Source: Alteromonas naphthalenivorans (GTDB lineage Bacteria > Babelota > Babeliae > Babelales > CAIQNR01). From it: a stretch of 21,186 nucleotides of DNA. Below the pieces are notes generated by a model. That model saw only the letters and a list, made by a program, of their open reading frames with translations, made no database searches and had not been told where the DNA came from. Of this stretch, positions 1 through 21,186 are shown one piece after another. Location: positions 1-21,186 of the forward strand of contig JBLICC010000013.1 of assembly GCA_047631715.1 (NCBI GenBank), read 5' to 3'. A program made the position numbers and the translations under genes. The stretch's first letter is position 1. The number at the start of each line of letters is the position of its first letter.

Positions 1-447
1 AACGATGAAGCTGCATTTAATGCTTTTAACTGGAATAATCCAAGCAACCCTCAAGAAAAAATAGATTTTTTAAATGCACAACTTAAAGAAAAATTCTTTC
101 CTCCCGGATACACTGTTTCTGTGTTTCCAGGAATTATTTTACAAAGTACCTCTAGCCTTGTTATTAAAAAAACAAAAGTGACATGGACTTTGGGTTCTGA
201 TTTTTGGTTCCATTCAAAAGAACAGTTTGGCACTATTGATACGCCAAGCACTATCAGTAAACATTTACTCGAAAAAGACAAAGCTAAAATGGGCAATCGT
301 TTTCAATCCTCCATGTGGATTGCTCTTGATAAAAATTCTCAACCCGATATCACCTGGAACTATGGAGCACGAGTATCAGTTGGTGGTTTGAGTAGTGGAA
401 TTGGTCAAAGTACCAGTTTTGCTTTATATATTAAAAAATTATTTTAA
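1..447 (+). CDS. C-terminal part of a probable outer-membrane beta-barrel protein (5' truncated by the window)
   Basis: Frame +1 is open from base 1 (NDEAAFNAFNWNNPSN...) to TAA at 445-447, so the 121..447 ORF is only its tail. It has amphipathic strand-like segments (VTWTLGSDFWF, ITWNYGARVSV) and ends FALYIKKLF with a terminal Phe resembling a beta-signal. Confidence 0.5.
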   Translation, partial: NDEAAFNAFNWNNPSNPQEKIDFLNAQLKEKFFPPGYTVSVFPGIILQSTSSLVIKKTKVTWTLGSDFWFHSKEQFGTIDTPSTISKHLLEKDKAKMGNRFQSSMWIALDKNSQPDITWNYGARVSVGGLSSGIGQSTSFALYIKKLF

Positions 448-467
448 TCTTCCAAAAAGGGATTATC

Positions 468-1112
468 ATGAACAAAAAACTTGTTCTTTCTATCTTATTG
501 TTAACCAGCTTATCTTTTGGTCTCAAAGCACGAGTTAAAATGGATCTCGAAGATCCTATTTTACAACTTGTAGATGGTGTTCCAGGAGCAATGGACGCGT
601 ATTCTTTTAAAAAATGCTTCGATACCTGGTCTGTTATTAATAACGTACAATATAAAAAACCCTATGCTATCGACTCAATAACTACAACTCTTAAAGATTT
701 AGTAATTAAAGAACAGAAGTATATAAAACTGGGAACCTTAAAAACAGATCCAGACTATGCGCAACTATTAACAACATTAGTAGAAATTAAAAAAGACTTT
801 ATTACAGAAACTACCAATCTTTTAGATCAAGCAAAAAGCACTGATCAAGAAGAAGAAAATAATCGCAAACTTGTTGCGCTATGGATTAAAAAGCAAAAAC
901 GTACAAACTCTCTTTTGGCTTCGTGGGGCACAGAAGAAGAAACTGCATTGCTCGAAAAAGCCGACAGCAAAACATTTTTTGTGTTTCTTAACGATTTAAA
1001 GTACTTTTTAGAAGACCTTATGTACAGTTGTAAAAAATCTCGTACAATGTTCAAAGAAGAGTGTCTTAAAAAATCTGATCACGCTTCTTTCGATAAGTTC
1101 TTTACCAATTAG
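468..1112 (+). CDS. Exported hypothetical protein, predicted helical
   Basis: 214 aa ORF with AAGGGA RBS and Sec-like signal MNKKLVLSILLLTSLSFGLKA. It ends 9 nt before recD2. Confidence 0.75.
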   Translation: MNKKLVLSILLLTSLSFGLKARVKMDLEDPILQLVDGVPGAMDAYSFKKCFDTWSVINNVQYKKPYAIDSITTTLKDLVIKEQKYIKLGTLKTDPDYAQLLTTLVEIKKDFITETTNLLDQAKSTDQEEENNRKLVALWIKKQKRTNSLLASWGTEEETALLEKADSKTFFVFLNDLKYFLEDLMYSCKKSRTMFKEECLKKSDHASFDKFFTN

Positions 1113-1121
1113 AAAGGCATT

Positions 1122-3293
1122 ATGGAAGTACTAAACGGAACCATCGATCGTTTTTTGTTTCAAAACGAGGAGAGTGGATTTGCTGTTTTTGTACTTCAAG
1201 TAAAGAAAGATCAAACGGTTGTGGTACGTGGAACAGCTCCTGCTCTACAACCCGGCCAACAAGTAGAACTTTCTGGTGATTGGGTTGTTCATCCAAAATT
1301 TGGTAAACAATTTGATGCCCAACAATGCCAAGTCTGCTTACCTAGTAGTGCAATTGGTCTAAAAAAATATCTTGGCTCAGGTATGATCAAAGGCATTGGA
1401 AAAGTCTATGCAGAAAAATTGGTTGACTATTTTGGAACATCAGTTTTAGATATTATCGATCAAAACCCCGAACGTTTGCGTGAAGTTCCTGGTGTAGGAA
1501 AAAAACGCGTAGACACTATAATAGAAGCTTGGAAAGACCAAAAAGATATTGCCGACGTTATGGTCTTCTTACAAGAAAAAGGCGCTTCCACTGCCTATGC
1601 GGCAAAAATTTATAAAAAATATGGCGCCAATTCTATTGCACTCATGACAGAAAATCCCTACCGAATAGCAGAAGATATTTGGGGCATCGGTTTTAAAATA
1701 GCAGATCAAATTGCACAGAATTTAGGGTTCGAAAAAGAATCGGTTAAACGCGTAAAAGCAGGAATACTTTTTGCTATTACTACCGATACCACAATGGGTA
1801 ATTTATATATTGAAATAGACCCTCTCAAAAAATCCACTATCAAATTACTCGAACTTGATGAATCAACTATTACCGATACGCTTAGACGTGCCTTACATGA
1901 ACTTTATAACGAAGACAAAATAAAATTATTAACACACCAAGGCAAACATTTTGTTACTCTTCCAAAGTTTTATCATACAGAAAAAAACGTTGCGGAAAAA
2001 CTCAAAAAACTACTTGCACAAAAAGCGTTTAAAACATTTGATCTAAAAAAAGTATACACGCAAATACGAACCCCCAAAGAAGGCCAAGTAGAACTCAATG
2101 AGTCGCAACAAAAGGGTATTTTAAACTGTTTGCAAAACAAAGTATCGATTATAACAGGTGGTCCAGGAACAGGAAAAACCACACTTGTTAAAAACTTATT
2201 GAATGTACTTGATAACGAAAAAGTTAATTATAAACTCGCCGCTCCAACAGGACGTGCTGCAAAACGAATGACAGAAAGCACCGGTCGCTATGCTGTTACT
2301 CTCCATAGACTTCTTGAGTTTAACATGCAAACTATGGGCTTTACCTATAACGAACAAAACGCTTTAAAAACAGATTTTTTAATTGTTGATGAAGCTTCTA
2401 TGATCGATATCTTTCTCGCCTATGGCCTTTTACGCGCATTGCCTTTAACTGCTCATGTTATTTTTATTGGTGATATAGATCAATTGCCCTCTGTAGGCGC
2501 AGGAAATTTTTTAAAAGATCTGATTGCAAGTAAACAAGCGGGTACTACAAAATTAAATTACATCTTTAGACAAGCACAAAACAGTTTGATTACTTATAAT
2601 GCTCATCAAATTAACAAAGGTGAATTCCCTTCTTTTGAAGCTCCCAATACTTTTCAAGATTACATGTTTATTAAAGAAGACAAACCAGAAAACTTGCCCT
2701 TGCACCTCAAGCGTATTTATCAATCAAAACTCCCACGGTGCGGCATAAAATCAAATAGAAGCATTGTACTTTCTCCTATGAATCGTGGAACCGGTGGAAC
2801 TCAAAAGATTAATCAAGATCTACAAATGTTGCTTAATCCAACAGATAAACCATCTCTTTCTAAATTGCAGCACACCTTTAAAGTTGACGATAGAGTTATG
2901 CAAATAAGAAACAATTACGATAAACATGTTTTTAATGGAGACATTGGATCAATAGAAAGCATTAATCATAACGACAAAGTTTTAAATGTAACGTATCCAG
3001 AAAAAACCGTAGAATATGATTTCTTAGAACTTGATGAACTGCTTCTTGCCTATGCTATTTCTATTCATAAAAGCCAAGGTTCAGAATTTGATGCGGTTAT
3101 TATTCCACTCTTTATGCAACACTTTACCCTGCTACAACGAAATTTAGTGTATACGGCGTTAACTCGTGCTAAGAAATTTTGTATTATTATTGGGCAACCC
3201 AGAGCTTTGGCAATGGCAATAAAAAACAATAAAGGTACCATGCGAACTACGTTTTTGAACGAATTTCTAACTACGGACTTGGTATGTCGATAA
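1122..3293 (+). CDS. recD2: ATP-dependent RecD-like SF1B DNA helicase (RecD2)
   Basis: N-terminal HPKFGKQF and GIG/GVGKK HhH repeats, Walker A GGPGTGKT, APTGRAA, Walker B DEASM, GDIDQLPSVGAG, IFRQA, and AYAISIHKSQGSEF...YTALTRAK. Confidence 0.96.
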   Translation: MEVLNGTIDRFLFQNEESGFAVFVLQVKKDQTVVVRGTAPALQPGQQVELSGDWVVHPKFGKQFDAQQCQVCLPSSAIGLKKYLGSGMIKGIGKVYAEKLVDYFGTSVLDIIDQNPERLREVPGVGKKRVDTIIEAWKDQKDIADVMVFLQEKGASTAYAAKIYKKYGANSIALMTENPYRIAEDIWGIGFKIADQIAQNLGFEKESVKRVKAGILFAITTDTTMGNLYIEIDPLKKSTIKLLELDESTITDTLRRALHELYNEDKIKLLTHQGKHFVTLPKFYHTEKNVAEKLKKLLAQKAFKTFDLKKVYTQIRTPKEGQVELNESQQKGILNCLQNKVSIITGGPGTGKTTLVKNLLNVLDNEKVNYKLAAPTGRAAKRMTESTGRYAVTLHRLLEFNMQTMGFTYNEQNALKTDFLIVDEASMIDIFLAYGLLRALPLTAHVIFIGDIDQLPSVGAGNFLKDLIASKQAGTTKLNYIFRQAQNSLITYNAHQINKGEFPSFEAPNTFQDYMFIKEDKPENLPLHLKRIYQSKLPRCGIKSNRSIVLSPMNRGTGGTQKINQDLQMLLNPTDKPSLSKLQHTFKVDDRVMQIRNNYDKHVFNGDIGSIESINHNDKVLNVTYPEKTVEYDFLELDELLLAYAISIHKSQGSEFDAVIIPLFMQHFTLLQRNLVYTALTRAKKFCIIIGQPRALAMAIKNNKGTMRTTFLNEFLTTDLVCR

Positions 3294-3970
3294 AGTGTTT
3301 TTTCTTATTATCTTTGTCTATTTTAACGCTGAACTCAAAACAAAAAACATTTACTATCATGCTCGATCCTGCTGGTGATGCGCAACATGCAGGGAGAAAA
3401 ATAGGTGACCACCTTGAAAGAGGGCCTTCTCTACGATTCGCAGAATCTATTCAAGATAGTATCAAAGAATCTCATTCAGACATTCGTGTAGTACTTACAC
3501 GGTTTCCAGGAGAAACGATTCAACCAAGGCAAAATGCATCATTCGCAAATCGTCTTGATGTGGATTTATATATCAGTATTCATTTTTTTAAACAAACAAC
3601 ACAAAAGTCACTTTTTCATCTCTTCTTTTTTTGTATAGACCCAACCACAGATTTTTGGTCTATACCAAACACAGAATTAGTTTTTTTAAAATCAAACGAA
3701 ATTCATAAGCAATCAATAACAACAAGCAAGCAATGGACGTATCTACTTTTTGATGCTCTCCAATCATACAAAAACATCTTTACTCTTTCTCAACCACTAG
3801 GTATTCCTTTTAAACCATTGTATGGCATTAAGTCCCCAAGCATTGGTATAGAAGTAAGCCTTAATCATCCAGAAGACTGGATCCGTTATGTGCAGCCACT
3901 ACAAAATAGCATAAGCACTCTTATTGCACATGCAAAAAAAGAGAAAGGTTATCGTGGTATTTTCTCATAA
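3284..3970 (+). CDS. N-acetylmuramoyl-L-alanine amidase family (Amidase_3) protein with atypical first Zn motif
   Basis: Signal peptide, then IMLDPAGD..ER..L, VVLTR, R..FANRLDVDLYISIH and PSIGIEV, matching the Amidase_3 layout. Overlaps the recD2 stop by 10 nt. Confidence 0.8.
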   Translation: MSIKCFFLLSLSILTLNSKQKTFTIMLDPAGDAQHAGRKIGDHLERGPSLRFAESIQDSIKESHSDIRVVLTRFPGETIQPRQNASFANRLDVDLYISIHFFKQTTQKSLFHLFFFCIDPTTDFWSIPNTELVFLKSNEIHKQSITTSKQWTYLLFDALQSYKNIFTLSQPLGIPFKPLYGIKSPSIGIEVSLNHPEDWIRYVQPLQNSISTLIAHAKKEKGYRGIFS

Positions 3971-4505
3971 CTATTTTAAAACATTACTTTTAGCAACTAC
4001 TTTTTGTTCTGGCATCATTTTTTTTATGGTGCACAATCAATGGCTTATTATTCATATCAACACAGGAAAATCAGCTCTTGGTAATAAAACGCTAGCTATA
4101 GAAAAGAAATCACTTCGTCTTCATTTTTGGCATGAAGACTCATGGCATCACGAAGATACAGAAATATTATGGTCGCAAGATAATGCAAAAAACATTTTAT
4201 ATAGCACCAATCGCTGGCTTTCTCTTCTTGATGAAGAAGCAGTTCATTCAAAAAAAGTGACTCTGCAAAGCGTAACACTTTCTTCGTCTGGCACTATTGC
4301 TTATATATCATTCGATCGCTACCCCTTTGAGCCCGAATCTTCTACCTACGATAAGTATATGTTTATAGAGGGTTTACTCAAAACGCTCAGAGAGCAACCT
4401 ATGCCCATTACTCATCTTTATTTTTTGGTTCATCACAAGTTTTTGGATGATTATCATTTAGACTTTTCCCATCCTTGGCCTTTAAAAAGTTTTTTACAAG
4501 ACTAA
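3954..4505 (+). CDS. Membrane-anchored GerMN-like domain protein
   Basis: One N-terminal TM segment, then LQSVTL..GTIAYISF...E..FIEGLLKTL.....HLYFLV, resembling GerMN. GTG at 3954 follows AGAAAGG and is preferred over TTG 3924 or ATG 3930. Confidence 0.6.
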   Translation: MVFSHNYFKTLLLATTFCSGIIFFMVHNQWLIIHINTGKSALGNKTLAIEKKSLRLHFWHEDSWHHEDTEILWSQDNAKNILYSTNRWLSLLDEEAVHSKKVTLQSVTLSSSGTIAYISFDRYPFEPESSTYDKYMFIEGLLKTLREQPMPITHLYFLVHHKFLDDYHLDFSHPWPLKSFLQD

Positions 4506-4619
4506 ATACCGACCCATCAATATTTTCTCCTACAGGCATAATAACTCTCTATCTTTTATAAAAAAGGCATGCTAGTTTTTGTTATGAACTTTAACCTTTT
4601 TTCCTATAAGGAGAATGTC

Positions 4620-5144
4620 ATGAACAAGTCTATTCTTCTGCTGATCAGCCTCATAATCTGTACTGTTCAAGCAAAAGAAACCAACCCTACAAAACGATGG
4701 AACAAGCACTACGGCATTGCACAACTGACCTCATCCGACAAGAACGGTCTTGCAACCGGTCTGTATTATCTACTTAAACATAAAGGTAATACCAAGAAGA
4801 CGCCCTCTAGCGTCAAACAATTTTATTCTATTGCAGAAAACACCTGTCATTATTTATGTAAAAATGCTTATTTAAATGCGTTCGAAACTTCTGTAAAAGC
4901 TAGCTTAGATAAAAAACAAAAAGAAAAAATGTGGACAGAAACATTATTGCCTTACTATACAACCGTACTCAACATGCTCGAAGATGAAGATCAAACCATC
5001 TCATTTGGTGCTGATCGTGGTAAAAAATTACCAACAACAGTATTTGAACTTGATCGCGCTCTTCATCCACGGGTACAACAGAAAACAGTTATACAAGTAA
5101 ATAACTCAGGTTTTTCTGTACATTGTCAATTACAACAACTTTAG
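4620..5144 (+). CDS. Secreted hypothetical protein
   Basis: ATG at 4620 follows TAAGGAG, a better start than 4569. Signal peptide MNKSILLLISLIICTVQA. No recognisable domain. Confidence 0.75.
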   Translation: MNKSILLLISLIICTVQAKETNPTKRWNKHYGIAQLTSSDKNGLATGLYYLLKHKGNTKKTPSSVKQFYSIAENTCHYLCKNAYLNAFETSVKASLDKKQKEKMWTETLLPYYTTVLNMLEDEDQTISFGADRGKKLPTTVFELDRALHPRVQQKTVIQVNNSGFSVHCQLQQL

Positions 5145-5150
5145 AATTCA

Positions 5151-5182
5151 AAAAAAAAAGGCCTCGTAACTGAGGCCTTTTT
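5151..5182. terminator. Bidirectional intrinsic terminator
   Basis: AAAAAGGCCTC-gtaact-GAGGCCTTTTT hairpin flanked by A and T tracts, between convergent genes. Confidence 0.9.
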
Positions 5183-5204
5183 ACTTATATAAATTATTTT
5201 TATT

Positions 5205-5483
5205 TTATTTATTTGCAGCAGCTTTTTGTCTTTGTGCAAGAACAGCTAAAATTGCTGGATTCTCTTTAATTTGTTGCAGCACGCTTTCTTCATAACTCAA
5301 TGGCTCTGTAGATTGCGATGAATCTTTATCATCAAACAACTGTTCAACTTCATCTACACCTTCTGATATCACATTATCAACCACTGCTTCAATTTTTTCT
5401 ATATAATCTTGTTGCGGTTGTTCTGTCGCATGTATAAACGCTATCGCACTCAATAATATACTTACTACTATTTTTCTCTTCAT
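5205..5483 (-). CDS. Small acidic secreted protein, N-terminal paralog of the neighbouring RING protein
   Basis: AAGGAG RBS, signal MKRKIVVSILLSAIAFIHA, and EQPQQDY...EVEQL shared with 5510..6064. Confidence 0.75.
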   Translation of the reverse strand: MKRKIVVSILLSAIAFIHATEQPQQDYIEKIEAVVDNVISEGVDEVEQLFDDKDSSQSTEPLSYEESVLQQIKENPAILAVLAQRQKAAANK

Positions 5484-5509
5484 TCTAAACTCCTTAAAAA
5501 CATTTAACT

Positions 5510-6064
5510 CTATAAATCATCTCTACCGTCACGAAGAAATCGATTCTGTCTATCAAGTTCAAATGGCACTGGCATCATATCAGCACCTAAATATGAAGGT
5601 TCTGCTGGTTCAGTATCTCTTCTTCTTCTTCTTTCTCTTAATCTCTGTCTTACTCGTTGCTGAATGTTTCGGCCTACTCGCGCTACATATTGCAACATAT
5701 TTTCACCTTGTTGGCGCATATAACCTTCTGTAGTAACACCTGCATGATTAAAATTAGCTCTACATAACGGACAAGAATTTTTCTGTTGTATCCATGGTCT
5801 TAAACATTCATGATGAAAAGAATGTTCACATGGTGTTGTAGCTATTGCTTGCGGTGGTATCATACCTGCCAAACAAATTGGACAATTTGCATGCTCTTCT
5901 TCTGATCCATGAGCATTGCCATCTACCAACTGTTCAACTTCCCCTACCGCATGACCAACCATATCTTCTGCTTGCTCAACATAATCTTGTTCTGGTTGCT
6001 CTGCCGCATTAAGATTTAAACATCCAAATACAAACAATACACTTAAAAACAACTTATTCATCAT
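5510..6064 (-). CDS. Secreted RING-H2 (C3H2C3) finger protein, putative E3 ubiquitin ligase effector
   Basis: AAGGAGG RBS and signal peptide (..GCLNLNA). CPIC-x14-CEHSFHHEC-LRPW-x6-CPLCR is a complete RING-H2 with the conserved Trp and Pro, followed by an Arg-rich stretch. Confidence 0.88.
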   Translation of the reverse strand: MMNKLFLSVLFVFGCLNLNAAEQPEQDYVEQAEDMVGHAVGEVEQLVDGNAHGSEEEHANCPICLAGMIPPQAIATTPCEHSFHHECLRPWIQQKNSCPLCRANFNHAGVTTEGYMRQQGENMLQYVARVGRNIQQRVRQRLRERRRRRDTEPAEPSYLGADMMPVPFELDRQNRFLRDGRDDL

Positions 6065-6253
6065 TCTAACCTCCTTAAAAATATTAAAATCTCCAATATC
6101 CTATCAGGTTAGCACTTTCGAAGAGATTAAAGCAACAACAATACGCCTAGAAGGCTATATTAAAACAACTTAAGCTTAAACAAATCCAAATATTTTTTTG
6201 TCTTTATATGATATTCTACTACTCAATATAACTTAATTACTCGAAAGAATTTT

Positions 6254-6793
6254 ATGAAAAGACAACAATTATTAACGCTTTTAGAAAACTATCACCCTAC
6301 CGATAGCAAAGAACAAGAATACAAAAAGCGCACTCTAGAGTTTGTTAACCAACACGAAGACTGCTTTGAACGCACTCTAGAAATCGGACACATTACAGGT
6401 TCTGGATGGCTACTCAACAAAGAAGAAACCAAAGCTCTTTTACTTCATCACACAAAACTTGATAGATGGTTTCAACTCGGTGGGCATTGCGATGGCGATT
6501 CAGATGTTCTTGCTGTGACCACTAAAGAGTGCCAAGAAGAATCGGGCATTAATGGTATAGAACCACTGTCTCTTAAAATTTTTGATATCGATATTCATAC
6601 TATTCCAGCTCGCCTTCATGAACCAGAGCACGATCATTACGATATTAGATTTCTACTTAAAGTAACGAGTGACGAAAAATTGGTACAAAACAGAGAATCT
6701 AAAGAACTTAGATGGATCTCAAAAGACCCATCCGAACTTCCTACACAAGAGCGATCCGTAACACGCATGTTTGAAAAATGGCTACAACTATAA
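6254..6793 (+). CDS. Nudix hydrolase
   Basis: GHITGS, LLHHTKLDRWFQLGGHCDG...KECQEESGI Nudix box, DIDIH and HYDIRF. Confidence 0.9.
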   Translation: MKRQQLLTLLENYHPTDSKEQEYKKRTLEFVNQHEDCFERTLEIGHITGSGWLLNKEETKALLLHHTKLDRWFQLGGHCDGDSDVLAVTTKECQEESGINGIEPLSLKIFDIDIHTIPARLHEPEHDHYDIRFLLKVTSDEKLVQNRESKELRWISKDPSELPTQERSVTRMFEKWLQL

Positions 6794-6800
6794 AGTTTTA

Positions 6801-6824
6801 TAAGGTGTCTTTCGAGGCACCTTA
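6801..6824. terminator. Hairpin between convergent genes, probable terminator
   Basis: TAAGGTGTCT-ttcg-AGGCACCTTA forms a 10-bp stem with one G:U pair and a UUCG loop. U-tracts are weak. Confidence 0.65.
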
Positions 6825-6825
6825 A

Positions 6826-9800
6826 CTATACTTCGGGAAACTCTTCTCCGGGTAAATTTTGTTCATCATCTTCTGTTGATGCTTTTTCACCTGGCACTGG
6901 TCTACCTGAAGGATCGAGATATTGATGATTTTTAGATTCACCCATCATACGAATAACACGTACAGGGAATGCAATTTCTATATGATTATCGTGAAGATAC
7001 TTAACAATAGAAAGCCGTACATCACTGGCAATAATCCATTGCTGCAAAGTCATTTCTGAACTCACATAACCACGAACCATAAAAATATAACCTGATGGTC
7101 CAAATTCTTCTAAACGAATAATTGGTGGTGGTGTTTTAAGAACATTATTTACATTCATAACAGCTTGCATTAATACTTCTTTAGTTTTAACTGGATCTGC
7201 AGCATAACGAATGCCTACAATAATATCGGGGAACGTTATAAATCCACTGGTATAATCCCAGTTCATAATAACTTCTTGCATCAGTTTGCTATTAGGAACG
7301 ACCAAATGAAAGCTTCTTTTTCGGCGCAAAATAACAGCACGGGGAGTAATTTTTCTAACTACACCACTCACTTCATCACTAATTTTAATATAATCACCAA
7401 TTTTGAGCGGACGCTGAACTAAGAGTACAAAGTACGCAATAAAATCGTTAAACACTTCTCGCAATGCAAAACCCATACCAACAAGTAGTGGTAACATATA
7501 ATACATAACCAAGAAGCCAAAGCCCTCATGAACCAAGCCAATGGTAATAACCAAAATAACAACAAGATAATATAAAATAGTTGAAACAGCATTGTGCACA
7601 CCCGGATCAACAAGAAGAACGCTAAAGATACGATCCAAAATAAATCGATCAACCAAATGCCCTACCATAAATGCAAATGGTATAAATAAGAAGGTTCTAA
7701 TAAGATCGAATACACTTACACTGTGATATTTACCATCAAGAACACCTATAGCGTATCGTTTCTCCGAAAAGAAACTGCCTACAGAATTAAGAGGAATAGA
7801 ATTCCCCCAGAACCATGCTATACACCATATGCCAAACAGAGAAAAGAAAATAAATAAGAAAACGACGGTTAAACCATACAGTGTTTTAGAACTTTCGAAC
7901 CGTTGGTTAAGCGTTTCTCCATCAGAAGAAAAGAAAATGTATGATGATATTCTACGGCAAAAACCGTACGAAAGCATAAGTAATCGGCCAACCAAAAGCG
8001 TTCCAAACAATCCCCAGAAGAAGTAGGCAACCAAGTTGTCATAACCGCCAATGTGAGGATCACTCAAAATCATGACCGTAATAATAACAATTAAAAGCGT
8101 ATGGTAATACTGGTCAACCAAGCGCCAAAAAAATCCTCCTATATCTGATCGAGAAGGAATAACGCTTAGTAGATCTTCTTTTCTAATAAGTGATAATAAA
8201 AGAATTCTAACAATAATAGAATAGAGCGCTAATAGCACGCTTGGCAATTCTGACTTAGTATACGTTGCTAAAATAAAGGCTTCTCGGAAAAACAATATGC
8301 TAATCGAAGTGTATAAAAATATTGAACCAACAATACTTAAACGTGCAACAAAATGCTCTGGAAACAGTTCTGACTCATGATCTTTATTAAATTGAATAAT
8401 AAAATGAATAAATCGATTGGAAATATAAAGTAAATAAGGAATAGAAACAAGAAAGAAAACAACTGCAGGATAAATCTCTGTAACAGCACTCACCCCAATA
8501 GAGAAAAATAAAAAGAACCAAATATAAAGCGTTATAAGATGTTTTGAAATAAATTCAATACATAAAGCAAGAATACGACTAAAAACAAATGCGCCCCGAT
8601 ACTCGCTCCCAACATCAATAAAGAAACGACTTAGAGTAGGTAAATAACGTTGTAATAAAAAGAAAAATAAGAAAATAAGAAAGAGCTTCCACAAAAGAAT
8701 AATGAGCGATAGAGGGTTTTGTAATAACATTAAAAGCTTACGACTCATAATGTATAATTTAAAACCAGAAAGATACGAAGCTCCTAATGTGCGCACATCT
8801 ACAAAAAAGCTACTCACATCAGGAATAATATTACCGAGTCCTTCTTTTGAAATTGCTCCACCAGAACGATGCCACAAACTCACTCGCTGTAACTCAGCGA
8901 CCATACTTTTAACTTCTTTAATCTCTCCACCCACAGAAACCAATATTTTTGAATAGGCTTCAATTAGTCTTCCTGTATACTCTACCTGTTTTGAAACAAT
9001 GGTTTGAGCACGAGAAAGATAGAGATCGCTCTTATTAAACTTTGATTCTTCGCCTTTAAAGAGCTGATTTCGTTTTTGTTTTAAAGTTGCTTGGTGATTT
9101 TTAACATTAGTTAAAGCTTTATTTTGTAAGCTTAATCGATTAGTTGCAGACACACGCTTATCTTCATAAATAGAGCGCTCCCGTAACATTTCTGCAACAG
9201 ATGCTTGATAACCCGAAATCTCTGTGCTCAATTGATCACTTGATTTAAAATGCTGATGCTTAATTTTGTACCAAGACTCAACAATGCGTAATGCGTTTTC
9301 GTGCTCCTGAAATAAAACTTTTTCTAATACATTTTGTGATTTATTAAAATCAATTTTAACTTCTATAAGACGAACTTCATCATTCTTAAGCCCTCGTTCG
9401 GCAAGAGCAAGAAAGCTGGAGGCGCTAGAAGGAACAGTAATCCATTCGTTTAAATTGGTAATTCCATATTCTTTATCGGGATATTTTACTTCTAACTCAA
9501 GTAGCTCTTTTTTAAGTTTTTCTTCTGCTGTAGAAAGTTTTTCTATTTCGTGCAAGTATTTATCGGTCTTATTAAGATACTCTCGTTTTTGTACTTTAAT
9601 TTTATCCGTAATAACCGCAATATCTTTTTTATCTACCCGTAACGACATACGAACAATAAAATCTTTTTGTGCCCGAGAAGCATTCAAATTCTTTTGCTCT
9701 ACGCTTTCTTTTTCTTCCACTAGTGCTAGTTTTGCACTTTTTTCTTTAACCTGTATATCGGCAAGCTCTTTTTGATATTGAGCCATTTTAACTTCAAAAT

Positions 9801-10473
9801 CGAGTAAGGAACTTTTTTCTCGTGCATACTGATCAGAAGGCAATACCTCGTTTCCAAACTCACCTTGCTCTTTAAGTTTTTCTTTATAAGCTTTTTCGGT
9901 TGTCTCAAGTTGACGCTTGGCATTATCTAAATCAAGATTAACCTCGCTTCTCTCTCCATCGATATGAGAGATTTTGTCTTCTTGATTGGCAATTTTTCTA
10001 TTTAAAGTTTGTAACTCTTCAAAAGTATAGAGAGCTTTTTTCTCGTCATGCTCTACATTTTTATCTTCTTCTAAATTAGTTAAAAGAGTAATGCGAGACT
10101 TTAAATTACCTATCCATGCTTTTTTACTAGATCGAATACTAGCTAGTATTTGAGCTGTACTTTTAAGAGTAAAAAGCTGTTTATTAAAATAGGTATCATC
10201 CGTAGCAACACTTAATTGCTCATCAACATGTTTTATCTTTTTCCGAATGCTATCTATCTTTTGCTGTATATCATCTTCAAATGTTTTAGACTCAATCTCA
10301 ACAGAATCAACTTCTTTTCTTAATTGCTTTAACTCTCTTTCAGTTTTATCTTCTCCCGTAATAAGATCGAGAGAACCTTCTTTTTTTAATCCAAAAGAAC
10401 TGAGTAAATCCGCTCTAAGAGAAGTTCCAATTAATAATAATAAAGAAAGAGATATGACTTTTTTTACATTCAT
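6826..10473 (-). CDS. Large MscS-family mechanosensitive channel (MscK/MscM-like)
   Basis: Signal peptide, about 500 aa coiled-coil-like region, many TM helices, and a C-terminal MscS core (GMGFALRE.FNDF...QRPLKIGDYI...G.VRKI..R...VVPNS). Confidence 0.9.
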   Translation of the reverse strand: MNVKKVISLSLLLLIGTSLRADLLSSFGLKKEGSLDLITGEDKTERELKQLRKEVDSVEIESKTFEDDIQQKIDSIRKKIKHVDEQLSVATDDTYFNKQLFTLKSTAQILASIRSSKKAWIGNLKSRITLLTNLEEDKNVEHDEKKALYTFEELQTLNRKIANQEDKISHIDGERSEVNLDLDNAKRQLETTEKAYKEKLKEQGEFGNEVLPSDQYAREKSSLLDFEVKMAQYQKELADIQVKEKSAKLALVEEKESVEQKNLNASRAQKDFIVRMSLRVDKKDIAVITDKIKVQKREYLNKTDKYLHEIEKLSTAEEKLKKELLELEVKYPDKEYGITNLNEWITVPSSASSFLALAERGLKNDEVRLIEVKIDFNKSQNVLEKVLFQEHENALRIVESWYKIKHQHFKSSDQLSTEISGYQASVAEMLRERSIYEDKRVSATNRLSLQNKALTNVKNHQATLKQKRNQLFKGEESKFNKSDLYLSRAQTIVSKQVEYTGRLIEAYSKILVSVGGEIKEVKSMVAELQRVSLWHRSGGAISKEGLGNIIPDVSSFFVDVRTLGASYLSGFKLYIMSRKLLMLLQNPLSLIILLWKLFLIFLFFFLLQRYLPTLSRFFIDVGSEYRGAFVFSRILALCIEFISKHLITLYIWFFLFFSIGVSAVTEIYPAVVFFLVSIPYLLYISNRFIHFIIQFNKDHESELFPEHFVARLSIVGSIFLYTSISILFFREAFILATYTKSELPSVLLALYSIIVRILLLSLIRKEDLLSVIPSRSDIGGFFWRLVDQYYHTLLIVIITVMILSDPHIGGYDNLVAYFFWGLFGTLLVGRLLMLSYGFCRRISSYIFFSSDGETLNQRFESSKTLYGLTVVFLFIFFSLFGIWCIAWFWGNSIPLNSVGSFFSEKRYAIGVLDGKYHSVSVFDLIRTFLFIPFAFMVGHLVDRFILDRIFSVLLVDPGVHNAVSTILYYLVVILVITIGLVHEGFGFLVMYYMLPLLVGMGFALREVFNDFIAYFVLLVQRPLKIGDYIKISDEVSGVVRKITPRAVILRRKRSFHLVVPNSKLMQEVIMNWDYTSGFITFPDIIVGIRYAADPVKTKEVLMQAVMNVNNVLKTPPPIIRLEEFGPSGYIFMVRGYVSSEMTLQQWIIASDVRLSIVKYLHDNHIEIAFPVRVIRMMGESKNHQYLDPSGRPVPGEKASTEDDEQNLPGEEFPEV

Positions 10474-11063
10474 GATTCATCACTTTTCAATAATGTGGGT
10501 ATTGCTCTAAACCACTGTCTTTGAGGATGCGTTTGCATACACCAGAAAATCCATTTATCCAACAGATCCTCATTGGCTAACTGTAAGTCTGCACGGACAA
10601 GGTTGTCAATAGGAGTTTTAAGAAACAGCTCAACACAATGCTCTACCTGACTATCATTAGGATAGACCCCAAGATGAGAGAAAAGCTTACCTATAACTCT
10701 TTTTTTATGAAGATCGATACTAAAATGTGCATAATTATCAAATAATTGAAGGAAAAAATTAAATGTTTCTTTGCACCCGCCACCTTGAGGAACAAAGTAA
10801 AAACAAATTTCTAAAAGATAATGCAAAAAATAAATATCATGGCGCCCCCACTCAAGCGGAGTATGCTCAATAACAACATCTTGCAAAAGCATGTTTTGAT
10901 ATTTGTCTCTAATAATATAGTACGTGATCACTGATCCCTTTTGAACCCGCGATTGCGCAAAAAGAGAGGTGTAGAAAATTGCATCCACACGGCCTTGGTG
11001 CTCTTCTAAAACAGAAATATTTCTGCCTTTATACATTAATACAATGCCCGTGCGTCGTTGCAA
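10470..11063 (-). CDS. recO: DNA repair protein RecO-like (divergent)
   Basis: N-terminal GIVL...ISVL...GRVDAI OB-fold pattern and later HYLLEI helix resemble RecO. TTG start after a G-rich RBS. The stop overlaps the channel start (ATGA). Confidence 0.6.
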   Translation of the reverse strand: MQRRTGIVLMYKGRNISVLEEHQGRVDAIFYTSLFAQSRVQKGSVITYYIIRDKYQNMLLQDVVIEHTPLEWGRHDIYFLHYLLEICFYFVPQGGGCKETFNFFLQLFDNYAHFSIDLHKKRVIGKLFSHLGVYPNDSQVEHCVELFLKTPIDNLVRADLQLANEDLLDKWIFWCMQTHPQRQWFRAIPTLLKSDES

Positions 11064-11089
11064 CTCTCTCCCCCCTTCTTAATTAAATC

Positions 11090-13180
11090 TTATAGACCTA
11101 TTTTTTTAAAAAATGCATCAGAATTTGGTTCTCTACCAAGATAGTCACGCAACATAGCATCAGGGTCTTTGCTGCCACCACGGCCAAGAATTTCTTCTAC
11201 ATACCGTTTGCCCGCTTTGGGATTTAACAAGCCCTCTTTTTCTACTTGAGCAAATACGTCGTCGGCAAATACTCGTGACCACATATAGCCATAATATTTT
11301 GCACCATAACCAGATAAATGCCCAAAGCTACATATAGAATGCGTGTCTGTATCATACACACCATGTGGAGAAAATTCCTGTGAATGCTTTTTAAAAATAG
11401 CTTCTGGATCTTTATCTTCATCTTGCCCAAAACAATCTAATGATATTAAACCAAAACCCATCTGCTGAGCATTACGCATTCCTTGGCCAAACTTTATTTG
11501 AGCAAGTTTCTTATCTATTAACTCATCCGGCATTGGAATACTTGTTTTATAGTGATGCGTAAGCCCTTGTAGAATTTCTTTATTTTCCATCCAGTTTTCT
11601 AGCAACTGAGAAGGCAACTCTACAAAATCTGTTTTAACCGATGTTCCCGATTGTGCTGCTAACTTTGTTGTACCCAAAACACCATGAATCGCATGCCCAA
11701 ATTCATGAAAGAATGTATTAACCTCATCAAACTTAAGTAATGAAGGTTTATCTGCTGTTGGTTTAGTAAAGTTACAAACAACTGTTGTTACCGTTGGATA
11801 AATAGCACCATCTCGTTCTACAGTAGTTACACCAGGGAACATTGCCGCATGACCATATTTATTTGGTCGAGGAAACATATCCAAAAATACATAGCCACGA
11901 ACAGGGCCATTCTTGTCACTAATCTTTGCTAATCGCACATCTGGATGCCATGATTGTGGCGAATCAATTGTCTCGATGTTAAGATCAAAAAACTTTTCAT
12001 AAATATCAAGAAGCCCGCGAACCGTTTGCTCCATAGGAAAGTATTCAGCTATTTTTTGTTCATCAACATCATAATATTTTTTCTTAAAGTACGTACTAAC
12101 ATATCCACCATTCCAACTTTCTAGTTTGCCAGCTTTAGTTAAAGAAACACCTTCTGGAAGATCTTTAGTAAACTCTTTAAATTCTTGGTCAGACTTTTTA
12201 AGAAGTTTATCTTTCATATCAAGTTGAAATTTACGTGCACGCTCTGGTGTTTTAACCATTTGAGAATCTAAATCTAAATGTGCATAACTTTTAAAATCAA
12301 GTGCTTTTGCAAGCTCATGCCGCGTATCCATAAGATCTTTAAGCACAGTACTATTTGATGGATATGCTTTATTTTTAAATGCTTTGCTAAATCGTTTACG
12401 CGTATCTTCTACCTTGCAATAAGACAAAATCATATTTGCAGTTGGATAGTCAGTAACCAAAATATACTCACCCGCATCATTCTTTTTAAGCGCTCCAACA
12501 AAATCATCCGAAACACCTGTCAACTGCTGTTTAGTTGCGGTAATAGAACTAGCGTCGTTATTAATATTTTGAGAAAACTGTTGCGAAATTTTTTGTAATT
12601 TTTTATTAAGTTCTACAATTTTTACACGTTTATCTTCTGGCAGCTCAAGACCAGAACGTTTAAAATCACCTATCAATTCATCAAGAGCCAAGTGCTCTTC
12701 TGGTGAAAATTCTTCTTGTGTTGCATTACCGTGATCATAGCCTTTAAACGCTTCATACAAAGAAATGTTATTACTTAAATGCTCAAGTAAAAAACCTTTT
12801 ATCGCTAAATCCTGCTTTGCTGCTTCATCTCGCATTGCTTTGTCTGGATGTACAGACATTATCAATTCAAAAATTCCAAGATCGGGACCAAAATAAGCAT
12901 AGGCATTATCAAGTGCTTCTAGCATATTTTTTTTATTTTGCTTATTATGCGGCACTGCAATAATTGCATCTATAATTTTTTTAGACTGATCCTGTGTAAA
13001 CTTTGCACGCTCTTGTATTGCTGTTATAGAATTGGGATATACGGTATATACATCTTCTAAAGTTTTAATGTATACATGTCCTTGTCTGTCTCGTGGCATC
13101 ATAACGTTTCTTTCGCTTTTAATAAAAAAAGTAAGCGCACACAGTGTGAGAGTGCCTACTACCAATATTGTTTTTTTCAT
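11090..13180 (-). CDS. M3A zinc oligopeptidase (thimet oligopeptidase/neurolysin-like) with N-terminal hydrophobic leader
   Basis: TFFHEFGHAIH (HEXXH), DFVELPSQLLENW, FGHL.GYGAKYYGYMWS and LDMFPRPNKYGHAA. Confidence 0.93.
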   Translation of the reverse strand: MKKTILVVGTLTLCALTFFIKSERNVMMPRDRQGHVYIKTLEDVYTVYPNSITAIQERAKFTQDQSKKIIDAIIAVPHNKQNKKNMLEALDNAYAYFGPDLGIFELIMSVHPDKAMRDEAAKQDLAIKGFLLEHLSNNISLYEAFKGYDHGNATQEEFSPEEHLALDELIGDFKRSGLELPEDKRVKIVELNKKLQKISQQFSQNINNDASSITATKQQLTGVSDDFVGALKKNDAGEYILVTDYPTANMILSYCKVEDTRKRFSKAFKNKAYPSNSTVLKDLMDTRHELAKALDFKSYAHLDLDSQMVKTPERARKFQLDMKDKLLKKSDQEFKEFTKDLPEGVSLTKAGKLESWNGGYVSTYFKKKYYDVDEQKIAEYFPMEQTVRGLLDIYEKFFDLNIETIDSPQSWHPDVRLAKISDKNGPVRGYVFLDMFPRPNKYGHAAMFPGVTTVERDGAIYPTVTTVVCNFTKPTADKPSLLKFDEVNTFFHEFGHAIHGVLGTTKLAAQSGTSVKTDFVELPSQLLENWMENKEILQGLTHHYKTSIPMPDELIDKKLAQIKFGQGMRNAQQMGFGLISLDCFGQDEDKDPEAIFKKHSQEFSPHGVYDTDTHSICSFGHLSGYGAKYYGYMWSRVFADDVFAQVEKEGLLNPKAGKRYVEEILGRGGSKDPDAMLRDYLGREPNSDAFFKKIGL

Positions 13181-13189
13181 ACTTGCTCC

Positions 13190-15142
13190 TTAATCCTTTT
13201 GTAACTCCATCCATTGCTCTCGTAATTCAATAGCTTTTTCAAAATCCATCTCTTCTGCCGCTTTATGCATCTGATACTCAAATTGAGCTAATTGCTTTTG
13301 TAGATCTTCTTTCGATGCCTTACGCTTACCTTTTTTGTATGCATTCGATGCTTTTTTGATATCTTCTTGTAGTTTAGAAATACTTTTGGTCACCTCGCGC
13401 TGCACACTCTCTGGTGTTATACCATGCTTCTTATTATATTCCTGTTGCATAATACGTCGACGATCAGTTTCATCAATCGCGTTTTTCATAGAGCCTGTCA
13501 TTTTATCTGCATACATAATAACTTTTGCATCAACATTACGAGCAGCTCGCCCAATAGTTTGAATCAATGAACGTTTGTCTCGTAAAAAACTTTCTATATC
13601 TGCATCCATAATAGCAACAAGAGCAACTTCTGGAAGATCTAAACCTTCTCGCAATAAGTTAACCCCAACCAAACAATCGAACACACCCATACGCAATTTC
13701 TGTAATAACTCAGTACGTTGCGGTGTTTTTATATCACTATGCAAATAACAAACTTTTAATTTTTTTTCTTCTAAGTAACGTGCCAAATCTTCTGCCAATT
13801 TTTTAGTAAGCACAGTAACCAATGTTCTTTGGTTCTTATCTATTTTTTGTTTAATCTGATCAACTAAATGATCCATCTGACCTATTCTACCCACTACTTC
13901 TATAATTGGATCTACCAAACCAGTTGGCCGAATAACTTGCTCAACAATTGCACTTGAATGCTCTAACTCATAGGGACCCGGCGTAGCAGACACAAAAACT
14001 GCATCTTTAAGAAATTTTTCTGTTTCTTCAAACTGCAAAGGCCTGTTGTCGAGAGCTGATGGCAATCTAAATCCAAAATCAATCAATGATCTTTTGCGCG
14101 ATCTGTCTCCAGCATACATGCCACGCATTTGCGGCAATGCAATATGAGATTCATCAATAATACATAAAAAATCTTTGGGAAAGAAATCAAACAAACAAAA
14201 CGGTTGTTCACCGCTTTTACGTCCATCAAAATGAGAGGAATAATTTTCGATCCCACTACAATACCCTACTTGATCTATCATTTCTAAATCACGCGCAGTG
14301 CGTTGAGCCAGTCGCTGACGATACAATTCATTTTTTACCGTTGGCAAATACTCTTTAAGTTCTTTCTTGATACTCGTAATAGCCGAACGCTTTTTTGCCT
14401 CAGTTGTTACAAAATGCTTAGCAGGAAGAATTAATATATCTTCTAACTTCGCTAACACACGATTATTATCTCGGGTTACCCATTGTAAACCTTCGATTGT
14501 GTCCCCAAATAACTCAATACGTAATTTATCTTTTATATATGGTAAATTTACTTCAACCGTATTGCCACGAACCTGAAAAGTACCGGAGCCTTTTTCGAAA
14601 TCATCACGTTTATATTGAATAAAAATTAATTGCCGCAATAGATCTTTTCGCTTAAATGTATCGCCTACTTTTAGCGCAAGAGCTAACTCTCGATAATCGG
14701 TAGGATTGCCTAATGCATAAATAGTAGAAACCGAAGCTATAACAATAGTGTCTTTTCGATTAACCAAAGAGGCAGTTGTCTCCACCCGTAACCGTTCGAT
14801 CTCAGTATTAATCTTGGTTTCTTTGGCAATATAAATATCTTGTGCAGGCAAATATGATTCTGGTTGATAGTAATCATAATAACTTACAAAATAACATACT
14901 TTATTTTCTGGGAAAAAAAGCGAAAACTCTTCGTAAAGCTGAGCCGCTAATGTTTTATTAGGAGACAAAACAAGTACAGGCTTATCTTGCTGAGCAATAA
15001 TATTGGCCATCGTAAACGTTTTACCAGAACCAGTAACACCCATTAACGTAGATTTGCCTGGACGATCTTTGAGCAATTCTTTAATCGCCTTTGGCTGACT
15101 ACCCTTAGGCTTAAAAGGAGATTTTAGTTTAAAGAGAGCCAT
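13190..15142 (-). CDS. uvrB: Excinuclease ABC subunit UvrB
   Basis: GVTGSGKT, NKTLAAQLY, FVSYYDYYQPE, DESH, GFRLPSALDNRPL, NLLREGLDLPEV, QTIGRAARN and a C-terminal UVR domain. Confidence 0.98.
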   Translation of the reverse strand: MALFKLKSPFKPKGSQPKAIKELLKDRPGKSTLMGVTGSGKTFTMANIIAQQDKPVLVLSPNKTLAAQLYEEFSLFFPENKVCYFVSYYDYYQPESYLPAQDIYIAKETKINTEIERLRVETTASLVNRKDTIVIASVSTIYALGNPTDYRELALALKVGDTFKRKDLLRQLIFIQYKRDDFEKGSGTFQVRGNTVEVNLPYIKDKLRIELFGDTIEGLQWVTRDNNRVLAKLEDILILPAKHFVTTEAKKRSAITSIKKELKEYLPTVKNELYRQRLAQRTARDLEMIDQVGYCSGIENYSSHFDGRKSGEQPFCLFDFFPKDFLCIIDESHIALPQMRGMYAGDRSRKRSLIDFGFRLPSALDNRPLQFEETEKFLKDAVFVSATPGPYELEHSSAIVEQVIRPTGLVDPIIEVVGRIGQMDHLVDQIKQKIDKNQRTLVTVLTKKLAEDLARYLEEKKLKVCYLHSDIKTPQRTELLQKLRMGVFDCLVGVNLLREGLDLPEVALVAIMDADIESFLRDKRSLIQTIGRAARNVDAKVIMYADKMTGSMKNAIDETDRRRIMQQEYNKKHGITPESVQREVTKSISKLQEDIKKASNAYKKGKRKASKEDLQKQLAQFEYQMHKAAEEMDFEKAIELREQWMELQKD

Positions 15143-15253
15143 CGTTATCCCTCACACAAGTATTATTCTTAATTTTAGCTAGTTTACCATTTTCAGCATT
15201 AACCAACAATGATGACTATTCTCAAAAACAATTAAACTTTTTTCAAGAAACCT

Positions 15254-15290
15254 TTAAGCTCAATATTACCTCCTTAAGCACAATATACCT
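15254..15290. repeat. Imperfect tandem direct repeat in a divergent promoter region
   Basis: TTAAGCTCAATATTACCT (15254-15271) and TTAAGCACAATAT-ACCT (15274-15290), 20 bp apart. Confidence 0.55.
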
Positions 15291-15356
15291 TAAAACCCTT
15301 ATAATCTATCTCTGCCTTATGATACGATTTAAAGAGTATATAATTAATAGGAGGTT

Positions 15357-16118
15357 ATGATGAAAAAGTTATTCGTTCTTATATTGTTAGGCTTATCAAG
15401 TTTATTCATTCAAGCATCAGATTCAGATAATGAATTTGAAATGGTCATTACACCAGACTCTATACCTGATCCTGATGAATTCGAAAACATTAATCTTAAT
15501 CCAGCTTCACAAAGAGAGTTTCTTGGTTTAAATAATGTATTAGAAAAGCCCAAAGTGTTTTCTCACAAAATAATACGACAGCATCAACTTACAATGCTTA
15601 AACTTGCTCATAATCCTGATCATTCTTATCTTCTTGATTATGTAAAAAATGCTTTTACGGCAGTTGATGAAGATTTTTGGCAAATGTTTACTCCCGATGA
15701 TTCTTCTTCTAAACACAAACAATGGAAAAATCTTACTTTTGAAAAAGCTCAAAGAATATCACAACCATTTTATGTAGCCCTTAAAGAAAACTTTAATGAA
15801 GATGATAAAAAAAGAGTTCGAGATCTTATTAAAGAATCGATGGGAAAAGATACATCTCGCTCAGCAATGCTCATGCCTCTTGTTATAAAACTCAATCAAG
15901 AAAATCCTGATGCTATTAAAAACTTTGCATCAACACTTAAAAAATGGACTTCTGATAGAGTTTCATTTGATTTAATGCATAATTATTACTCTCGTCAAAT
16001 AGATCAGTTTAGAGGACGCCTAGAGAAAGAACATATTACTCCTATTGTTAAGCCTCTCTTTGAAACCGATTTAGAACTACCAACAATTGAGGCGGCTTTG
16101 TTGCAATATAAAAAATAA
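15357..16118 (+). CDS. Secreted hypothetical protein with acidic N-terminus carrying two LIR-like motifs
   Basis: AGGAGG RBS, signal MMKKLFVLILLGLSSLFIQA, then SDSDNE-FEMV and DPDE-FENI. The remainder looks helical. Confidence 0.8.
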   Translation: MMKKLFVLILLGLSSLFIQASDSDNEFEMVITPDSIPDPDEFENINLNPASQREFLGLNNVLEKPKVFSHKIIRQHQLTMLKLAHNPDHSYLLDYVKNAFTAVDEDFWQMFTPDDSSSKHKQWKNLTFEKAQRISQPFYVALKENFNEDDKKRVRDLIKESMGKDTSRSAMLMPLVIKLNQENPDAIKNFASTLKKWTSDRVSFDLMHNYYSRQIDQFRGRLEKEHITPIVKPLFETDLELPTIEAALLQYKK

Positions 16119-16218
16119 CCGTTAATAATAAAAATATTTTTTAGATTTTTCTTTTTTTTTAAAATAATAACCCTGTATACTACGGTTTTTATCCTATGAC
16201 TTCTATAGGGAAAACTAT

Positions 16219-16809
16219 ATGAAAAATACGTTTTTATTTTTACTACTTATGCTGGTCTTTAAAATACAAAGCTCCAATATAGATCAAATACCCGATTATT
16301 GGTCTAATCACATTCCAATAGATTACTCACAACACTATTTTTGTAATCCTAATACTCTCTATCAAAACAACACAGATCTTGAATTATTAGAAAAACATAT
16401 GCAACAAAAAAGAAGATTAGATTTTGAACAAGAACAAAAAAAAACAACTATTACTCCCTCTCCAATTCAAACAGAAGCCACCTCTCCTCATACTCATCAA
16501 ATACAAACCCAAACGGTATTATCAAATATTCCTCAACTAGCAACCATTATGAAAAAAATTAGGGCACAAGGCATAGAAAAAATGGTATGTCCTTTTTCTG
16601 ACTGTAAAAAACATTGCAAAACAGGAAAAAACTTATTTACACATTTAGAAACAAATCACTCAGTTAATTTTAAAGAAGAAAGCCAACTGAGTAATATTTC
16701 TAAAAAAATATATATATGCTTAAAATGCTCTTGGGCAACTCCACATAGAAATACCTTATCTACTCATAACACAAAACATTTTCTCGAAATCCCTAAAAAA
16801 AATCAATAA
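16219..16809 (+). CDS. Secreted C2H2 zinc-finger protein (2 fingers)
   Basis: Signal peptide, C-x4-C-x12-H-x4-H (CPFSDC...HLETNH) and C-x2-C-x12-H-x3-H (CLKC...HNTKH). Confidence 0.82.
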   Translation: MKNTFLFLLLMLVFKIQSSNIDQIPDYWSNHIPIDYSQHYFCNPNTLYQNNTDLELLEKHMQQKRRLDFEQEQKKTTITPSPIQTEATSPHTHQIQTQTVLSNIPQLATIMKKIRAQGIEKMVCPFSDCKKHCKTGKNLFTHLETNHSVNFKEESQLSNISKKIYICLKCSWATPHRNTLSTHNTKHFLEIPKKNQ

Positions 16810-16827
16810 CTTTAATGCAAAGAAATC

Positions 16828-17634
16828 ATGAAAAAACAATATTTCATACTACTAATCACCCTCCTGCTTACTACTTCTAATAAAGCTTCAAATTATACCG
16901 ATCCAGATGTATTTACGTTTTTTAATAAAATAGATACTGAACTTACAGAAAAAAATGAACAGATTTGCGTATTAGCCTTAGCTGACTGGAAAGCACAAGA
17001 AGAATTTTCTAAGAAAGCAGCACAACCAAAAGATCTTTCACTCATAGCATTAGCAGATATTTGCCCCTGGAGCCCCTCTAGATTAGTAAAGAAAATTTTA
17101 AACCATGATAGAACACATAGCCAATGCGTAGAACTTGATGGACAAGAAATAATACCTAAAGCTTTACGCCGACCTCATCCTGATCGTAATATACATTTTC
17201 TTGGATGGGATACATTTCCACCTTCACAATCTCAATTCCTAGAAAATCCTGCAACTTCACCTACAATCAATAACAATACCTTTAAAATAGCTAAGGCAAC
17301 TAAAAAAAGAATCCATCTTAAGCAAAATGCTGGTTTATATTACTGTCAAGAAGAACTTAGAATCTGTAACTACAAAACATCGATCTATAAAAATCTTGCA
17401 GCACACTGCACTGAAGTACATAAATCAAAAAAAATGCCCAACCCCATAAAATGCTTAAAATGCTGTCGGCGCGTTAGTTATTTTTCTCTTCATCCAGACC
17501 AATGTTTAGCAATTGACCCAACGAGCAGAGAGCGAGACAGAAAGGATAATAACCATAAAAAAGAAAAAATAAAAATAGGAAACCTTGCACACGTAGCCGT
17601 ACTAGCAACACTCACACAGAAAGAAACTTTATGA
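16828..17634 (+). CDS. Secreted zinc-finger protein (C2H2-like plus C2HC-like)
   Basis: Signal peptide (..TSNKA), C-x6-C-x12-H-x4-H (CQEELRIC...HCTEVH), C-x2-C-x9-H-x3-C, and a basic tail. Confidence 0.72.
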   Translation: MKKQYFILLITLLLTTSNKASNYTDPDVFTFFNKIDTELTEKNEQICVLALADWKAQEEFSKKAAQPKDLSLIALADICPWSPSRLVKKILNHDRTHSQCVELDGQEIIPKALRRPHPDRNIHFLGWDTFPPSQSQFLENPATSPTINNNTFKIAKATKKRIHLKQNAGLYYCQEELRICNYKTSIYKNLAAHCTEVHKSKKMPNPIKCLKCCRRVSYFSLHPDQCLAIDPTSRERDRKDNNHKKEKIKIGNLAHVAVLATLTQKETL

Positions 17635-18230
17635 TTAAAAAAAATATACTCACATTAATATTTATTATTTTATTTCCAGCTACTGCCACAAATATACATG
17701 ATAGAGATATACATGCTCTCATGCAAAATACAGATTTTATGCAAGAAGTTTTAACATCACCCGAAACACTAACTCCATTAATAGACCTCACTATCTCAAC
17801 ACCAAATCCAAAGTTAAAGCCTCAACCAAAAATGAGAGGTAAAGATATGGAGTTGCTCAACGCTAAACTTACTATTAAAAAAAATTGCATCGCTAAAGCT
17901 ACTTCCAGAGGGAAAGATATAAAACTTCTAAAAGCTAAAATGAGTAAATCTCGAAATCATATGTGTAAACTTTGCAACGCTTGCTACAAAAGTAGCAGTG
18001 CATTAAATTTTCATAGACAAAAAAAACATGGAAAACCATGGCCTTGCCTTGATTGCAAGAATATATACCCTGCATCCTCATCTTTGCTTTTACATCTTAA
18101 AAATGTTCATCCAGAACAAAGATCAAACGATCGATTACAATGCGAATATGGATGCATTAGACAGATTCATTGGCCTGCCGTTATGGCGCACCACAAACTT
18201 GTATGCAAAAAAGATCCAAATTTAAAGTAA
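17631..18230 (+). CDS. Secreted zinc-finger protein (2 C2H2 plus 1 C2HC, TRAF-like spacing)
   Basis: Signal peptide, CKLC-x12-H-x4-H, CLDC-x12-H-x4-H and CEYGC-x11-H-x4-C. ATGA overlap with the upstream gene. Confidence 0.85.
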   Translation: MIKKNILTLIFIILFPATATNIHDRDIHALMQNTDFMQEVLTSPETLTPLIDLTISTPNPKLKPQPKMRGKDMELLNAKLTIKKNCIAKATSRGKDIKLLKAKMSKSRNHMCKLCNACYKSSSALNFHRQKKHGKPWPCLDCKNIYPASSSLLLHLKNVHPEQRSNDRLQCEYGCIRQIHWPAVMAHHKLVCKKDPNLK

Positions 18231-18236
18231 TATATC

Positions 18237-20678
18237 TTATCTAACTACAAAAGAAATTAAGCGACCGGGAACCCAAATAACTTTGACAATACTTTTGCCT
18301 TCTAGCCATTTGGCAATCAGTTCTTTTGCTTGAGGCTCAACTTGCTCTTGCATCGCAGATCGATCGATAGTTAATTGCCCACGAACTTTACCATTTACCT
18401 GCACACCAATTGTAACTTCTGTTTGTTTTGCAAGCTCAGGATCAAATTGCGGCCAAGAACAATCACGTAATTGCTTATTAAACAACTGCTCTAACAACTC
18501 ACAACTCATGTGTGGCGTAAGCGCCGAAAGTGCAACAATCACTTGTTCGCTAGATGATGAACTAAGTTGAAGCTTATTGTGAATAAGATCATTAAAAAGC
18601 TCCATTGCTGCAGAAATTGCAGTATTAGGTTTAAAAAGATCTAAACGTTCTTGATAATCTTTTAAGAATTTATGCACACGTTTTTTTGCTTTTATATCTT
18701 CTTGATCATCTGCAATAATAGCATTATCAAAGTAAGTCATAACTTTTTGAGTAAAACGTTTAATGCCTTCTAGACCATTATCTTGCCATTCACAATCAAG
18801 TTCTGGTGGACCCATAAAGAGCATATACATACGCAATACATCTGAACCATACTTTTGTACAATTTCATCTGGATTAACTACATTGCCCTTTGATTTAGAC
18901 ATTTTTTCTACAGCACCACTCTTTTCTGAAAGCTTACAAACCATACCCTGATTAAACAGCTGCTTAAAAGGCTCATTAAATGGTACAAAGCCTTTTTCGT
19001 GCAAAAACTTTATATAAAAACGTGCATATAATAAATGTAAAATTGCATGTTCGATACCGCCCACATATAAATCAACCGGCATCCAATAATTCATATCTTG
19101 TTGATCAAACGGTTTATCGGCAAGTTTTGGATTTGGATAACGTAAAAAATACCAACAAGACCCAGCCCATTGCGGCATAGTATTAGTTTCTCGTTTTGCA
19201 GGACCAGAACATTCAGGGCATTCTGTGTTTACCCATTTATCTATACTAGCCAATGGCGATTCGCCCGTTCCTGTTGGTTGATACTTTTCTACATCAGGAA
19301 GCGCTACCGGCAACTGATCTTCTGGAACCGGAACAATACCACATTGAGTACATCTGATTAATGGAATCGGCTCACCCCAATAACGTTGACGAGAAAAAAT
19401 CCAGTCCCGTAAACGATATGATGTTTTAGGAACCGCAATACCTTGCTCTTGAACATACTTAATAATATCTTTTCGGCATTTACCAGCCACTTTACCTTCA
19501 AATGCTTTTGGTACAGTTAAAACACCATGCTGCATATCGGTATAACATACCTCAAGATTGCGTATTTTTTCTGAAAGCTCTTGGTCATCTGCAGGGAACA
19601 AAACTGGCTTAAGCGGGATATCGTATTTTTTAGCAAATGCAAAATCACGTTCATCATGCGCAGAACATTTTACAATACCTGTTCCATAATCTGCTAAAGC
19701 AAAGCTTGCTACCCAAATCGGTAAATCTCCATTACCTACAGGGTCAACTATATAACGCCCCGTAAACACACCAGCTACTTCTTTGTCCTCTTCTCTACCT
19801 AATGCTATTCGTTTTTCTAGCATCTTTTTACAGGTAGCTAAAACTTCTTTTTTATTTTCTACACCTTCAAGCAATGTCAGTAATAATGGATGATCGGGCG
19901 CAATTGCTACAAAAGTATCCGCATTAAACGCTTCAAAATGAGTAGAAAATGTTTGAATTTCTAAATCCATATCTTTAACCGGAGCAGTAAACAAAAGGCC
20001 TTCGCTTTTGCCAATCCAGTTACGCTGCATAGATTTTACTTTTTCTGGCCAATCAAGTGCATCTAAATCTTTAAGTAATGGTTCAGCATAATCGGTAATT
20101 TTTAATACCCACTGAGGGATTTGTTTCTTTTCTACTGCTGTACCACAACGCTCGCAACCATTATTTACAACTTCTTCATTAGCCAAACCGGTTTTGCATG
20201 ACGGGCACCAGTTGATAGGCATATTAGACTCATACGCAAGACCAGCTTTATACATTTGTACAAAAATCCATTGTGTCCATTTATAATAATTAGGATCGGT
20301 TGTATTAACCTCTTTATCCCAATCATAAAGAGCACCAATAGCTTTGAGCTGTTTTTTGAATGTAGCAATATTTTTGTCTGTAGAAATTTTGGGATGAATA
20401 CCCTTTTTGATAGCATCGTTTTCTGCAGGAAGCCCAAACGCATCCCATCCCATTGGATGCAATACATTGTAACCTTCTAGCCACTTTATACGCGCATAGA
20501 CATCAGAAAAAACATATCCACGCCAATGCCCAACATGCAGGCCAGAACCAGAAGGATACGGAAACATATCAAGACAGTAATATTTTTTGTCTTTATCTGT
20601 TCTTTGAACTTGAGCATCTGGATTATCTTCCCAGTGCTTTTGCCACTTCTTTTCTACTTCTGCTACGTTATACTGCAT
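18237..20678 (-). CDS. leuS: Leucine--tRNA ligase
   Basis: DMFPYPSGSGLHVGH (HIGH), GWDAFGLP, DWIFSRQRYWGEPIP, GGIEHA and KMSKS. ATG at 20678 follows GAGGA and is preferred over TTG 20693. Confidence 0.98.
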   Translation of the reverse strand: MQYNVAEVEKKWQKHWEDNPDAQVQRTDKDKKYYCLDMFPYPSGSGLHVGHWRGYVFSDVYARIKWLEGYNVLHPMGWDAFGLPAENDAIKKGIHPKISTDKNIATFKKQLKAIGALYDWDKEVNTTDPNYYKWTQWIFVQMYKAGLAYESNMPINWCPSCKTGLANEEVVNNGCERCGTAVEKKQIPQWVLKITDYAEPLLKDLDALDWPEKVKSMQRNWIGKSEGLLFTAPVKDMDLEIQTFSTHFEAFNADTFVAIAPDHPLLLTLLEGVENKKEVLATCKKMLEKRIALGREEDKEVAGVFTGRYIVDPVGNGDLPIWVASFALADYGTGIVKCSAHDERDFAFAKKYDIPLKPVLFPADDQELSEKIRNLEVCYTDMQHGVLTVPKAFEGKVAGKCRKDIIKYVQEQGIAVPKTSYRLRDWIFSRQRYWGEPIPLIRCTQCGIVPVPEDQLPVALPDVEKYQPTGTGESPLASIDKWVNTECPECSGPAKRETNTMPQWAGSCWYFLRYPNPKLADKPFDQQDMNYWMPVDLYVGGIEHAILHLLYARFYIKFLHEKGFVPFNEPFKQLFNQGMVCKLSEKSGAVEKMSKSKGNVVNPDEIVQKYGSDVLRMYMLFMGPPELDCEWQDNGLEGIKRFTQKVMTYFDNAIIADDQEDIKAKKRVHKFLKDYQERLDLFKPNTAISAAMELFNDLIHNKLQLSSSSSEQVIVALSALTPHMSCELLEQLFNKQLRDCSWPQFDPELAKQTEVTIGVQVNGKVRGQLTIDRSAMQEQVEPQAKELIAKWLEGKSIVKVIWVPGRLISFVVR

Positions 20679-20690
20679 GTTTTCCTCTAT

Positions 20691-20719
20691 CAAACAAAAA
20701 GGCCCATCATTAGGGCCTT
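20691..20719 (-). terminator. Terminator-like hairpin in the leuS 5' leader (possible attenuator)
   Basis: Minus strand AAGGCCC-taatgat-GGGCCTT-TTTGTTTG directly before the leuS RBS. Confidence 0.6.
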
Positions 20720-20787
20720 AGTTTACTTTGAATGAATAGAGAGGTCAAAATCACAAATTAACATTTACTATAAAAATAGTATTCTAA

Positions 20788-20802
20788 GTATAATTATTAT
20801 AC
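20788..20802. promoter_or_regulatory. Palindrome giving back-to-back TATAAT -10 boxes for the divergent leuS and Nudix genes
   Basis: GTATAAT-t-ATTATAC: TATAAT on + at 20789-20794 and on - at 20801-20796. No clear -35 boxes. Confidence 0.45.
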
Positions 20803-20823
20803 CTCTAATCTAGAAAGTTTTTT

Positions 20824-21186
20824 ATGCCTCAAATACAAGCTGTAAATGTCGCTCCACCAGTTAAAACAGAACGTATCTTAGTAGTAAAACGTTCAGAGCT
20901 TTTTCAAAAACCAGCATGGACTGGAATCAAGTCTGTGGATTTTGATGCATACCTTAAACTTATCCAAACTAAACAAGAATTCATGCCACGTAACTTGGCT
21001 GAAGAAAACTTTGACTATAAGCAGATTATTCCCTATTTAATCTTCCAACACCAAGACACCTACTTTTTAATGCAACGCAAAGCCGGATCATCCGAGCAGC
21101 GACTTGCAAACAAATACTCCCTTGGTATCGGTGGACATCTACGCGAAGAAGACATGGACGGAGCAACACTTTTTGATTGGGCACGT
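20824..21186 (+). CDS. Nudix-family phosphoesterase (YmaB-like), 3' truncated by the window
   Basis: Not in the ORF track. Manual translation gives MPQIQ...ERILVVKR...R.LAEENFDYKQIIPY...QR..GSSEQRL.NKYSLGIGGH..., open to the window end. Confidence 0.85.
   Translation, partial: MPQIQAVNVAPPVKTERILVVKRSELFQKPAWTGIKSVDFDAYLKLIQTKQEFMPRNLAEENFDYKQIIPYLIFQHQDTYFLMQRKAGSSEQRLANKYSLGIGGHLREEDMDGATLFDWAR

Follow-up and report, generated by a model that had tools for sequence, protein, structure and literature searches.

Why a bacterial genome should encode a small secreted protein with a RING-H2 domain, and where such a protein would act, are the questions raised by one open reading frame in the 21,186-nucleotide stretch of DNA analyzed here (the window). 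The original prediction was that of a horizontally acquired E3 effector, carrying a signal peptide and an Arg-rich, NLS-like tail, that may act in the host nucleus. On the sequence evidence presented below, we favor the reading that the protein, P0001, is probably an exported RING-H2 E3 ubiquitin ligase that would use the E1, E2, and ubiquitin of a protist host.

Gene organization and genome context

P0001 (184 aa) is encoded on the minus strand at 5510..6064, as are all features of this locus described here. From the N-terminus, it comprises a predicted Sec signal peptide (residues 1-20; 6005..6064), an acidic, helical module (residues 21-60; 5885..6004) that three relatives also have, the RING-H2 domain (C61-R102; 5759..5884), a linker, a long Arg-rich helix, and a disordered tail. 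Charge is strongly segregated along the chain, with a net -12 in residues 21-60, a net +7 in the basic segment 133-150, and an acidic tail. The Shine-Dalgarno sequence AAGGAGG (6070..6076) lies inside a leader that is matched nearly letter for letter both in the downstream gene and in a paralogue on another contig, C53, of the same genome. The downstream gene (5205..5483) encodes a 92-aa paralogue that shares the signal peptide, acidic module, and leader of P0001 and lacks a RING; the two genes are separated by 26 nt and are likely co-transcribed. A terminator-like hairpin followed by a T run (5155..5182), a consensus match of which 0.7 would be expected by chance in the region, would close this two-gene unit. 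The flanking genes encode, by Pfam assignment, a Nudix hydrolase, an MscS-domain protein, and an amidase. The MscS-domain protein (1215 aa; 6826-10473, minus strand) itself starts with a signal-like sequence, and a long N-terminal region precedes its membrane part.

The genome, G000 (845 kb in 58 contigs, about 35% GC), is of the Babeliales (Babelota/TM6) type, an endoparasite-type bacterium. Among 80 loci listed, the best near-full-length match to its LeuRS came from a Candidatus Babeliales genome (59%), and it carries a tandem cluster of ATP/ADP translocase genes. Such translocases, together with secretins, have been reported for TM6 genomes (PMC4776705), and the cultured members of the phylum are described as obligate intracellular bacteria of protists (PMC6561590). 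As G000 is 90% complete, the gene absences given below are soft.

A chimeric or contaminant assembly was one outcome that the original prediction had named as its own refutation, and, as far as contigs show, it is refuted by their even, unbranched coverage without differences. A single unbranched contig of run X1, which may itself be the source sample, spans 4332-9000 with zero differences at an even depth of 9.9, and a second sample, X2, covers 5956-6235 (the signal peptide and upstream DNA), again with zero differences; both are labeled as ice metagenomes. The contig that bears the gene also carries RecD2, UvrB, and LeuRS, and the gene for the Nudix neighbor, found in 15 of 31 genomes including G000 and 56-79% identical in most of the 14 relatives, ties it to this lineage. 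Synteny did not extend beyond that gene, whose flanks differed in all 10 relatives read; in this comparison, LeuRS alone matched a named Babeliales locus. Two observations could be taken to favor eukaryotic or giant-virus DNA: the RING of P0001 resembles eukaryote-type RINGs (up to 56% across 49 columns) more than it does any RING compared from Babeliales, and its look-alikes in the Atlas are mostly giant-virus clusters, all below the 0.9 bar. Against these stand not only the contigs but also a bacterial leader common to two paralogues, native codon use (the codon adaptation index lies at the 96th percentile of 752 genes, with an ordinary GC3), and six further signal-bearing RING genes on four other contigs, so that we give contamination almost no credence. 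The gene is native and not a chimera.

The RING-H2 domain and its relatives

All eight ligands of a RING-H2 (C3H2C3) domain are present in P0001, as C61-x2-C64-x14-C79-x-H81-x2-H84-x2-C87-x10-C98-x2-C101, the codon for C61 beginning at nt 5884 and that for C101 finishing at nt 5762; spacing and coordinates are the ones originally predicted. Pfam zf-RING_2 (PF13639) matched with an E value of 4.3e-14 and 52.9 bits (cut-off 27.3), and the loose RING pattern arose in none of 100,000 shuffles of P0001. The closest solved sequences are those of RNF4, RNF126, AMFR, ZNRF3, and RNF38. The predicted E2-contacting Ile, Trp, and Pro and the linchpin Arg were likewise found, as I63, W91, P99, and R102. 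The helix Trp and the loop-2 Pro of RING domains are E2 contacts, and the linchpin Arg, which we take to sit after the last Cys, was matched to that of RNF38 by alignment. The loop-1 hydrophobic contact and the role of the linchpin Arg are described elsewhere (PMC12591485 and PMC12326332, respectively).

AlphaFold, run on the mature chain with a 74-row alignment, predicts a cross-brace RING fold (pLDDT about 90), followed by an alpha-helix of 40 residues (112-151; 5612..5731) at a pLDDT of 83-93 over most of its length, and a low-confidence tail. The model superimposes on RNF165 in the UbcH5b~Ub complex with an rmsd of 0.5-0.6 A over 46-47 residues. This overlay confirms the fold class and nothing further, because any RING gives such a result; moreover, it was to be expected, since the alignment contained eukaryote-type RINGs and the predictor was trained on such structures. 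P0001 passes every sequence test for a monomeric eukaryotic RING-H2 domain, and we regard it as a putative E3.

RING-H2 domains had been held to be rare in bacteria. That holds for the 14 control prokaryote genomes, none of which had a match, but not for this phylum: 43 of 61 related genomes contained matches, and in a sample of 201 genomes from across the phylum 105 did, in 18 of 20 families, with up to 17 matches per genome and 349 in total. G000 itself has seven RING genes, on five contigs, all with a signal-like start. From 36 loci and 60 regions around the stronger matches in G000 and the 61 related genomes (most weak ones being omitted), we collected 112 distinct RING open reading frames in 35 genomes. 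Among the 110 whose 5' end is closed, a signal-like start was called in 100, as compared with 345 of 752 G000 genes and with 24 of 648 internal control windows, the latter being the false-call rate of the heuristic. By a strict ligand pattern, which misparses a few rows and therefore gives approximate counts, 77 of the 112 have all eight ligands (59 H2, 18 HC), and all four E2-face residues occur in 21. Ankyrin repeats accompany the RING in 22/112 and leucine-rich repeats (LRR) in 6/112, which would correspond, by analogy, to the usual E3 layout of a RING plus a binding domain. In one set of 31 Babeliales genomes, RING domains occur in 21, U-boxes in 2, and an F-box-like domain in 1. Only one U-box was over the cut-off in these genomes, a clear example (E 6e-14) in an 892-aa frame of a relative (G013:C80:2462-2668, minus strand).

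Several arrangements within the family were noted in their own right. Five signal-bearing proteins (P0006, P0067, P0027, P0039, and P0084) have two to four tandem RING domains. In G000, three tandem signal-bearing RING genes occupy C53:2343-3889 (L002). The third has its leader and N-terminal module in common with P0001, and its first dyad is C-x-C, a form that G013 and G030 also contain. At G000:C26:8523-12145, six or more signal-bearing genes lie in a row, their N-termini being nearly identical (M-N-K-K-L-L...); in one of the encoded proteins, a RING precedes a repeat helix rich in Arg and poor in Lys.

The phylum-wide occurrence of RING genes, together with a ribosome-binding site and codon use that are both native, makes P0001 a member of an expanded lineage repertoire rather than an isolated recent transfer. 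Of the predicted horizontal acquisition, then, a eukaryotic or giant-virus origin remains a reasonable ultimate source of the domain, judging from its distribution, but an isolated recent transfer does not stand and no donor was found. An exhaustive search with P0001 returned 19,550 matches at E 0.001, and with so many RING matches in the library the best eukaryote-type match names no donor. The RING phylogeny that had been proposed as a check (241 domains, 49 columns) is too short to name one either, or to decide on a single origin; in this tree, whose comparison set was picked by likeness to P0001, Babeliales domains are scattered, with 40 label changes vs. 76 expected when labels are shuffled. 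A scan of viral contigs with the RING gave four 8-residue matches alone, which were treated as chance.

Beyond the RING, relatives are few. A word-index search for orthologues of P0001 returned only itself among 53 candidates; among the 150 matches listed from the exhaustive search, P0100 alone shares the N-terminal module; and a profile of the acidic-module family added nothing outside that family. Just three relatives have both the signal peptide and the acidic module. These are the downstream gene, the paralogue on C53, whose RING has a shortened first dyad, and P0100/P0154 of other assemblies, in which the same signal, module, and RING are followed by an LRR (36% identity in the alignment). 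Because these relatives share their front and differ behind it, we take the front cassette as stable and the C-terminal arm as exchanged, that of P0001 being the Arg-rich helix.

Such a pattern might also be left by decay: in a family whose genes arise and disappear rapidly, this one would be a degenerating signal-RING-LRR copy whose binding domain is gone. A full-length orthologue was found neither in the 30 relatives nor in large protein collections, the downstream paralogue lacks a RING, and the Nudix gene is flanked differently in the 10 relatives read. We consider decay quite improbable, given that the ligands and the four E2-face residues are all intact, that the ribosome-binding site is strong and codon adaptation high, and that the loss of lysine looks selected. 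It is still less credible that the RING serves a bacterial ubiquitin-like system complete in itself. Operons of this kind with RING E3s do exist in archaea and some bacteria (PMC5654768), but the locus encodes no Ubl, E1, or E2 among the flanking genes, and the signal peptide would take P0001 out of the cytoplasm. Further, no E2 was found in 61 genomes by a search that had no positive control, and G000 yielded neither ubiquitin nor an E1-like ThiF over threshold; the RINGs are thus left without a partner found at home, as would suit the exported ligase that we favor.

Export, lysine content, and the Arg-rich helix

The predicted signal peptide was recovered both by a rule-based heuristic and by alignment to paralogues. 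The heuristic recognized a basic n-region, a hydrophobic h-region, and small residues at -3/-1, and placed its first cleavage site after residue 15; the alignment, in which relatives keep L-N-A or I-H-A preceding the mature start, favors cleavage after L-N-A20, which is the likely site. Signal-like starts are present in 345 of 752 genes (46%) in G000, close to the 44% reported for Chromulinavorax (PMC6561590), and a signal peptide in this organism therefore indicates export to the envelope, not delivery to the host cytosol.

That being so, P0001 might go no further than the envelope or the surface, possibly as a lipoprotein attached through the weak lipobox-like V-F-G-C15, and serve a role at the interface or in the envelope. 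Cys15 does come after a short hydrophobic stretch, and neither the T3SS marker family FlhA/SctV (matched in 5/14 controls) nor the T4SS marker family VirB4 (1/14 controls) had a match in G000. We nonetheless judge confinement to the envelope unlikely: Cys15 is absent from the three aligned relatives, which retain the alternative cleavage motif, two secretins encoded in G000 provide an exit, and in a periplasm lacking E2 there is no partner for a RING whose E2 face is complete. A surface form facing the host cytosol, for its part, would remain an E3.

For an exported ligase, the chemistry of the route matters as well. A Cys-rich zinc finger passing through Sec would ordinarily face disulfide formation in the periplasm. 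DsbB was found in none of 31 genomes (G000 and 30 relatives; 6/14 controls), and G000 has no DsbA-type Thioredoxin_4 protein (9/14 controls). VKOR occurs in 4/31 genomes, none of them among the 16 of G000's own family; two of the VKOR-bearing relatives (G025 and G029) also have RING matches. These absences, in incomplete genomes, make a non-oxidizing envelope plausible for this bacterial family, which may thus form no disulfides there.

The composition of the mature chain is unusual. Its 164 residues include 18 Arg and a single Lys, K95, which lies in the RING (nt 5780-5782). From the genome average, 12.9 Lys would be expected (binomial P 2e-5, noticed post hoc and equivalent to about 0.016 over 752 genes). 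Among these genes, P0001 ranks last in K/(K+R) and last but one in Lys fraction, and none of the 112 RING proteins has a lower Lys fraction. The lowest Lys fraction in the genome (about 0.6%) belongs to another signal-bearing protein, of 353 aa (G000:C1:27996-29123, minus strand). Szulc et al. (2023, PMC10665810) define a lysine desert as a stretch without Lys that makes up at least 50% of the chain or is 150 aa or longer; by this measure mature P0001 has one (89/164, 54%), whereas the precursor falls just under the bar (90/184, 49%). Such deserts are described for RING E3s and bacterial toxins, where they likely guard against ubiquitination (PMC10665810). The single Lys of P0001 would fit avoidance of self-ubiquitination and, with it, selection in a ubiquitin-containing compartment; selection against Lys would also explain why the basic tract is all Arg. 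We considered, and set aside, lysine depletion as a property of the whole family, which is barely depleted: its median is 6.7% vs. 7.6% in 176 neighbors (p 0.04), 13/112 RING proteins vs. 8/176 neighbors fall under 3% (p 0.035), the rows in both comparisons being non-independent, and outside the RING the family has 6.7% Lys.

What the C-terminal half of P0001 does bears on the kind of ligase it would be. Residues 103-184 have no Pfam family or usable Atlas match, so no substrate-binding domain was recognized there, and an LRR occupies the same place in the closest relative. One might accordingly suppose that P0001 reaches the host and binds E2~Ub only as a decoy or a builder of free chains, draining or sequestering charged E2, and a single Lys is compatible with this. 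Weighing against it, the confidently predicted 40-residue helix could bind a substrate, and most relatives carry long extra regions, often with ankyrin repeats or LRR; a decoy function is, in our view, a minor possibility. On the model, the helix is a candidate targeting or substrate-binding arm of the ligase.

The Arg-rich tract that had been called an NLS-like tail is real, being RVRQRLRERRRRR (residues 137-149; 5618..5656), with 9 Arg in 13 residues and no Lys. It is not a tail, since 35 residues follow it; it forms the C-terminal end of the predicted helix. Nor does the term NLS-like apply in its classical sense. The consensus bound by importin-alpha has a K-(K/R)-x-(K/R) core or is bipartite, and neither pattern occurs in mature P0001, whose tract lacks Lys and sits in a charged helix. 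Seven or more basic residues in 10 are found in just 13 of the 752 G000 proteins. Across the RING family, this density is reached by 8/112 proteins vs. 1.2 expected from shuffles, and runs of four basic residues by 19/112 vs. 7 expected; 13 of 22 such runs lie in acidic surroundings, as is typical of charged helices, and the classical NLS pattern is not enriched (36/112 vs. 131/407). The tract may be an Arg-only import signal; binding to RNA, to acidic lipids, or to an acidic protein surface are equal candidates.

Two lines of evidence are in favor of nuclear traffic in this organism: (i) all five C2H2-pattern proteins of G000 have signal-like starts (5/345 vs. 0/407), and (ii) the host nucleus degrades during Chromulinavorax infection (PMC6561590). 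Targeting of P0001 to the nucleus or nucleolus by its Arg tract is nonetheless no better than tentative, and nuclear action, which presupposes that P0001 is an exported ligase recruiting a host E2, is plausible at most. In the window itself, three adjacent signal-bearing open reading frames (16219-18230, plus strand) encode C-terminal Cys/His motifs, two of them matching the C2H2 pattern twice each; signal-bearing proteins of this pattern are candidate exported nucleic-acid-binding effectors. Elsewhere in G000, a signal-bearing RING-H2 protein (C28:5358-6179, L003) has a Lys-rich tract, VKKRKRE, that fits a classical NLS better than does P0001, and its RING has a 59%-identical counterpart in a genome of the same genus, G001.

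Proposed mode of action and known systems

We propose that P0001 would be exported by Sec and then leave the cell through a secretin (type II-like) channel or in outer-membrane vesicles. Its cysteines would remain reduced on the way, since G000 yielded no gene for DsbB, VKOR, or a DsbA-type protein. In the host, the RING would bind a UBE2D-like E2~Ub, with R102 stabilizing the closed state, while the Arg-rich helix, in place of the closest relative's LRR, would address the ligase to an acidic target or compartment; the loss of Lys would protect the ligase from tagging itself for degradation. Against this scheme, neither lysine depletion nor the full E2 face is family-wide, only 21/112 proteins keeping the four residues by the strict pattern. 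A more sweeping version, which we regard as doubtful, would credit the Babeliales with more canonical RING E3s than any other bacteria (349 matches in 201 genomes), delivered by Sec and secretin through a non-oxidizing envelope without T3SS or T4SS; P0001 would then be a lysine-free, Arg-addressed nuclear ligase that, beside the exported C2H2 proteins, dismantles or reprograms the protist nucleus.

The system makes testable both the takeover of protists without a type III or IV system and the survival of a Cys-rich zinc finger in Sec export. The near-total loss of Lys in P0001, moreover, offers a clean test of whether a host ubiquitin system has shaped a protein of a cell that lacks one.

P0001 resembles the eukaryotic monomeric RING-H2 E3s RNF38, RNF165/Ark2C, RNF126, AMFR, and ZNRF3 in ligand spacing, E2-face residues, linchpin Arg, and predicted fold, and it resembles RNF6, RLIM, and RNF44 in that lysines are confined to the RING (PMC10665810). 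Unlike the eukaryotic proteins, it has a Shine-Dalgarno sequence, a Sec-type signal, and unrelated flanks, and it is orthologous to no single family. With the small RINGs of the Nucleocytoviricota, its top look-alikes by fold and features, it shares a stand-alone RING-H2 layout active in protist hosts; these viruses provide no sequence relative of P0001 beyond the RING.

Other intracellular bacteria, the Parachlamydiaceae and the lineages with U-box effectors, which deliver by T3SS or T4SS, resemble the Babeliales in having expanded, each in its own lineage, E3 modules of host type joined to repeat domains. Those lineages mainly expand F-box, BTB, or U-box proteins, whereas Babeliales expand RING. 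The Parachlamydiaceae are described as expanding F-box and BTB proteins, their RING/U-box-LRR subfamily, NEX1b, being small (PMC4209131), and the U-box effectors of bacteria include LubX, GobX, and NleG (PMC13720258).

Within the phylum, a RING finger protein of Babela massiliensis has been put forward as a potential E3 exploiting host ubiquitin, together with an F-box protein, secreted deubiquitinases, and signal-bearing ankyrin proteins (Pagnier et al. 2015, PMC4378268). The consulted part of that report gives the protein one clause and no signal peptide, residue analysis, or test; here, there are seven such genes in one genome, RING matches in 105 of 201 genomes, and modular fusions. Neither “ubiquitin” nor “RING” occurs in the main text of the TM6 comparative paper (PMC4776705), and our literature search, which covered open-access main texts, found no account of a phylum-wide, signal-bearing RING repertoire in Babelota. 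As the idea of a Babelota RING E3 is already in print, the gain lies in scale, route, and anatomy, not in a new principle.

The nearest characterized counterpart is SneRING (SNE_A12920) of Simkania negevensis, likewise a RING protein of an intracellular bacterium, one that infects amoebae, and an active, Zn-binding E3 with host UbcH5b and UBE2T (Horner et al. 2025, PMC12591485). Its ligands are atypical (His for Cys, and NxxC), it has Ser at the hydrophobic E2 contact, and it localizes to cytosol, ER, and mitochondria; the term “signal peptide” is absent from the main text of that paper. In P0001, by contrast, the RING-H2 ligands are canonical, the Ile/Trp/Pro/Arg set is present, and the signal is of the Sec type. 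A 2026 review, in which a term search for Babelota returned no mention, places SneRING, as the one characterized Zn-binding bacterial RING ligase, latest beside the U-box effectors (PMC13720258). Against that one characterized, atypical bacterial RING, the Babeliales present hundreds of canonical RINGs fused to varied binding domains.

Follow-up and report, generated by a model that had tools for sequence, protein, structure and literature searches.

The Ros/MucR proteins of bacteria contain a Cys/His zinc site, as the proteins described here are predicted to, but they are cytoplasmic and carry a single finger with a 9-residue spacing. TAL effectors are built from TAL repeats rather than C2H2 fingers. 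An array of C2H2 fingers in tandem is regarded as a eukaryotic feature. The bacterial nucleomodulins presented as mimics of transcription factors in passages of PMC7819608, the TAL effectors (AvrBs3/PthA) and HsvG/HsvB, come from plant pathogens. In the Babelota, intracellular parasites of protists (sections of PMC4776705 and PMC12172432), Babela and Chromulinavorax are described as carrying signal-peptide-bearing, eukaryote-like effectors with ankyrin, F-box, RING, C19 and Ulp1 domains (excerpts of PMC4378268 and PMC6561590). These effectors come from the same phylum and follow the same predicted export logic as the finger proteins studied here, but the domains listed for them have proteins and not DNA as their targets. 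Zinc-finger proteins are enriched in Kistimonas, and the passage of PMC12491435 that reports this gives the enrichment only and describes no TF-like arrays. The main texts of PMC4378268, PMC4776705, PMC6561590, PMC12172432 and PMC12644861 contain no passage on C2H2 or zinc-finger transcription factors, and that of PMC7861908 contains no zinc or C2H2 term. An earlier note on this DNA had recognised no characterised family of this kind, and likewise we found no description of one in the literature on Babelota/Dependentiae zinc fingers.

We analysed a stretch of 21,186 nucleotides (the window) from a Babelota genome of 845 kb that is 90% complete, in which three genes had been proposed to encode exported mimics of eukaryotic transcription factors (Table 1). 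An integrase-type protein of this genome is 92% identical to its counterpart next to a finger gene of a Ca. Babelota record, and proteins encoded around an array of a Ca. Babeliales record are 45-74% identical to those of the genome. Checking the ORFs showed that the genes are indeed co-oriented and adjacent, with 18 nt between genes 1 and 2 and an ATGA overlap between genes 2 and 3. The fourth co-oriented gene of the island has no finger or assignable family in a Pfam scan.

Table 1. Genes of the uvrB-leuS island and zinc fingers of the three proteins, in window coordinates
Feature	Position	Strand	Description
uvrB	13190..15142	-	left flank of island
Fourth co-oriented gene	15357..16118	+	signal-peptide-like start; same variable island
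Protein 1 gene	16219..16809	+	ORF, 196 aa
Protein 1 finger 1	16588..16659	+	C-x4-C-x12-H-x4-H; helix -1/2/3/6 = T,K,N,T
Protein 1 finger 2	16717..16779	+	C-x2-C-x12-H-x3-H; helix -1/2/3/6 = H,N,T,T
Protein 2 gene	16828..17634	+	ORF, 268 aa
Protein 2 finger 1	17344..17421	+	C-x6-C-x12-H-x4-H
Protein 2 finger 2	17452..17505	+	C-x2-C-x9-H-x3-C, short C2HC
Protein 3 gene	17631..18230	+	ORF, 199 aa
Protein 3 finger 1	17964..18029	+	C2H2; helix -1/2/3/6 = S,S,A,F; then GKPWP linker
Protein 3 finger 2	18045..18110	+	C2H2; helix -1/2/3/6 = A,S,S,L
Protein 3 finger 3	18141..18206	+	C2HC, C-x3-C-x12-H-x3-C; helix -1/2/3/6 = W,A,V,H
leuS	18237..20678	-	right flank, convergent; stop 6 nt past gene 3

The finger motifs of the three proteins are far above chance. 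The motif matches 5 of the 682 non-overlapping genes of 120 aa or more in the source genome, while 200 shuffles gave a mean of 0.035 matches and a maximum of one, and shuffling of single proteins produced one motif in 0.07-0.2% of 20,000 trials. Five fingers (two in protein 1, one in protein 2, two in protein 3) have the C-x12-H spacing and the leucine at H-3 that had been read in them. Four of these follow the strict C-x2-4-C-x12-H-x3-5-H pattern, and the one in protein 2 has a C-x6-C knuckle. They share this spacing and leucine with eukaryotic Krüppel C2H2 transcription factors. The classical layout does not extend to the two other fingers, which are C2HC, although the 12-residue spacing itself is present in six of the seven. 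Unlike Ros/MucR, the window proteins have two to three fingers and a signal-like N-terminus. They also differ from Krüppel factors, being products of bacterial genes with predicted signal peptides in which no KRAB, BTB or SET domain was seen, and combining atypical linkers and C2HC fingers with scores below the cut-offs. The linkers are GKPWP or 10-19 residues long, with TGEKP in none. Residues of base-contact type occupy none or one of positions -1, +3 and +6 in each window finger, against two or three in 249 of 391 canonical fingers of the phylum. Fingers 1 and 2 of protein 3 have none of R/K/Q/N/H/D/E at -1/3/6, a state seen in only 24 of the 391. Every Pfam finger match on the window proteins falls under its curated cut-off: the best reaches 25.7 bits against 27 (PF23612, protein 3), PF00096 scores 14-16.5 against 25.2 (zf-C2H2 E 0.072 for protein 1), and protein 2 has no match. 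A profile of the 391 canonical fingers gave E 0.58 for protein 3 and did not match proteins 1 and 2. AlphaFold2 models of proteins 3 and 2 had low mean pLDDT (41 and 37); finger 1 of protein 2 was the sole region past the N-terminus with pLDDT 50-70, with a helix at 187-197.

Each of the three proteins passes a heuristic signal-peptide test (not SignalP), in line with the export signals originally claimed, and none has a lipobox or a second hydrophobic segment. After the predicted signal peptide, protein 1 has an aromatic/acidic and then P/T/Q-rich region, a KKIR motif and two fingers 19 residues apart. Protein 2 has a long low-complexity region, two fingers and a basic tail, and contains KKEK, and protein 3, basic overall, has a P/T-rich and then Lys-rich region before its three fingers. 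The acidic N-terminal region that the earlier note had described is weakly present in proteins 1 and 2 and fails in protein 3 (D/E versus K/R in residues 23-110: 9 versus 6, 15 versus 10 and 9 versus 17, respectively). The Lys/Arg patch can be recognised as KKIR, KKEK and the Lys-rich stretch, but beyond the signal peptide none of the three has a stretch with 4 basic residues out of 5.

We further investigated the distribution of such fingers with the zf-C2H2 search over the phylum that had been suggested. PF00096 matches 78 of 251 phylum genomes, 56 of them above the cut-off, and is patchy by family: it was found in 13 of the 15 other genomes of the source genome's own family, in 28 of 75 in a second one (f19), and in none in several. 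In two control phyla, those of one Pacebacteria and one Prochloraceae genome, which had been picked for having a match and were left out of the count, no genome matched (0/250 each). As far as these two phyla go, the fingers are not spread among other bacteria. From 62 loci, comprising the best-scoring matches and 20 hand-picked regions and thus not a full census, we collected 84 ORFs with two or more fingers, which belong to 30 genomes; six are open at the 5' end. Of the 78 whose 5' end is closed, 70 have a signal-peptide-like start, in 63 of them counted from the first ATG, and several of the remaining eight resemble antisense frames or have no start. The same test is passed by 302 of the 682 source-genome genes and by 158 of 3663 internal Met positions, a false-positive rate of 4%. 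As about 44% of source-genome genes have one, a signal peptide does not single out these proteins; this background equals the 44% of Chromulinavorax proteins with signal peptides given in an excerpt of PMC6561590.

The 70 signal-bearing proteins contain 396 fingers, joined by 326 linkers of which 152 are strictly TGEKP-like and 283 are of canonical length. Their N-terminal regions are net acidic in 46 of the 50 scorable members, the other 20 being too short to score. A 4-of-5 basic run lies outside the fingers in 34 of 70 (shuffles: mean 5.5, maximum 11), and in 22 of 70 it lies just ahead of finger 1, compared with 2.4% of control windows. Variability is among the highest at the contact positions -1, +3 and +6, the clearest cases being the arrays of two genomes, G184 and G001; in G184 the entropies of these positions are 2.7, 3.0 and 2.9 bits, versus 0.4-2.0 at variable non-contact positions. 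Arrays of five to eight near-identical paralogues lie among housekeeping genes in these two genomes and in G007. In seven arrays, pN/pS is 0.83-1.43 at contact positions and 0.47-0.90 at scaffold positions, which include two near-invariant ones; these values are no proof of positive selection because they are uncorrected and near saturation. Eukaryotic Krüppel factors likewise have TGEKP linkers, an acidic N-terminus and contact residues that vary. As far as sequence can tell, the canonical members have the anatomy of eukaryotic activators plus an export signal, and the set looks like a group of exported, diversifying transcription-factor mimics.

Three more genes of the source genome combine a signal-like start with canonical TGEKP-linked fingers (C39:607-1227, C39:1240-1644 and C46:5176-6004), the last of which has at least 6 fingers, runs off the contig end and scores above the curated Pfam cut-off. 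These are better DNA-binding test cases than the window's three, which are likely divergent outliers of the phylum-wide effector set. A separate gene on the minus strand (C8:22925-23416) encodes a protein that begins with a signal-like segment and has a basic patch and one finger-like motif; it is possibly a further divergent member.

On balance, we lean towards a reading in which the window's three, as likely outliers of a Babelota effector set, are exported, enter the nucleus of the host and disturb transcription there. What the sequences show is the presence of the finger motifs and of hydrophobic signals at the N-termini, a spread restricted to the phylum, rapid turnover at the locus, and genes for export. 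The proteins would be exported via Sec and then type II secretion into the protist host; we infer that the signal peptide is cleaved, that the fingers are loaded with zinc, and that the proteins get out of the bacterium and any vacuole and into the nucleus. The need for a type II substrate to cross a vacuole membrane weighs against this reading. Canonical members would recognise promoters of the host and serve there as activators or competitors, whereas the window's three would more likely make low-specificity DNA contacts or bind host nuclear proteins. Their reading of DNA is uncertain because of the atypical linkers, the C2HC fingers and the conserved small or hydrophobic helix residues of protein 3. 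Each of the five genomes checked has at least two secretin genes and also encodes Omp85, signal peptidase I, a T2SS/T4P ATPase and ATP/ADP translocases, which are present in the source genome; none of the five has a T3SS or VirB4 marker. Type II components have been reported across the phylum (sections of PMC4776705), and type II is given as the sole secretion system of Babela (excerpts of PMC4378268). Together with the export genes, these reports make Sec followed by type II secretion the likely route.

The three window proteins would likely work like nucleomodulins. The proposed Babelota proteins would resemble TAL effectors and HsvG/HsvB, as these are presented in passages of PMC7819608, in acting like transcription factors in the host nucleus, and canonical members share with TAL effectors their modular diversifying repeats. 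They would differ in that the known proteins are type III-injected into plants, while the Babelota proteins would travel by Sec/type II into a protist. If this is true, a family found in roughly one in three genomes searched in a parasite phylum would mean bacteria using their host's own DNA-reading code. The specificity of fingers is partly predictable, so that canonical arrays would allow target genes to be sought by computation and experiment, and perhaps also the hosts of uncultured Babelota. The larger finding is the phylum-wide family, which lies outside the window.

Relatives of the window proteins bear on how they might act. The three had been taken for one diverged family, but their paralogy lacks support because the best pairwise E is only 0.19; this lack of significant similarity also rules out a recent tandem duplication. 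Homologue searches recovered only itself for protein 1 and gave no result for protein 2, which is weakly related to two syntenic genes of the same-genus genome G001 (E 9e-6 and 5e-4) over the finger region only, the four ligand positions of its finger 2 aligning in both. Protein 3 is 50% identical to P0004 and 55% identical across the fingers to P0041, both of which have signal-peptide-like starts. Predicted ligand residues are kept in these relatives, except for the first Cys of finger 1, missing in P0041. The recognition helix of finger 2 is invariant among these three aligned relatives (protein 3, P0004 and P0041), with Ala, Ser, Ser and Leu at contact positions, and small or hydrophobic helix residues are conserved in this family. 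No orthologue of protein 3 was found in 260 other phylum genomes, where matches were generic finger matches of E 3.6e-9 or weaker, and no metagenome locus was found. A two-sequence profile of protein 3 has its best PDB matches in ZFP568 (5v3j), PRDM9 (5egb) and CTCF (8ssq), with E 9e-15, and its shortened GKP linker aligns to Krüppel arrays. The finger 2 helix of protein 3 is a conserved atypical surface, not a diversifying one. The idea of a diversifying TF-like family thus holds across the phylum and elsewhere in the source genome, but not for the helices of protein 3.

C2HC fingers bind proteins or ubiquitin, and the three proteins might be exported and yet be adaptors that bind proteins or RNA in the cytosol of the host or at its mitochondrion, not acting on transcription (for example, through C2HC fingers that bind ubiquitin or GATA-type proteins). 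This would agree with the spaced fingers, the C2HC types and the conserved small or hydrophobic helix faces of the protein 3 family, with the five RING-motif proteins with signal-peptide-like starts in the same genome, and with the replication of Chromulinavorax wrapped by a mitochondrion (excerpts of PMC6561590). We nevertheless consider it rather unlikely, as the net charge of the window fingers ranges from neutral to basic (0 to +5) and protein 3 combines 12 K/R within the 40 residues preceding its fingers with the Krüppel-like GKP linker. That the three are envelope or periplasmic proteins, metal-binding or disulfide-rich at the surface and varying under host pressure, is improbable. A Sec signal alone reaches the periplasm only, and the locus turns over fast, but the window proteins have no lipobox or membrane anchor, none of the five genomes has a credible DsbB (one spurious match contains stops), no use at a surface is evident for the conserved Krüppel linkers and the variable contact positions seen in the wider family, and no member was found in the 500 control-phylum genomes. 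It is very doubtful that they are the bacterium's own cytoplasmic regulators with misleading N-termini: MucR offers the precedent of a bacterial C2H2 regulator, but 70/78 family members have signal-like starts at a false-positive rate of 4%, the window proteins have no ROS_MUCR Pfam match, and the spacing is 12 residues, not 9.

At the locus, comparison of leuS regions showed finger-like exported genes adjoining leuS in 5 of 14 relatives (G001, G003, G006, G007 and G010, the last counted by motif alone), with weak (E 0.001-0.06) or absent Pfam matches. Other genes occupy the site in 7 of the 14, and uvrB lies directly next to leuS in G012 and G015. The uvrB-leuS site is an old island with fast turnover. 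The GC3 of the three genes (0.20-0.24, versus 0.24 +/- 0.05 for the genome) and their position between uvrB and leuS make contamination unlikely. Near-ORFans though they are, it is highly improbable that they are contamination from a eukaryote, or that they derive from acquired finger genes which have lost their function and are decaying, given three intact frames on one contig, finger residues kept in relatives 50% diverged, and the recurrence beside leuS. A selfish nuclease element was ruled out, the Pfam scan and the neighbourhood containing no nuclease domain, and a promoter scan was at chance level (10 versus 14.8).

Other genes of the window and source genome carry signal-like starts. 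An M3 oligopeptidase gene with such a start adjoins uvrB (11090-13180) and has two copies in the same-genus G001 (L175:1-3964). A RING-H2 protein, also with a signal-like start, is encoded at 5510-6064 on the minus strand (PF13639, E 4e-14), followed by a shorter gene (5205-5483, minus strand) with a similar N-terminus and no RING. The source genome has five RING-motif genes with signal-peptide-like starts, whose products are likely exported E3 ligases.

Outside the phylum, we found the exact double Krüppel-linker pattern at 105 loci among GTDB species genomes. By title, 71 are Endozoicomonadaceae (including Endonucleobacter; a count dominated by one genome), 6 are Babelota-group and 28 are other. 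These 28 include MAGs, Cardinium, Arsenophonus, Bacteroidota, three Pseudomonas, two Asgard archaea and short contigs, which may be contamination. The skew to eukaryote-associated bacteria, though not exclusive, fits a target in eukaryotic cells. Among 28 inspected loci, signal-like starts were found in Cardinium, two Bacteroidota and one Endozoicomonadaceae. Kistimonas resembles Babelota in being host-associated with expanded finger genes, and Krüppel arrays were seen there, but it belongs to a different phylum and most of its finger proteins checked have no signal peptide. We tentatively put forward, as a serious possibility, that Babelota export a phylum-wide, rapidly recoded Krüppel repertoire whose members would work in the nucleus of the protist as transcription factors, making it the C2H2 equivalent of TAL effectors, and that Endozoicomonadaceae, Cardinium and RHS-bearing Pseudomonas have independently coupled this module to other delivery systems; the three window proteins would be the most diverged edge of this repertoire.

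Several of these arrays have distinct architectures. In Pseudomonas (L088:1-1929, also L089 and L141), an RHS-associated core, demonstrated as TIGR03696 for L088, ends in 5-6 Krüppel fingers, and the array is possibly the cargo of an RHS/Tc-type carrier. One Endozoicomonadaceae genome has a long run of short paralogous finger-array genes (L075-L081, L130-L137), whose proteins have no signal peptide and begin with the fingers, followed by a Thr-rich tail. Krüppel arrays also occur in Endonucleobacter (L095), an intranuclear parasite, and in Cardinium (L139), there with a signal-like start, and those of the two Asgard archaea (L113 and L121) are followed by a further C-terminal domain.
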